NCBI GenBank assembly: GCA_937879875.1
Contig: CALFMN010000231.1
Coordinates: 1-64,000, forward strand
DNA from: an uncultured Chloroflexota bacterium
GTDB taxonomy: Bacteria; Chloroflexota; Dehalococcoidia; CAUJGQ01
Direction of reading: 5' to 3'
DNA: 64,000 nucleotides
Below, piece after piece: positions 1 to 64,000 of the stretch (within the stretch, counting starts at the first letter, position 1; the number at the start of each line of letters is the position of its first letter). The notes under the pieces are model-generated. The model was not told the DNA's origin and made no database searches. It worked only from the letters and a program-made list of their open reading frames with translations. The position numbers and the translations under genes were made by a program.

Positions 1-57
1 TCTGTCGTGAGCGTGACTCCCGCACCGTAGGCGATAATGGTCACTGTAGTACTAGAA

Positions 58-90
58 CGTGCTCCCCTATACCCTGTTCCCTATTCCCGA
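58..90. repeat. heptad-periodic repeat (CCCTATA/CCCTGTT/CCCTATT); G3N4 tracts on minus strand overlapping argG stop
   Basis: Direct reading: ccctataccctgttccctattccc; reverse complement gives GGGAATAGGGAACAGGGTATAGGGG. Confidence 0.6.
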
Positions 91-1382
91 CCGACGTGCC
101 GCGCCCGCTCGGCGGCCCACATGTGCAGCGCCTGCACGTCGATAAAGCCACGCGCCTTGCGCGGGTCGAAGCCAGAGCCGGTCATGTCGTTGAAGGAGAC
201 GAGGCCAGGATCGTAGAGCGAGGCCGCGCTCCAGCGCGCCACCGGCAGCACCGCGCCCTTGTACAGGCGTACCAGCGACCAGCCGTTCACCCGCTGCTGG
301 TCTTCCGCCAGCGCGGCGAGGTAGCGGCGCAGCTCCTGCGAGAACCAGCCGCCGTTGTAGATCAGCCGCGCCAGCCGCGGCGCCTGCGCGTACTTCTCGT
401 CCAGCACGGGGCCGTCCTGCACGATCCCTTCGAGGTCGGCGTGCGCGGCTTCGAGCAACGTGTGCCCCGGCGCCTCGTAGACGCCGCGCGACTTCAACCC
501 GACATAACGGTGCTCCACCATGTCGAGCAGGCCGACGCCGTGACGTCCGGCCAGCGTGTCCGCCGCCGTGAAGACGCGCACCAGGTCGCCTTCCACCGCG
601 GCCTGCAGGGCGTTGCCGCGTTCGTCCAGCACTTCGAGCCGCACGGGCACGCCGCGCTCGAACCGGACTTTTGCGAACTCCGGCGCGTCCGGCGCGCGGC
701 GCGGGTCGGTCAGCCGCGTGTAGATGACCTTGTCGACGTGCGACTCTTCGGGCTGTTCAAGCGCCATGCCCTCGGAGGAGATGTGCAGCAGGTTCTCGTC
801 CTGGCTATAGGGGTCGGGCTTGTCGGAGCCGCCGGAGGGTACAGGCACGTTCATCGCTTCGAGATAGGCGCGCATCACCTGCCGGCCGCCGTTGCCGAAA
901 CGGGCGAGAAAGGTGTCGTCCTTCCACGGCGCGAAGACTTCGAGGTTGTCGATGTGGTATTGCGGGTCGGCGTTGAGCACCAGCCAGGTCGTCTCGAAGC
1001 GTACCTGGTCGTTGCCCTTGCCCGTTGAACCGTGTGTGAGCACCGTCGCGCCGTACTGCTTCGCCAGGCGCATGGCGGCGCGGGCGGTGGGATAGCGGGC
1101 GAGCGAGGTGCCGAGCAGGTAGCGCCCTTCGAGCTTGGCGTGCGCTTGCATCGCCGGCAGAAAGAACTCTTCGAGCAACTCCTTGCGCAGATCGATCGCC
1201 TCGTGCGCGGCAGCGCCGATGTCGCGCGATTTTTCCGCGGCGACGGCGAGGCTGTCCGACTCGCGCTGGCCGAGGTTGGCGGTGAAAGTGATGACCTCCC
1301 AGCCCTGCTCTTTGACCATCCAGGTGAGAATCGCGCTCGTATCGAGCCCGCCGCTGAACGCCAGCACCGCGCGTTTGGGCAT
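81..1382 (-). CDS. argG: argininosuccinate synthase
   Basis: AFSGGLDTS N-type ATP pyrophosphatase motif, about 430 aa; GGGAGGA RBS 5 nt upstream of ATG at 1382 (the longer ORF to 1406 lacks an RBS). Confidence 0.9.
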   Translation of the reverse strand: MPKRAVLAFSGGLDTSAILTWMVKEQGWEVITFTANLGQRESDSLAVAAEKSRDIGAAAHEAIDLRKELLEEFFLPAMQAHAKLEGRYLLGTSLARYPTARAAMRLAKQYGATVLTHGSTGKGNDQVRFETTWLVLNADPQYHIDNLEVFAPWKDDTFLARFGNGGRQVMRAYLEAMNVPVPSGGSDKPDPYSQDENLLHISSEGMALEQPEESHVDKVIYTRLTDPRRAPDAPEFAKVRFERGVPVRLEVLDERGNALQAAVEGDLVRVFTAADTLAGRHGVGLLDMVEHRYVGLKSRGVYEAPGHTLLEAAHADLEGIVQDGPVLDEKYAQAPRLARLIYNGGWFSQELRRYLAALAEDQQRVNGWSLVRLYKGAVLPVARWSAASLYDPGLVSFNDMTGSGFDPRKARGFIDVQALHMWAAERARHVGRE

Positions 1383-1446
1383 CTTCGTCCTCCCCATCTC
1401 CGTCAATGTTCCGTCCGGCGCGGCTCAGACGGAAGAGGGGAGGCGA

Positions 1447-1668
1447 GCCCTCACCCCCTCCCCTCTCCCAATCCTGGGCGAGGGGCGAGCCGGCGTGAAG
1501 CGGCCCGAGAGGTCGTCGGGTTACCCGATGCGCCGCCGTAGGCGTTCCGGAACGGCATCTGCCATCACCTGGGAGCGCAACGCCTTCTGGAACGCCCTCC
1601 CAAGGATCGCCCCTCTCCCTCTCCCAGGATTGGGAGAGGGAGAGGGGACGGGGGTGAGGGTGAGGGCC
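1447..1668. mobile_element. MITE-like element family A, copy 1 (left and right ~50 bp TIRs, each with CCCCTCTCCCA-ATCC-TGGGAGAGGGG hairpin)
   Basis: Left end GAGCCCTCACCCCCTCCCCTCTCCCAATCCTGGGCGAGGGGCGAGCC and its inverted partner at 1604-1668; internal ~110 nt. Confidence 0.6.
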
Positions 1669-1672
1669 GCGC

Positions 1673-2890
1673 CTACGACGGCTGCTGGTCGGCGAACAGG
1701 TGCAGGTCGAGATGCACGTGCGAATCGACCGACTGCACCACGGGCACGCTGGGCGGCTGCATGCCGAAGTCCTGCATCTGGAAGTCGGTGCTGACGACGG
1801 CTTCGAGCTTGCCGCCGGCCTCCTGCGCCTGGCCCGTCCAGGTGAGCGTCCTGTCCACGCCGTGGATGTTCATCGTGCCCGTGATCGAGACGTTGACCTG
1901 ATCGCCCTCCTTATAGGAGGTCGGGAAGCCGTCGATGCTCGCGATCGTGAACGTCGCATTGGGGAACTGCGCGACTTGCAGGACGTTCTGCTTGATGAAG
2001 CGATCGCGCGGCGCCGCGTCGCTGGTGAGTGTGCTCAGATCCACGATCAACACCGAGGGCGGGTTCGGCGCCAGCCCCTTGCCGGGCTGCAGGTAGAAGT
2101 TGCCTGTTACCGCGTTGGTCTTGCCGATCGCGTCGCTCGGAGCCGGCAGCCGCGTCAGCTTCTCGTGCACGGTGTACGCGGCCTGCGACTGCGGGTTGAC
2201 GGCAAAGTGCAGCGGGCCGGCCGCTGCCGCGGGCGAGGCGGGGGCGGGCGTTGCCGGCGCGGCGGCGCTGCCGCTTGCCGGATTCTGACCGGATGCGGGC
2301 GCGGCGCCCTGCGCCGGAGCTGCCTGCGTGGCCGCGGGCGGCACGGCCAGCTTCGTCAGCGCGAAATGCACCTTCGGCTCGCGGTCGGCCACGGTGACGG
2401 CGACGCCGACGGCGATCGCGGCGGCGACTGCCACGGGCGCGGCCAGTCGCCACGGCGCCCGCAGTCCGACGATCGCCAGGAAGAGCGCGGCGCCGCCCAG
2501 CGCCACGATCAGCGTGAGTGGAATGGCGAGCGACGGCAGCCGGTTGGCGAGGTCGCGCTCCGGCCCGGCGAAGATCACGCTGCCGAGGACCGCGACCACA
2601 AGCGCCGCGCTCAGCAGCCAGATCGCCGCCCGGCCGCCGCGCCGCGCCAGCGCTCCGTAGAGCAGCCCGCCCAGCAGCCAGAGCACCAGCGCCCCGCCCG
2701 CGATCGTGTAGCCGTTGATCACCGCGCGGTCGGTGACGCCGGCCCAGCGCCGCAACGGCACGCAGATCAGCGTGCCGACGATACCGATCGCGCCGCCCGC
2801 GACGAGGCCCGCGCCGAGCGCCCGCGTGAGGGCATTTTCACGCGGCGTTTGCCACGCGGAAACACGCGTTCGTTCCATCGTTCCCGCCAT
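1673..2890 (-). CDS. membrane-anchored YceI-like (polyisoprenoid-binding) domain protein
   Basis: N-terminal TM helices, Ala/Pro-rich linker, C-terminal YceI-like domain (FPNATFTIASIDG...VSITGTMNIHGV). Confidence 0.7.
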   Translation of the reverse strand: MAGTMERTRVSAWQTPRENALTRALGAGLVAGGAIGIVGTLICVPLRRWAGVTDRAVINGYTIAGGALVLWLLGGLLYGALARRGGRAAIWLLSAALVVAVLGSVIFAGPERDLANRLPSLAIPLTLIVALGGAALFLAIVGLRAPWRLAAPVAVAAAIAVGVAVTVADREPKVHFALTKLAVPPAATQAAPAQGAAPASGQNPASGSAAAPATPAPASPAAAAGPLHFAVNPQSQAAYTVHEKLTRLPAPSDAIGKTNAVTGNFYLQPGKGLAPNPPSVLIVDLSTLTSDAAPRDRFIKQNVLQVAQFPNATFTIASIDGFPTSYKEGDQVNVSITGTMNIHGVDRTLTWTGQAQEAGGKLEAVVSTDFQMQDFGMQPPSVPVVQSVDSHVHLDLHLFADQQPS

Positions 2891-3204
2891 ACCGCCGAAC
2901 CTCCCGACCGTTCCCGAACCGTATCACGCCGCTGGCCGTAGCTGGTTAAAGCCTTGTTACCAAAAGTAAGCGTCACGAATGCGGCGTTGCGTCTCTGTGG
3001 AGATAACGGTGTGCGCGGCTTCTGGGATGCATCCGCCTGTGCATGCGCCCGACCGGCCGACGTAGTTTCTCGGCAGGTGGCACCAGGTCGGCAGCCTCAC
3101 GCCACTGCGCCGGCGGCAATGCGCGCCCGTCGCATGTCGCGCGGCTGCCGTGTTTCAGCGGGTTGGAGGCTAAGCCGGGCCGCGTCGGCGAGCGACGGAC
3201 GGCG

Positions 3205-3663
3205 TCAGCGGCCAGAAGAAGGCGCTGCCGCCGGCGCCGCGGCCAGCCGCTGCATCGCTATCGGCGCGTAGGTACGCACTTCGATCTCGTTCTCGTCCGG
3301 GTCGCGGAAGTAGACGCTGACGCCGTTGCCGTGCGCCCCCCAGCGCCGGGCCGGGCCGGTATAGACGTCGATGCCCTGTCCGCGCAGATGCTCGGCAACG
3401 GGCTCCAGTGTCTCATCCGCGATCACCAGGCAGAAGTGGTTGAGGTTGGTGACACGGCTCTCGCGTTCGACGGAATTTTGCAGTTGCACCAGGTCGATCA
3501 GGGTGTCGGCGCTCAGGCGCACGGAAGGGAAGCCGATCGTGCCGGCGCGCCACTCCTCCAGCCGCTCGATGCCCAGGCCGAGCACGTCGCGGTAGAAGGC
3601 GATGCTGCGCTCGACATCGGCCACGTTGAGTACGATGTGGTCCATTCCCAGTACGGTGAGCAT
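3205..3663 (-). CDS. VOC/glyoxalase family protein
   Basis: HIVLNVADVERSIAFYRDVLG glyoxalase-fold N-terminus; 152 aa. Confidence 0.75.
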   Translation of the reverse strand: MLTVLGMDHIVLNVADVERSIAFYRDVLGLGIERLEEWRAGTIGFPSVRLSADTLIDLVQLQNSVERESRVTNLNHFCLVIADETLEPVAEHLRGQGIDVYTGPARRWGAHGNGVSVYFRDPDENEIEVRTYAPIAMQRLAAAPAAAPSSGR

Positions 3664-3953
3664 AGTCTTCCTCCAGGTCGTTCAGCCGCGCTTGCCGTGC
3701 AGTATAGAACCATAACATCGCTATGCGTTGCACAGCGCCTGATCAGCGACACCAGATCGAGCCGCGTTCTTGTAACAAATTCTTCGCAAGGTCGTATACA
3801 CTGGCTGCATCGAGGCCGCAGCGCATTACAGGTATGCTGTTCAGGCGGCTTTAGACCTGGTTTCAAGACCGGCGGTTAGAATTTATCGAGTGCTCAGGAA
3901 TGGGGCAACGGGCCGGTTTTGAAACCGTCTGTTATTGAGGAACATCTGCGTAT

Positions 3954-4145
3954 ATGGACAGCTTCTACTGTGTTGGCTGCCGGGCGCTGCTTCCGCAGTC
4001 GCGGCTTGGCCGCCTCATCGACGCGGCTCATCTGAACGGCGCGCCGGCCGGCTTCTGTCGTAGCTGTCTGCCGAAGCAGCTGCCCGAGTTGGCCGGCGAA
4101 GGCGATGGCGATGATGACGAACGCGACGGCGCGTTGAGCGCGTGA
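3954..4145 (+). CDS. small Cys4 zinc-ribbon protein (hypothetical)
   Basis: 63 aa with CVGC...CRSC; high GC3; sits in 565-bp AT-richer intergenic region; RBS spacing is marginal. Confidence 0.25.
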   Translation: MDSFYCVGCRALLPQSRLGRLIDAAHLNGAPAGFCRSCLPKQLPELAGEGDGDDDERDGALSA

Positions 4146-4229
4146 ACGAGAGCGGGTAGACGCCCGCCGGCCCGGCTGCGATGCTACCCCGCGGCAGGGT
4201 GTGGCCGCCGCCGCGGCGGGAGGGCAGGC

Positions 4230-4892
4230 GTGGACTTCGTCTTCGTGCGACACGGCATTACCGAGAACCTGGAAGGCGGGCGCATCCAGGGCTGGTCGCC
4301 GGCGCCGCTGTCCGCGCGCGGCCGCCAGCAGGCCGAGGCCGCGGCGAAGCGCCTCACGGCCGAGGGCAGCGCCGAGGCGCTCTACAGCAGCCCGGTGGCT
4401 CGCACGCTGGAGACGGCCAGCATCATCGGCGCCGAGCTGGAGCTGCCGGTGCAGCTGCTGCCCGGGCTGGCCGAGCGTCGCATGCCCAGCCGTTTCTGGG
4501 GTCTGCGCCGCGATGAGATTACCGACTATCTGGATGAGTTCGCCAAACACACGCGCGAGCCGGACTGGGCGTACGAAGACGAGGATTCGCTGCGCACGAT
4601 CATCGAACGGGCGCGCACGGTCGTGGACTTCCTGCACGAGCAGGCCGCGACACCCGGCCGCGCGGTGCTGGTGACGCACGGCACGATCCTGCGCTTCATC
4701 GTCGCCACGCTGCTGCTGGGCGAGGCCGCGCCGCCGGCGGCCTACGCCGACCTGCACGATTCGCTGCTCGGCCCGCAGCCCTGCGCTTTCGCCGAGGTCA
4801 CGCTCGGCCCGAAGCGCATGGCGATGCGCGGCTGGAACGACACCAACCACCTTGCCGGCCTGCTGGACTTCGACGGCGGGCCTGGGGCGTGA
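4230..4892 (+). CDS. histidine phosphatase family (phosphoglycerate mutase-like) protein
   Basis: FVRHG...RGRQQAEAAAKRL N-terminal RHG motif; 220 aa. Confidence 0.75.
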   Translation: MDFVFVRHGITENLEGGRIQGWSPAPLSARGRQQAEAAAKRLTAEGSAEALYSSPVARTLETASIIGAELELPVQLLPGLAERRMPSRFWGLRRDEITDYLDEFAKHTREPDWAYEDEDSLRTIIERARTVVDFLHEQAATPGRAVLVTHGTILRFIVATLLLGEAAPPAAYADLHDSLLGPQPCAFAEVTLGPKRMAMRGWNDTNHLAGLLDFDGGPGA

Positions 4893-4896
4893 AAGG

Positions 4897-4931
4897 GGTG
4901 AATGGGGAATGGTGAGTAGTGAGTGGTGAAC
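4897..4931. repeat. heptad-periodic repeat (GGTGAAT/GGGGAAT/GGTGAGT/AGTGAGT/GGTGAAC)
   Basis: Direct reading immediately after stop of histidine phosphatase gene. Confidence 0.55.
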
Positions 4932-5029
4932 GGGAGCCGGCCGCGGGCTCCGGGTTCCGACTCCGGTACGGCGCGCTGCGGGTCGCGGCTGCGCCGCGAG
5001 GGGCGCATGCCATGCGCCCCTACACTCAT

Positions 5030-5084
5030 TCCTCCGCCCTCTATTCCCTGTTCCCTAACCTCTATTCCCTCCGGCTCCCTCCGG
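5030..5084. repeat. heptad-periodic C3N4 repeat (CCTCTAT/TCCCTGT/TCCCTAA...); G3N4 on minus (mRNA) strand spanning stop of enoyl-CoA hydratase
   Basis: cctccgccctctattccctgttccctaacctctattccctccggctccctccgg; stop codon rc at 5062-5064 lies inside it. Confidence 0.6.
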
Positions 5085-5946
5085 CGCGGTAGTCGCCGTA
5101 TGGGCCGTCGCGCCAGGCGAGCGCCTCTTTGAGGCCGCCGCCGCTCTTCATTGAGTCGGCCACCTTCTCCTGCCAGAGATAGCCCTGGCCCGTGAACTGG
5201 TACATCGCGTCGGTATCGGTGGCCGTATGCACGGCGTTGGCGATGCCCATCGCCTCATAGAAGCAGTTGATCGAGCGCTTGATCACCGCCAGCGAGTCGC
5301 CGGTCTGAATGCCGATGCGCTCGGCCCAGCGCAGCGTCGTCGCCTCCAGCTCGTCCGCCGGCACAGCGGCGTTGATCAGGCCGATGCGCGCCGCCTCGCG
5401 CGCGTCGATCGAGTCGCCCGTATACATCAGCTCGTAGGTCTTGCGCATGCCGATCACCAGCGGCAGGATCGCGCAGGTGCGCGAAGTGCCGAGGCCGCGA
5501 ACGCCAGGATGGCCGAAGCGCGCGTCCTCGGCGGCGATCACGATGTCGTGCATCATCGCGAACTCGAGGCCACCCGCGATCGCGTAGCCGTGCACCTGCG
5601 CGATCGTCGGTTTGGCGATGTTGAACAGGTAGAGCTGAAAATCGGAGACGCGCACCATGTTGGTGCGGATCGTGCTCACTGAGCGGCGCTGGTTGTTTTG
5701 CATCGCCGGATACTGGCGGCGCGGGCCGGGTGTCAGGTCGTAGCCGGCGGAGAAGGTGCGGCCGGCGCCGCGCACGACGATCACGCTGACGCCGGGATCG
5801 TCCTCGGCCTCCTCCAGCGCACGGCGGAACTCCTGCAGCAGCTCGAAGCTGAGCGAGTTCATCTTCTCCGGCCGGTTGAGCGTAATCCGCGCGACGCGTT
5901 CGTTCGCGCCGATCTTCTCGTAGGTCAGGTTCTCAAACTCGGGCAT
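5062..5946 (-). CDS. enoyl-CoA hydratase/isomerase (crotonase family)
   Basis: ITLNRPEKMNSLS...SAGYDL crotonase signature; ATG with GGAGG RBS. Confidence 0.85.
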   Translation of the reverse strand: MPEFENLTYEKIGANERVARITLNRPEKMNSLSFELLQEFRRALEEAEDDPGVSVIVVRGAGRTFSAGYDLTPGPRRQYPAMQNNQRRSVSTIRTNMVRVSDFQLYLFNIAKPTIAQVHGYAIAGGLEFAMMHDIVIAAEDARFGHPGVRGLGTSRTCAILPLVIGMRKTYELMYTGDSIDAREAARIGLINAAVPADELEATTLRWAERIGIQTGDSLAVIKRSINCFYEAMGIANAVHTATDTDAMYQFTGQGYLWQEKVADSMKSGGGLKEALAWRDGPYGDYRAGGSRRE

Positions 5947-6021
5947 GGTTGAGCCTCCGGCGCGGGCAGTGGGCAGCAGGCAGTCGGGAGACCGCCCGCG
6001 CCATCGTGCCCGACCCGCGAA

Positions 6022-6708
6022 TTACGGCGAATCGCCGTTCACAGGCGTTGTAGCAGATTCGCGCCGCGACCGCAGCCATCCGCCGACCTCGATGAACGCC
6101 GCGCGGCGCTCGGCGGTAAGCCGGGCGACGCGGCCGCTCGTCGAGGGGACCACGAACACGACGATGCTATCCCAGTCTTCCGGCTGTCGACCCCAGCAGG
6201 CGCGCGGACGTCCCGCGAAGGCGCGAAAAGCCGTGTCGCCCACGAAACAGACGGCGGCCGGCCGAAACAGCCGCAGCCGCGCGGCCAGCGCCGCGCCGCC
6301 CGCGCGCCATTCGGCCGCGGTCACATCGCCCGTGCCGGCGGAAGGTCGCGCGACCACGTCCGTCAGCCCGACGCCGAGGTCGAGCAGGGCCGCATCTTCA
6401 TCCGGACGAAACAGGCGCGGCGTGATGCCTGCTTCGGCTAAAAGCGGCCAGAAGGCGTTGCCCGGCCGCGCGAAGTAGTGCCCGACGGCGGCCGAGAACA
6501 GCCCCGGATTGCAGCCGCAGAGCACGAGGTCGAGGCCGGGCCGCAGGTACGAGGGGAGAGGGTGAAGAGTGAGTGGTGAATGGTGAGTGGGGATAGCCGT
6601 CTGGCGACCACTCGCTGCACAAACGCCGCCAGCGCGATCGCCGCCGTATGGGTTTGCATGGGGCGCCGACGTACGGAATGCCTTCAAAGCACGATCACTC
6701 TTCACCAC
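6022..6708 (-). CDS. mug: G/U mismatch-specific DNA glycosylase (Mug/UDG family 2); start uncertain
   Basis: PGLDLVLCGCNPGLFSAAVGHYFARPGNAFW matches Mug LAPGLRVVFCGINPGLSSA; about 42 aa N-terminal extension read through a heptamer repeat; GTG at 6708 or a later non-canonical start. Confidence 0.65.
   Translation of the reverse strand: MVKSDRALKAFRTSAPHANPYGGDRAGGVCAASGRQTAIPTHHSPLTLHPLPSYLRPGLDLVLCGCNPGLFSAAVGHYFARPGNAFWPLLAEAGITPRLFRPDEDAALLDLGVGLTDVVARPSAGTGDVTAAEWRAGGAALAARLRLFRPAAVCFVGDTAFRAFAGRPRACWGRQPEDWDSIVVFVVPSTSGRVARLTAERRAAFIEVGGWLRSRRESATTPVNGDSP
6555..6592. repeat. heptad-periodic repeat (GGTGAAG/AGTGAGT/GGTGAAT/GGTGAGT) inside/upstream of mug 5' end
   Basis: Direct reading; encodes THHSPLTLHP if translated. 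Confidence 0.55.
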
Positions 6709-6721
6709 TCACCACTCACCA
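6697..6721. repeat. heptad-periodic repeat (TTCACCA/CTCACCA/CTCACCA), inverse orientation of 6555-6592 copy
   Basis: Between the hydratase stop (6722) and the mug GTG start. Confidence 0.55.
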
Positions 6722-7600
6722 CTACGCCCGCGGCTTGCTCTCCGCCGTGCGATAGTCGCGGAACGGGCCGTCGCGCCAGTCGAGCGCGGCCTTGAGGCCC
6801 TTCTCGCGCAGGATCGTGCCGAACATCTTGCCGCTGGGCCGATACGTGCTCAGCGCCTGGATGTCGGCGCCGGCGGCCAGCGCCGTGCGGATGCCCATCA
6901 CCTCGTAGGCGCGGTTGCAGCCGCGCTTCGACATTTGCAGCATGTCGCTTTCGATGTTGGCGATGCGCGCGGCGAAGCGCTCGGTCTCTTCCGCGAGCTG
7001 ATCCGCCGGATAGGCGCGGTTCGCCCAGCCGATGCGCACCGCCTCTTCGCCGCTGATCGAGTCGCCGGTGTAGAGCAGCTCGCGCGCCTTGCGCATCGGC
7101 ATGTGCCAGGGGTGGTAGACCATGTCCACCGTGGTCATCGCGCGCACCGGCGGATAGCCGAGAATCGCGTCTTCGGCGACGAACATCAGGTCGCAGAAGG
7201 TCGCCAGCTCGGTGCCGCCGGCGAGGCAGTAGCCATGCACCTGGGCGATCACAGGCTTGGCCAGCTCCCAGATCTGCCAGTAGCCGGAGAGCAGGTGCTG
7301 CGGCCACTGGCCCTGGCCCGGATGAATCGGACCGACGGCGGGCAGGCCGGAGCGGGTGTCTTGATACTGGCTCACGTCGTCGGTCTGGTTCGCGCCGCCG
7401 AGGTCGTAGCCGGCGGAGAAGGCACGCCCGGAGCCGCGGATGATGGCAACGCGCACGTCGGCGTCGGCTTCTGCGCTCTTCAGCGCGTCGAAGACCTCGG
7501 AGCGCAGCCGGTGTGAGAGCGCGTTCATCTTCTCCGGCCGGTTGAGGGTAATGATCGCCAGCCGGTCCTTCGTTTCGTAGAGGATGTCGCTGTAGCCCAT
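6722..7600 (-). CDS. enoyl-CoA hydratase/isomerase (crotonase family), paralog
   Basis: ITLNRPEKMNALS...SAGYDL; start MGYSDIL at 7600 with AAGGAGG RBS; the track ORF extends further upstream without support. Confidence 0.85.
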   Translation of the reverse strand: MGYSDILYETKDRLAIITLNRPEKMNALSHRLRSEVFDALKSAEADADVRVAIIRGSGRAFSAGYDLGGANQTDDVSQYQDTRSGLPAVGPIHPGQGQWPQHLLSGYWQIWELAKPVIAQVHGYCLAGGTELATFCDLMFVAEDAILGYPPVRAMTTVDMVYHPWHMPMRKARELLYTGDSISGEEAVRIGWANRAYPADQLAEETERFAARIANIESDMLQMSKRGCNRAYEVMGIRTALAAGADIQALSTYRPSGKMFGTILREKGLKAALDWRDGPFRDYRTAESKPRA

Positions 7601-7926
7601 CGCTGCCTCCTTGCTGCCGGATGGGAAGGCACCTTGCCGGCACTGCCGCCCGCCGGCTTGCCGCGCCGGCGGAGCACGTTGCTCGGCCAGCTCTCCGAAG
7701 ACCGGCGCCGTGATGACTGGCTGCCGGCCATGCCCAGTATAGGCACGAAGCGACACTGAGCGCAGACCACCGCATGCCGCGGTTCGGGAATGGCTCTGCG
7801 ATCAGTTGTTCATATCTGCAGATCCGCGCTTGACACGCGTACGTAGAATACCTGCACACGCGGCGCCCGCGCGGCCAGAGGGAAACCGTTGCGGCGGCGG
7901 CGCGCCATGAGCGGGAGGCGGCCGGC

Positions 7927-8154
7927 ATGCTGGTGCGCGACGTGCGCTGCATGGCCTGCGCCCGTCTGCTCGGGCGCTGGGTGATCCTCGACGACCGCCG
8001 GCAGGGGATGCTGCCGCCGACGAAGGGCGAGGCGATCATGGCCTGCCGCGTGGGTAACGCGCTGCGCTGCAAACACTGCCGAGGCCGCGCCTATTTAGAA
8101 GAAGCTGAGCGTGGTGATGCCGTTCTGCAATCGCTGATGGAGAGCGGGCAGTAG
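7927..8154 (+). CDS. small Com-like Cys4 zinc-ribbon protein (hypothetical)
   Basis: VRCMACARLL...RCKHCRG resembles the Mu Com RC-x2-C-x-K/R-LL pattern; GGGAGG RBS 9 nt upstream. Confidence 0.3.
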   Translation: MLVRDVRCMACARLLGRWVILDDRRQGMLPPTKGEAIMACRVGNALRCKHCRGRAYLEEAERGDAVLQSLMESGQ

Positions 8155-8198
8155 CGGCGGAGACATGGCCTCCGGACGGCCGGTCTTGCAGCCTTCTC

Positions 8199-8861
8199 TC
8201 ATGGCACGAAGTGCAGCAGTTTCGCCTCTGCCTGCTGGACGAATGCCCGCGTCAGCGCGGTGTCCGGTCCCGGCGGCGCCGCGATCTGCGCCACCAGCGC
8301 GACCGTGTCTCCGTGGCGGAAGAACACGAGGTCAGCCGCGAGGGGCTGGCGTGCGTTGCCAGCAGTCAACCGTTCGGCCAGCGAGTCGTCGGCCAGACGC
8401 GGGAAGACCAGCGGCGCCGGCGTCCAGTCGATTGAGCCGCCGGCCGGAACCGGCGTGCTCAAGCGGCGGCAACCGCGCAGCACCGTACCCAGCCGCGAGA
8501 ACGCCGGGCTTCCGCCGTCCGCTGCCCGGGTAATGCGCTCGATGCCCCACGGCCCGCTGTCGCCTTTGCTGAACGCGGCCTCCGCCGCCGCGCCGCTTTC
8601 GCGCAGCAGCGACTGTCCGTCGCAGCGCAGATCGCCCAGACTGATGGGAGCGGCCGACACCGGCATCCAGCCGCCGGACAACTGCCCGGCGGCAATGAGC
8701 GCCGCGACGGCCGGAGTTCCAGCCGCAATCGGCGTGCCGGCTGACCCTGTTGCTCTCCCGGAAGCCGCATTGCGTTTGGCTCCGCCACAGGCTACGGATA
8801 CGGCTGCCACGATCGCGAGGGCCGCAACTGTGTTCCACCGCTGCACCCGGCGTCTCCTCAT
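8199..8861 (-). CDS. secreted/lipoprotein-like hypothetical protein
   Basis: MRRRRVQRWNTVAALAIVAAVSVACGG signal/lipobox-like N-terminus; normal composition. Confidence 0.5.
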   Translation of the reverse strand: MRRRRVQRWNTVAALAIVAAVSVACGGAKRNAASGRATGSAGTPIAAGTPAVAALIAAGQLSGGWMPVSAAPISLGDLRCDGQSLLRESGAAAEAAFSKGDSGPWGIERITRAADGGSPAFSRLGTVLRGCRRLSTPVPAGGSIDWTPAPLVFPRLADDSLAERLTAGNARQPLAADLVFFRHGDTVALVAQIAAPPGPDTALTRAFVQQAEAKLLHFVP

Positions 8862-9579
8862 TCCCCGGACCACGCCGCTGCGATGCGGGCGTACTCGAAG
8901 GGTACGGGCAGTTGGTATGAAGACAACAGCGGTGGCGGGCGATCGCGCCGACGCGCTGAGACGCCTCTCAGCGGGCGCGAATCCGCCCAATGGCTCGTGA
9001 ATACCACTAGAGCCGCTGCACCGGCCTGAAATGCGAATAGAGCGTGTCGCGGGGATCGGTGCGGGTACCGGCACGCGGCCAGCGTTGTATCGGCGCCAGG
9101 CGGGCGTACACCCGGCGCCGCGACGCATGACTTGCACGCGAATGGGCCAGCGGTGAGGCAATCGCGTGATGATAACGATTCGGTAACGGCCCCTGCGCCG
9201 CGCGACCGCCATGGGCGATGCTCATACTGCCGGCTGAGCGCAGGCATTCGCCCCGCCGGTGAGCATGAGTCTTGCCACCAGCGGCTGCTCGACTCGCGGC
9301 GCCGTACCGCAGGCTGGCCGCCCTTCCTCCCGCGAACGTCATAGGACGCCGCTCCCCGCGCATCTATGACTGGTGGGAGACGACACGCTGCCGGCGCCCC
9401 CTCGTACGGCGGCTCCCGCCCCTGCCCGGCGCTTCGGCGTCTGGCGGGGGCGGCGCCGTTCTCCGGCGCACCGAGAGGCCGGCAGACGTGCGCTCTCTGC
9501 CCTCGCTGCGAGACCTTACGCGCAGCCAGGCATGGCACGAACGGCTTCCGCGCGGTTCAATGGAAGCGGGAGCAGCGGC

Positions 9580-10092
9580 ATGCGGCGAATCCGGAAGCTG
9601 TTGCGGCGTGGAGTGCTGTTGCGTTGTCCGAGCTGCGGCAAGGCGACGCTGGTGCGCGGCGTGCTGTGCGTGCACCAGCGCTGCCGCGTCTGCGGCCTCG
9701 CCTTCGAGCATGACGAGGGCTTCTTCCTCGGCGCCCTGATCGTGAACTACCTCTTCGCCTTCGTCTTCGGCATCCTGCCGGCGATCGTCGCGGTCGCCGG
9801 GGGCGCTTTGAGCGTGCGCGGTGCGATTCTCGTCGCCTTCGCCGCGGCCCTCTTGTTGCCCGTCGTGTTTTACTGGCACGCGAAGAGCCTGTGGATGGCG
9901 GTCTACTACCTCTTCGTGCCCGACGATCTACGCGCCGCTCGCCTCGAGGCGCTGGCGGCGATCGAGGGCGGACCGGGCACGGGCGAGGCCGCCGGTCCGC
10001 TGAGCGACGCCGAGCGCCAGCGCCGCCAACTCGAAGAGGCGCTGGCCGAACTCGAAGGCGGCAAGCCGGTGTACCGCCGCGGCGGGCGTTGA
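9580..10092 (+). CDS. DUF983 family membrane protein
   Basis: CPSCGK...CRVCG zinc-ribbon-like N-terminus followed by 2 TM helices; start at MRRIRKLL. Confidence 0.6.
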   Translation: MRRIRKLLRRGVLLRCPSCGKATLVRGVLCVHQRCRVCGLAFEHDEGFFLGALIVNYLFAFVFGILPAIVAVAGGALSVRGAILVAFAAALLLPVVFYWHAKSLWMAVYYLFVPDDLRAARLEALAAIEGGPGTGEAAGPLSDAERQRRQLEEALAELEGGKPVYRRGGR

Positions 10093-10256
10093 GGCGTGTG
10101 GCTCTCATACCATCGGATGGGTAGGGGCGCGTGCAACGCGCCTCGCAGCGCGCCGGTTCACCCGACACGCCTTGCCCGCTCAACGCAGGATCGCCCCTGT
10201 CGCCCGTTTCCACGATGTATTCAGATGCATCGGAGGAAAGGACGGGGTCAGGCGCC

Positions 10257-10320
10257 AGAGCGCAGCGCAACCGTCGGCGACTTTGGCCAGAGCGCAGCGC
10301 AACCGTCGGCGACTTTGAAT
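10257..10320. promoter_or_regulatory. tandem direct repeat 2 x AGAGCGCAGCGCAACCGTCGGCGACTTTG(AAT), about 100 nt upstream of amidohydrolase
   Basis: Exact tandem copies at 10257-10286 and 10287-10320; third copy at 11472-11501. Confidence 0.5.
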
Positions 10321-10421
10321 GAGGGCCGCCTCCCGCCTGATTGACCGCGCGCCGCCCGCCGGGGTTAACTACAGCCGTGGCGCGCCTTGCGGCGTTGCCT
10401 CTCAGACTCTCCCGGAGGCGT

Positions 10422-11429
10422 GCCGTGCCGGTCATCGACGTGCACAACCACTACACCACGGTGCCGGCGGCGCTGAACGTCTACCGCGCCGGCCAGATCA
10501 GCGGCGGCAATCAGCCCAGACCGTTCAAATCCAGCAGCATCAGCGACGAGGCGATCGTCGCCTCCGTCAAAGATAAGCAGATCGCGCACATGGCGATGAA
10601 AGGGATCGACCGCCTGATCTTCTCGCCGCAGGCCGGCGCGATGGGCCACCAGTTCGGCGGCGAAAAAGTCAGCCGCTACTGGACGCAGGCCTGCAACGAC
10701 ATGATTCACCGCGTCTGCACGCTCTTCCCGGACAAGCTCTCGCCCTCCTGCCAGTTGCCGCAGTCGCCGGGCGTGCCGCCCGAGCGCTGGCTCGACGAGC
10801 TGGAGTTCCGCGTCAACGAGCAGGGCTTCGTCGCCTGCAACGTCAACCCGGACATCTCCGGCGGTGCGCCGCCGTTCACACCGTCCGTTGCGGACGAATG
10901 GTGGTATCCCCTCTACGACAAGTTGCAGGAGCTGGATGTTCCCGGCCACATCCACGTCAGCGCCACGCTCAACCCCGCCTTTCATATGAACGGCTCGCAT
11001 TACATCGCCTGGCATCACACCGCGGCCTTCGAGATCATGTGGGCGGCCGAACGGATCTTCCACGACTTCCCGCGGCTGAAGCTGGTGATGTCGCACGGCG
11101 GCGGCGCGATGCTTTTGCAGCACAATCGCATCCGCTCGCTGTTCGAGGCGGCGGGCAGAGACTACGATTCGGCGGTCAAAAAGGTTACCTGGGACATGGC
11201 GGTCTACGAGCAGGAGACGATGGCGACGATGGTGCGCCTCGCCGGCGCCGACAGCCTGATGTTCGCCACCGAGATGTGGGGCACGGCGAACGTGATCGAC
11301 CCCAAGACGGGCAAATACTTCGACGACACGCTCGGCATGGTCAAGGCGCTCGGCCTCAGCGTGGAGGACGAGTACAAGCTGCTGGAGGGCAACGCCCGCC
11401 GGCTCTACAGCCGCGCGACGTTCGACTGA
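10422..11429 (+). CDS. amidohydrolase-2 family metal-dependent hydrolase (ACMSD-like TIM barrel)
   Basis: VIDVHNHY metal-binding motif at N-terminus; GTG start with GGAGG RBS. Confidence 0.8.
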   Translation, partial: AVPVIDVHNHYTTVPAALNVYRAGQISGGNQPRPFKSSSISDEAIVASVKDKQIAHMAMKGIDRLIFSPQAGAMGHQFGGEKVSRYWTQACNDMIHRVCTLFPDKLSPSCQLPQSPGVPPERWLDELEFRVNEQGFVACNVNPDISGGAPPFTPSVADEWWYPLYDKLQELDVPGHIHVSATLNPAFHMNGSHYIAWHHTAAFEIMWAAERIFHDFPRLKLVMSHGGGAMLLQHNRIRSLFEAAGRDYDSAVKKVTWDMAVYEQETMATMVRLAGADSLMFATEMWGTANVIDPKTGKYFDDTLGMVKALGLSVEDEYKLLEGNARRLYSRATFD

Positions 11430-11471
11430 CCGGCGATCAATGACGCCGCCCCGCATTGTAGGGGCGCCCAT

Positions 11472-11501
11472 AGCGCAGCGCAACCGTCGGAGACTTTGAA
11501 T
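11472..11501. promoter_or_regulatory. third copy of AGCGCAGCGCAACCGTCGGAGACTTTGAAT motif, about 90 nt upstream of aldolase
   Basis: Near-identical to the tandem copies at 10257-10320; similar spacing to the downstream start codon. Confidence 0.5.
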
Positions 11502-11591
11502 ACTGCGCCCGTCGCGGCAACGCCGCGACACACAGCGCGCGGAACGCAGATCCAGCAGGTGCCGAAGGCGGCACACCGGAAGGGGCGAGGC

Positions 11592-12455
11592 ATGAGCGAA
11601 ATCCCGCGGCTCAATGGCGTGATCGCGGCGCTGGAGGCGGGCAAGCCCGCGTTCACGACCTTCACGCCGCCCGACGTGGAGAGCGCCATCGCCCTCTCGC
11701 AGGCCGACTACGACGGCATCGTCTTCGAGATGGAGCACAATCCCTACGATGTCCGCGCCCTGCGCGACAGCCTGCAATACATGCTCAACCGCCGCCAGAT
11801 CGTCAGCAGCGGCACGCTGGCGCCGCGCGTCACGCCGATCGTGCGCATTCCGCCGAACGGCGTCGAACAGAACTCCTGGGTGGCCAAGCAGGTGCTCGAC
11901 CTCGGCGTCTACGGCGTCGTCTGGCCGCACGTGGGCACGGTCGAAGAGGCGCGCAACGCCGTCTCGGCCTGCCGCTACCCGCGACCGCCGGATGCGGAAC
12001 GCTACGATCCGCCCGGCCTGCGCGGCGACGCGCCCAACAACGCCGCGCGCTACTGGGGCCTGACGCAGCAGGAGTACTACGCCCGCGCTGATGTCTGGCC
12101 GCTGGCGCCGCAGGGCGAGATCCTGGCGATCATCATGATCGAGGAGGTGCGGGCGATCGAAAACCTGCCGCGCATCCTCAAAGAGGTGCCGGGCATCGGC
12201 GTGATCCTGATCGGCGAGGGCGATCTCTCGCAGGAACTCGGCCATCCACGCCAGTACGAGCACCCCGTGGTGCAGGAAGCGATCGGCCAGATCGTGAGTG
12301 TCTGCAAGGACCACAATGTGCCGGTCGGCCATCCACATGTTGATGAGAAGAACGTCGAGCGTGTGCTGGAGCAGGGCTTCCGCTTTTTGATGCCCGCGCC
12401 GGTCCGCAGCTACGGCGCGCTGACGAAGGGCCGCCAACTCGCCGGACGGGCCTGA
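11592..12455 (+). CDS. HpcH/HpaI-family aldolase (citrate-lyase beta-like)
   Basis: GIVFEMEHNPYD...IMIEEVRAIENL family motifs; start MSEIPRLNG with RBS. Confidence 0.8.
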   Translation: MSEIPRLNGVIAALEAGKPAFTTFTPPDVESAIALSQADYDGIVFEMEHNPYDVRALRDSLQYMLNRRQIVSSGTLAPRVTPIVRIPPNGVEQNSWVAKQVLDLGVYGVVWPHVGTVEEARNAVSACRYPRPPDAERYDPPGLRGDAPNNAARYWGLTQQEYYARADVWPLAPQGEILAIIMIEEVRAIENLPRILKEVPGIGVILIGEGDLSQELGHPRQYEHPVVQEAIGQIVSVCKDHNVPVGHPHVDEKNVERVLEQGFRFLMPAPVRSYGALTKGRQLAGRA

Positions 12456-12537
12456 TGGGCGAGCGCCGGCGGCTCCCGATCGCGAGGCCACTGGCGAACT
12501 CACGCACGCTCGCCAGCGCTGCATTGCAGGAGCCGCG

Positions 12538-13863
12538 ATGAGCGTCGCAGCCTCCCGGCCGCCGCTGCGCGACGCCTTTCGCGCGCTGAACACGCCGAAC
12601 TTCCGCCTGTTCTGGTCCGCGCAGCTCTTCTCGCAGATGGGCACGTGGATGCAGCGGCTCGCTCAGGCCTGGCTGGTGCTGAAGCTCACCAACTCGCCGC
12701 TGGCGCTGGGCACGATTACCACCGTGCAGTTCGCGCCGATCCTGTTCCTCTCGCTCGCGGGCGGCGTCTTCGCCGACCGGCTGCCGAAGCGCCGGCTGCT
12801 GTTCGCCACGCAGCTCACGCTGTTCGTGCAGGCGCTTGTGCTTGGCCTGCTGACGGCGGCGGGACGGATCACGATCCCGGAGATCTACCTGCTCGCGGCG
12901 ATCCTCGGCGTCGCCACGGCGATCGACACGCCGACGACGCAGGCCTTCACCGTCGAGCTGGCCGGCCGCGACGACCTGCCCAACGCGATTGCGCTCAACG
13001 CCACGCAGATGACCGCCGCGCGCATCACAGGTCCGGCGATCGCCGGCGTCGGCATCGCCGTGGTCGGCGTGTCCGGCTGCTTTCTGTTCAACGCGGTGAG
13101 CTATCTGGCGGTCGTGGTCTGCCTGCTGCTGCTGCGCGCCGACCGCATGTTCGCCGGCCGGCCGGCGAGCCACGGCGGCATCTTCGCGCAGTTGCGGGAG
13201 GGCATCTCCTTCTCGCTGACGACGCCGGACGTGGCGCTCGTGCTGCTGCTGATGGCGGCGCTGGGCACCTTCGGTTACAACTTCGCGGTCGTGCTGCCGC
13301 TGTTCGACCAATACGTGCTGCACGCGGGCTCGATCGTCTTCGGCCTGCTCAACGTGGCGATGGGAGCCGGCTCGTTGCTCGCCTCGCTGCATCTCGCCTA
13401 CCGCGGCCGGCCGGCGCGGCGCGCCCTGCTGCTGAGCGTGGCCGGCTTCAGCCTGCTGCTGCTGACGTTCGCCTATTCGCAGCGCGTCTGGCTGGCGATC
13501 CCGGTGCTGGTGCCGCTCGGTGTGTGCAGCATCGCCTTCTTGACGACGGGCCAGACGCGTCTGCAACTGGTCACGCCGGCGCAGATGCAGGGACGGGTGA
13601 TGAGCCTCTACCAGGTGCTGATCGGCGGCACCACGCCGATCGGCGCCACGCTGGTCGGCTTTCTGGCGCAGCGCTTCAACGTGCCGTTCGCCGTGACGTT
13701 GATGGCGATGCTCTGCGCGACGGGCGTCGGCATCGCCCTGCTCTACACGCGCCGCAACCAGGCGCGCATGACGCCGGACGACCAGATGTTGACCGTCGCT
13801 GCACTGCGGGCTGATGAGCAGCCCGCAGTGGCGGCGACGGCGCCCGCGGCCGCGTCGGGCTGA
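12538..13863 (+). CDS. MFS transporter
   Basis: 12-TM profile, FRLFWSAQLFSQMGTWMQ N-terminus typical of EntS-like MFS; AGGAG RBS. Confidence 0.85.
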   Translation: MSVAASRPPLRDAFRALNTPNFRLFWSAQLFSQMGTWMQRLAQAWLVLKLTNSPLALGTITTVQFAPILFLSLAGGVFADRLPKRRLLFATQLTLFVQALVLGLLTAAGRITIPEIYLLAAILGVATAIDTPTTQAFTVELAGRDDLPNAIALNATQMTAARITGPAIAGVGIAVVGVSGCFLFNAVSYLAVVVCLLLLRADRMFAGRPASHGGIFAQLREGISFSLTTPDVALVLLLMAALGTFGYNFAVVLPLFDQYVLHAGSIVFGLLNVAMGAGSLLASLHLAYRGRPARRALLLSVAGFSLLLLTFAYSQRVWLAIPVLVPLGVCSIAFLTTGQTRLQLVTPAQMQGRVMSLYQVLIGGTTPIGATLVGFLAQRFNVPFAVTLMAMLCATGVGIALLYTRRNQARMTPDDQMLTVAALRADEQPAVAATAPAAASG

Positions 13864-13879
13864 GCGCGGCGCGGCTATC

Positions 13880-13965
13880 GGCCCTCACCCCCGTCCCCTC
13901 TCCCAATCCTGGGCGAGGGGCGATCCGGCGTGTAGTGTTCCGTGGCCGGCGCGATTAACCGGATG
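13880..13965. repeat. MITE-like family A, solo left-end copy (copy 3)
   Basis: GGCCCTCACCCCCGTCCCCTCTCCCAATCCTGGGCGAGGGGCGATCC + GATTAACCGG tail; between convergent MFS and GT2 genes. Confidence 0.55.
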
Positions 13966-13996
13966 CCGGTGCGTGAAGCGGCCGGCCAGGCGAGCA

Positions 13997-15238
13997 TCAG
14001 GGCGAGCGCCTCAGCGTTTGCCCTTGTGGAGCGTTTTGCTCCCGCGGCGTCACGATGCGGCCGTCGCGGGCGATACGCAGGCGGCGCCCGCGCCAGACGA
14101 CGGTCGTGCTGCACAGGCTCCAGCAATACGCGGCGAGCAAGGCCGACATGGACAGCGGTAACAGCACGTAGCCGCTCGCGCGTGCACGCGTGCCGATGCC
14201 GGCGCGGCCGGTCAAAAGCGGCGAGGCGGCGGCGGCAAGTCCGAACACGGTTAGCGCACGCGCACGCTCGTGCATGGCGTCGCGTTGCAGCGGCAGCGAG
14301 GCAAGCGCCGCGAGCGGCAGCAGCCAGCCGAGCAGGATCAGGGCCATGCAGGCGTACTCGGCCGGCTTCATGCGGCGCAGCCCCACCAGCCAGCGCTGCC
14401 AGTGGCGCAGCAGTTCCGCCCAGCTCAGCGGCGCGGCCAGCACGTCCACCGGCCGGCGCAGCAGCGCACAACGCCAGCCCTGCCGCCGCAGCGCCCGCTC
14501 AAGCGCGATGTCTTCGGTGAGGAAGCGGCCGAGAGCGGCGAAGCCTCCGGCCGCGTCGACGCACTCGCGCCGCACGAGCATCAGCGTGCCCCAGAGGCCG
14601 TGCGCCCCGCGCAGTTGCGCCGACGCATACTCGAATGGCGCCAGCACGTTGTTGACGAGCACCTGCTCCAGCCGCGCCGGCAGCCCCGCGGCGAAGACGA
14701 TCTGCGGCGTGGCCGACACCGCGCCGGTCCGCTCGTCAATCGCGGCAGCGAAGCGACGCAGGGTGTCCCGGTCGGCCAGGGTATCTGAGTCGGAGATCAG
14801 CAGCCAGTCGTGGAGCGCGTCGGCAGCCGCGGCCGCCAGGTTGTGCGACTTGCCGTTCACGCCTGGGTCGGGGTTCGGCCCGGAGAGCACGCAGCGCACC
14901 TGTCCGGCGAACTCGCTGGCCAGGGCAACGGCGAGCGAGTACAGCGGTTCGGCCGCGTCCTCGAAGGCGAAGATCAACTCCCACCCCGCCGGATACTCGA
15001 GCATGCACCACGAACGAAACGCCGCTTCCGCCTGCGGTTCCGTTCCGTGCACCGGCTTGAGGATCGAAATCGGCGGGAAGAGCGTGGCAAGCGGCTCCGC
15101 CCCGTACCGGAAGCGGATCGCCAGCAGATCGCGCAACACAAGCCCGATCGCCACGCACAGCACCGCCTGCGCCAGCGCATCGCCATGCACCAGCCAGTGC
15201 AGCGCGCTACCCGCCGCTTCGCCCATGAGCGCCCGCAC
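13997..15238 (-). CDS. glycosyltransferase family 2 (ceramide glucosyltransferase-like)
   Basis: ISILKPVHG...SDSDT...LTEDIALE GT2/ceramide-GlcT motifs with C-terminal TM segments. Confidence 0.8.
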   Translation of the reverse strand: MRALMGEAAGSALHWLVHGDALAQAVLCVAIGLVLRDLLAIRFRYGAEPLATLFPPISILKPVHGTEPQAEAAFRSWCMLEYPAGWELIFAFEDAAEPLYSLAVALASEFAGQVRCVLSGPNPDPGVNGKSHNLAAAAADALHDWLLISDSDTLADRDTLRRFAAAIDERTGAVSATPQIVFAAGLPARLEQVLVNNVLAPFEYASAQLRGAHGLWGTLMLVRRECVDAAGGFAALGRFLTEDIALERALRRQGWRCALLRRPVDVLAAPLSWAELLRHWQRWLVGLRRMKPAEYACMALILLGWLLPLAALASLPLQRDAMHERARALTVFGLAAAASPLLTGRAGIGTRARASGYVLLPLSMSALLAAYCWSLCSTTVVWRGRRLRIARDGRIVTPREQNAPQGQTLRRSP

Positions 15239-15290
15239 CCTCCGCCCTCCGCCCTCTATTTCCTATTCCCTAACCCCTATTCCCTATCGG
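15236..15290. repeat. heptad-periodic C3N4 repeat in 5' UTR of GT2 gene (G-rich on mRNA strand; includes the SD)
   Basis: accctccgccctccgccctctatttcctattccctaacccctattccctatc. Confidence 0.6.
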
Positions 15291-15344
15291 CTACAATGCA
15301 CCGGCGGCACGGCGCGACCAACGCGCCAGCCGGGGAGCGGAGCC

Positions 15345-16202
15345 ATGCACCACGCGCTGATGATCTTTGCCACGGAGTACGCGATCCCGGTCGATCGGCT
15401 GGCCGCAATCGCCGAGGACCGCGGCTTCGAGTCACTGTTCGTGCCGGAACACCCGGCGATTCCCTACGACCGGCGTACGCCCTATCCGCCGGGCGAGCCG
15501 CTGCCCAAAGAGTACTGGCACATCATCGATCCGTTCGTGGCGCTTGCCTATGCCGCGCGGGCCACGACGCGGCTCAGGCTCGGCACGGGCATCTGCCTCG
15601 TCTCCGAGCACGAGCCGATCCAGCTCGCCAAGACGATCGCCAGCCTCGACCATCTCTCGGGCGGCCGCTTCATCTTCGGCATCGGCGCCGGCTGGCTGCG
15701 CGAAGAAGCGGAACTGTTCGGCACCGATTTCGACAAGCGCTGGGCGATCACCGCCGACCGCATCAAGGCGATGAAGGCGATCTGGACGCAGGAGGAGCCG
15801 GAATATCACGGCAGGCATGTGGACTTCGAGAAGATCGCCGTCAACCCCAAGCCGGCGCAGAAGCCGCACCCGCCGGTGCTGATCGGCGCCGGCTCGCGCT
15901 GGGCGCGGCAGCGCGTGGTGGACTGGGCCGAGGGCTGGATGCCGAACTTCATCACGCCGGCGCGCATGGTGCGCGGCATGGAGGAGATCCGCACCCGCGC
16001 CGCCGAGAAGGGCCGCGACCCGAAGACGATCTCCTACACGGCCTTCGGCGTGCCGCCCGACGCGGACACGCTGCGCGCCTACGCGGACGCCGGCACGGAT
16101 CGCGTGATCTTCGTGCTGCCGCCGAAAGGCGAGGACGAGGTGTTGCCCGTGATCGATCGCATCAGCGCCGCGATGCGCGAGGCAAGCGCCGCTCGGCGCT
16201 GA
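15345..16202 (+). CDS. LLM-class F420/flavin-dependent oxidoreductase
   Basis: Luciferase-like TIM barrel; FIFGIGAGWLREE motif; N-terminal part of the track ORF 14190.. is antisense to the GT2 gene. Confidence 0.75.
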   Translation: MHHALMIFATEYAIPVDRLAAIAEDRGFESLFVPEHPAIPYDRRTPYPPGEPLPKEYWHIIDPFVALAYAARATTRLRLGTGICLVSEHEPIQLAKTIASLDHLSGGRFIFGIGAGWLREEAELFGTDFDKRWAITADRIKAMKAIWTQEEPEYHGRHVDFEKIAVNPKPAQKPHPPVLIGAGSRWARQRVVDWAEGWMPNFITPARMVRGMEEIRTRAAEKGRDPKTISYTAFGVPPDADTLRAYADAGTDRVIFVLPPKGEDEVLPVIDRISAAMREASAARR

Positions 16203-16280
16203 CCGACCCTCGCGTGGATTGCGCGGCAACGGAACGCCGCGGTAACCTACGAACATTCGTTCTTGCGAAGGGAGTGTTCG

Positions 16281-16709
16281 ATGGAACCGCGCATCAGCAT
16301 CATCACGCTTGGCGTCGCGGATCTGCCGCGGGCGATTCGTTTCTACGGTGACGGCCTCGGCTGGCCGCGCTCCAGCACCGGTGGAGACGAGATCGCGTTC
16401 TTCCGCACTCGCGGCGTGGTGCTGGCGCTCTATCCGCGCGATCTGCTCGCCGCCGATGCCAATCTCGCGGAGACGGGCAGCGGCTTCGGCGGCATCACGC
16501 TCGCGCACAACGTCGGCAGCAAGGCAGAGGCCGATGCCGTGCTGGCGCAGGCGGTGTCCGCGGGCGCGACGCTGATCAAGCCGGCGAAGGACGCCGAGTG
16601 GGGCGGCTACTCGGGCTACTTTGCCGACCCCGACGGCTACCCCTGGGAGGTGGCCTGGGCGCCGGGCTTTTCGCTAGCGGCCGATGGCAGCGTACAGTTG
16701 CCAGCCTGA
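16281..16709 (+). CDS. VOC/glyoxalase family protein
   Basis: ISIITLGVADLPRAIRFYGDGLGW. Confidence 0.75.
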   Translation: MEPRISIITLGVADLPRAIRFYGDGLGWPRSSTGGDEIAFFRTRGVVLALYPRDLLAADANLAETGSGFGGITLAHNVGSKAEADAVLAQAVSAGATLIKPAKDAEWGGYSGYFADPDGYPWEVAWAPGFSLAADGSVQLPA

Positions 16710-16780
16710 GCCGCCGCGTTCCATGCTGCGAGGGACGCGGGGCGCATACCGCCCGGCGAAGCATCGGGGGAGAACGTCGA

Positions 16781-17691
16781 TGATGCAGCGCACGGTTCCC
16801 AGCAAAGACGAGGTCATGTCCTGGATTCGGGAGAAGAACAACTGGAACCGCTGGGGCGCGGACGACCAGAAGGGCGCGATCAACCTGATCACGCCGGAGA
16901 AGCGCGTCGCGGCGGCCAGGCTCGTGCGCACGGGTCGCAGCGTCTCGCTCAGCCGCGAGTGGCCCAAGACGCCGGCGCCGAACAACCCCACGCCTGCACA
17001 GCACTGGATCCGCTGGATGAACCGCGGCTCCGGCGGCGCGGCGGTCGACTACTACGGCATTCAGTACCACGGCTGGGCCACCACGCACGTCGATGCGCTC
17101 TGCCACGTCTGGGACGAGAAGGGCCTCTGGAACGGCCGCACCGTCGAGCAGGTGCTGACACCGAGCGGCGCCGTGCTCAACGATATCGACCAGTGGCGCG
17201 AGGGCATCGTCACGCGCGGCGTGCTGCTGGACGTGCCGCGCTTCCGCGGCGAGCCGTACGTTACCGAAGCGAAGCCGGTGCACGGCTGGGAGCTGGAAGA
17301 GATCGCCGCGAAGCAGGGCGTGAAGCTTGAGCCGGGCGATGCGCTCTGCGTCTATTCCGGCCGTGAGGCCTTTCACGCGGCCAATCCGGAGTGGAAGGGC
17401 GGCGTGCCCTCGCCGGGGCTGCACGCGTCGTGTCTGCAATTCCTGCGCGAGCACGACATCGCCGTGCTGAGCTGGGACATGATGGACGCCTCGCCCAACG
17501 AGTACGGCATTCCCTGGACGATGCACGCCGCGATCTTCGCCTTCGGCGTGGCGCTGATCGACAACTCGCTGCTGCAGCCGCTGGCCGAGGCCTGCGCTGA
17601 GGAGGGCCGCTGTGAGTTCATGCTGACGGTGGCGCCGCTGCGCGTGGTTGGCGGCACCGGCTCACCGGCCAACCCGCTGGCGCTGTTCTGA
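16781..17691 (+). CDS. cyclase family protein (kynurenine formamidase-like)
   Basis: HVDALCHV...GVLLDV putative-cyclase motifs. Confidence 0.75.
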
Positions 17692-17703
17692 GGCAGTGCC
17701 GGC

Positions 17704-19254
17704 TCAGGAGACACTGACGCTCCAGTCGCCCTCGGCCTCGACGATGAGAACGTAGACGCCTGAGGCTGGAATCTTGCGCACGGCCGTACCGGTGAACGAC
17801 CCGGCCGCGGTTACCAGCACTTCGGCGGAGGTGCAGGTCTGGTCTAACAGCGTGACGCGGAATCGGCCGCTGGTCCACTGCCGGTGAGAGAGCGCGAAGC
17901 GCACTTCGCCCGCGCGGAGACGGGCGTAGGCAACGCCGTCTCCGTTGCCGCTGGCAAAGGTGTTCGCCTCCGCTTCCAGCTCTGCGTCCGGCGGCTGCGT
18001 CAACTCTACGGACCAAACGCCCGACGTCCGCGCTCCAACCAGAAAGCGCCCACCGCGTGACGGCGCGCAGGCGCGGATACCGTCGTACACGGTATCTCGC
18101 GGCAGGTCGACCAGCGTCGCGGTCGGATCGAGGTGGTTATCAAACAGCCGCAATGAGAACCGCGACGGCGGCTGGGCGCGGTGCGAGATGCGCGCCAGCG
18201 TCAGCCCGGCTTGCAGCGGGAAAGGGTCTGAGTGTCCGTCGCCGTTGCCCGTGATGCGCCAGACGATCGGCCAGGCGTACGCGGGCGACGGCATGCTGCG
18301 AGCGAGGTTGCGTGGCCGCTCGCGCTGAGGCTCCAGGGTCAGGCGTTGCGTCGAAACGGTGCCGGGTCGAGGAATCGCAATTCTGTCGAGATGCCTGTAG
18401 CCCTGCGCGTCGGTCGCAGACGGAGCGGCACGCGGTGCATTGATGGCATTCGATTCTGCGCCGAGCGCACGCACGAGTGCGCCTGCACTCGGCGGCCGGC
18501 GTTCCGGGTCTTTTGCCAACGCCGCTTCCACGGCGGCGCAGACGGCTGGCGGCAGCGCCGAATTGGCCTCGCAAAGCGGCGGCGGCGGCAGGTGCGCCTG
18601 GGCATAGAGCACATGCGCCACGTCGCCAGTGAAGGGCAGGTGGCCGCTCAACAGCTGATAGGCCAACACGCCGAGCGCGTAGACGTCTGCCGGCGGGCCG
18701 ACGGCTTCGCCGCGGATCTGCTCCGGCGCCGCCGTCTCCGGCGTGCCCATACCATAGCCGAGCTGCGTCAGGCGGGCGCGGCTCGTGGCCAGCGCGATGC
18801 CGAAATCCATCAGCACCACGCGGCCGGAAGACTCCAGCATCACGTTGCTGTCTTTGACGTCGCGATGCACCAGCCCCGCCGCGTGCACCGCATCGAGCGC
18901 CGAAGCCAGGTCGCGCAGCAGCGGCAGGGCGCGGTCGAGCGGAACGGCGCCCTGATCGGCGATCAGGCTCGCCAGCGTGCGCCCTTCGACCAGCTCCATG
19001 GCGAAGTAGGGCGTGTCATCTGCTTCGCCCGCCTCAAAGACCGTGACGATATTGGGATGGCGCAGCGCCGCGAGCGCCCGAGCCTCCGCCAGAAAGCGCT
19101 CGCGGTCCTCGGTCTCCGCGCAGAGATGCGGCAGCAGCACTTTGAGCGCCACCTGCCGGTCGAGCAGCGGATCGCGGGCGCGGTAGACCGTGGCGAAGCT
19201 GCCGTGGCCGAGTGCGCCGAGGATCTCATAGCGCCCGAAGGCGGCTGGCGGCAT
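17704..19254 (-). CDS. Ser/Thr protein kinase with duplicated C-terminal module
   Basis: GxGxxG, VALK, HRDVKDSN, DFG, APE kinase subdomains; C-terminal half has two GNGDG...SHR modules. Confidence 0.85.
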   Translation of the reverse strand: MPPAAFGRYEILGALGHGSFATVYRARDPLLDRQVALKVLLPHLCAETEDRERFLAEARALAALRHPNIVTVFEAGEADDTPYFAMELVEGRTLASLIADQGAVPLDRALPLLRDLASALDAVHAAGLVHRDVKDSNVMLESSGRVVLMDFGIALATSRARLTQLGYGMGTPETAAPEQIRGEAVGPPADVYALGVLAYQLLSGHLPFTGDVAHVLYAQAHLPPPPLCEANSALPPAVCAAVEAALAKDPERRPPSAGALVRALGAESNAINAPRAAPSATDAQGYRHLDRIAIPRPGTVSTQRLTLEPQRERPRNLARSMPSPAYAWPIVWRITGNGDGHSDPFPLQAGLTLARISHRAQPPSRFSLRLFDNHLDPTATLVDLPRDTVYDGIRACAPSRGGRFLVGARTSGVWSVELTQPPDAELEAEANTFASGNGDGVAYARLRAGEVRFALSHRQWTSGRFRVTLLDQTCTSAEVLVTAAGSFTGTAVRKIPASGVYVLIVEAEGDWSVSVS

Positions 19255-19297
19255 CTGCGCGGCTCCCCGCGATCAGTATCGCTCGGCGCGGGCGTTC

Positions 19298-19511
19298 GGC
19301 CCTCACCCCCGCCCCCTCTCCCAATCCTGGGCGAGGGGCGATCCCGCGTGGAGCGACCCGCAGCGGCACCGGGTTAACCGTTGTGATCACGCTGTACCTC
19401 ACCCAACAGCAAGGTTAACCGTACCGGCCCCGGAACTTCCTCCCCGGGATCGCCCCTCTCCTTCTCCCAGGATTGGGAGAAGGAGAGGGGACGGGGGTGA
19501 GGATAAGGGCC
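19298..19511. mobile_element. MITE-like element family A, copy 4 (both TIRs intact)
   Basis: Left TIR 19298-19345, inverted right TIR 19445-19511, internal GGGTTAACCG motifs. Confidence 0.6.
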
Positions 19512-19523
19512 GACCGCCGCCGG

Positions 19524-21557
19524 CTACGTGCCCGGCTGCCCCCCGATTCCCGCCGCGCCGTTGTTGGCTGGCGGGGCGAGCTGCGCGCGGTTGCCGGCGA
19601 GGATCTGGGCGAGGAAGGCGGAGAACATGGCGTTGCCGCCGTCCACGCCGCCGCCGACCACGATGTCCGGCGTGATCTTCAGGCCCGCGCCCGCGATCGC
19701 CTTCATCAGCTCGATCGCCGAGAGGTTCGCCTGACCGACGGCTTCCACCTGCTTGTCGTAGGCTTCGGCCGTGGCTTTGCCGACCGCGAGGATCTTCGAG
19801 CCCTCGGCTTCGCCTTCGACGGACACGGCGCGGGCGCGGCCCTCCGCCTCGATGATCGTCTTCTGCCTGGTCTGCTCCGCCACCTGCACGCCGATCTGCG
19901 CCGAGACAAGGTCTTTCTGGCGGTCGGCCGTGGCGCGTGTGTTCTCCGTGGCGATACGCTGCTGCTCCGACTTCTGCTGCTCGATGAACATCGCCTGCTG
20001 CTGCGCGGCGATCACGCGCTTGACCTGAATCTCCATCAGATCTTCCGGCAGGATGATGCGCGAAATCAGCACGGAGACGCACTCGACGTAGTACTTCAGC
20101 AGCTCCTCGCGCGTGCGTTGCTCCGCCTTCGACTGCTCGACGGCGCGATCCTGCATGAAGTTCATCGCCTCGGTCGAAGACGCCTGGTTGCGGAACGAGG
20201 AGTCGATCATCGGATGGATCACGTGCGCGATCAGGTTGTCGATCGAGCCGATCTTCGCCACCATGTAGGGTGCCTGCTCCGGCCGGATGCGAATGACGAC
20301 TTTGACCGAGACCTTCATCACGAAGCCGTCGTGGCTGATCACTTCCAGCGGATCGAAGAGCTGCGCCCGCTTGACGCCCTGCTGCTCGGCGCCGGTGTCG
20401 TCGTCGGCCCAGTCGATCGTCATGTTGGTCGTGGGAATGATGTAGGCGATGTACGCCCAGCGGTTCAAATAGTAGACGCCCGGGCCGAGCACTTCGGACT
20501 GAATGCCGCGGTAGGCCACGGGCACCACGTAGCGCTCCTGGCCGACCGACTCGCGGTCTTCATCAGACATCGTCTCCGAAGGCTTGCCCACGTTGGAGAC
20601 AAGCACGGCGACCTCGCCGCGCTCGACCGTCGCCACGAGATCCAGCTTCACGTCAAACATCATCGGGTTGATGTAATAGGTACCCGGCTTCAGCAGGTCG
20701 TACTGCGGGCCGCGCTGACCGCCGCTCGCCAGGAAGGCCGAGGCGTTCTGGAAGTCGTCGTGGCCCTCCACCGAGGCGGCGACGACCTCGCCGGGCGGCA
20801 GCGGCGCCCCGTCTTTGGCCGTGACCATACCCACCTGGCCGGCGGCCACGATCGTTGCGGGCTGTACTTCGACGGTGAACAGATCGCTGTTGAGGCGGTA
20901 GCGGCCGGGCAACAGCAGCTCGATCTGCGGCCCGCGCTGGCCACCGGAATCGAGGAAGGTCTGGCCGCTCTGGTAGCCCGAGTGGCCAACCACTGACTGC
21001 GCCAGCAGCCGCCCCGCGGCCATCGGCGCGCCGTCGCGGGCGCTGATCAGGCCGACGTGGCCCTGCGGCACCAGCACCGCCGGATCGTTGCGTACATGGA
21101 AGAGATAGGTGTTGATACGGTACTTGCCCGGCGGCAGCACGTCGACCTGCGGGCCTTTCTGGCCGCCGTTGCGCAGAAACGCCTCGCCGTCTTGGAACGA
21201 GTCGTGGCCGTCCACATGCCGGGCGAAAATGCGCCCCGGATCCAGTGGCAGGCCGTCGATCGCCTCAACCAGGCCGACCTCGTCCTCGCCGATCACGATC
21301 ATGTCGCCCTTGGCGACGCGGTAGCGGAAGGGCGGCAGCAGCTTCAGGCCCGGCTGCAGCGCCCGCGCCTGGATGCCGACCTCGCCGGGCAAAGCGACGA
21401 CGCGACCGGGCGGCAGCGGCTTGCCGACGTATTTGCGCTCGACCAGTCCGATCTGCTGGCCGCCGACGTTGACCAGCATGTGCCCGGCGGCGGCGAGAAT
21501 CAGCCCGGCAACCACGATGACTCCGAGAATGACGAGGATTGGGATCAGCACCATCAC
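19524..21557 (-). CDS. flotillin/SPFH (band 7) family protein with N-terminal triple repeat
   Basis: N-terminal TM anchor, three GH(D/S)xFQ...GGQRGPQ modules, SPFH core and EA-rich flotillin coiled coil. Confidence 0.85.
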   Translation of the reverse strand: MMVLIPILVILGVIVVAGLILAAAGHMLVNVGGQQIGLVERKYVGKPLPPGRVVALPGEVGIQARALQPGLKLLPPFRYRVAKGDMIVIGEDEVGLVEAIDGLPLDPGRIFARHVDGHDSFQDGEAFLRNGGQKGPQVDVLPPGKYRINTYLFHVRNDPAVLVPQGHVGLISARDGAPMAAGRLLAQSVVGHSGYQSGQTFLDSGGQRGPQIELLLPGRYRLNSDLFTVEVQPATIVAAGQVGMVTAKDGAPLPPGEVVAASVEGHDDFQNASAFLASGGQRGPQYDLLKPGTYYINPMMFDVKLDLVATVERGEVAVLVSNVGKPSETMSDEDRESVGQERYVVPVAYRGIQSEVLGPGVYYLNRWAYIAYIIPTTNMTIDWADDDTGAEQQGVKRAQLFDPLEVISHDGFVMKVSVKVVIRIRPEQAPYMVAKIGSIDNLIAHVIHPMIDSSFRNQASSTEAMNFMQDRAVEQSKAEQRTREELLKYYVECVSVLISRIILPEDLMEIQVKRVIAAQQQAMFIEQQKSEQQRIATENTRATADRQKDLVSAQIGVQVAEQTRQKTIIEAEGRARAVSVEGEAEGSKILAVGKATAEAYDKQVEAVGQANLSAIELMKAIAGAGLKITPDIVVGGGVDGGNAMFSAFLAQILAGNRAQLAPPANNGAAGIGGQPGT

Positions 21558-21961
21558 GGCCCCTCCGCCAGCAAGAACGCGCTCCGGCGGTTACTCAACG
21601 CGGCGACGGGCTTCGCGCTGCGCCCGACTCTTGCCGAACCGGGCTCGGAACGTCCACCTTGCTGGCGATCTGATCCTACTCCTGTGGCATGCCCTCGGTT
21701 GCCCGGCCGCTCGGGTCGCCTTGCAACGGCCATTGGGGCCGTGTTCGCGCGGCCAACCGACACGGGCACACCTACGCAGGCGTGCGCGCGGCGATCGCGG
21801 AGCTGTACGGCGCGCCTGATGGCAGTTTCGTCGCTCAATCGTTACTCATGCGCCTTATTACGGACTTACCCTGATGCCGCGCACGGGCGCCGGGCTCGAT
21901 GCTCGCGGTGAACGGACCGCTCGCAGGCGAAAGGCGGTCGTTAGCCGTGGGTGAGCTGGCG

Positions 21962-22288
21962 ATGAACGAGACACAGCGCGTCATCCGGCGATTCGAGGGA
22001 ACCTTTGCAGGCCGCGCTCTGCAAGACGACGGCCGCCTGGCCGGCGGGCGCTTCGCGGACACGAGCGGCCCCGCGCTGGGCGTCGCCCTCAAACTGCCGA
22101 CCGCACACCCATCCGCCTGCCGTCGCATTCGCCTGGCCGCGCGCACCGCCTTCGTCGACTACGCGATCGAGCGGCCCACGCTCGGTATCTGCCCGGACGA
22201 TCTGCTCGCGGTGCGCCTTTGGACCGGCGCCTTCGAAGCAGGCGTGATGGCGCGTTCGGAAAACCCCACCAGCCTCCGCGCCGGTTGA
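21962..22288 (+). CDS. hypothetical protein
   Basis: High GC3 and normal amino-acid composition, unlike the overlapping minus-strand ORF; no recognisable domain. Confidence 0.3.
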   Translation: MNETQRVIRRFEGTFAGRALQDDGRLAGGRFADTSGPALGVALKLPTAHPSACRRIRLAARTAFVDYAIERPTLGICPDDLLAVRLWTGAFEAGVMARSENPTSLRAG

Positions 22289-22396
22289 TTCACCCGGACT
22301 GACCAGCGGCGGACATCTTCGGTGGCGGCGCTGCGGCCGATGCCTGTCGTGGGACGCTGGCCGGCCCGGCACTGCGACGATCTGGGCGTTGTCAGT

Positions 22397-23107
22397 TCAC
22401 GACGCCACTGCGCCGGTTCCGACCTCTTCCTGCCAGCGGCGCAGCGCCTGCGAACGGCGCAGCCGGTTCAGCACGCAGTGGCGCACGCGATAGACCTCGT
22501 GCACGCTCGGAAACAGGTCCGGCCGCGCAGCCTGCACCTCCGCCGGCCTCAGGCCCTGGTGAAAGGCCAGACGCATGAACACGCGCTCGTTCGCCGTATT
22601 CAGGTGGCCCTCGATTGCCCGCCAGAGGAACTGCTGGCCGATCTGCTCGATCAGGCCGTCGATCGGCGAAACGGGCTCGCTCAGCAAGGCATCCTCGCCG
22701 AGCACTTCTGCCGCGGTGCGACGCCGGCCGGCGTCGATCGCCACGCTGTTGGCGCAGAGCTTCAGGTAGCGCAGCACCGCACCGGTCTGCGGCGCTTCTT
22801 CAAGCTTCTGCGCTGAGAAGCTGCGCCAGAACTTGGCCCACGCAGAAGAAGCCAGCTCCTCCACGTCGTCGTCGCTGATCCGAGCGCGGGCGCACCAGTA
22901 CGTGACCTGTGCGTTGTAGAGGCCGAGCAGCGCGGCCCAGGCAGCTTCGCTGCCCTCGCACAGAGCCCGCCGGAACAGCTCGAAGGCGAAGCGATCGTCG
23001 TGGGCCTGGCCGCGGCGATAACGCAGGGTTTCCTCGGCGGCGCGGCAGCGGAGCGTGTCGATCGGCAATGCGGACAGCGGCTCGGAGAGGGTCAGGGTCG
23101 TGCTCAT
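22397..23107 (-). CDS. ECF-type RNA polymerase sigma factor-like protein
   Basis: Region 2-like DDVEELASSAWAKFWRSF and region 4-like ERVFMRLAFHQGLRPAEVQA...VYRVRHCVLNRLRR; start MSTTLTL with AAGGA RBS. Confidence 0.55.
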   Translation of the reverse strand: MSTTLTLSEPLSALPIDTLRCRAAEETLRYRRGQAHDDRFAFELFRRALCEGSEAAWAALLGLYNAQVTYWCARARISDDDVEELASSAWAKFWRSFSAQKLEEAPQTGAVLRYLKLCANSVAIDAGRRRTAAEVLGEDALLSEPVSPIDGLIEQIGQQFLWRAIEGHLNTANERVFMRLAFHQGLRPAEVQAARPDLFPSVHEVYRVRHCVLNRLRRSQALRRWQEEVGTGAVAS

Positions 23108-23291
23108 GGCATCGTCCTTCGCGGTTCGGGGCGGCGTATCCCGTGGGGCCATCGTGCGGCCGGCGGGCGAGGCCTGCCACGAACGATCCACCTGAACCGC
23201 CCACATAAACGCGGAAGACGGCCGGTCTGGCCGCGGTGCGTCTGGCTTTCGTCTTCGCTGCTGGTCGTTGGCGGAGGAAGGCGAAGCGACT

Positions 23292-23873
23292 CTAGCTGCC
23301 CGGATAGCGCGCGAAGTCGGCGGCGCGGTCCGGCCTGACCACCGCGCCGAAGTGCTGCCAGAGGTCCGCCGCGAGCCGTTCGATCTCCGCACACAGCTCC
23401 AGAGTTGCGAGCCAGGCGGCCGGAATCGAGCCCGCACCAGGCAACACGCCGAGGATGTTGCCCGCGATTGAGCCGGTGCTGTCGCTGTCGCCGCTATGAT
23501 TCATGGCCAGCAGCACGCCGTGCGCGAAGTCTCGCGCGATGACCGCACAGTAGAGTGCGATCGCCAGCGCCTCTTCACCTGTCCAACCGGAGCCCAGCGT
23601 TTCCACCAGCGCCGACGACGGCGTGGCGCCTGATGTTGCGAGTGCCAGCGCCGCGTCGATGGCCGCGAGGGTGCCGCCCTGCCTCGGCTCGCTCGCGAGC
23701 AATTCGCGCGCCGTGGTCGCGGCGCCCAGCAGCGTCTCACCCCCGATCAGCCTGGAGATCATGGCGGCAAGGAAGCCGGCCGGCAGAGCGCCGTCGCTAT
23801 GGCCGTGCGTGATCGCCGCCAAGCGCAAAGGCCGCGGCCGGGTCGGAACGAGCGAGGCCGGCCGGTGCCACAC
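23292..23873 (-). pseudogene. ADP-ribosylglycohydrolase family, C-terminal fragment (N-terminal ~100 aa absent)
   Basis: ITHGHSDG and GDSDSTG motifs present; only 50 nt separate it from the kinase stop upstream, so no room for the N-terminal domain. Confidence 0.45.
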
Positions 23874-23922
23874 GCATCACGCCGCCGCAGCCCTTGCTGC
23901 GGCCCGCTGCGCCGGTGCAGGT

Positions 23923-25752
23923 TCAGGGCAGCTCGCGCCCAGCCGCTGCTTTGTACGGATTCGGAGCCGAGTTGCCGTGAATGTGGCCCCACGCGAACGG
24001 GACGGCACTGGTGAGGAAGACGAGGAAGAACAGACCGAGCAGGCTGTGGCCCAGCCAGGAGAGATAGCGCCGCCGCGCCGGGTAGTAGCGCACGACGGCG
24101 ATCTTGGCGAAGATCACTGCCACCAGCGCCGTGCCCAGCAGCGAGTGCAGGAAGGTGCGCCACGAGCCGGTGCCGAAGCCGAAGATGCCGAAGCAGGTGA
24201 GAAAGCCGACCGCGAGCGCGATCCAGATCGCCGCCCAGCCGGCGACGCGATGATACTGCCGCAGCTTGCGATAGGTGCGCGGCGCCAGATGGCGGTCGTC
24301 GATGATCGCCATACGCATCGTCAGCACGGCCGCGGCGGCGAACAACAGCGCCAGCAGCGCCATTACGGCTTTGAAGCCGTCGAGCTTGTCATAAATAAAC
24401 GTGGTCAGGCCGGCGGCGAACTTGCCGCTCGCGGCCGAGCGCCCCTCCGCCCACACCCAGAAGCCGATCGCGTTGATGACCAGCACCACGAGGACGCCGA
24501 CGCCGCCCCCCAGCCACTGCGCCGCCGTGAAGCGCGAGGTGCGCCGCGCCAGCCGTTGGCGGCGCTGTACGGGCGCCCGCTGCACCAACAGCTCGCGCAC
24601 CTCCGCATCGGGTACCGGTACCACGGCGGCAGACAGAGCGACAGGCGGCGCGATTGGTGGGCGTGCGGGTATCTGCACGAACCGCGTGCCGTCGAGTTCA
24701 TCGGGCGCTTCGGGGGGCAGCGGGGGCGGCGCAGCAGGTGCAGGCGGTTCAGCCGCTGGCGGCCGCAGCGAGCCGGGGCGCGGCGTAAAGCCCGGCTCCA
24801 CATCCTCGACCACGGGCGACGGCAAGACCGCGACCGTCTCCGCGATCGTTTCCGAAGCGGGAACCGTCGCTGGCGGCCGCGGCTGGGTGGGCGGGAGCGC
24901 GGCGGCGACGGGCAGATCGGGCGCCTCCTGCGCGGCGCGGCGCAGTTCACCGATGAACTGCCCGGCGCTGTCGAAGCGGTCCTCGCGCCGCTTCGCCGTG
25001 GCGCGCACGATCGCCTGCTCCAGCGCCTCCGGTGCCCGCGGAATCACGGCGCGGATCGACGGTGGCGGCGACTTGAGATGCTGCTGCATGACGGCGAGCG
25101 CCGAATTGCCGTCGTAGGGCACGCGGCCGGTGAGGATCTCGTAGGTCAGAATGCCGAAGGCGTAGATGTCGGCGCGCGGGTCCACATCTTCGCCGAGCGC
25201 CTGTTCCGGCGCCATGTAGTACGGCGTGCCCAGGATCATGCCGCCGTCGGTGTTGCCGAGGTCGAGGCTCTCCGACGCCACGCGCGCCAGCCCGAAGTCG
25301 GCAAGCAGCAAGCGCTCCTGCTCGGTGATCAGCAGGTTGATCGGCTTCAAGTCGCGATGCACGATGCCGCTGCGATGCGCGTATTCGAGCGCGTCGGCGA
25401 TCGGCGCCAGTTCCTCGATCGCTTCGGCCAGCGTGCGGAAGCCGCGGGCGCGCTCCTTGAGCGTGCCGCCCGTGGCGATCTCCATCACCAGATAGGCCAG
25501 CTCGCCCTGCTCGCCGAAGTCGTAGACCGTAACGATGTTGGGGTGGCTCAGGCGGGCGACGGCCTTCGCCTCGCGCAGGAAGCGCAGCAGAAAGGTCGGG
25601 TCGGCGTTGAACGAGGGGTTGATGACCTTGATCGCCACCGGCCGCTCGAGCGTGGTGTGGGTGGCGCGATAGACCTCGGCCATGCCGCCCGTGCCGAGCA
25701 GATCCTCGACAGCGTACGACCCGAGGCGCTGGCCCGCGTGCAGAATCGCCAT
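23923..25752 (-). CDS. Ser/Thr protein kinase with Pro-rich linker and C-terminal polytopic His-containing membrane domain
   Basis: Complete Hanks kinase (HRDLKPIN, DFG, APE); about 5 TM helices at the C-terminus with conserved His. Confidence 0.85.
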   Translation of the reverse strand: MAILHAGQRLGSYAVEDLLGTGGMAEVYRATHTTLERPVAIKVINPSFNADPTFLLRFLREAKAVARLSHPNIVTVYDFGEQGELAYLVMEIATGGTLKERARGFRTLAEAIEELAPIADALEYAHRSGIVHRDLKPINLLITEQERLLLADFGLARVASESLDLGNTDGGMILGTPYYMAPEQALGEDVDPRADIYAFGILTYEILTGRVPYDGNSALAVMQQHLKSPPPSIRAVIPRAPEALEQAIVRATAKRREDRFDSAGQFIGELRRAAQEAPDLPVAAALPPTQPRPPATVPASETIAETVAVLPSPVVEDVEPGFTPRPGSLRPPAAEPPAPAAPPPLPPEAPDELDGTRFVQIPARPPIAPPVALSAAVVPVPDAEVRELLVQRAPVQRRQRLARRTSRFTAAQWLGGGVGVLVVLVINAIGFWVWAEGRSAASGKFAAGLTTFIYDKLDGFKAVMALLALLFAAAAVLTMRMAIIDDRHLAPRTYRKLRQYHRVAGWAAIWIALAVGFLTCFGIFGFGTGSWRTFLHSLLGTALVAVIFAKIAVVRYYPARRRYLSWLGHSLLGLFFLVFLTSAVPFAWGHIHGNSAPNPYKAAAGRELP

Positions 25753-26061
25753 CCTCGTCCTCTGCCCGGCCCGGACTTTGGCCGTAGCGATAGCATAGCC
25801 GAGCTGGGCTTCCGGTTCACGCCGCTGTTTCCAGGTGTACGCCTGGCTGCGGGCTGGCGGATCGCGGCCGCTGCGCCGATCGTACCCCGGCGATGCGCGC
25901 GTGCAACGCCTCGCCCAGCGCGCCGAGATCTACGCCGCGCGCGACGTGGCCGAGTTCGAGGGCCAGGTCAATGGCCTCTGGCCGACGGCTGGGCGCAGGC
26001 AGCACGGTTTCCGGCCCGCGGGCTTCCGGTCAGGCCCGCGCCTGCCCGTATACTGGACGGG

Positions 26062-27693
26062 ATGGCTAGCTTGCCTCCCGACCGCCCGCTGCCCGCCGCA
26101 CTCGCGCCGCAGCACCCGCCGCCGGAGCCGAACGCCTCGCCGGCCGCTGCGCCGACACGCTGGCGGCAGCGGCTGCGCGACCTGCAAGGAGACGATACCG
26201 GTGAGCAGATCGCCGCGCTGCTGGTCTGCGGCGTTGCGGCCGAGCTGTTCTTCGTCATCCTTGCCGCCCGCTTCTGGCTGACGAAGTTCTTTCCCAATGC
26301 GCCGGGCAGCGGCGCGATCTCCGTCGGCTTTCCGCAGATGATGAGCGGCGATTGGGCGGCGGATGCCCGCTGGCTGACGCTCGTGCTTGCAGCGCCGTTT
26401 GGGGCGTTCGTCGTGGCGTTGTGGTATGCGCGGGCGGCGCGCTCGCGCCTCGCGGCGGCGATCGTCTTCGGCTTCGCCCTGGTCTTCGGCGTTACCTTGC
26501 TCGGTTGTTATCCGATCACGGCGGCGGACCTGTTCCATTATCTGGCGGACGCGCGCACGCTCTGGGTCTATCACGCGAACCCGATGCAGACGCCGCCCCA
26601 GGCGCACCCCTTCGTGATCGGCATCAGCTGGGCACAGCAGCCATCGCCGTACGGTCCGCTCTGGCAGGTGCTGGCGCTGCTGCCCGTCGCCGTCACCGAC
26701 GACCACTACGTGGCGGGCGTGATCGGTTTCAAGCTGCTGGGTCTCGTCTCATACCTGGCCTGCGGCGCGCTGATCTATCTCACCGTGCGCCGCACCTGGC
26801 CGGGGCGCGAGCTGCCGGCGGCGCTGGTCTTTCTCTGGAACCCGTTTGTCGTCTTCCGCGTGGTGGGCAACGGCCACAACGATGCGACGATGATGGCCTT
26901 CGCGCTGGCGGCGTTCTACTTCATCCCGCAGCGGCGCTGGCGGCTCGCGTTGCCGCTGCTGGCGCTCTCGATCTGCATCAAGTATTCGACGGCGCTGCTG
27001 GTGCCGCCCGTGCTGGTCTACGGCTGGTTCGCATCCAATGCATCCGAGCGGCGGAGGTTGGCGCAGGGCGTGGGGCTCGCGCTGCTGCTGACGCTGGCGA
27101 TCTTCGCGCCGTTCTGGCGCGGCGCCGACACGTTCAAGACCTTCATCCAGAACACGAACCTGATCATTACGTCGGTGCCGGAAGTCGTGACGGTGCTGAT
27201 CCATCCGGCGACGACGCTCGCGGCGCCGGATGCGGATGTGAAGCTCGCGGGCTACCTCGTCTTCGGCCTGGCCTATCTGGCCGTGCTCGTCGCGCTGGCG
27301 CGGCGAGCGACCTTTGAGCGGCTGATCGCCGGCTGCGCGATCGTCTTCATCGTCTATCTCACCGCCAGCACCTGGTGGTTCCGGCCGTGGTACTTCCTCT
27401 GGTTCCTCGCGCTGACGGCGCTGCTGCCGAGTTTCTGGTGGAACGCTCTGGCGCTGGCGGCGACCTTCGGCGCCACGTTTTTCGACATCGTGGAGCAGTA
27501 CCGCACCAACTGGACGTGGGTCTGGTCGAGCAACTTCCGCGCCTACGCGGCGCCGGTGGCATGCGTCTTTGTGCCACTGCTCCTGATGCTGGCGATCGGT
27601 GTGCTCTGGACCCGGAGCTGGACTATGCTTGAGCGCCGACCAGGTGGGCATAGCTGGCTCTCGCGCTTGACGCCGGACCGCGGCACGGTATGA
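26062..27693 (+). CDS. DUF2029/GT87-like polyprenol-dependent membrane glycosyl(mannosyl)transferase
   Basis: Multi-TM protein with PYGPLW and NGHND motifs; upstream part of the track ORF is antisense to the kinase. Confidence 0.7.
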   Translation: MASLPPDRPLPAALAPQHPPPEPNASPAAAPTRWRQRLRDLQGDDTGEQIAALLVCGVAAELFFVILAARFWLTKFFPNAPGSGAISVGFPQMMSGDWAADARWLTLVLAAPFGAFVVALWYARAARSRLAAAIVFGFALVFGVTLLGCYPITAADLFHYLADARTLWVYHANPMQTPPQAHPFVIGISWAQQPSPYGPLWQVLALLPVAVTDDHYVAGVIGFKLLGLVSYLACGALIYLTVRRTWPGRELPAALVFLWNPFVVFRVVGNGHNDATMMAFALAAFYFIPQRRWRLALPLLALSICIKYSTALLVPPVLVYGWFASNASERRRLAQGVGLALLLTLAIFAPFWRGADTFKTFIQNTNLIITSVPEVVTVLIHPATTLAAPDADVKLAGYLVFGLAYLAVLVALARRATFERLIAGCAIVFIVYLTASTWWFRPWYFLWFLALTALLPSFWWNALALAATFGATFFDIVEQYRTNWTWVWSSNFRAYAAPVACVFVPLLLMLAIGVLWTRSWTMLERRPGGHSWLSRLTPDRGTV

Positions 27694-27788
27694 TCGGCGC
27701 GTGGCGTTGCCGCATGGGCGCGCAGCGCTTCCCCCAACGGCAGAGAACACGTCCGGCGATCACACTCCGGCCCCATGCGAGGTGAGCG

Positions 27789-28043
27789 ATGGCGATCCGC
27801 GGCTACGTGCTGATCGAAACCGAGGTCGGGAGCGCCCGCAGCGTTGGCGAGCAGATGCAGCGCATGAACCATCAGGACGCGCGTGTGGTTGCCGTCGATA
27901 CCGTCACAGGGCCGTACGATGTGATCGTGCAGCTCGAAGCCGAGGATCTGGACAAGCTCGGCAACTGCATCACCGACGGCATCCAGGCCGTGGGCGGCGT
28001 CAAGCGCACCACCACCTGCCTCGCCGTGCGCCTGGGCGGATGA
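27789..28043 (+). CDS. Lrp/AsnC ligand-binding-domain-only protein
   Basis: 84 aa RAM/AsnC_trans_reg-like domain; GAGGTGA RBS. Confidence 0.6.
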   Translation: MAIRGYVLIETEVGSARSVGEQMQRMNHQDARVVAVDTVTGPYDVIVQLEAEDLDKLGNCITDGIQAVGGVKRTTTCLAVRLGG

Positions 28044-28065
28044 ACGGCTCTTTGGGATTTGCGGC

Positions 28066-29325
28066 ATGATCAGTGTCGAAGAAGCGCTCGAACGCATCCT
28101 CTCCTTCGTGCACGAGCTGGAGCCCGAGGAGCAGCCGCTGCTGAGCGCGCTCGGCCAGGTGCTGGCGGAAGACGCCGTGGCGTCGTTCAGTATCCCGCCG
28201 CTGGACAACACCGCGATGGACGGCTACGCCGTGATCGCGGCGAGCACGGAGGGCGCCTCTGAGGCGCAGCCGGTGACGCTGCGGGTGATCGGCGAGCTGG
28301 CCGCCGGCTACGTCTATGACGGCGAGGTTTCGCCCGGCACGGCCGTGCGCATCATGACCGGCGCGCCCATGCCGCGTGGCGCTGACTCGATCGTGCCCTT
28401 TGAAGAGACCGATGAAACGGGCTTTGTGCCGCCGAACAAGACGGGCGCCCTCGATACGACCGTGCGCGTGTTCAAGGCTGCGAAGCCCGGCAACAACATC
28501 CGCTGCAGCGGCGAAGATGTGCACGAGGGCGAAGTGGTGCTGCCGCGCGGCACGTTTCTGCGCCCGGCGCACATCGGCGTGCTCGCGTCGCTCGGCCGCA
28601 CCAGCGTGCGTGTAATCCGCCGGCCGGTCGTGGCGATCCTCTCCACCGGCGACGAGATTCTGGAGCCCGGCGAGCAGCGCCGGCCGGGCACGATCTACGA
28701 CAGCAATGCCTACAGCCTCGCCTCGCTGGTGACGCGCGCCGGCGGTGTGCCGCTGCGGCTGGGCATCGCCCGCGACACGATCGAAGACCTGACCGCGAAA
28801 GTACACGCAGGGCTGAGCGCCGATCTGCTGATCACCTCGGCCGGCGTGTCGCGCGGCGATTTTGATGTGGTCAAAGACGTGCTGCAGCGCGAAGGCAGCA
28901 TCGACTTTCATCTCGTCAACATGCGCCCCGGCAAGCCGCTCGCCTTCGGCACGTTTCGCCAGGGCGAGCGCGTGGTGCCGCACATCGGCCTGCCGGGCAA
29001 CCCGGTCAGCTCGATGCTGGTCTTTGAGCTGTTCGGCCGGCCGGCGCTGTACACGATGCTCGGCCGGCCGCAGACGCAGAAGCTGACGGTTCAGGCTGTG
29101 ACCAAAGACCGCCTGCGCATGACGGATGGCCGCCGCTTTTACGCCCGCTGCATCGTCTCGCGCGAAAACGGCGGCTGGGTGGCGCGGCTCGCCGGATCGC
29201 AAAGCTCCGGCGTGCTCACCTCGATGGCCCGCGCCAACGGCCTTGCCGTCGTGCCCGAAGGCAGCCCCGACGTGCAGCCAGGCGAAACGGTGACGGTGAT
29301 GCTGCTCGACAGCGAGATCGAGTAG
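28066..29325 (+). CDS. moeA: molybdopterin molybdenumtransferase
   Basis: Full-length MoeA domains (PLDNTAMDGYAV...; GGVS MoCF-binding region). Confidence 0.9.
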   Translation: MISVEEALERILSFVHELEPEEQPLLSALGQVLAEDAVASFSIPPLDNTAMDGYAVIAASTEGASEAQPVTLRVIGELAAGYVYDGEVSPGTAVRIMTGAPMPRGADSIVPFEETDETGFVPPNKTGALDTTVRVFKAAKPGNNIRCSGEDVHEGEVVLPRGTFLRPAHIGVLASLGRTSVRVIRRPVVAILSTGDEILEPGEQRRPGTIYDSNAYSLASLVTRAGGVPLRLGIARDTIEDLTAKVHAGLSADLLITSAGVSRGDFDVVKDVLQREGSIDFHLVNMRPGKPLAFGTFRQGERVVPHIGLPGNPVSSMLVFELFGRPALYTMLGRPQTQKLTVQAVTKDRLRMTDGRRFYARCIVSRENGGWVARLAGSQSSGVLTSMARANGLAVVPEGSPDVQPGETVTVMLLDSEIE

Positions 29326-29334
29326 CCCGCCCTC

Positions 29335-29524
29335 TATCCCCCGTCCCCCCTTTCTCCCAATCGTTCACATCGCGCACAGCGCGATCTGGAATGGAGAAAG
29401 GGGCGATCGTGCGCAGCACGACTCGGACGCTGCCGGGTTAACCGTTTGGTGCTCGGAACGCTTCAGGCTGGATCGCCCCTCGCCCAGGATTGGGAGAGGG
29501 GACGGGGGTGAGGGCGAGGGCCGG
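29335..29524. mobile_element. MITE-like element family A, copy 5 (left TIR with loop insertion, right TIR intact)
   Basis: Between convergent moeA and hydrolase genes; GGGTTAACCGTTTGGTGCTCGGAACGCT internal motif. Confidence 0.55.
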
Positions 29525-29532
29525 CGACGCTG

Positions 29533-30516
29533 CTACTGCACGGCTCGGAGCGGCATGCGCGCGTCGAGAAAATCGGTGACGTGATTGAGCCATTCGCTGT
29601 CGTTGCGTTTGATCGTGTCGCCGTGCTTCGCGCCGGGAACGAGCCAGAGGTCGCTGGCCGGATTGGCGGACGCCGCACGGAGCTGTGTGCTGTTCTGCGG
29701 CAGCACGTAGTCGTCGGCGGTGCCGTGGATGAAGAGAATCGAGATGCTCGGCGCCCTGCGCACGGCGTCGATCGGCTTGACGGACGGCAGATCGACGCCG
29801 TCCATGAGCCGGATGGCCGTGCTGACGGCGAAGTCCGGCTTTAGCCAGGCCAGCTCCGGGCGTTGCTTGCGAATCTGCCGGGTAATCACAGGCCAGGCTT
29901 CAGCGTAGGCGCTGTCTGAGACCATCGCGCCGATACCTTGCAGTTGTGGCGCCGCCATCAGCATCGCCGCCGCGCCGTACGAGACGCCGATCATGGCGAT
30001 ACGTCCTTGCGCATAGCCCTTGCTCAGCACGAAATGGAAGGCGCCGCGCACGTCGTTCTGCTCGTGCAGGCCGTAGCTCTGCACGCCACCGCCGGAGGCG
30101 CCGTGGGCGCGCAGGTCGAACATCAGCACGGCGTAGCCACGATCGTGCAGGCGGTGAGCGATCTGATCGAAGCCGTAGTCCGAATCGGTGCGGTTCTGCC
30201 CGCGGCCGTGCAGGAGGATGAGCGCTCTACCGCCGATCTCGGTCGGGCCGGGGAACCACCAGCCGCGCAGGGTGAGGTGGTTGCCCTGGCTGGGGAACGT
30301 GACGTCGTCGTACTGCGGCGCGATCGAGCGCGGATCGAGGGTGACAGGCTTGCGCGGCTGGTGCACGATCTGCGTGTCGCCGTAGACGCCAAGGCCGGCG
30401 TAGAAGATGAGGACGACGAGCATGCCGGCGGCGGCGATCGCCAGTGCCAGCCGCCATCGTGGGCGCGAAGCCTCGTTCGCAGCCGAATTGTTCAACGCGG
30501 CGCTGGCGGAGTCCAT
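29533..30516 (-). CDS. alpha/beta hydrolase
   Basis: HGRGQNR...GVSYGAA nucleophile elbow (GxSxG); N-terminal TM; start MDSASAAL. Confidence 0.75.
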   Translation of the reverse strand: MDSASAALNNSAANEASRPRWRLALAIAAAGMLVVLIFYAGLGVYGDTQIVHQPRKPVTLDPRSIAPQYDDVTFPSQGNHLTLRGWWFPGPTEIGGRALILLHGRGQNRTDSDYGFDQIAHRLHDRGYAVLMFDLRAHGASGGGVQSYGLHEQNDVRGAFHFVLSKGYAQGRIAMIGVSYGAAAMLMAAPQLQGIGAMVSDSAYAEAWPVITRQIRKQRPELAWLKPDFAVSTAIRLMDGVDLPSVKPIDAVRRAPSISILFIHGTADDYVLPQNSTQLRAASANPASDLWLVPGAKHGDTIKRNDSEWLNHVTDFLDARMPLRAVQ

Positions 30517-30539
30517 GCGGCAGACCCTCCGCCGCGATC

Positions 30540-31517
30540 CTACGCCGAACGGGCTGCCCCGGCACAGTTTGACCGCCCCGGCGCCTCCACGAAGCAGCCC
30601 TCCAGGAACAGGCCGACGCGATCCATCCATTCGTCCGGCGCGGTGGCGTAGGTCAGCGCGTGCTCGGCCTCGGGCACCTGCCAGAGGTCACTGGCCGGAT
30701 GCGAGGAAACCTGACGCAGCCGCGCGCTGTGCTCTGGCGGAACATAGCTGTCTACCGCTCCGTGGATGAAGAGGATCGGGCATCCCGGCGCTTGCCCGAC
30801 TGCCGCAAGCGGTCGCGCCGCCGCGAGGTTCACATGGAATAGCGCGCGTGCGGCGATGCGGATACCTGGTCCTGGCCGCAGCTGTGCCAACCGGCGGCTC
30901 TGCCGCGGAATCTCGGCCGCGATCACGGGCCATATCTCTGCGTAGGCGCTGTCCGCGACCACGCCGGCAATGCGCGGCATCTCCGGCAACGCCATCAGCG
31001 CCGCCGCCGCGCCGTAGGAGCTGCCGATCAGCGCCACGGCCTCGTCCTGAAAGCCGCGTTCGCGCAGGAAATCCAGCGCACCGAGCACGTCCGCGCGCTC
31101 GCGCACACCATAGCTCAGCCGCGAGCGAGCAGACTCCCCGTGGCCTCGCAAATCGAACATCAGCACCGCGTAGCCGCGGCGCAGCAAGGCGCGGGCGATG
31201 GCGTCGCTCTGCCAGTTGCGGTCGTAACGGTTGTGGCCGCGCCCGTGGATCAGCACCAGCGCCCGGCCTGCCCCGCCGTTGGCAAACCACCAGCCACGCA
31301 GCGCCAGCCCGTCGCCGCGCGCCGGGAAGGTCACATCTTCCCAGTTACCCGCGATCGACTCCGGCGCCAGGCCCAGCGGCCGGTGTCGCAGCCGCGTGGC
31401 GCGGTGAGCGCCGTAGAGTGCAATGGCGGGATAGGCCAAGGCCGCCAGAGCGAGCCCTGCGAAAACCAATGGGCGGCGCAGGATAGGAGCGGCTGCTGAG
31501 CGTCGGCGCTTGCTCAT
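30540..31517 (-). CDS. alpha/beta hydrolase (tandem paralog)
   Basis: Colinear with the 29533-30516 product (LIHGRGHNR...GSSYGAA). Confidence 0.75.
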   Translation of the reverse strand: MSKRRRSAAAPILRRPLVFAGLALAALAYPAIALYGAHRATRLRHRPLGLAPESIAGNWEDVTFPARGDGLALRGWWFANGGAGRALVLIHGRGHNRYDRNWQSDAIARALLRRGYAVLMFDLRGHGESARSRLSYGVRERADVLGALDFLRERGFQDEAVALIGSSYGAAAALMALPEMPRIAGVVADSAYAEIWPVIAAEIPRQSRRLAQLRPGPGIRIAARALFHVNLAAARPLAAVGQAPGCPILFIHGAVDSYVPPEHSARLRQVSSHPASDLWQVPEAEHALTYATAPDEWMDRVGLFLEGCFVEAPGRSNCAGAARSA

Positions 31518-31610
31518 CGCCGGCCTGCCGCGGTTGCAGTATGCCGAGCTGCAGGGTCAACAGCCCGCCAGGTATGAATCGGGCCGCGCCGGGCATTCCG
31601 CATGAGGCGC

Positions 31611-33173
31611 CTACGCCCGCGCGGCGGCGGCGCGCCGCTTCGTCCCGCCGTTGCGCCGCGCCGCGCTCTGCTGCTCGGCGGCAATGCTGAGCACGGTGTG
31701 CACGAGCGTGCGCACGGGCATGCCGCTCGCGCCCTTCGTGATCCAGCCCTTGTCGTGCTCGTAGATGTCCACGCCGGCCATATCGATGTGCGCCCAGGGC
31801 GTCTTGTCCACAAACTCGCGCAGGAACATCGCCGCCGTGATCGAGCCGGCCTTGCGCCCGCCCGTGTTCTTGATGTCGGCCACGTCGCTGTCGATCTGTG
31901 TCCGATACTCCTCAAACATCGGCAGTTGCCAGACCTTCTCACCGCCCTCTTTGCCGGCGGCGATCACGCGGTCGATCAGCGCCTGGTCGTTGCCCATGAT
32001 ACCCATCGCCACATCGCCCAGCGCCGTCGTGATCGCGCCGGTCAGCGTCGCCACGTCGATCAGCGGCGACAGCTCGAGCCGGCGCGCGTAGGAGAGGCCG
32101 TCCGCCAGCACGAGCCGGCCCTCGGCGTCCGTGTTCAGCACCTCGATCGTCGTGCCGTTCATGGCGCGCAGCACGTCGCCCGGCTTGATCGCGTTGCCGC
32201 CGGGCATGTTCTCCGTGGCGGGCACGATGCCGGTGACGTTGACCGTTGGCTTCAGCCGGGCGATGGCCGAGAGCGCCGCGATCACCGCCGCGCCACCGGA
32301 CATATCGCCCTTCATCTCGTGCATGTTGGCCGCCGGCTTGATCGAAATGCCGCCCGTGTCGAAGGTGATGCCCTTGCCGATCAGCCCGACGCCGTGCTCG
32401 CTGCTCGGGTCGCCGCGGTAGTGCAGCACGATGAACGCCGGCGGCTGGGCGCTGCCCTTCGCCACGCCCAGCAATGCGCCCATACCCAGCTCGACCATCT
32501 GCTCGGCGTCGAGCACCTCACAGCGCAGATCGGTCTCGTCGGCGGCGGCACGGGCGCGGGCGGCAAGCTCGGTCGGCGTCATGTAGTTGCTCGGCTCGTT
32601 GGCCAGGTCGCGGGCGAAGTTGGTCGCCTCGGCGAGGATCGTGCCGGTGGCGACGCCGCGCTCAAGTGTCGCTGTCAGCTTGCCATCCTGCTCGACGATC
32701 GTTAGCGCTTCAAGCTCGCGGCGGCCTTCTTCGGGCTTCTGATGACGGGTGAAGCGGTAGAGTCCGAGCAACGTGCCCTCGGCGATCGCCTGCGCCGACG
32801 CCTCGGCGTCGAGCCCGCCGGCGCCGGCGCCATGTGCGACCGTTGCCGCCGGGCTGAAGCCGTTTTTGCGCAGGAAGCGGGCGACGTTGGCCGCGGTGTC
32901 GCGTACGCGGTCGGCCGACAGGTCGGCGGCCTTGCCCAGGCCGGCGACGACGACGCGGCCGGCAGGCAGCTTGCCCAGCGTGTGCACGACGGTGATTTCG
33001 CCGCGCGTGCCGCGGATCTCGCCATCGGCGATCAGCCGGGAGAGCGCGCCGTCCAGCGCCCGATCGGCCGCACCGGTCGCGCCGTCCGGTTTGGCGACGC
33101 CTTCCAGCAGGTTGAGGACGATCGCCTTACCGCCAAAACCGAGAATATCGCCCTGCTCGATGCGGATCTCCAC
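31611..33173 (-). CDS. pepA: leucyl aminopeptidase (M17)
   Basis: NTDAEGRLVLADGL M17 signature; GTG start with GGAGGG RBS; the longer track ORF runs through a repeat. Confidence 0.85.
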   Translation of the reverse strand: MEIRIEQGDILGFGGKAIVLNLLEGVAKPDGATGAADRALDGALSRLIADGEIRGTRGEITVVHTLGKLPAGRVVVAGLGKAADLSADRVRDTAANVARFLRKNGFSPAATVAHGAGAGGLDAEASAQAIAEGTLLGLYRFTRHQKPEEGRRELEALTIVEQDGKLTATLERGVATGTILAEATNFARDLANEPSNYMTPTELAARARAAADETDLRCEVLDAEQMVELGMGALLGVAKGSAQPPAFIVLHYRGDPSSEHGVGLIGKGITFDTGGISIKPAANMHEMKGDMSGGAAVIAALSAIARLKPTVNVTGIVPATENMPGGNAIKPGDVLRAMNGTTIEVLNTDAEGRLVLADGLSYARRLELSPLIDVATLTGAITTALGDVAMGIMGNDQALIDRVIAAGKEGGEKVWQLPMFEEYRTQIDSDVADIKNTGGRKAGSITAAMFLREFVDKTPWAHIDMAGVDIYEHDKGWITKGASGMPVRTLVHTVLSIAAEQQSAARRNGGTKRRAAAARA

Positions 33174-33269
33174 GGCGCGTCCCTCCTGCCTAACTGGCTC
33201 GCTCGCGCATCGAGCATAGCGAGCCATGCCTGACGACGGCAATCGTTGGCGCGCGTCAGGCCGGCGGTC

Positions 33270-33408
33270 GGCCCTCACCCCCGTCCCCTCTCCCAATCCT
33301 GGGAGAGGGGCGATCCCGCGTCGGGCGATCCGATCGGTTTGCGGTTAACCGTTTGCTGCTCGGAACGCTCAGTGCAGGATCGTCTCCTTCCCTCCAGAAT
33401 TGGGGATC
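33270..33408. repeat. MITE-like family A, copy 6 (intact left TIR, decayed right TIR)
   Basis: GGCCCTCACCCCCGTCCCCTCTCCCAATCCTGGGAGAGGGGCGATCCCG ... GCGGTTAACCGTTTGCTGCTCGGAACGCTCAG ... degenerate inverted end. Confidence 0.55.
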
Positions 33409-33697
33409 GTGTCATGAGACAGGAGAGGTTGAGGGCCGAAGGTGGCGCCCGTGCTTCAGCCGCCGCTTGCCTGCAGTCAGTCCGGCGTGCTGATCAACCG
33501 CTCGAAGTCAGGCCCGAAGCGCCGCCGCAGGCCGTCCAGCCGTGCCGCTCCCACAAACTCGATCGCAAGCCGGCCGTTCCCGCCTCCACGTAGGACAATC
33601 CACCGAGCAGGATCGCGGCGGCGAGATCTGCCGAGCTGCTGGCGGGGCCGCGGAAGCGCAGCGGCATCGCATCGCGGGTCGGTTGAAAATAGAAGGC

Positions 33698-33726
33698 TTG
33701 TGCCGCTCGCGGTTGAGTTCTATAAT
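33698..33726 (+). promoter_or_regulatory. candidate sigma-A promoter for the rrf2-cys operon (TTGTGC - 17 nt - TATAAT)
   Basis: Perfect TATAAT at 33721-33726 in an AT-rich patch about 50 nt upstream of the rrf2 start. Confidence 0.45.
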
Positions 33727-33774
33727 GTTGATAAGATTAGTCCACTTTAGGGCGGGCTTGCCGGGGTTGAGGGA

Positions 33775-34209
33775 GTGAAGGTTTCCACCAAAGGCGATTA
33801 CGGCGTGCGGGCGCTGATTGAGCTGGCGCTGCACTACGGCCAGGGGCCGCTGCAGAGCGCCGAGATCGCCGCCCGCCAGCGCATTCCCGAACCGTATCTT
33901 GACCACCTGCTGACCACGCTGCGACGTGCCGGCTTCATCCGCAGCGTGCGCGGGCCGCAGGGCGGCCACGAGCTGGTGCGCGAGCCTGACAAACTGCCGC
34001 TCGACGAGGTGATCGAGTCGCTCGAAGGCTCACTGATCCCCAGCGCCTGTCTGGACGAGGGCAGCCCCTGCGCCAGGCACGGCGGTTGCGCCCAGCGCGA
34101 GATGTGGCAGGAGGTCTACGACGCGACGCGCGAGATCCTGCACCGCACCACGATTGCGGATCTGGCGGCGCGCGAGCGCCAGCCGGCCGGCGGGCGTTAC
34201 TACATTTAG
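33775..34209 (+). CDS. Rrf2 family transcriptional regulator (CymR/IscR-like)
   Basis: MKVSTKGDYGVRALIELA wHTH N-terminus; three Cys in C-terminal half; directly upstream of cysK. Confidence 0.85.
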   Translation: MKVSTKGDYGVRALIELALHYGQGPLQSAEIAARQRIPEPYLDHLLTTLRRAGFIRSVRGPQGGHELVREPDKLPLDEVIESLEGSLIPSACLDEGSPCARHGGCAQREMWQEVYDATREILHRTTIADLAARERQPAGGRYYI

Positions 34210-34257
34210 GGCGTAGGGCGTAGGGCGTAGGGCGTAGGGCGTAGGGCGTAGGGCGTA
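34209..34257 (+). repeat. (GGGCGTA)x7 perfect tandem heptamer; canonical G3N4 quadruplex motif in the rrf2-cysK spacer
   Basis: Direct reading; overlaps the rrf2 TAG stop and ends 8 nt before the cysK ATG (GGAGGG RBS follows). Confidence 0.85.
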
Positions 34258-34265
34258 GGAGGGTC

Positions 34266-35243
34266 ATGAAGCAGGCGGCGCAAGTGGGCGATGGCGTTGA
34301 GGCCGGGGGTGGCACGGCGGCGGTGCGCACGACGTGCGTGGCCGATTCGGTGCTGGATCTCGTCGGCAACACGCCGCTGGTGCGGCTGAACCGGCTGCCG
34401 GGGCCGCGCAGCGCCGCCGTGCTGGGCAAGCTGGAATCGCTCAACCCGGCCGGCAGCGTCAAAGACCGCATCGCCGTGGCGATGGTCGAAGCGGCCGAGC
34501 GCGAGGGGCGCCTGCAGCCTGGCGCCACGATCGTCGAGCCGACCAGCGGCAATACCGGCATCGGCCTGGCAATGGTCGCCGCGGTCAAGGGCTACCGCCT
34601 GATTCTGACCATGCCCGAAGACATGAGCATGGAGCGGCGCAAGCTGTTCACCCGCTTCGGCGCCGAACTGCGGCTCACACCGGCGCTCGAGGGCATGACC
34701 GGCGCCGTCTTCGCCGCCGAAGAACTGGTGCGCGAGCACCCCGAATACTTCATGCCTCAGCAGTTCCAGAATCCGGCCAACCCCGAGATCCATCGCCTGA
34801 CCACCGGCCCGGAGATCCTGCACGCCACCGGCGGCAGGGTCGATGCCTTCGTCGCCGGCGTGGGTACGGGCGGTACGATCACCGGCGTGGGCGAGGTGCT
34901 GCGTGCATACAACCCAAGCACGTTGATCGTCGCGGTTGAACCAGCGCGCTCGCAGATCCTGCGCGGCGGCCGCGCCGGCATGCACGCGATCCAGGGCATC
35001 GGCGCGAGCTTCGTGCCCGGCGTGCTGAACCGGCAGGTCTATCAGGAGCTGATGGCCGTGGGCGACGACGACGCGATCGAGATGTCGCAGCGGCTTGCAC
35101 GGGAGGAGGGGCTGCTGGTGGGCATCTCCTCCGGCGCCAACGTCTTCGCGGCGCTCAAGGTCGCGCGGCGGCTGGGCGCCGGCAAAACCGTCGTGACGAT
35201 GCTCTGCGACACCGGCGAACGGTATCTCAGCGCGGCCGTGTAA
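34266..35243 (+). CDS. cysK: cysteine synthase A (O-acetylserine sulfhydrylase)
   Basis: PLP Lys motif SVKDR, TSGNTGIGLA, full length. Confidence 0.9.
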   Translation: MKQAAQVGDGVEAGGGTAAVRTTCVADSVLDLVGNTPLVRLNRLPGPRSAAVLGKLESLNPAGSVKDRIAVAMVEAAEREGRLQPGATIVEPTSGNTGIGLAMVAAVKGYRLILTMPEDMSMERRKLFTRFGAELRLTPALEGMTGAVFAAEELVREHPEYFMPQQFQNPANPEIHRLTTGPEILHATGGRVDAFVAGVGTGGTITGVGEVLRAYNPSTLIVAVEPARSQILRGGRAGMHAIQGIGASFVPGVLNRQVYQELMAVGDDDAIEMSQRLAREEGLLVGISSGANVFAALKVARRLGAGKTVVTMLCDTGERYLSAAV

Positions 35244-35342
35244 CGGTTTGGACGATCGCGACGACTGAAGATGATTGACGATGATTGACATTTTTGTGGC
35301 TGGGACCGCCGCTCCGTCCGGACCCTGAGGGAGAGAACACGC

Positions 35343-36452
35343 ATGACCGTCCAGGTCTACATTCCGACGCCGTTCCGCCGTCTCACCGGCAACCGCACGC
35401 GCGTCGCAGCCGAAGGCCAGACCGTGGGCGAGGTGCTGCGGCGTCTGAACGAGCACTACCCCGGCTTCAACGAGCTGCTGTACGACGAATCGAAGGCGAT
35501 CCCGGCGCATATCAACATCTACCTGAACAACCAGGAGATTCACAGTCTTCAGGGAGAGGAGACCCCCGTGGCAGACGGAGACGAAGTTGCAGTGATTCCC
35601 GCAATCGCGGGCGGATCGGGCACGGCGCTGCGGCCCGATCAGGTAACGCGCTACTCGCGGCACATCATCATGCCGCAGGTGGGGCCGGTCGGACAGCGCA
35701 AATTAATGGCGGCGAAAGTGCTGATCGTCGGCGCGGGCGGGCTCGGCTCGCCGGTCTCGCTCTATCTGGCGCTCGCGGGCATCGGCACGATCGGCATCGT
35801 CGACTTCGACGTGGTCGATCTGACCAACCTGCAACGGCAGATCCTGCACCAGAACGACGACATCGGCCGGCCGAAGGTCGACTCGGCGCGCGAAACGTTG
35901 AACTCGTATAACCCCGACGTCAACGTGATCACGCACGAGGTGCCGCTCACGTCCGAGAACGCGCTGGAGATCATCCCGCAGTACGACATCGTCGTGAACG
36001 GCGCGGACAACTTCGCCACGCGCTATCTCGTCAACGACGCCTGCTATCTCTCCGGCAAGCCGCTGGTGGACGGCAGCATCCTGCTGTTCGACGGCCAGGC
36101 CTCGACCTATCTGCCGGGCAAGGGCTGCTATCGCTGCCTCTTCCCGGAGCCGCCGCCGCCGGGCATGGTGCCCTCCTGCGCCGAAGCGGGCGTGCTCGGC
36201 GCCCTCTGCGGCACGGTGGGCTCGATCCAGGCGACGGAAGTGCTGAAGCTGATCCTCGGCGTGGGCGAGCCTCTCATCGGCCGGCTGCTGCTGTACGACG
36301 CGCTCTCGATGGAGATGCGTACCGTGAAGACGCGGCGCGACCCGAAGTGCCCGCTCTGCGGCGACAACCCGACCGTGACCGAGCTGATCGATTACGATGC
36401 CTTCTGTGGCGGCCCGCCGCACGTGGCCAACGCGCCGGTTGCGGCCGGCTAG
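35343..36452 (+). CDS. fusion protein: N-terminal CysO/MoaD-like sulfur carrier (ends ...AIAGG) + MoeZ/MoeB/ThiF-type E1 adenylyltransferase (no rhodanese domain)
   Basis: Residues 1-92 align with the stand-alone carrier at 36508; then RYSRHI, GAGGLGS, two CxxC pairs of an E1; single ORF, GAGGGA RBS. Confidence 0.8.
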   Translation: MTVQVYIPTPFRRLTGNRTRVAAEGQTVGEVLRRLNEHYPGFNELLYDESKAIPAHINIYLNNQEIHSLQGEETPVADGDEVAVIPAIAGGSGTALRPDQVTRYSRHIIMPQVGPVGQRKLMAAKVLIVGAGGLGSPVSLYLALAGIGTIGIVDFDVVDLTNLQRQILHQNDDIGRPKVDSARETLNSYNPDVNVITHEVPLTSENALEIIPQYDIVVNGADNFATRYLVNDACYLSGKPLVDGSILLFDGQASTYLPGKGCYRCLFPEPPPPGMVPSCAEAGVLGALCGTVGSIQATEVLKLILGVGEPLIGRLLLYDALSMEMRTVKTRRDPKCPLCGDNPTVTELIDYDAFCGGPPHVANAPVAAG

Positions 36453-36507
36453 CATCCTGAACAGACACGCGGCGGGGCTTTCGCGCCCCGCCGAGGAGTT
36501 GTGGTCA

Positions 36508-36786
36508 ATGGCCGTCGAAGTCCGTGTCACCGCCGTGCTGCAGAAGCTCACGGGAGGCAAGAAGAGCGTGCCCGCCGAGGGCGGCACGGTGGACCAGCTG
36601 CTCAAGAATCTCGACACCAACTACCCCGGCTTCCGCCACCAGGTGCAGGGCGATGACGGCAGGCTGCACCGCTTCGTCAACATCTACCTGAACGACGAGG
36701 ACATCCGCTATCTCAGTCAGCTCAACACGCCGCTCAAAGACGGTGATGTGGTCTCCATCCTGCCGGCGCTGGCGGGCGGCGCATGA
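36508..36786 (+). CDS. cysO: CysO/MoaD-like ubiquitin-fold sulfur carrier ending ...LAGGA
   Basis: 92 aa; paralog of the N-domain of the preceding fusion; C-terminal GG followed by one Ala; GAGGAG RBS. Confidence 0.75.
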   Translation: MAVEVRVTAVLQKLTGGKKSVPAEGGTVDQLLKNLDTNYPGFRHQVQGDDGRLHRFVNIYLNDEDIRYLSQLNTPLKDGDVVSILPALAGGA

Positions 36787-36861
36787 ACCGCCGCCTTTGG
36801 GGGCTGCCCGAGGGCTTCGGCCTGCGCGCCGGGGCGTCGGCGGTGTCGCCGCCGCGCCTAC

Positions 36862-36994
36862 CCCTGCCGGCTAACGCCGGCTGTCCCCTCCCCACAGGGG
36901 AGGGGTTGGTCTGAGGAACCCCGGTAGCCCTCGGACCACCCTTCCCGCGTCGGGAAGGGAGATTTCGCTTAAGCGAAATCGGGGTTAGGTAGCC
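36862..36994. repeat. MITE-like family B, compact copy (serial perfect hairpins)
   Basis: GCCGGCTAACGCCGGC, CCCCTCCCCACAGGGGAGGGG, CCCTTCCCGCGTCGGGAAGGG, GATTTCGCTTAAGCGAAATC, GGGGTTAGGTAGCC; homologous to 42339-42557. Confidence 0.55.
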
Positions 36995-37064
36995 GCGTGG
37001 CTGCCAGAGCCTCGTCCTGCACTATCCCCTGCGACCATGCATTGTGCCCGCCTCGGGAGGCTCC

Positions 37065-38003
37065 ATGCTTTACGCGAACATCCTCGACGCGATCGGCAAC
37101 ACACCGCTGGTCGAGCTGCCGCACACCAGCCCCAACCCGAACGTCAAGATCTACGCCAAGCTCGAGGGCCAAAACCCCTCGGGCAGCGTCAAAGACCGCT
37201 GCGCCAAGTACATGATCGACGCCGCCGAGCGCGATGGCCTGCTCGACGACGACAAGATCATTCTGGAGCCGACCAGCGGCAACACGGGCATCGCCCTGGC
37301 GATGATCGGCCGCGTCAAGGGCTACCAGGTGATGGTCGTGATCCCGGAGAGCGTCAGCGAGGAGCGGAGTCAGCTCCTGCGCGCCTACGGCGCCGAGATC
37401 GTCTACTCCGAGGGGCTGAAGGGCACCAACGGCTCGATCGCCGTGGCGCAGCAGATGGTGGCCGAGGCGCCGCAGCGCTTCTACATGCCGTATCAATACG
37501 GCAACGAGGCCAACCCCCGCGCCCACTACGAAACCACCGGCCCGGAGATCGTGCGTGACCTGCCGGACATCGATGTCTTCGTCGCCGGCCTCGGCACGGG
37601 CGGCACGCTCACCGGCACCGGCCGCTACCTCAAGGAATACAACCCGAAGATCAAGGTCATCGCCACGGTGCCGCACCCTGGCGATTTGGTGCAGGGGCTG
37701 CGCAGCCTGGAAGAGGGCTTCATCCCGCCCGTGCTGGACGAGTCGGTGCTCGACGGCCGCGTGGTGGTCGACAGCCGCACCGCCTTCGCCGCCACCAAAG
37801 AGCTGACGCAGCAAGAAGGCATCTTCGCCGGCATCTCCTGCGGCGCGGCGGTGAAGACGGCGCAGCGCATCGCCGGGCGCATGGAGAGCGGCAAAGTCGT
37901 CGTCTTGCTGGCGGACGGCGGCTGGAAATACCTTTCAACCGCGCTGTGGACGACCGAGTACGGCGATCTGCCCGAGGACATCGACAGCAAGGTCTGGTGG
38001 TAG
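37065..38003 (+). CDS. cysM: cysteine synthase, CysM-type (CysO-thiocarboxylate dependent)
   Basis: SVKDR PLP motif, TSGNTGIALA; ATG at 37065 with GGGAGG RBS. Confidence 0.85.
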   Translation: MLYANILDAIGNTPLVELPHTSPNPNVKIYAKLEGQNPSGSVKDRCAKYMIDAAERDGLLDDDKIILEPTSGNTGIALAMIGRVKGYQVMVVIPESVSEERSQLLRAYGAEIVYSEGLKGTNGSIAVAQQMVAEAPQRFYMPYQYGNEANPRAHYETTGPEIVRDLPDIDVFVAGLGTGGTLTGTGRYLKEYNPKIKVIATVPHPGDLVQGLRSLEEGFIPPVLDESVLDGRVVVDSRTAFAATKELTQQEGIFAGISCGAAVKTAQRIAGRMESGKVVVLLADGGWKYLSTALWTTEYGDLPEDIDSKVWW

Positions 38004-38010
38004 CAGAGCC

Positions 38011-38421
38011 GTGACGCTGACGCTGCCGCGCGACTACGTCGAACAGATCGTCGCCCACGCCCGCCGCGAGGCGCCGAACGAGTGCTGCGGCGTGGTCGCG
38101 GGCAAGGACGGCGCCGCGGTCAAGCTCTGGCAGGCGACGAACGCCGAGCACAGCCCCTACCGCTACAGTATCGAGGGCAAAGAACTGCTGCAGATCATGC
38201 GGCTGCTGCAAGACAACGACTGGGAGATGTTGGCCGTCTATCACTCGCACACGCACACGCCTGCCTATCCAAGCCCCACCGACCGGCGCCAGGTGATGCT
38301 CTCCGGCTGGGACCAGCCGTACTATGTGCTTGTCTCGCTCGCCGAAGAGCCGCCGGACGTGCGCGCCTACACGATCCGCGATGGCGCCATCGCCGAGCAG
38401 CGGTTGATCGTGAATGACTAG
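38011..38421 (+). CDS. mec: JAMM/MPN+ metalloprotease (Mec+-type)
   Basis: E-x(n)-HSHTHTPAYPSPTD JAMM motif; 136 aa. Confidence 0.85.
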   Translation: MTLTLPRDYVEQIVAHARREAPNECCGVVAGKDGAAVKLWQATNAEHSPYRYSIEGKELLQIMRLLQDNDWEMLAVYHSHTHTPAYPSPTDRRQVMLSGWDQPYYVLVSLAEEPPDVRAYTIRDGAIAEQRLIVND

Positions 38422-38604
38422 AATCCTTGTCGATATAGGAAACTCTTATCGGCGAACGGTCCTGGCTGAGGGTCCGGGCCTTGCGATGGTGGCTTCGTTC
38501 CCGTAGCGTGAGCGAGCCGGGGCCGAACCCGGTTGGGCTGACATACCCTGAACCTTTCATGCGGCCGCGCCTGGCGTGGCGGCCGCACACTCGGCGGAGG
38601 CGCC

Positions 38605-40074
38605 ATGGTCGACACGCGCATTCCAGACGCCACGACGAACGAGGTGCATGGCCGCCTCAATATCCCCGTGCAGCCGGTCGCCAAACAGACGGCGGCCGAC
38701 CGCGTCAAGAACTGGAACGAGGTCTACTTCGGCTTCGACCTCGAAGGGGCGATCGTCGAAGCGAACCGCTGCATCGACTGTCCCACGGCGCCCTGCATGG
38801 AGGCCTGCCCGGTTCACAACGACATTCCCGCCGCCTTGCGCCTGCTGGAGCGCGGCGATATCGATGGCGCCGCCAACAAGTTCCGTGAAACCTCGAACCT
38901 GCCCGATATGTGCGGCCGACTCTGCCCGCAGGAGAAGCTCTGCGAAGGCAACTGTGTCGTCGGCTTCGCGATCCGTCCGGGCGGCGTGCAAGAGCCGCCG
39001 GTGACGATCGGCAAGCTCGAAGCGTTCATTGCCGACCATCAGCGCGAACTGCACGGCGGCCTGCAACCGCTGCCCGTGCTGCCCGCGCCCACCGGCCGCC
39101 GCGCCGCGATCATCGGCTCCGGGCCGGCCGGTCTCGCCGTGGCCGAAGAGCTGGCGAAGCTCGGCCACGCCTGCACCGTGTTCGATGCCTGGCCGGAGCC
39201 TGGCGGCGTGCTCGTGTACGGCATCCCGAACTTCAAGATGAAGAAGGAGATCGTAGACGCGAAGATCGAATTCTTGAAGCGACTCGGCGTCGAGTTCGTG
39301 CTGAATACGTGGATCGGCCGCGACATCGGCCTCGATCAGCTATTGGCCGACGGCTTCGACGCCATCTTCCTTGGCACCGGCGCCGGCGTCGGCAACGCAC
39401 TCAAGATTCCCGGCGAAGACGACTTCAGCGGCATCTACGCTGCGACCGACTTTCTCGTGCGCGGCAACCTGCAGCCCGACCAGTTACCGGAGGGCCAACG
39501 CGAACCGCTGATCCCGGGCCGGCGCGTGGTCGTGGTTGGCGGCGGCGATACCTCGATGGACTGCGTGCGCACCGCCGTGCGGCTCGGCTCCGAAGAGGTC
39601 ACCTGCGTCTACCGCCGTACCGAGACGGAGATGCTGGGGCGCGCCGAGGAGCGCAAGCATGCGCGCGAAGAGGGCGTGCACTTCGACTTCCTCACCATTC
39701 CCCTGCGCTTCATCGGCGAAGACGGCCGCGTCACCGGCGTCGAGTGTCAGCGCATGGAGCTGGGCGAGCCGGACGAGTCTGGCAGGCGGCGCCCGGTGCC
39801 GATCCCCGGCTCCGAGTTCATTCTTGAAGCAGACAGCGTCGCGATCGCGATCGGCTACAACGCCGATCCGCTGATTCCGTCGTCCACGCCCGGCGTGAGG
39901 GCCAACCGCTGGCACCTGGTCGAAGTCGATCCCGAAACCGGCCAGACAAGCCGGCCCGAAGTGTTCGCCGGCGGCGACAACGTCAACGGCGCCGATCTGG
40001 TAGTGACGGCGCTGGCGGACGGCCGCCGGGCCGCGGCGGCGATGCACAGCTATCTGGCCGCGCTGCCCGGCTGA
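38605..40074 (+). CDS. GltD-family NAD(P)H-dependent FAD oxidoreductase (glutamate synthase small-subunit/SudA-like) with N-terminal Fe-S Cys cluster
   Basis: CIDCPTAPCMEACP...CGRLCPQEKLCEGNC, two Rossmann GxGxxG motifs. Confidence 0.85.
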   Translation: MVDTRIPDATTNEVHGRLNIPVQPVAKQTAADRVKNWNEVYFGFDLEGAIVEANRCIDCPTAPCMEACPVHNDIPAALRLLERGDIDGAANKFRETSNLPDMCGRLCPQEKLCEGNCVVGFAIRPGGVQEPPVTIGKLEAFIADHQRELHGGLQPLPVLPAPTGRRAAIIGSGPAGLAVAEELAKLGHACTVFDAWPEPGGVLVYGIPNFKMKKEIVDAKIEFLKRLGVEFVLNTWIGRDIGLDQLLADGFDAIFLGTGAGVGNALKIPGEDDFSGIYAATDFLVRGNLQPDQLPEGQREPLIPGRRVVVVGGGDTSMDCVRTAVRLGSEEVTCVYRRTETEMLGRAEERKHAREEGVHFDFLTIPLRFIGEDGRVTGVECQRMELGEPDESGRRRPVPIPGSEFILEADSVAIAIGYNADPLIPSSTPGVRANRWHLVEVDPETGQTSRPEVFAGGDNVNGADLVVTALADGRRAAAAMHSYLAALPG

Positions 40075-40213
40075 TGCGACCCGGCCGGTCCCGCAGTGCC
40101 GGCGGACTACTCCCAAACAGCGGTACGTGCGTGCCCTGCTCATCCTCGCGGGTGACTTTTGGGCGCCGCCCGCATGATTCGAGCGGGCCATTCAGCATCT
40201 ACGCTGATTGGCG

Positions 40214-40984
40214 ATGAACAGCGACCCGCCGCACACCGGCCCACACCAACCCGCAGGCCGCGAGGCCGTTGGCGAGCAGGAGTCGTTCGAGATCCTGCGC
40301 GACCGCGTACGCGCCTGGTGGACGCAGGTGCTCGCCGGCCAGGTCGATCAGGCGCATCCTGTTCAAGGCAGCAACCTCAAGGCGCGGATCGACGGCAGCA
40401 CGCTGGTCATCAGCGGCACCGTGCCATCCGAGGCAGACCGCCGCGAGATTGAATCCGAAGTCGAGCACCTGCGCGGCAACGGCGTCGACAACGTACGCGA
40501 CGAGCTCCAGATCGAGCCACGGGGCGACGAGGAGCCGGGCCTGCTCGTCCAGACCCTGATCGGCGCCTTCGATACCGCGGAACAGGCCGGCTTCGCCGAG
40601 GGCTATCTCCAGGGTCACGCCCACGTCGATCCGCAACGCATGCTCGTCGTTGCGGCCGACGCAGGCGACGAGGCGCGCGTGGCGCTGCGCTCGGTGCTGC
40701 CCGAGGCGTATCAGGAAAAGGCCGAGCAGGCGCTGGCGGCCGGGCGCAGCGTGCTCGTCGTCACGGTGGACGAAACGGAAGCCTTCCAGGCGCGCGAGCT
40801 GCTGGACGAGGAGACGCGCAGCCTTGAGACGATTGTGCTGCCGCCTGAGCCAGCCGAACGCTCGCAGATGATCCGTGCCGGCCTGCGGCGCGGCGCTTCG
40901 GCCCGGCGCAGCCAGGGGATGGAGCGCGCCGACTCGGCCAAAGCCGAGGCCGTCGGCATGGAGGATCGCCAGCATGAGCATTAA
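40214..40984 (+). CDS. BON-domain protein
   Basis: [50 protein letters not shown]-like segment; acidic C-terminus; 3' end overlaps Nramp start by 11 nt. Confidence 0.5.
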
Positions 40985-42293
40985 GCCGCCGCCGCGTGCG
41001 GAGGAGACGCCAGACTCGTCCGATCCGCCCGGCACCGGCGCCCAGGCGCGCGTCGAGCGGGCGCAGCGTGTCTCGCCGCGCGACATCCTCAAGGTCGTGG
41101 GGCCGGGCATCATCACCGGCGGCGCGGACAACGACCCGGCCGGCGTTACCACGTACTCGGTGGTCGGCGCCCAGAACGGCTACTCGCAGAACTGGCTGCT
41201 GCTGATCTCCGTGCCGCTGCTGATCGTGATTCAGCAGATGTGCGCCCGCGTCGGCAGCGTCACCAAGACCGACCTCGCCTCGGCCATTCGCATCCACTAC
41301 GGGCGCAAGATCGCCGCCGCCGCCGTGCTGCTCGTGGTGATTGCGAACATCGCCACGATCGGCGCCGATCTCGTAATGATGGCGTCGGTGCTGGAGCTGA
41401 TTACCGGCGCAAAGTATATCTACTTCATCGTGCCGCTCGCCGCGCTGATGGCCTACGTGACGATCTTTCTCGACTACAAGACGTTCTCACGCTATTTGCT
41501 CTGGCTGGTCGCGGTCTTTGCCGCCTATATTGTTGCAGCCGTGCTCGCGCACCCCGACTGGCCGCAGGTGCTCCAGCAAACGGTGCTGCCGCACATCCAC
41601 CCGAACGCGACCTACTTCCTCGGCGCGGTCGGCCTGCTCGGCACGACGATCACCCCGTATCTGTTCTTCTGGCAGACGAGCGGCGAGATCGAGGAGCGGC
41701 GCGGCGTGCAGGGCATCACCCGCTCCAATCTCGACATCGCCGCCGGCATGATCTGGTCGAACGTCACCGCGTTCTTCATCGTGGTCGTCTGCGGCGCCGT
41801 GCTGTACACGCACGGCACGCAGATTCAGACGGCCGCGGACGCGGCGCGTGCGCTCGAACCGCTGGTCGGGTCTTCGGCGAAGTACCTGTTCTCGGTTGGT
41901 ATTCTTGGCGCCGGTCTGCTGGCGATTCCCGTGCTCGCGGCCTCGACGGCGTACTGTGTCGGCGGCCTGTTCGGCTGGCGGCGCAGCCTGACCCGGCACG
42001 TGAACAACGCTCCAGAGTTTTACCTCGTGCTGGGCGTCGCGATTCTCGTCGGCGTCCAGCTCGCGATCTCCGGCGTCGATCCGATCAAGGCGCTGTTCTA
42101 TTCGCAGGTGCTGGATGGCCTGATCGCTCCCGTGCTCGTGGTTCTGCTCCTGCTGCTCACCTCCAGCCGCACGGTGATGGGCGACTTTGTGAACGGCGCC
42201 TGGACGCGCAATCTCGGCTGGGCCGCGGTTGGGGTGCTGGTCGTCGCCGATCTGGCGATGGTCTACAGCGTCGCGACGAGCGGCTTGCCATAA
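40974..42293 (+). CDS. mntH: Nramp-family divalent metal transporter
   Basis: [20 protein letters not shown] consensus Nramp motif, 11-12 TM. Confidence 0.85.
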
Positions 42294-42338
42294 CGCTGCG
42301 TTCTGGTCATCGACGCGCCGAGTCGCTTGCCCATGCGG

Positions 42339-42557
42339 GGCACCTAACCCTGGTTCCGCTGGCGCGAAACCTGTCCCTTCCCGAGGCGGGAAGGGTGGGG
42401 TTCGAGGACAGCCGGGCGTCAGGAAGATCAGCCCTCCGCTTGCCTCTTAAGGACTTCACACCCACGCCGCCGTCCGGCGCCGCTGGGAGCGCTCCAGAAG
42501 TCCCTTTCCCGTTCCGGGAAGGGACAGACCTCGCTTGCGAGGTCAGGGTTAGGTGCC
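42339..42557. mobile_element. MITE-like element family B, full copy (TIR GGCACCTAACCCTG / CAGGGTTAGGTGCC)
   Basis: Terminal 14-nt perfect inverted repeats; internal hairpins CCCTTCCCG-AGGC-GGGAAGGG and GTCCCTTTCCCG-TTC-CGGGAAGGGAC, ACCTCGC-TT-GCGAGGT. Confidence 0.6.
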
Positions 42558-42656
42558 ACGCGGGTACGGGCTCCCGGTTTTGTAGTGATGGTCGCGCTAC
42601 AATATCCGTGCGCGGCGCCGCATGTGTGCAGGGCGTTGTGCCGGGAGCCAGTGGGC

Positions 42657-43316
42657 ATGGATGCGGCCGATTCGCCCTTCACCGCCGAGCAGTTTCAGCG
42701 CGTGGACGAGGGCGCCGACGAGGCGTTCTACGATGTGCCGCGCCTGGTTACACACATCGACGACGGCGCGATCGCTGCTGCTGGGCGGCTCTACGCCGAG
42801 ACGTTGCCGCCGCACGATGACATCCTCGACCTGATGAGCAGCTGGGTCTCACACTTGCCGCCGGACTTTCCCGTGCGCCGGCTGGTCGGCCTCGGCATGA
42901 ACGCCGAAGAGCTGGCAGCGAACCCGCGGCTGGACAGCTACGTGGTCCACAACCTCAACCGCGAGGCGGCGCTGCCCTTCGCCGACGAGGAGTTCGGCGG
43001 CTGCATCGTCACGGTCTCCGTGCAATATCTGACGCGGCCGGTGGAGGTGTTCCGCGAGGTGCGGCGCGTGCTGCGGCCCGGCGCGCCGTTCATCGTGACC
43101 TTCTCGAACCGTTGCTTCCCAACCAAGGCCGTGGCGATCTGGCGGGCGCTGGGCGATCGTGACCACGCGCGCCTGGTCGGCGCCTATTTTGAGCTGAGCG
43201 GCGGCTGGACCGGCCTCGAAGCCCGCGACTGCTCGCCCTCCGCCAACGGCTACGCCGACCCGCTCTTCGCTGTGCTGGCGCGCAAGGCCGCGCTCGCCGC
43301 ACCGGAGCCGTCATGA
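42657..43316 (+). CDS. class I SAM-dependent methyltransferase
   Basis: Methyltransf_11-like core (VGLGMNAEELA...GGCIVTVS); stop overlaps folP start (ATGA). Confidence 0.7.
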   Translation: MDAADSPFTAEQFQRVDEGADEAFYDVPRLVTHIDDGAIAAAGRLYAETLPPHDDILDLMSSWVSHLPPDFPVRRLVGLGMNAEELAANPRLDSYVVHNLNREAALPFADEEFGGCIVTVSVQYLTRPVEVFREVRRVLRPGAPFIVTFSNRCFPTKAVAIWRALGDRDHARLVGAYFELSGGWTGLEARDCSPSANGYADPLFAVLARKAALAAPEPS

Positions 43317-44173
43317 TCGCGGCCGGCCCCACACCGCGAAGCATGCGCATCGGCGGCCACGAGTTCATCTGGGGCAGCCGCACGTATCTGATGGGCATCG
43401 TCAACGTCACGCCGGACAGCTTCTCGGGCGACGGCGTTGGCCTTGATGTCGAGGCGGCGCTGGCGCGGGCGGTTGCACTCGCCGAAGCCGGCGCGGACAT
43501 CATCGATCTTGGGGGCGAGTCTACCCGACCCGGCCACCAGCCCGTTCCCGCCGAGGAAGAGCTGCGCCGCGTGCTGCCGGCGCTGTGCGCGATCGCCGCC
43601 GCCGTCGCGGTTCCGGTGAGCATCGACACACGCAAGGCGGTGGTCGCGCGAGCAGCGATCGCCCACGGCGCCGCGCTGGTGAACGATGTCTCCGGCCTGA
43701 TCGGCGACGCCGAGATGGCGGATGTCGTGTGCGAGGCGCGTGTGCCCGTGCTGCTGATGGCGCGTGGCGCCGGACGCCAGCAGGACGTGCTGGAGCGCGT
43801 GCGCGGCGACCTCGATCAGAGCCTGGCCGTGGCGGCAGCGCACGGGATCGCACGCGAGCGCCTGCTGATCGACCCTGGCTTCGGCTTCGGCAAGACCTGG
43901 CGGATGAACCTTGAGCTGCTCGGCCGCCTGCGCGAGCTGCGCGGCTACGGCCTGCCGATGGTCGCCGGCCTTTCGCGCAAATCCACGATCGCGCGCGTAT
44001 TGGGACCGGGCGCGGGCAGCCTGCTCGAAGCCAATGCGGCGCTGACCACGCTGGCCATCGCCGGAGGCGCCGACATCGTGCGCGTCCACGACGTTGCGCA
44101 GATGCGGCTCGTGGCGCGCATGGCCGATGCCGTGGTGCGCGGGCCTCCCGCCGACGAGGCCGGCCAGCCATGA
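43313..44173 (+). CDS. folP: dihydropteroate synthase
   Basis: MGIVNVTPDSFSDGG...IIDLGGESTRPG pterin-binding motifs. Confidence 0.9.
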   Translation: MIAAGPTPRSMRIGGHEFIWGSRTYLMGIVNVTPDSFSGDGVGLDVEAALARAVALAEAGADIIDLGGESTRPGHQPVPAEEELRRVLPALCAIAAAVAVPVSIDTRKAVVARAAIAHGAALVNDVSGLIGDAEMADVVCEARVPVLLMARGAGRQQDVLERVRGDLDQSLAVAAAHGIARERLLIDPGFGFGKTWRMNLELLGRLRELRGYGLPMVAGLSRKSTIARVLGPGAGSLLEANAALTTLAIAGGADIVRVHDVAQMRLVARMADAVVRGPPADEAGQP

Positions 44174-44694
44174 GCGAGGCCAGGGCGCAGCGCACCGTGT
44201 ATCTCGCGCTCGGCAGCAATCTCGGCGACCGCCTGCAGAACCTGCAGTCAGCCCTTTCCCGGCTCACGACTCGCGGCAGAGTCGCGGCTGTCGGCGGGCT
44301 CTACGAAACGGCGCCCTCCGGTGTCACGGATCAGCCGGCCTTCTACAACGCCGCCTGTGCCTTCGCCACTGAACTGGCCTTGCCCGCGCTGCTTGGCTTC
44401 GTGAAGCAGATCGAATGGGAACTGGGCCGGCGGCCCTCACGGTTCTGGGGGCCGCGGCCTTGCGACATCGACATCCTGCTCGCGGGCGAGGAGACGCTGC
44501 ACTCGGCGCTGCTGACAGTGCCGCATGCACGTCTTGCCGAGCGCGGCTTCGTACTCGCGCCGCTTGCAGAGATCGCGCCTGACGCAACGGTGCCAGGCAC
44601 CGGCGCGACGGTGCAGGCGCTCTGGTCAGCCCTGCCCGCCGCCGAGCGAGCCGGCGTGCGCCGCGTCGCCGGACCCGAGTGGGCCCTGGTCTGA
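44170..44694 (+). CDS. folK: 2-amino-4-hydroxy-6-hydroxymethyldihydropteridine diphosphokinase
   Basis: VYLALGSNLGDR...GPRPCDIDIL HPPK signature; ATGA overlap with folP. Confidence 0.9.
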   Translation: MSEARAQRTVYLALGSNLGDRLQNLQSALSRLTTRGRVAAVGGLYETAPSGVTDQPAFYNAACAFATELALPALLGFVKQIEWELGRRPSRFWGPRPCDIDILLAGEETLHSALLTVPHARLAERGFVLAPLAEIAPDATVPGTGATVQALWSALPAAERAGVRRVAGPEWALV

Positions 44695-45504
44695 TGCGCG
44701 TTCCGGCAGGGGCAGCCCCGCCGCGACCTCAAGCAGGATGTCCTGAGCGTCGCGTACGCGCTGGCGGTAGAGGTCGTGCAGGAAGGCCGGCGCCCAGGGC
44801 CGAAACAGCTCGTCGGAGATGGCGAGCAGCAGCGACGCCTCGACCTTGCGCACGGCGGCCACCGAGAAGATCGTCGCGGCCTCCATCTCGACCGTGAGCA
44901 CGCCGGTCTGCCGCAGGTGCTCGACCTTCTTCTTGAACTCGCGGAAGATGGCGTCCGTGGACCAGTTTGTGCCCGAGAGCGCCGTAATGCCCCGCCGTTC
45001 GCAGGCCGCGCGGATCTGTTCGGTCAGCGCCGCATCGGGAGCGGGCACGGCGGTGGGCGGCAGGTAATGGAACGAGGCGCCGTCTTCGCGCAGCACGGCG
45101 TCGGGCAGCACCAGCGAGCCGATCGGCGCCCGCTCCTGCAGACTGCCCGCCGCGCCAAGGATCAGGAAGCGCCGGGCGCCGCAGGCGATCAGCACCTCCA
45201 TCACCATCGCGGTCGCCGGCGCGCCGACGGGAAACTTGACGACCGTCACCGGCCGGCCGCCCGCGGCGCCCTGGAAGATGGTGGTTGTTTCGGCAGGCAG
45301 AATCCAGCGCTCGACGCGCTCCGCCCGCGTTTCTTGTGCCAGCCGCTTCCATGTCCGGCCTAGAAACGTGCCGATCACCACGTCGCTGACCTGCACGTCG
45401 GCCGGCGCCCAGCCCGTGGACTCGAGCACGTACTGGAGCATGTGCTGCGCGGTGAAGTGCTCTTCGTCGTTCAGGTCGTGCAGATGGGCGGGCGTCGACC
45501 ACAT
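44626..45504 (-). CDS. PNP/UDP-phosphorylase-fold nucleosidase/phosphorylase family protein
   Basis: ATAMVMEVLIACGARRFLILGAAGSL...VEMEAA family pattern; 3' end overlaps the convergent folK by about 70 nt. Confidence 0.6.
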   Translation of the reverse strand: MWSTPAHLHDLNDEEHFTAQHMLQYVLESTGWAPADVQVSDVVIGTFLGRTWKRLAQETRAERVERWILPAETTTIFQGAAGGRPVTVVKFPVGAPATAMVMEVLIACGARRFLILGAAGSLQERAPIGSLVLPDAVLREDGASFHYLPPTAVPAPDAALTEQIRAACERRGITALSGTNWSTDAIFREFKKKVEHLRQTGVLTVEMEAATIFSVAAVRKVEASLLLAISDELFRPWAPAFLHDLYRQRVRDAQDILLEVAAGLPLPERASDQGPLGSGDAAHAGSLGGGQG

Positions 45505-45555
45505 CGATTATTCCTGCTTAAGCGCGATTGGAGCGGTTGCGCCGTTGCGTCGTTG

Positions 45556-45777
45556 CTACGTAGCCGGCGCTTCCTCCTCCGGCTCGGGGACGTCGGTTTC
45601 CGTGGTCATCATGGTCCAGCCGACCCAGATCGCCAGCGCCGAGATTCCGGCCACGGCGAAGGCGATCGGCAGCGCCAGCGCCAGATAGCTCTTGCGCGCG
45701 ACGCCGATGATGAAAAGCAGGACCTGCACGGCCGCCGCGGCGACGATCGCGGCGCCGGTCATCTGGGAACGATCCAT
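45556..45777 (-). CDS. small 2-TM membrane protein (hypothetical)
   Basis: 73 aa, two hydrophobic helices and an acidic tail. Confidence 0.35.
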   Translation of the reverse strand: MDRSQMTGAAIVAAAAVQVLLFIIGVARKSYLALALPIAFAVAGISALAIWVGWTMMTTETDVPEPEEEAPAT

Positions 45778-45821
45778 CTCGGGGCCTCCGGCGACTGGAT
45801 TGGGATGGGCTTGAGAACGCC

Positions 45822-46013
45822 CTATGCGGGCTGCGAGCGCATGTCCGGCGGCAGCATGTTAGGGATCGTGTCTTCGATCGGATAGCGCTCATTGCAGCGC
45901 ACGCAGAACAGCGAGCCGCTGACGATTTCGCCGTCTCGCTCCTCGTCCACGGTAAGCTGCAGCTCGCCTTTGCACACGGGACAAACCAGGATCTCCATCA
46001 GATCGGCTTTCAC
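45822..46013 (-). CDS. Trm112 family protein
   Basis: LLEILVCPVCKGEL...LFCVRCNERYPIEDTIPNML zinc-ribbon Trm112/YcaR signature. Confidence 0.7.
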   Translation of the reverse strand: MKADLMEILVCPVCKGELQLTVDEERDGEIVSGSLFCVRCNERYPIEDTIPNMLPPDMRSQPA

Positions 46014-46135
46014 GCGGATCGTGTCCTCTCAAGACTCCCGCCACGCGGCGGCTTGCCGTTGCTTCAGCTCCTGCTTCGGATTGTAGAGATGGCCGATCCA
46101 GCCGACAACGTGCCCCCGCCACCAGGGGCCACGGC

Positions 46136-46678
46136 TCAGCCGTGCCCGGTGACGTAGGCCCGCGCCGCCACGAGCGCGAGAAAGAAGCAGATCAGGCCGA
46201 GCACCATCCCCGGCCGGTCGGGAATCCTGCGCCGGTAGTACGAGCCGAGGCTGATGCCGAGCACGGCGCCGATCCCGTAGATGTAGTGCTGCCAGCCGTG
46301 CCAGCCGGCGGGGGCGCGGTGTCCGCCGGCGTAGAGCCCGACGCCGAGCGCAAGCTGCGGCACGAACAGGAACCAGCCGAGCAGCGCGAGATAGAGATAA
46401 CCGCGAATCAGCTTCCAGCCGCGCCACCAGGCGAGCAAGCCCCAGATCGCCGCCACGCCGTTTACCAGCACGATCGCGATCGCCAGCGCGTTGTGCAGAT
46501 CCTTCACGCTCACTCCGATCCAGCCCAGCATTTGCACGATGCGCAGCGCGAGGTAGACGGCGAACAGCGCCCCGAACAGCTTGAAGTGCCAGGGCACGGG
46601 CGGCCGCTCCGCGTCGGGCGGCTGACCGCCGGCATCGGGCGGGCCGGGCAGGTTGCGACTGCCGGGAGGGGCGGCCAT
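46136..46678 (-). CDS. integral membrane protein of unknown function
   Basis: 4-5 TM helices; start chosen at MAAPPGS (the upstream part of the track ORF has non-protein-like composition). Confidence 0.45.
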   Translation of the reverse strand: MAAPPGSRNLPGPPDAGGQPPDAERPPVPWHFKLFGALFAVYLALRIVQMLGWIGVSVKDLHNALAIAIVLVNGVAAIWGLLAWWRGWKLIRGYLYLALLGWFLFVPQLALGVGLYAGGHRAPAGWHGWQHYIYGIGAVLGISLGSYYRRRIPDRPGMVLGLICFFLALVAARAYVTGHG

Positions 46679-46841
46679 AGCAGCTCCGCCGTCGTGACTG
46701 CGGCACGCATCGCTCCGATCGTACGTGCGCCCCACGCGGCCGGGCAAGCCGTCCTGACAGGCGGCGCGCCGAGCCGTCGACGCGCGGCCCTGGCATGCCT
46801 CGAACCCACCGCTCGGCACGCACCCTGGATCGTGGAGGGCG

Positions 46842-47977
46842 TTACCAATTGGTGAACGAGCCGTCGTGCGCCCGCAGGTGCGGCGGTTCCGTGAGGCGGA
46901 ACGGATGGGCGCGGGCCGCCTCACGGTCGAACTCGATGCCGAGGCCGGGCCGCGACGGCGCCAGCAGATAGCCGTCTTGCCACTCGGCCTGCACCGGGAA
47001 CACGTCGATGAGCGTCGTGCCCGGCTTCCAGGGCTGCTCCTGCACACCGACGTTCGGACAGGCCAGATTGAGTTGGAGGCATGCGGCGGTTGAGACGGGG
47101 CTGAGCGGATTGTGGGTGGCGAGCTTGATGTGATGCGCCTCGGCCATCGCAGCGATCTTTTTCGCTTCGGTAATCCCGCCGGCGAGGCAGAGATCGACCC
47201 GCGCGTAGTCGATCAGCTCCTCTTCGATCGGTACGCGGAACTGCCATTTCGAGTGCAGTTGCTCGCCGGCCGCGATCGGCACGGCCGTCTGCTGGCGCAC
47301 GCGGCGCAACGCGGTCAGGTCTTCGGCCCGCACCGGGTCTTCCATGAAGTAGGGGCGGTATGGCTCGACGGCGCGCAGCAACGTGATCGCATCGGCCTGA
47401 TCCAGCCGTGTATGCACGTCCATACACAGTTCGACCTCGTCGCCCAGCGCGGCGCGCAGCGCCTCGAAGCCGCGCACCGCCGTGCGGATCGCCTTGCGCG
47501 GCTCGATCAGGTCGCCCTCGGCCGGCAGGTGCCAGCGCACGAAGCGCCAGCGCTCGGCCACGGCGGCGCGGGCGCGTTCGACTAGCCGCGCCACATCGTC
47601 CTCGTTGCAGTGCGGGTAGCAGACGACGCGCTCGCGGTACAGGCCGCCCAGCAGTTGATAAATCGGCACGCCCAGCGCCTTGCCGCGGATGTCCCAGAGG
47701 GCGATATCGATGGCAGAGAGCGCCGCGCTGATCACGCCGAGGGCGGGAAAGAAGCCGCCGCGCGCGATGAGTTGCCAGAGATGCTCGCCGCGAAACGGGT
47801 CCTGGCCGCGCAGCAGCGGCTCCAGGTGCCGCACAGCTCCTTCGATCGCCAGCTCGCGCCCGGTCAGCCCCGCCTCGCCGATGCCGGAGACGCCATCGTC
47901 CGTGTCCACCGTGACGAAGCAGAAGTTGCGGCCGCCGCCCCAAACGAGGTGCGTCTCGACAGCGGTAATCTTCATCG
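46842..47977 (-). CDS. enolase-superfamily dehydratase (mandelate racemase/muconate-lactonizing, D-galactonate dehydratase-like)
   Basis: MKITAVETHLV...KLATHNPLSPV; metal ligands in MDVH..D..E context. Confidence 0.8.
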
Positions 47978-48085
47978 CGCTGCGCTCCAGTCCAGATTCG
48001 TCCGCGGACGAAGCCAACGATAGCACCTCGGACGCCGTGGGGCGGTAGGCGTGAAGGCGACGAATGCATCTGCTATTGTTCACGC

Positions 48086-49063
48086 ATGGGCACGACTGAT
48101 GCTGAATTCGCCGACCATGTTAGGCGGCTGCATGCTTTCGTCTCACTCGATCTGAACGAGGCCGAGACTCGATACCACCTGGTCGATCCGGTGATCCGGA
48201 TGCTCGGCTACAGCCACATCGAGGATGTGCGTCGCGAGATCTCAACGACGGTCACCAAGGAGCTCTTGGACTACGAGCTCTTCGCTGAAGGACACGGGCA
48301 GGCGGTCGTCGAAGCAAAGGCACTGAAGTATCAACTTACTCCACAGCACGCGGCCCAGGCGGTGCAGTATGCAAGCGTGCTGGGCGTCCGCTGGTGCCTG
48401 ATTACAAACGGCGCGACGTGGGAGATCTACTACCTGTTGCCAGGGAAGGCACTGGCTGACATGAAGATCGTCTCGGTAAGCCTTCGTGGTGACAATGAAC
48501 AGGCAATCCGAGCATGGTCTGTCCTGTCTCTCTTTTCGCGCGATACGATCACGCGGGCTCCGCAGCGCCTGCTGCTGGATCGCGTCGTGGCTGCGGAACT
48601 GAGCAGGCCCAATTCTTCGACGATCGCCGCTCTGCGCCGTGTGGCGAAGGACAGCATTGGCAATCAAATTCCCGGGCAAGCGATCATTGAGGCCATCGCT
48701 CGGGTGTGCGTCAGCCTGATATCGTCGTCATCTGCCGCTGAAACCGAATTTGCCCAGCAGCATCCGGCTGACATGCCGAAGCTGCCGCCAGCGCCGCATC
48801 CGAAGGCGACTTCGGTATCGAAAGGCCAGCTTGGCGCGCTCATTGCGGCAGGACTGCTACCGTCGGATGCTACGTTGACATGCAAAGTGCGTGGCATCAC
48901 TCACACCGCTCAGCTACGTGACGGTGAGCTCGAAATCGACGGCAAGCGCTACCGATCGCCCTCTTCAGCAGCCAGCGAACTGTATGGCACGAGCATTAAT
49001 GGTCTCAAGGCATGGCGCCACAACGGCATCTCGCTGCATGAATTGCGCGCGAAGATGACGTAG
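48086..49063 (+). CDS. PD-(D/E)xK restriction-endonuclease-like (HsdR-N-type) domain + C-terminal DUF4357-like domain protein
   Basis: ETRYHLVDPVIRMLGY plus D...EAK catalytic motif; C-terminal YRSPSSAASELYGTSINGLKAWR; local GC about 58% against about 70% in flanks. Confidence 0.55.
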   Translation: MGTTDAEFADHVRRLHAFVSLDLNEAETRYHLVDPVIRMLGYSHIEDVRREISTTVTKELLDYELFAEGHGQAVVEAKALKYQLTPQHAAQAVQYASVLGVRWCLITNGATWEIYYLLPGKALADMKIVSVSLRGDNEQAIRAWSVLSLFSRDTITRAPQRLLLDRVVAAELSRPNSSTIAALRRVAKDSIGNQIPGQAIIEAIARVCVSLISSSSAAETEFAQQHPADMPKLPPAPHPKATSVSKGQLGALIAAGLLPSDATLTCKVRGITHTAQLRDGELEIDGKRYRSPSSAASELYGTSINGLKAWRHNGISLHELRAKMT

Positions 49064-49067
49064 GTCA

Positions 49068-49340
49068 TCACAGGTCAGTGGGCGGAGTTGGGCGGCTCTC
49101 GTGGCGAATGCGGTCCAGATCGGCCGCAAACTCCTCCCAATCCAGCTCGCTCCAGGCGCCGATCACAGCGAGTGCCGCCTGCAACGTTTCGTCGGAGTCG
49201 CCTGTCATGGCTGCGGCTCGATCGCCGGCCACATACTGCACCATGGGCCGGCCGTCTTCCTCGCACACGATGCCGACCAGTGGTTGGTCCGCGGCGAGCG
49301 TCAGGGTCCGAAGATGATCAGGATCGTCGTTATATTCCAC
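49068..49340 (-). CDS. small acidic hypothetical protein
   Basis: 90 aa, convergent with the nuclease gene, within the lower-GC islet. Confidence 0.35.
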   Translation of the reverse strand: MEYNDDPDHLRTLTLAADQPLVGIVCEEDGRPMVQYVAGDRAAAMTGDSDETLQAALAVIGAWSELDWEEFAADLDRIRHESRPTPPTDL

Positions 49341-49451
49341 GGCGCTCTTCGCCCCCAGGTCAGCATCTCAGGGCAACTGCTGGTTTGGCGTGAACGCACT
49401 GTCCGCTGCGAACCCTCCGCTAACATGCCGGGCGCACGATCGAAGCGGGGC

Positions 49452-50039
49452 TCAGGCCGTGCGGTCTTCGGGGTGGGACAGCATGCCGCGCAGGAAGAGG
49501 GCCGCGTAGGCGCGGGCGCGCTCCTCGGCGCTGCGATGCACGAAGAACGAGGGCTTGAACGAGTTGGCCAGATAGTCGGCGGTCAGCTCGACGTCCAGAT
49601 CGGCGCGGAAGATGCCCGCCGCGATGCCGCGCCGGACCAGCGGCTCCATCCGCGCCACGGGGTTCAGCTCCATGAACAGGGGGATGCAGGCGGCCGGGAT
49701 GTGCCCGCCGATCGCCGCGGCCATGTAGCCGAAACGATCGTGAAGCGCGAAGCCGTGCCGCAGCAGTGCGTGGATCGCCGCGATCGGATCTTCGATCGCG
49801 GCGGCCGTTTCGATCACCTCGCGGATCTGCTCGACCATTTCGGTCACGATCGCGACGATCAGATCGTCTTTGGTGGGGAAGTTGCGGTAGATCGTGCCCA
49901 CGCCCACGCCGGCGCGCTCGGCGATCTCCTTCATCTCGGCGTCGGGACCGCGCTCGCGCAGCACCTCGTGCGCCGCCGCCAGCAGACGGGCGCGGTTGGC
50001 ACGGGCATCCGCACGCGTTACTGGATGGTCGATGGTCAT
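49452..50039 (-). CDS. TetR/AcrR family transcriptional regulator
   Basis: MKEIAERAGVGVGTIYRNFPTKDDL HTH; divergent from the MMPL gene. Confidence 0.85.
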   Translation of the reverse strand: MTIDHPVTRADARANRARLLAAAHEVLRERGPDAEMKEIAERAGVGVGTIYRNFPTKDDLIVAIVTEMVEQIREVIETAAAIEDPIAAIHALLRHGFALHDRFGYMAAAIGGHIPAACIPLFMELNPVARMEPLVRRGIAAGIFRADLDVELTADYLANSFKPSFFVHRSAEERARAYAALFLRGMLSHPEDRTA

Positions 50040-50210
50040 GAACGGTATGCCTCCGGACTCACAGCCCGATCCCGCGCCGTGGGACACCAGCGCCTCACCG
50101 CCGACGGTCGGCGCGCGGGCGGCGGGAGCGATCAACGGTCTGTGGTCCGGTCTCAGTATAGACCAAAAGTACGGGTTGACAAGGAAGCGGAACTGGCGTT
50201 CCAATTAAAC

Positions 50211-50236
50211 GGAAGTGGAATTCCATTTCTGTCAAG
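50211..50236. promoter_or_regulatory. imperfect palindrome AAGTGGAATTCCATTT (candidate TetR operator) with TTGACA -35-like hexamer at 50176
   Basis: In the 267-bp divergent tetR/MMPL intergenic region. Confidence 0.35.
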
Positions 50237-50306
50237 TAGAGAGCTGAACGGCTCAGCCATCATTCGCCGCCCGGGCCGGCGGTCTTTGCACCACGGAGGT
50301 TCAGTT

Positions 50307-52529
50307 ATGCGTATTGCCTCTTCCGCTCCCGCTGCCTCGCCCGGCGCCCTCGCCCGCTGGGCGCGCACGGCCGTGCGTCATCGCCGCGCGGTGCTCGGCG
50401 TCTGGGGCGTGGCGCTGGTGCTGCTGTTTGGGCTGGCGATTCCCTTCGGCGGCACGTTTGCCTCCGACTTCTCGCTTCCCGGCACGGAATCGCAGAAGGC
50501 CCTGGACCTGCTCAAGTCGCGCTTCCCCGCGCAGTCCGGCGACAGCGCCCGCATCGTCTTTCAGGCGAAGGCCGGTGTGAACGACCCGGAGATCAAAGCC
50601 CGCATCAATACGGTGCTCGCACAGGCGAAGGGCTTGTCCGGCGTCGTCGGCGTGCAGTCGCCCTTCGATCCGAACAGCCAGGCCGTCTCCCAGGACGGCA
50701 CAGTCGCCTTCGCCACGCTGCAGTACGCGAAGCAGGCCGATGCGCTGCCGAAGGGCGACGTGGACCAGCTACTCAAGCTGGTCGATCGCTCGAAGGGCGG
50801 CGGGCTGACGGTGGAAGCCGGCGGCCAGGTGGTCGAAGCCACGGAAACGGAGCCGCCCGGCTCGACGGAAGTCATCGGCCTGATCGGGGCGATCTTCATC
50901 CTGCTGATCGCCTTCGGCTCGGTCGTGGCGATGGGGCTGCCGCTGGCGACGGCCCTGGTGGGTATCGGCAGCGCCTTCGCGCTCGTCGCCTTCAGCGCCA
51001 ATTTCCTCTCTTTCCCAACGTTCGTGACGGCGTTCGCATCGATGATCGGCCTCGGCGTGGGTATCGACTACGCGCTGTTCATCGTCACGCGCTTCCGCGA
51101 AGGTCTGCACGCCGGCCATAGCGTCGAAGATGCGGTGGTGCTGGCGATGGGCACGGCGGGCCGCGCGGTCAGCTTCGCCGGCATCGTCGTGGCGATCGCC
51201 TTGCTCGGCCTGATCGCCGTCGGCATTCCTTTTGTCGCGGCCGTCGGCATCGGCGCTTCGGTCGTGGTCGCAATGGCGGTGCTCGTGGCGCTGACGCTGC
51301 TGCCCGCGCTGCTGGGCTTCGCCGGTACGCGGGTGGACCGCTGGCAGTTGCCGCTGTTCAAGACCAAAGGCTCGGGCGACGCCCGCGGCTTCTGGTTCCG
51401 CTTCGCCGGCGGCATTCAGCGCCGGCCCTGGCTGTGGATGCTCGTTTCGCTCAGTGCACTCGTGGTGCTGGCGCTGCCCTTCTTCCGCATCCATCTCGGC
51501 TTCTCCGACGCCGGCAACAGCCCCACCTCGCTGCACTCGCGCCGCGCCTATGATCTGCTGACGGAGGGCTTCGGCAAGGGCTTCAACGGCCCGTTTGAGG
51601 CCGTGGTCGACTTGAAGGGCGCCGGACAGAACGGGCAGACCGTGCTTGGCAGCGTCGAGCAGGCGCTGAAGGCGGCGCCGAACGTCGCACAGGTCTCGCC
51701 GCCGATCCCGAACCCCGCCGGCGACGCGGCGATCATCGCCATCACGCCGAAGACAGCGCCGCAGGACAACGCAACGCAGCAGATGGTGCGCGACCTGCGC
51801 AGCACGACCGTGCCTCCGGCGGTGGCCGGCACGGGCGCCCGCGTCTACGTGGCCGGGCCGACCGCGGCGTTTGTGGACATCGGCGACCGCATCCAGAGCC
51901 GCATGCCGCTCTTCTTCGGCGCGGTGATCGGCCTGAGCTGCCTGCTGCTGATCGCCGTCTTCCGCTCGGTGGTGGTGGCGCTGAAGGCGGCGGTGATGAA
52001 CCTGCTCTCGATCGGCGCCAGCTACGGTGTGATCGTGGCGATCTTCCAGTGGGGCTGGTTCTCGAACATCGTCGGCGTCAAGGCCGGCCCGATCGAAACG
52101 TTCCTGCCGATGATGATGTTCGCCGTGCTCTTCGGCCTTTCGATGGACTACGAGGTCTTCCTGATCAGCCGCATCCGCGAGGAGTACACGCAGACGCGCG
52201 ACAACGCCGATTCCGTGGCGCACGGCCTGGCGGTGACGGCACGGCTGATCACGGCGGCGGCGGCGATCATGGTGGTCGTCTTCCTTACCTTTGTGCTCGG
52301 TGACAACCGCATCATCAAGGAGTTCGGCATCGGCCTCGCCACCGCGATCTTCGTGGATGCGACGATTGTGCGGCTGGTGCTGGTGCCCTCGACGATGGAG
52401 CTGCTGGGCGACGCCAACTGGTGGCTGCCGCGCTGGCTGGATGCGCTGCTGCCGCACCTCGACATCGAGGGGAGCCGTGTGCGCGCCGCCTCGGCGCCGG
52501 CGGTCGAGGCGATCGCGGCCGCGGACTGA
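50307..52529 (+). CDS. MMPL-family (RND superfamily) membrane transporter
   Basis: Two 6-TM bundles with periplasmic domains; ACGGAGG RBS; the track ORF N-terminus is antisense to tetR. Confidence 0.85.
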   Translation: MRIASSAPAASPGALARWARTAVRHRRAVLGVWGVALVLLFGLAIPFGGTFASDFSLPGTESQKALDLLKSRFPAQSGDSARIVFQAKAGVNDPEIKARINTVLAQAKGLSGVVGVQSPFDPNSQAVSQDGTVAFATLQYAKQADALPKGDVDQLLKLVDRSKGGGLTVEAGGQVVEATETEPPGSTEVIGLIGAIFILLIAFGSVVAMGLPLATALVGIGSAFALVAFSANFLSFPTFVTAFASMIGLGVGIDYALFIVTRFREGLHAGHSVEDAVVLAMGTAGRAVSFAGIVVAIALLGLIAVGIPFVAAVGIGASVVVAMAVLVALTLLPALLGFAGTRVDRWQLPLFKTKGSGDARGFWFRFAGGIQRRPWLWMLVSLSALVVLALPFFRIHLGFSDAGNSPTSLHSRRAYDLLTEGFGKGFNGPFEAVVDLKGAGQNGQTVLGSVEQALKAAPNVAQVSPPIPNPAGDAAIIAITPKTAPQDNATQQMVRDLRSTTVPPAVAGTGARVYVAGPTAAFVDIGDRIQSRMPLFFGAVIGLSCLLLIAVFRSVVVALKAAVMNLLSIGASYGVIVAIFQWGWFSNIVGVKAGPIETFLPMMMFAVLFGLSMDYEVFLISRIREEYTQTRDNADSVAHGLAVTARLITAAAAIMVVVFLTFVLGDNRIIKEFGIGLATAIFVDATIVRLVLVPSTMELLGDANWWLPRWLDALLPHLDIEGSRVRAASAPAVEAIAAAD

Positions 52530-52726
52530 CGCCGGTATCGAGTGGCCCGCCTCGGGCGATCCAATTGGCCGTCCTCGCAGTGCTGCGAGGACGGCCTTCG
52601 CTCGGCCGGCGCTGCCCTGGTTTGCCACGGTCCGTGGTGCTCATTCACGGTGTCTTATGGACTGTCGAACAACTGTACGAAAGTATCGGGCGCGTGATGG
52701 CGCACACAGTGGATAATAGGGAGGAT

Positions 52727-53233
52727 TCACCCGCCGGTGATCGAAGGCCAGGCCGGCGCGGCTTCTCGCCCCAGCCTGGAGATTTCGTCCTTCGACACGG
52801 CGCTGGCCCGGTTCACAAAGCCCAGGATCAGCGCAAGCTCGGCGTCGGTGTAGCGCGTGTACAGCGCCTCCACCGCCTGCTGCATCCCGGAAGCGAGCGA
52901 GAGCAGCTCAGCTTCCCGCTCGGAGTTCGAACTGATGATCACGCGCCGGCGGTCGTTGGGATCCTGCTCGCGGCGCACGTAGCCCGCGCGTTCCAGCCGG
53001 TCGATCAGCCCCGTAACGGCGCCAGTCGTGAGGCCGGTGAGTTCCGCGAGCCGGCCGGCGGTGACCGGGCCGTTGCGCATCAGAAGGTCGAGACATTCCA
53101 TGTCGGTTGAACCGATGCCGAGGTGATCCGCCATGGCCTGGCTGAAGAGCACGCCGAGCGCAGTGACCTCCCGCAGCGCCCCGGTGAGCGCGGCGACGAG
53201 CGCCGCACGGTCCGAGCTGTTCGTGCTTGACAT
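52727..53233 (-). CDS. MarR family transcriptional regulator
   Basis: wHTH region GPVTAGRLAELTGLTTGAVTGLIDRLERAGYVRR. Confidence 0.85.
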   Translation of the reverse strand: MSSTNSSDRAALVAALTGALREVTALGVLFSQAMADHLGIGSTDMECLDLLMRNGPVTAGRLAELTGLTTGAVTGLIDRLERAGYVRREQDPNDRRRVIISSNSEREAELLSLASGMQQAVEALYTRYTDAELALILGFVNRASAVSKDEISRLGREAAPAWPSITGG

Positions 53234-53247
53234 GAGCTCTCATTTAT

Positions 53248-53268
53248 CTTAGCATCTAAGATGCTTAG
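53248..53268. promoter_or_regulatory. near-perfect palindrome CTTAGCATCT-A-AGATGCTTAG (candidate MarR operator)
   Basis: 15 nt upstream of the marR start, in an AT-rich divergent region before the ABC operon. Confidence 0.5.
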
Positions 53269-53373
53269 TAAATAAGTAGATGAGCAGATAAGGCAACTTC
53301 CTGAGGCCAGTATAGCCGGAAGCGGACGCTCGCCAAACAGGGCGATCCGCGCAAGCGCCAGGAGGATTCGGAG

Positions 53374-54201
53374 ATGAGTATCAGCACAGCCACGCTCGAA
53401 GCGCCATCGCGCAACGGCGCCAGCGCGCCAACGCAGGCGCTCGTCGTGAGCAATCTGGTGAAGCGCTACGGCGAGTTCACCGCAGTCAAAGGCATTTCCT
53501 TTGGCGTGAAGCAGGGCGAGATCTTCGGCCTGCTCGGTCCGAACGGCGCTGGCAAGACCACGACGATCGAGGTGATCGAAGGGCTGCGCGAGGCGACCTC
53601 GGGCGAGGTCAGCGTGCTGGGCCGCAGCATCACCGCCGACCCGCGCGGCGTGAAGCGGCTGATCGGCGCCCAGCTGCAGCACTCCGACTTCTTCGAACAC
53701 CTCACGCTGCTGGAGCAGCTTGACTATCTCGCGGCCTGCTACGACACGCGCTGCGACGCGCGGGCGCTGCTCACGCTGGTGGACCTGGCAGACCGGCCGA
53801 AGCTGCGCGTGCAGCAGCTCTCGGGCGGCCAGCAGCAGCGCTTCGCCATCGCCGCGGCGCTGGTGAACGACCCGCCTTTGGTGCTGCTGGACGAGCCTTC
53901 AACCGGCCTCGATCCGAAGGCGCGGCTGGACCTGTGGAAGCTGATCCGGGGGCTGCAGAGCGAGGGCCGCACGATCCTGCTCTCCACCCACTACATGGAA
54001 GAGGCCGAGGAGCTGTGCGACCGCGTGGCGATCATGGACCACGGCGCGATCGGCGCCCTCGGCGCGCCGTCCACCCTGATCCAGCAACTGCTCAACACCG
54101 GCTACCGCCGGCCCGCGCCGGTGCGCGAAGCGACGATGGAAGACGTCTTCCTGTCCACCACGGGCCACAGCTTCGCCGAGGCGGAGGAGGAGAAGAAGTA
54201 G
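53374..54201 (+). CDS. ABC transporter ATP-binding protein
   Basis: Walker A GPNGAGKTT, signature LSGGQQQR, Walker B LLLDEP. Confidence 0.9.
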   Translation: MSISTATLEAPSRNGASAPTQALVVSNLVKRYGEFTAVKGISFGVKQGEIFGLLGPNGAGKTTTIEVIEGLREATSGEVSVLGRSITADPRGVKRLIGAQLQHSDFFEHLTLLEQLDYLAACYDTRCDARALLTLVDLADRPKLRVQQLSGGQQQRFAIAAALVNDPPLVLLDEPSTGLDPKARLDLWKLIRGLQSEGRTILLSTHYMEEAEELCDRVAIMDHGAIGALGAPSTLIQQLLNTGYRRPAPVREATMEDVFLSTTGHSFAEAEEEKK

Positions 54202-54203
54202 CA

Positions 54204-54956
54204 ATGCGAGTCTTCCGTGCCACGCTCGACAACCAGCTCAAGAGCTTCTACCGCGACCCGCAGGCGCTGATCTTCACGCTGGTCATGCCTTTGATGATCA
54301 TGCTGGTGCTCAGCCTGTTTAATATCCACGTCACCGGCCCCGGCGGCGCCCGGCGCAACTACATCGATCTGCTGCTGCCGGGCATGGTCGCGCTCACGGC
54401 CACGAACGCCGGTTTCAACAGCGTGATCTTCGGCATTACGCGCTACAAAGAGCGCGGCGTGCTGCGGCGGATTAAGGCCTCGCCGGCCGGCACGCTGGCC
54501 TTCATCAACGGCATCGCCGTCAGCCGCATCGTGGTGGTGGCGCTCTCCTGCATCATCACCTGGGCGATCGGGCGCTTCATCTTCCAGGCGCACATGAGCG
54601 GCAACGCGCTGGCGCTGATCGCGCTTTCCGTCGTGAGCGCACCTGCCTTCATCGCGGTCGGCATGATCGTGGTCGGCCTGGCGAAGAACGAGGACCAGGC
54701 CGGGCCGATGTCCTTCCTCTTCTTCCTGCCGATGCTGCTCTTCTCTGGCATGTTCGTCTCCCGCGCCGGCCTCAACGGCGGCGTCGCCTGGGTGACGCAC
54801 GGCCTGCCGATGACCTACCTGGTGGACGCGCTGCAGCGCGTGGCCTTTTTAGGCCAGGGCTTCTCCGCGTCGCTCTGGACGGACCTCGCGGGCATGGCCG
54901 TCTGGGCGGCGATCGCCACCGCCATCGCCACGCGCACCTGGAAATGGGAATCGTAG
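54204..54956 (+). CDS. ABC-2 type transporter permease
   Basis: 6 TM; 2 nt after the ATPase stop. Confidence 0.8.
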   Translation: MRVFRATLDNQLKSFYRDPQALIFTLVMPLMIMLVLSLFNIHVTGPGGARRNYIDLLLPGMVALTATNAGFNSVIFGITRYKERGVLRRIKASPAGTLAFINGIAVSRIVVVALSCIITWAIGRFIFQAHMSGNALALIALSVVSAPAFIAVGMIVVGLAKNEDQAGPMSFLFFLPMLLFSGMFVSRAGLNGGVAWVTHGLPMTYLVDALQRVAFLGQGFSASLWTDLAGMAVWAAIATAIATRTWKWES

Positions 54957-55050
54957 ATCGTGGTGGGTGTGACAGGTGGTATTTGAGCAGCGCCGCCGTA
55001 TTTCGCCGAAATACGGCGGCGCTTGCCGTTCTGGCTGAAGGAGTTGACCG

Positions 55051-55932
55051 ATGGTGGCGGAGCGCAGCGTGCTCGATTTCTACACTCAGTCCGCCGAGAT
55101 GACGTCAGCAGGCAATCATGCGGCCGGGTTCGCGGCGCTGCCGCACGATATTGCCGGCCTCGCCCGCGTGGCGCAGGGTCTGTACCTGCACGAGCACATC
55201 GCGGAGAACTACGGCGTGGCGATTGCCAACGAGCGCAGAAGTGAGGTCCACATCCGCGCGAACGCGCGGCGGCTGGACTGTCTGCTCTCCCGCGACGGCC
55301 GGCCGCTATCGAGCGCGCGGCAGCCCGATCAGCGGCTGATCGCCAACTGCCGCCACTTCAGCGTGCTGCTGGTTGCGATGCTGCGGAACCAGGGTGTGCC
55401 GGCACGGGCGCGGTGCGGTTTCGCCACATATTTCGAGCCTGGCCGCTTCATCGACCACTGGGTCTGCGAGTATTGGGACGCTGATCAGGCGCGCTGGCTG
55501 CTGGTTGATGCGCAGATCGACGACCTGCAACAAGCGCTGTTCAAGACTGACTTCGACCTGCTCGACGTGCCGCGCGACCGCTTCGTGATCGCGGGCGATG
55601 CCTGGGCGCAGTGCCGCGCGGGCAAGGCCGACCCGGAGACGTTCGGCATTCTCGACATGCACGGGCTCTGGTTCATCGCGGGCAACCTTGTGCGCGATGT
55701 GGCGGCGCTTAACAACGTGGAGATGCTGCCCTGGGACGTGTGGAGAGCGATGCCGCAACCGGGCGAGCCGCTCTCCGACGAGCAGCTCGCCTTCTTCGAT
55801 CGGCTCGCCGCGCTCACGCACGAGCCGGACGCCGCGTTCGCCGAACTCCACGCGCTCTACGAGGGCGACGACCGCCTGCGCGTACCAACGACCGTCTTCA
55901 ACGCCGTGCTGAACCGCCCCGAAGCGCTTTGA
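55051..55932 (+). CDS. transglutaminase-like cysteine-protease-fold protein
   Basis: CRHFSVLLVAMLRNQGVPARARCGF catalytic Cys context with downstream His/Asp; GAAGGAG RBS. Confidence 0.7.
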   Translation: MVAERSVLDFYTQSAEMTSAGNHAAGFAALPHDIAGLARVAQGLYLHEHIAENYGVAIANERRSEVHIRANARRLDCLLSRDGRPLSSARQPDQRLIANCRHFSVLLVAMLRNQGVPARARCGFATYFEPGRFIDHWVCEYWDADQARWLLVDAQIDDLQQALFKTDFDLLDVPRDRFVIAGDAWAQCRAGKADPETFGILDMHGLWFIAGNLVRDVAALNNVEMLPWDVWRAMPQPGEPLSDEQLAFFDRLAALTHEPDAAFAELHALYEGDDRLRVPTTVFNAVLNRPEAL

Positions 55933-55964
55933 GCAGGCGAACGGGCTGACAGAGTGCGCCAATG

Positions 55965-56426
55965 CTACTGACGCCGCGCCGCCCGTCCGCCGCCCGCTAT
56001 CGGCTGGCCCACGGTCAGTGGCTGCAGCGTTGGCCTGTTGCCGGAGTCGAGATACAGCAAGAACCAGCGCGGTCCACGCGCCTGACGGACCGCATCGGCG
56101 ATCTGGTCGAGCTTCACCGTGAGCATGAGATGCAGCTCCTTCGCGTCAATCCGGTTCTTGCGCCGGTCAAGACCCCGAATCCAGACCACGCTCAGGCGAT
56201 GCTGTTCGAGGATGGAACGATGCTGGGTTCGAGCGGCATCGTCTTTCGTGATCCAGACGTAGCCCTGATCAGCGAGCCACGGGATCAGGCGTTCGTCGAG
56301 TTCGCCCAGTCTGCTCTCCGCTCGCGCCGACGTGATCGGATGCCCAACCAGTTCGAGTGCTTCGGCCACCGCGTACGGCAGCCCCTCGTCCAGATAGAAG
56401 CGCGGCGCATCAGGCCGCGCGGGCAA
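55965..56426 (-). CDS. DUF5615 PIN-like nuclease (toxin-like)
   Basis: FYLDEGLPYAVAEALELVGH...YVWITKDDA pattern; overlaps the upstream DUF433 gene by 17 nt. Confidence 0.55.
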   Translation of the reverse strand: MPARPDAPRFYLDEGLPYAVAEALELVGHPITSARAESRLGELDERLIPWLADQGYVWITKDDAARTQHRSILEQHRLSVVWIRGLDRRKNRIDAKELHLMLTVKLDQIADAVRQARGPRWFLLYLDSGNRPTLQPLTVGQPIAGGGRAARRQ

Positions 56427-57165
56427 GGATCGCTTCCCAGTTGATTGCCGCCTCTATCTGCCGCCTCTCGACTCCGTAAAGGCGGGCAAGTTCGTCGGCG
56501 GCATCGCCGGCCTGATGTAGCTCCCAGAGCACCTCCGTTTGTATCCTGGTGCCTTCGATGCAGGGGGCGCCAAACGCGATGCCGCCAGTCATGAGCACGC
56601 CCTCGGCTGGCCGCCATGCGCTCGCCTGCCCTCCGGTATCGAATTCCAACCCGTGATTCACCGACCGCATGTAGTCGCGCAAAAATTCCATCCCAAGCTG
56701 GCCGCCTCGGGACGCGCTCAACAGCATTTCAGCCAAGCCAACGAAGACCTCGGTCGAGTATGTCCAGATCTGCTCGGTGATGAACGGCTGCGGGCTGCCC
56801 GTCAACTGACGCGCCCACAACTCTGCACGGAGGATCGCAGCGAGCGGCACGCCGCGGGTGCGCATCACGGTGATCAGCCGCAGACGGATCAGCTCCTCGA
56901 ACGAGACGATGCGCCGCCGCGCCGGCACGGTTGCAATCTGTTCGCCTTCCAGCCCGCGCGTAATCCAGGCATGGAGCTGCCGCGATGTGGGCCTGATGAA
57001 GCGGTCGCGCGACTGTTTCCAGCGGGACAGGACAACGCCGGGCGGCGGGGTCGTGGCGCGCAGGTAGAGGGCAACGTCTAGCACCGCGTAGGCTCCCGAA
57101 GAGCCTCGCCGGTCGACTCTGACAATTGGTTCCCGCTGCGCGCCCATCAGTTTGGTCACGATCAC
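56410..57165 (-). CDS. DUF433-domain protein with about 170 aa N-terminal extension (antitoxin-like)
   Basis: C-terminal PCIEGTRIQTEVLWELHQAGDAADELARLYGVERRQIEAAINWE = DUF433; start uncertain. Confidence 0.55.
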   Translation of the reverse strand: MIVTKLMGAQREPIVRVDRRGSSGAYAVLDVALYLRATTPPPGVVLSRWKQSRDRFIRPTSRQLHAWITRGLEGEQIATVPARRRIVSFEELIRLRLITVMRTRGVPLAAILRAELWARQLTGSPQPFITEQIWTYSTEVFVGLAEMLLSASRGGQLGMEFLRDYMRSVNHGLEFDTGGQASAWRPAEGVLMTGGIAFGAPCIEGTRIQTEVLWELHQAGDAADELARLYGVERRQIEAAINWEAILARAA

Positions 57166-57208
57166 TCTGCACTAACCGAACATACGTTTGGAACAAGGGC
57201 CACTGCTA

Positions 57209-60153
57209 CTATAACGCCTGCTCCGCGCCGTCCGCCAGTTCGCGTTCCAACTCCGCCGCGACGGCCAGCCCGTACTCGATGGAGGCATGGGGCGAGAGTG
57301 CCGCACCAGTCGCCCACGCTTCGGCGAACGCCGCATCATCCAACGCGGCCCGAACCCGTTCCACCGCAGCCTGCTGCTGATCCGGTAAGCTGAGCGACGC
57401 CGCGGCGAACTGCTGCTGCTGCGCGTCGACGGCGGCCAGGAGACGCGCACTCTCGACAAGCCGGTCACACCGCTCCGCCGCCTGGGCGAGCACATTCAGC
57501 AGCGCTGGGAGAGAGACCGAGGGAGCGCTGCTGCGCTCCACCGTGAGACTCGCCGCGCAGGTGGCGACGGCCGCCCGCGTGTCCCCCTGGCGCAGCATGA
57601 CCCGCGCAAGCACGACGACGTGGTGCAGGAGGGCAGGACCTTTCTCACTCTGTTCAGCGACGACTTGTCGCACGGCCACCTCCATGAACGCGCGTGCCCG
57701 GGCAGCGTCGCCGAGCGCCTCCGCCAGATGTGCCTCACCCCGCAGACCCTCGGGCGAGCGGGTCGTGGCCTCAAGCGCCCGATTGGCCGCGGCCAGCCCT
57801 TTCGCGGCAACGAGATCGCCGCGGGCTGCTGCTGCCTCGATGAGATTCCCCCGTACCGCGGCAGCCATTCCGGCATTCCCTCCAGCGAGATAGAGACTGA
57901 GCGCTTCTTCGGCCAGCGGGATCATCGCGGCAGATCGGCCCTGAGACACGCGCAGCAACGAAAGGTGGTGGAGCGCGTCAGCAAGGCCATGCAGGTCACC
58001 CAGCGCGCGGCTCAGTGCGATGGCTTCCTCCATCTCGGCCGCCGCACGTTCCTGGTCCGCAGCGGAGGTCAGGACATAGGACGGAACTGCGAGCAGTCGA
58101 GCCCGTGAGATACTCGGTAGCGCGGCCTCCGGCAGGGCAAGGAAGCGCCGGCGCCACTCCTGCTGTTCGTTCCCGTGACCGCGGTTGGTCAGGTACCAGC
58201 ACAGCGCCCAGTACAGGCGCACTCCCACCGAGAGCTCTGCCTGCTCCACGCACCAGCCCAACACCACCCGCGCGTTGTCCAGCTCGTCGTCCAGCCGCGC
58301 CCAGCCACCCAGCTGCGCCCAGGTGTTCGGGGCCACGGCGCGCCGAGCCAGCTGCAGCACTTGCAGCGCGAGCTGGCGGCGAAGCTGCTCGGCTTCGCCG
58401 TTCGCCTCCAGCTCGCCCAGCGCGAACTCGCGGATCGTCTCCAGCATCGCGTAGCGCGGCTCGCCGTCGGCGCCGCCGACTTCGCGCAGCAGGCTCTTCT
58501 CCACCAGCGAGGCGATGCCGTCCAGGATCGCTTCCTTCGGAATGACCGGTAGGGGCGGTTCGTGCACCGCCCGCGCTGCGTCCGCGGGTGCAGGCGCCCC
58601 GTTCGGCGGTTCAGGGTTCGCGGAGGCTGGCGCTCGCGGCTGCGCATCATGTGTCATGGGGGGCCGTTCACGAACGGCCCCGACCGTGCTCTGGTCGTCG
58701 GCGCAGACGGCTTCGGCCAGCTCCAGCGTGCAGCCGCCGGCGAAGACCGCGAGCCAGCGGAACGGCCGCTGCTCAGCCGGGTTCAGCAGGGCGTAGCTCC
58801 AGGCGATCGCGTCGCGCAGGGTCTGCCGCGCGGGAGCGTCGCGGGCGCCACCGGTCAGCAGCGGCAGCCGCTGCTCCAGCCGCGCCAGCAGCGCCGCGGG
58901 CGGCAGCGCCCGCACCCGCGCCGCCGCCAGCTCGATCGCCAGCGGCAGACCGTCGAGCCGGGCGCAGATCGCGGCCACGGCCGGAGCGTTCTCCAGCGTC
59001 AGCTTGAAGCCGGCGCGCACGGCCTCCGCTCGCGCCGCGAACAGCGCCATGGCCGGGTTGGCGGTGATATCTGTGGTCGGGCTGGGCGTCTCGTCCGGCA
59101 GCGGCAGCGGCGGTACGGCGTACTCATGTTCGCCGGCGACGCGCAGCGGTGCCCGGCTTGTCACCAGCAGCGATACTCCGGGCGCGGCTCGCAGCAGCGC
59201 CGCGGCGAACTCGGCGGCCGAGAGCAGATGCTCGTAGTTGTCGAGGAGGAGCAGCAACCGCTTGCCGCGCAGGAAACGGGCCACGCTCTCGCGCAACGGC
59301 ACGCCCGGCAACTCCTGCACGCCCAGCGCCCTGGCCACGCCCGACGGCACGAAGTCCGGCTCCTGCAACGGAGCGAGGTCCACGAGGAACACGCCGTCCG
59401 GAAACTCCTCAAGCGCCTCGGCCGCGGCCTGCAGCGCCAGCCGTGTCTTGCCTGTGCCGCCCGGACCGGTGAGCGTCAGCAGGCGATGCCCTCGCAGCAA
59501 CGCGCCGATTTCGGAAAGCTCGCGTTCGCGGCCGATGAAGCTGGTGAGCGCCAGCGGCAGGTTGTTCGGGCGAGCGTCGAGTGTCTTCAGCGGCGGAAAC
59601 GTTTCCGGCAGACCGGCCGCGACCAGTTGAAAGAGTTGCTCCGGCTCGCGGAGATCGCGCAGCTGGTGGCGGCCGAGGTCGCGCAGCGCCGCGCCGTCAG
59701 GCAGCGTTTCACGTACCAGCTTCGCCGTCGCCTCGGAGAGCAGGATCTGGCCGCCGTACCCGGCGGCGCGGACGCGGGCACAGCGGTTCACCGCCGAGCC
59801 GTAGTAGTCACCGTCACGCAGGTCCGCCTCACCGGTGTGCAGCGCCATGCGCACGCGCAGCACACCCACAACACCCCAGTCCTCAGTCGCGAGCGCCCGC
59901 TGCCCGGCAAGCGCGGCGGCCACGGCGTCTGAGGCGCGCACGAAGACGCAGAACAGGAGTCGCCCTCGCCGCGCGGTCGGACAACGACGCCGTCGTGCCG
60001 CGCGAAGACCGCGGTGAGCAGCGCGTCGTGGCGGGCCATGACGGCACGCATCGCTTGTGGGTGCTGCTCCCACAGCCGGGTGCTGCCCTCGACGTCGGTG
60101 AAGAGAAAGGTGACCGTGCCTGTTGGCAACGGGGAACCAGGCCAGGTGCTCAT
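57209..60153 (-). pseudogene. class III adenylate/guanylate cyclase - NB-ARC/AAA ATPase - TPR regulator with a 1-nt frameshift in the cyclase domain
   Basis: FLFTDVEGSTRLWE...GEGDS in one frame, continuing as LFCVFVRASDAV...RVRMALHTGEA in the -1 frame near 59940; then GPGGTGKTRLAL Walker A and C-terminal TPR-like helices. Confidence 0.55.
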
Positions 60154-60625
60154 CGCTTGCCGTCCCGCCGGCGGCCCCGCCTCCCAGTCGACGCCTGCTC
60201 CGCCTCTCCCGAGTGTACGGAGCCTGTCAATCTTGCTGCAGGCGCGGGACCCTTGCACGGCAACGGCTGCGAGGCCGCAGGGCCGCGCCACGAATGCGGG
60301 CATCCGCAGCAGGGGCAATACGCGGCCCGGACCACGGGGGCCTGCAGCCAAACCCGCGATCTGCGCCCGCAAAACTCCGGCCCGGATCTGGCAATTATCT
60401 TGCAGCTTACCTGTGTGAGACGAGCGAGCGCCCATGGCCACCACGTGAACCCGGGCGGACACGAGCTTCAGCACGCGTCACGCAAGCAACATCGCACTGT
60501 GGCACAACCGCGGGCTTTGTGGTCGCTGTCCTGGCCGCTCGTTCAGGACTGCTGCACGGCGCCGACAGCACCGCGGCCCGGCCATGTCTTCCGAGACCGC
60601 AGCGCTGCGCGAGCGTGACCACCAC

Positions 60626-61723
60626 CTACCGCCCGCCGCTCACGAACACGGCGATGCCCGTGCCGGCGCCGGGATCGAAGATGTGGTTGTTGCCCGCGTA
60701 GGCGGCGACGGAGTGGCTGCCTCTGCCGCTCAGGATCTGTACAAGGTGGTCGTTGTCGGCGTTCACCACGCCGAGCTTGGGTCCCCGGAAGATGGCGAGA
60801 TAGAAGTTGTCGTCGCCGGGGTTGAACCAGATCTCGTCGGCGCCGCCTACGCCCGCGACGAAAGCATGGATGCGCCCGGTGCGAAGCTCGACAGCGACCG
60901 CGCCGTTGCCGCAGGCGCCGAGGAAGCGCTCGTTATGGCCGAGGGCGAGCCCCGTTGGCCCCGCGTCGCAGCCGGGCACCGGAAAGCTGGCGACGAGGCT
61001 TTCGCTTACGGGATCGAACACGTCGATAAAGCCGGTCGTGCCTCCGGCAGGCACCGCCTGATAGAACAGCCCGGTCTGCGGATCCCACACAGACTGTTCG
61101 AGGCCGCCGCCCGCGGTCGCATGCCCGGCAGCGCTCGCCGGCTGCATGAGCGTGTTGTCGGCGTAGTAGAAGTGCCCGGCGACCGTCCGCGTGGTCACGT
61201 TAATGAAGGTCAGGAAGCCCTCGGCATCATTGGCGATCAGGATGAGCTGGTCGCGAGGGTCGTATGAGAGCTCATCGGCCCGGCAGTGCCCACCGGTGTC
61301 GATCGAGGTCAGAAAGGTCGTGCCAGGCGTGGGGTTCAGCACTTTGATCGTGCTGTTGCCGTCGCCCGCCCAGACGAGGCCGCTGCTATCGGTCACCACA
61401 CCGTCGGGCCCGGCGCCCGCGAAGGGGTCGCCGTTGCAGGCACCGTTGCCGCTGAATGTGCCCTTGCCGATGTAGCCGATGAAGGTGTCGGTCCGGGCAT
61501 CAAACAGGTCGATCGCTTTGTTCGAGCGGTCGGCCAGGAAGTAGCGCCCGGTGGCATTCTCAACCCAGCTAATGTCCACGCTCGCCGGCGCGGGCGGCGT
61601 GATCGTGGTGCTGAACCGCACCAGATGGTCCTTCGGGGCAGCCAGGGCAGTGGCGGCGGCGAACAGCAGGGCGAGACCGAGGACGAGCGAGCCCGGGAGG
61701 GCGCGGCGCAACGGCCATGACAT
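60626..61723 (-). CDS. secreted beta-propeller-like protein (YncE/YVTN-type repeats)
   Basis: Signal peptide MSWPLRRALPGSLVLGLALLFAAATALA; repeated ...G.I.VFD... strands; AAGGA RBS. Confidence 0.55.
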   Translation of the reverse strand: MSWPLRRALPGSLVLGLALLFAAATALAAPKDHLVRFSTTITPPAPASVDISWVENATGRYFLADRSNKAIDLFDARTDTFIGYIGKGTFSGNGACNGDPFAGAGPDGVVTDSSGLVWAGDGNSTIKVLNPTPGTTFLTSIDTGGHCRADELSYDPRDQLILIANDAEGFLTFINVTTRTVAGHFYYADNTLMQPASAAGHATAGGGLEQSVWDPQTGLFYQAVPAGGTTGFIDVFDPVSESLVASFPVPGCDAGPTGLALGHNERFLGACGNGAVAVELRTGRIHAFVAGVGGADEIWFNPGDDNFYLAIFRGPKLGVVNADNDHLVQILSGRGSHSVAAYAGNNHIFDPGAGTGIAVFVSGGR

Positions 61724-61899
61724 GTGCGACCATCCTTCTTACTGATCGAAGCGCCCTGCAGCGCAGGTCGCTGCAGGAACGCCGCGCAGACGCGGCGCGG
61801 CGCGCCTGCACTCTGCTGCCGCTTGCGGGAGATGACAAGCCACCGTGGGGGTAATTATCGGATTCGGCAGATTTTTCAGCCGATAGCGGCCGAGGCCAC

Positions 61900-61984
61900 G
61901 GCTGCGGGCGTAGCGGTTGACGGCGGATCCGTAGTAGTCGCCCTCTCGGAGATCGGCTTCGCCCGTGTGCAGCGCCATGCGCAC
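61900..61984 (-). other. remnant of a paralogous cyclase domain (RMALHTGEADLREGDYYGSAVNRYAR)
   Basis: About 80% nt identity to 59790-59870 of the frameshifted regulator; no extended ORF. Confidence 0.4.
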
Positions 61985-62293
61985 CTGCCGCGGTCAGACC
62001 ATGGCCCAATCCTTAGCTGGTAGCGCCCGCTGGTCTCCGAGTGCGGTCAAGGGTGCGTCGTGTCTTCGCATCGGCGAACGGAACGGTGATCGTCCCGGCC
62101 GGAAGTCTGGGCATTGCTGCACCTGCCGTCAATGCAAGACAGGACAAGCGCCGAAGACAGCGCGAGCATAGGCGCGAGATGGACGCCTCTGCAACGATAA
62201 ACGCGCTAAGATAGCCGCGGCGGCCGCGATTTGCGGCGCACGCGCATATCGAATTCGCCCGCGGCGAAGCAGAATGCTACGGAGACGATCACG

Positions 62294-64000
62294 ATGACGA
62301 CGACTGCCGACCGCGAGACCGCAACCGGGCCGAAGCGAGCGTACCGTGTCCTGGGCACGCGGCCGATCCGGCACGATGGTTTGGACAAAGTAACCGGCCG
62401 CGCGAAGTACGGCGCCGACATCCACCTGCCCGGCACGCTCGCCGGCAAAGTGCTGCGCAGCCCCTACGCCCACGCCCGCATCAAGCGGATCGATGCGAGC
62501 AAGGCGCTGGCGCTGCCCGGCGTCAGGGCTGTGATCACCGGCGCGGATTTTCCCATCCTGCACGACCGCCAGATCGACTTCGGCGAGACGCTGGGCAACG
62601 TGCGCGTCGTCGCTGAGAACGCGATGGCGAAAGGCAAGGCGCTGTACAAGGGCCACGCTGTGGCCGCCGTGGCCGCAACGAGCGCCAGCATCGCCGAAGA
62701 GGCGCTGAAGCTGATTGAGGTCGAGTACGAGCCGCTGCCCGTGGTGCTGACCTGGCGCGAGGCGATGGCCGAGGGCGCCGTGCTTTTGCACGAAGACCTG
62801 ACCACGCGGACCACTGCCGAGCGCTTCGGCCGCGGCACCGACAGCGGCGTGCAGAGCAACGTCGCCAGCCACCTGATCTTTCACAGCGGCGATTTGGACC
62901 AGGGCTTCAAAGAAGCAGAGGTCATCCTGGAGCGCGAGTACAGCACCAGCACGGTGCACCAGGGCTACATCGAGCCGCATACGAGTACGGCGCGCTGGGG
63001 CGAGGACGGCCGCGTCACGGTCTGGACCAGCTCGCAGGGCCACTTCGGCATGCGCGACCAGACGGCGGCGATCCTCGGCCTGCCCGCCGGCCAGGTGAAA
63101 GTCATCCCGATGGAGATCGGCGGCGGCTTCGGCGGCAAGACGGTGACGTATCTCGACCCGCTCACGTCGCTGCTCTCGAAGAAGACAGGCGCGCCGGTCA
63201 AGATCACGATGAGCCGGACAGAAGTCTTCGAGGCGAGCGGGCCGACCTCCGCCACCTTCATCCGCGTCAAGCTCGGCGCCAGGCGCGACGGCACGCTCAC
63301 CGCGGCGCAGCTCTACATGGTCTACGAGGCGGGCGCCTTCCCCGGCTCGCCGATGGGCGCGGGCGCGGGCTACGGTCTGGCGCCGTACCGCATCGAGAAC
63401 TTCCTCGTCGATGGCTACGACGTGGTTTGCAACAAGCCCAAGGTCGCGGCGTATCGCGCTCCGGGTGTGCCGCAAGCCGCCTTCGCGATCGAGAGCGCGA
63501 TGGACGAGCTGGCCCAGCAGCTTGGCATGGATCCGCTGGCGCTGCGCCGCCTCAACGCCAATGGCGAGGGCGACCGCCTGCCTAGCGGCGTCAAACTCGG
63601 CCCGGTCGGCAATATCGAGATCATCGAACGCATGCAGGCGCACCCGCACTACAACGCGCCGCTCGCAGGGCCGAACCGCGGCCGCGGCATAGCGCTCGGC
63701 TTCTGGGGCAACGGCGGCAACCAGTCGTCCTGCACGATCAACGTCAACGCCGACGGCACGATCGCCGTGATCAGCGGCTCGGTGGACATCGGCGGCACAC
63801 GCCCGGCGGTTTCCATGCAGGCCGCCGAGGTCCTGGGCCTGCGCGCCGAGGACGCGATTCCCAGCGTGGGCGACACAGACTCGGTCGGCTGGACCGGCGT
63901 TACTGGCGGCAGCCGCACCGCCTTCTCCACCGGCATCGCCGCGATCGCCGCCGCGGAAGAGGTCAAGCGCCAGATGATCGCCCGCGCCGCGCTGCTCTGG
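62294..64000 (+). CDS. xanthine dehydrogenase/CoxL-family molybdopterin-binding subunit (3' partial, runs off window)
   Basis: Hand translation: MTTTADRETATGPKRAYRVLGTRPIRHDGLDKVTGRAKYGADIHLPGTLAGKVLRSPYAHARI...; GGAGA RBS; no stop before 64000. Confidence 0.85.
   Translation, partial: MTTTADRETATGPKRAYRVLGTRPIRHDGLDKVTGRAKYGADIHLPGTLAGKVLRSPYAHARIKRIDASKALALPGVRAVITGADFPILHDRQIDFGETLGNVRVVAENAMAKGKALYKGHAVAAVAATSASIAEEALKLIEVEYEPLPVVLTWREAMAEGAVLLHEDLTTRTTAERFGRGTDSGVQSNVASHLIFHSGDLDQGFKEAEVILEREYSTSTVHQGYIEPHTSTARWGEDGRVTVWTSSQGHFGMRDQTAAILGLPAGQVKVIPMEIGGGFGGKTVTYLDPLTSLLSKKTGAPVKITMSRTEVFEASGPTSATFIRVKLGARRDGTLTAAQLYMVYEAGAFPGSPMGAGAGYGLAPYRIENFLVDGYDVVCNKPKVAAYRAPGVPQAAFAIESAMDELAQQLGMDPLALRRLNANGEGDRLPSGVKLGPVGNIEIIERMQAHPHYNAPLAGPNRGRGIALGFWGNGGNQSSCTINVNADGTIAVISGSVDIGGTRPAVSMQAAEVLGLRAEDAIPSVGDTDSVGWTGVTGGSRTAFSTGIAAIAAAEEVKRQMIARAALLW

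Follow-up and report, generated by a model that had tools for sequence, protein, structure and literature searches.

A G-rich heptanucleotide array between an Rrf2-family regulator gene and cysK is part of a lineage-wide habit of stop-anchored period-7 arrays in an uncultured Chloroflexota bacterium and its relatives

In an uncultured Chloroflexota bacterium, the short spacer between a gene for an Rrf2-family regulator and the cysteine synthase gene cysK is filled with perfect copies of a G-rich heptamer. The initial annotation of this DNA pointed out that such an array could form G-quadruplexes (G4s) and could slip during replication, and suggested that either property might modulate translational coupling or termination between the regulator and cysK. 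The locus thus raises the question of whether the array is a regulatory device of cysK or a member of a wider class of repeats. We analysed the window (the whole 64,000-nucleotide stretch of DNA, part of a 137-kb metagenome contig, ENA ERZ27245795) together with related loci. The closest species-level genomes are Chloroflexota/'Dehalococcoidia' metagenome-assembled genomes (MAGs), with CysK identity of at most 78%.

As detected by Tandem Repeats Finder (TRF), the array has a period of 7, with 7.6 copies, 100% matches and the consensus TAGGGCG (coordinates of the features are given in Table 1). Read across the junction (34200-34270), the sequence runs ...TAC TAC ATT TAG, then GGCGTAG seven times, then GAGGGTC ATG; the array is therefore equivalent to TAG followed by (GGCGTAG)x7, and its G-rich strand is the mRNA sense strand. 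Seven complete GGGCGTA units at 34209-34257, as initially described, are borne out both by direct reading and by TRF. The rrf2 stop codon, TAG (34207-34209), is part of the first unit, and the recurrence of TAG every 7 nt places stops in all three frames. The spacer from this stop to the cysK ATG measures 56 nt (34210-34265), and the array ends 6 nt upstream of the ATG, merging into the Shine-Dalgarno (SD) sequence GGAGGG, whose GGG forms an eighth G-tract 7 nt past the last repeat tract. The overlap with the rrf2 stop, the length of the spacer and the contact with the cysK SD had all been noted from the sequence, and all hold.

The array is a real, non-random heptamer microsatellite. A 21-nt triple unit, searched with up to 3 mismatches, gave five overlapping matches in the window, every one within the array, against a chance expectation of 0.00 (100 dinucleotide-preserving shuffles). 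The GGGCGTA unit was found nowhere else in the 64-kb window or in about 170 (168-170) other loci, and an Rfam 15 scan of the whole window gave no matches at the gathering threshold. The array shows zero mismatches over 53 nt, which points to its recent expansion. Inspection of the sequence led us to reject two ideas about the unit, mimicry of the anti-SD and a CsrA motif, as TAGGGCG fits neither.

We then consider the genes around the array. The protein encoded upstream contains a C-x6-C-x5-C motif and has a conserved C-terminus (...GGRYYI*). It had been described as a CymR-like repressor. Its membership of the Rrf2 superfamily stands, and CymR is indeed its best-scoring named subfamily, but the score on the equivalog model NF047409 was 110 bits against a curated cutoff of 195, so that Rrf2-superfamily membership alone is established. 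The genes downstream of cysK, assigned in part through Pfam hits already computed for the source contig's gene calls, have the look of a sulfur-carrier-protein cysteine pathway. In front of rrf2, a weak -35 element (TTGTGC, 33698-33703) is separated by a 17-nt spacer from a -10 element (TATAAT, 33721-33726), the end of which is overlapped by a conserved box, ATGTTGATAAGATTAGTCCACTTTAG, at 33725-33750. Five lineages have in common the -10 box and the adjoining ATGTTGAT..TTAGTC..CTTTAG, and their alignment has invariant columns over CTAyAATGTTGAT..TTAGTC..CTTT. As the site lies below the threshold of the consensus scanner, we infer this promoter rather than detect it. A scan for promoters and terminators over 33300-38300 revealed no promoter-like or terminator-like site in the rrf2-cysK spacer. 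The position of the array in the operon, the conserved promoter/operator upstream and the lack of a terminator in the spacer suggest that the array is transcribed, and a single autoregulated transcript would carry it internally.

Table 1. Features of the rrf2-cysK locus and the other heptamer arrays of the window
Feature	Position	Strand	Basis and remarks
Inferred operon promoter/operator	33698..33750	+	Alignment of five lineages
Rrf2-family transcriptional regulator gene (rrf2), 144 aa	33775..34209	+	Pfam PF02082, 128.7 bits; NCBIfam superfamily model passes
Heptanucleotide array (TAGGGCG)x7.6	34207..34259	+	TRF, sequence, chance expectation 0
cysK Shine-Dalgarno GGAGGG and ATG	34258-34263, 34266-34268	+	Sequence; SD ends 2 nt before ATG
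cysK, cysteine synthase A, 325 aa	34266..35243	+	PF00291; TIGR01139 equivalog, 434 bits against a cutoff of 350.95
ThiS-ThiF/MoeZ-like fusion	35343-36452	+	Pfam, NCBIfam
ThiS/MoaD-like carrier	36505-36786	+	Pfam, NCBIfam
Second cysteine synthase, CysK/M subfamily (cysM)	37044-38003	+	Pfam, NCBIfam
JAB/desampylase-like gene	38011-38421	+	Pfam, NCBIfam
Sister array	60..88	-	TRF; GTCGGGA ATAGGGA ACAGGGT ATAGGGG; overlaps TAG stop (83-81) of gene 81-1424
Sister array, GGTGAGT-type	4890..4925	+	From TGA stop 4890-4892 of gene 4146-4892; reads GGGGTGA ATGGGGA ATGGTGA GTAGTGA GTGGTGA
Sister array with composite	5020..5064	-	GGGAA TAG AGGTTAGGGAACAGGGAATAGAGGGCGGAGG; overlaps TAG stop (5064-5062) of gene 5062-6021
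Inverted pair, GTGGTGA-type arrays	6561..6725	-	TRF
Sister array with composite	15222..15290	-	TRF; 5' leader of gene with ATG 15229 (-); reads GATAGGGAATAGGGGTTAGGGAATAGGAAATAGAGGGCGGAGGGCGGAGGG

We compared the rrf2-cysK junctions of 148 loci and of further contigs that were reached via near-identical Rrf2 proteins; some of the Rrf2 homologues bear the JGI name 'cysteine metabolism repressor'. The position of the rrf2 stop codon is kept in 140+ relatives, and the start of CysK, MK(Q/R)..., is conserved in L083, L163 and L166. All six lineages with Rrf2 proteins at least 89% identical to that of the window (the window itself, at 100%, included) have G-rich, heptamer-phased sequence after the TAG, with differing units and 2-7.6 copies. 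Near-perfect arrays are present in three of them: in the window, TAG (GGCGTAG)x7; in L083 (93% Rrf2 identity), TAG (GGAACAG)x6 followed by 36 nt, or 6.4 copies written as GGGAACA; and in L084 (91%), TAG (GCAKCAG)x4, or 4.3 copies of GGCAKCA. The other three have degenerate heptamer phasing of 2-5 units: L163/L164 (93%; TAG GGATTAG GTGTTAG GGAACAG GGAATAG AGGGACG..., identical in the two records), L165 (89%; TAG GGACTAG GGACG...) and L166 (89%; TAG GAATCCA GGGTACA GGGCAA ATG). No repeat was found at this junction in six lineages at 83-87% Rrf2 identity. The genes abut or overlap in L171, L167 and L168 (87%, 86% and 85%; spacers of 1, 1 and -1 nt), L169 (84%) has a 38-nt AT-rich spacer, L086 (83%) has a short one, and L085 and L172-175 (84%) have a 17-nt non-repeat spacer. 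As the latter is identical in four independent samples, the turnover is specific to the repeat. More distant relatives, with lower Rrf2 identity, have short spacers or overlaps, and among the loci examined no repeat was present at the junction below ~88% identity. The array had been predicted to be prone to slippage, and the comparison of repeat number across relatives had been proposed as a check; at the orthologous site both unit and copy number differ, in agreement with that prediction.

Is the array peculiar to this junction? Among non-triplet tandem periods, 7 far outnumbers all others, both in the window and in ~1 Mb of related loci. In the window and 162 related loci (1.03 Mb), 19 of the 33 TRF arrays (at least 3.5 copies, at least 85% identity) have this period. 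An unbiased lag-match scan of the window gave three period-7 segments against 0.05 expected, and no segments at periods 4-6 or 8-9. In 955 kb of other loci the same scan gave 24 segments of period 7 and 1, 4 and 1 of periods 5, 6 and 8, respectively, with 13 and 9 of the coding-compatible periods 9 and 12. The period-7 units are very diverse, and most have no GGG tract.

The placement of these segments is not random. Fifteen of 52 start between -12 and +9 nt from a stop codon, against 2.3 expected (~6-fold), where the expectation comes from displacing the same arrays by 25-150 nt relative to the stops of coding-like ORFs, the gene calls are crude (GC3-based) and some of the 52 segments overlap each other. 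The window itself contains six further heptamer arrays besides that at rrf2-cysK, and five of the seven abut or overlap a sense-strand stop. In these stop-anchored arrays the sense strand is always the G-rich or G/T-rich one. In the inverted pair, the 6700-6725 (-) arm starts from the TAG stop of gene 6722-7756, and the complementary arm (6561-6590, +) lies ~110 nt downstream in the same transcript, just 5' of a Mug-like ORF. The rrf2-cysK array is, then, part of a lineage-wide habit of stop-anchored period-7 arrays, and not a device specific to cysK. This habit bears on the suggestion of modulation between regulator and cysK: the G4 pattern and the slippage-prone locus on which it was built are there, but the cysK-specific device is not, given period-7 arrays at stop codons throughout the lineage.

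Two of the window arrays share a 27-nt composite, TTAGGGAAYAGGRAATAGAGGGCGGAG, which has exact matches at two unlinked sites, 5032-5058 and 15247-15273, with 0 expected. A 20-nt core of it matches the rrf2-cysK spacer of L163/L164, and by alignment the L163 spacer and the arrays at 5020-5064 and 15222-15290 fall into one shared register. A search for the composite motif in viral contigs gave no matches. The match of the L163/L164 spacer to the composite suggests that the window array probably derives, through homogenisation by slippage, from a dispersed composite heptamer element. The unit TAGGGCG is one base away from AGGGCGG, tandem copies of which stand at the 3' end of the composite (15238-15256). 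It is possible that GGGCGTA arose from the AGAGGGCGGAG part of the composite, judging by similarity (AGGGCGG against AGGGCGT); no intermediate between the composite and the GGGCGTA unit was found. The perfect (GGGAACA)6 of L083 is probably an expansion of one unit of the composite. GGGCGTA is confined to a single site; the related GGGAAYA composite is present at two unlinked places in the window and in the corresponding spacer of L163.

Heptamer repeats are known from other bacteria. Rehm et al. (2015, PLoS One) described the G-rich units GGGAATC (Xanthomonas) and GGGGAYT (Nostoc), strung together in 2 to >20 tandem copies. These repeats are enriched in the non-coding DNA that separates aligned ORFs, sometimes form inverted pairs and are mostly transcribed; in related species the same gene pairs carry them with extensive variation in length and sequence, and they form G4s in vitro, with no role identified (PMC4692102). 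By position, composition and evolution, the array described here matches this class. Its 7.6 perfect units contain a tract of at least three Gs in a 7-nt unit and give at least four consecutive tracts. It lies between co-directional ORFs, rrf2 and cysK; its G-rich strand is the coding strand, and it overlaps the rrf2 TAG. Four other window arrays likewise conform to the distance of 0-50 bp from the stop, or overlap with it, that is typical of the class. An orthologous site with variable length and sequence is seen in six lineages, an inverted pair is present in the window, and the sister-array units GGGAATA and GGGAACA are near-identical in type. There are differences too. The phylum is another one (the host being an uncultured Chloroflexota/'Dehalococcoidia' MAG), the units are much more heterogeneous, GGGCGTA is confined to one site in the 64 kb and ~170 loci instead of being a genome-wide consensus unit, and the G4 is predicted here, whereas those of Rehm et al. 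were seen in vitro. In the literature, our coverage of which is incomplete, we found no published report of heptamer repeats in Chloroflexota/Chloroflexi.

MacGregor (2015) described intergenic direct repeats of the heptamer TAACTGA in marine Beggiatoaceae, Cyanobacteria and Bacteroidetes. They put a stop into every frame, often share that of the upstream gene and finish just short of the next start codon; their neighbouring genes have no common function, and a post-transcriptional role, with binding of S1, Csp or CsrA-type proteins, was proposed (PMC4679880). The rrf2-cysK array resembles them in its stops in three frames, its overlap with the rrf2 stop and its end 6 nt before the ATG. Unlike TAGGGCG, however, their one fixed unit is A/T-rich and without G4 potential, and it usually replaces a recognisable SD, whereas here a strong GGAGGG follows the array. 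The cyanobacterial STRR heptanucleotides of Mazel et al. (1990) are reportedly tandem and scattered over intergenic DNA, the spacers inside operons included. STRRs have few defined units per genome and belong to heterocystous cyanobacteria, and we liken the array to them by description, not base by base. In the later paper that refers to them, they are cited as three heptanucleotides in Calothrix PCC 7601 (PMC4692102). According to the same two papers, Mrazek, Guo & Shah (2007) found period 7 to be the most abundant class of long SSRs in prokaryotes and proposed as its cause polymerase slippage, tied to how much DNA the active site of the enzyme accommodates (via PMC4692102, PMC4679880). From such a purely mutational account, as cited there, one would not expect arrays to be anchored at stop codons or biased to the sense strand, nor the dispersed composite that we observe.

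We next weighed the possibility that the array acts through one or more G4s, in the RNA or in the non-template DNA, that regulate translation of cysK, mRNA stability or transcription between rrf2 and cysK; with two G4s formed at once, the GGG of the SD would be bound up as well. As initially pointed out, the mRNA-sense strand does show the textbook G4 pattern: the eight GGG tracts (seven in the array plus that of the SD) have loops of 4-7 nt, which fits the canonical G3N1-7 motif, and the G4Hunter maximum over the array is 1.44 (25-nt scoring window). GGGAATC-type heptamers, with 4-nt loops, form G4s in vitro as judged by CD (PMC4692102). L083 and L163/L164 are also G4-capable at this site (at least four G3 tracts, loops of at most 7 nt), but L084, L165 and L166 are not, and at 83-87% Rrf2 identity all six lineages lack the repeat altogether; most period-7 arrays of the related genomes, as noted above, have no G3 tract either. 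Folding predictions (ViennaRNA with G4 energies) were equivocal. At 25 °C the minimum free energy (MFE) structure has two G4s, including the SD tract, and with lonely pairs forbidden it has one (-18.1 kcal/mol, against -16.4 without), but the unconstrained MFE structures at 37 °C and 55 °C have none: at 37 °C one G4 is predicted at -8.4 and two (the second with the SD GGG) at -13.6 kcal/mol, against -20.7 for a mismatch-riddled self-hairpin. The canonical fold of the array alone, a weak hairpin riddled with mismatches, is only marginally better than that of shuffled sequences (z = -2.1), and there is no C-rich inverted partner of the array within ~1 kb. Predicted Watson-Crick accessibility of the SD/AUG is 0.48-0.54 across 0-12 repeats, with no dependence on copy number. 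The window as a whole has 12 G4 motifs against 3.1±1.5 expected (~4-fold), an excess that we rejected as support for a G4 role, since seven of the 12 belong to a single dispersed REP-like element, ~85 nt long and unrelated to the array. With no regulatory role identified by Rehm et al. for heptamer repeats either (PMC4692102), we consider a functional G4 unlikely, and a cysK-specific G4 or coupling switch, unsupported by conservation or by these predictions, is a minority hypothesis.

What the arrays have in common is their 7-nt period and not the sequence of the unit, and together with the non-random sense-strand placement at stop codons this would suit a platform on which mRNA heptamers bind a single-strand-binding protein with a footprint of ~7 nt (a Csp-like OB fold, S1 or a CsrA-like protein) as intercistronic punctuation. 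The same was proposed for the TAACTGA repeats, with one CspB per heptamer (PMC4679880). However, the extreme diversity of units within and between genomes argues against a sequence-specific binder, and close relatives dispense with the array; we regard such a platform as quite improbable. A perfect SSR is expected to slip, and the copy number does differ between relatives, which would be consistent with a contingency locus whose copy number switches cysK or rrf2 on and off. Yet a change of 7 nt alters neither the reading frame nor the SD-AUG spacing, as the array is placed between the stop of rrf2 and the SD of cysK. Moreover, no promoter-like site spans the array, the predicted accessibility of the SD stays constant over the copy numbers modelled, and the flanking genes serve housekeeping sulfur metabolism rather than surface or adaptation functions, making phase variation very improbable. 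Finally, the source contig is a MEGAHIT-style one (k141), and for this strain no second, independent assembly turned up, which could raise the suspicion of an assembler artefact. But the 53-nt array is shorter than k=141, analogous arrays occupy the rrf2-cysK site in independent assemblies of relatives (JGI, NCBI, ENA), and the L163 and L164 records agree with each other, so that an artefact is hardly credible.

We therefore favour a different and, in our judgement, likely explanation, that the array is a hypermutable G-rich heptanucleotide SSR that belongs with the stop-proximal repeats known from Xanthomonas and Nostoc and with the STRRs of cyanobacteria. The ancestor of the clade (at genus level) would have acquired a copy of the dispersed element directly after the rrf2 TAG, and each lineage would then, through replication slippage, have expanded and homogenised a unit of its own, (T)AGGGCG in the window and GGGAACA in L083. 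Copy number is probably polymorphic in the population; searches for identical proteins, in which similar places are collapsed, led back to the source contig only. The array would have lengthened an ancestrally short or overlapping rrf2-cysK junction from between -1 and 17 nt to 56 nt, and translation of cysK would rely on its own GGAGGG, not on coupling by termination and reinitiation. An effect on translational coupling via the length of the spacer would be plausible, and the array may transiently fold into an RNA G4. For the array as such, we found no evidence of a selected, cysK-specific regulatory switch.

Slippage by itself hardly accounts for the strict anchoring at stop codons and for the bias of G to the sense strand; both hint at selection, or at an insertion mechanism that lies outside the present explanation. 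It is conceivable, though on balance rather unlikely, that sense-strand, purine/G-rich, stop-anchored heptamer arrays seeded by the composite are selected post-transcriptional 'punctuation', here and perhaps more widely. If so, the candidate mechanisms would be an RNA G4 or a periodic OB-fold protein platform, the arrays would determine how strongly adjacent cistrons are expressed, or how stable they are, relative to one another, a composite element of ~30-40 nt would spread to new stop codons, and at rrf2-cysK the balance between regulator and enzyme in the sulfur-carrier cysteine pathway would be adjusted by the array.

Taken alone, the array is an ordinary member of its class, and its annotation as a cysK riboregulator is unwarranted. 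To the question, posed since 1990, of what bacterial heptamer repeats (STRRs, GGGNATC, TAACTGA) do, our results add quantitative evidence that sense-strand arrays are anchored at stop codons, a placement for which simple slippage does not account, and they extend the phenomenon of heptamer repeats to an uncultured Chloroflexota lineage. The single orthologous rrf2-cysK site offers an evolutionary series, from absence of the repeat through a degenerate composite to lineage-specific perfect arrays with different units, in which the turnover of units would proceed by homogenisation.

The G-rich composite heptamer motif TTAGGGAAYAGGRAATAGAGGGCGGAG, a putative ancestor of the perfect heptamer array in the rrf2-cysK spacer, is common to two unlinked sites in the window. 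Its 20-nt core is also present in the orthologous rrf2-cysK spacer of a related species (loci L163 and L164, whose Rrf2 is 93% identical). The rrf2 leader, for its part, holds TTTAGGGCG, the 9-mer with which the array starts. Long heptamer arrays also occur in more distant loci from Chloroflexota and Methylomirabilota; examples are (CCAGTCA)x11.6 and a stop-anchored (GGGGRTC)n, the latter being very similar to the GGGGAYT unit of Nostoc (Rehm et al. 2015, PMC4692102).

Coordinates of the composite motif, the REP/MITE-like element and distant heptamer arrays
Feature	Location	Strand	Context
Composite motif	window 5032-5058	-	
Composite motif	window 15247-15273	-	
Composite motif, 20-nt core	L163 2873-2892		rrf2-cysK spacer
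Composite motif, 20-nt core	L164 2895-2914		rrf2-cysK spacer
REP/MITE-like, near-exact	window 13882-13913	-	
REP/MITE-like, near-exact	window 19300-19331	-	
REP/MITE-like, near-exact	window 29483-29514	+	
REP/MITE-like, near-exact	window 33272-33303	-	
REP/MITE-like, diverged	window 1448-1469	-	
REP/MITE-like, diverged	window 1632-1666	+	
REP/MITE-like, diverged	window 29326-29358	-	
Long heptamer array	L006 6722-6801		distant locus
Long heptamer array	L024 7393-7438		distant locus
Long heptamer array	L066 4903-4924		distant locus

Dispersed through the window is an intergenic REP/MITE-like element of ~85 nt (consensus GGTTAACCG...GGATCGCCCCTCGCCCAGGATTGGGAGAGGGGACGGGGGTGAGGGCCG; hairpin CCCCTCGCCC/GGGAGAGGGG), with four near-exact and three diverged copies, and 7 of the 12 canonical G4 motifs of the window are copies of it. 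With L001 and L002, which are copies of the window, set aside, its 19-nt core had no match in the other fetched loci.

The window holds further repeats. A perfect 32-nt direct repeat, GCCAGAGCGCAGCGCAACCGTCGGCGACTTTG, is found in two copies (10254-10317) immediately 5′ of a gene with a start near 10341. The cysK to thiS-thiF intercistronic spacer carries a period-10 repeat, (TGAAGATGAT/TGACGATGAT)x2.4 (35266-35289), followed by TTGACA. GTGGTGA-type heptamer arrays form an inverted pair spaced by ~110 nt (6561-6590(+) and 6700-6725(-)), which could fold into a long intercistronic stem. On one side of the pair is a gene of the enoyl-CoA hydratase type, whose stop is at 6722, and on the other an ORF resembling Mug/uracil-DNA-glycosylase.

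Five lineages share two conserved elements upstream of rrf2 (33698-33750): a -10 box and a box resembling an operator, ATGTTGATAAGATTAGTCCACTTTAG; the latter is probably the autoregulatory Rrf2 binding site. The Rrf2 protein contains a C-x6-C-x5-C motif, a sequence feature that suggests an Fe-S cluster and in which it presumably differs from Bacillus CymR. The operon (33775-38421) has the order rrf2-cysK-(ThiS-ThiF fusion)-ThiS-cysK/M-JAB, which is similar to the CysO/CysM/Mec+/MoeZ sulfur-carrier cysteine pathway of Mycobacterium.
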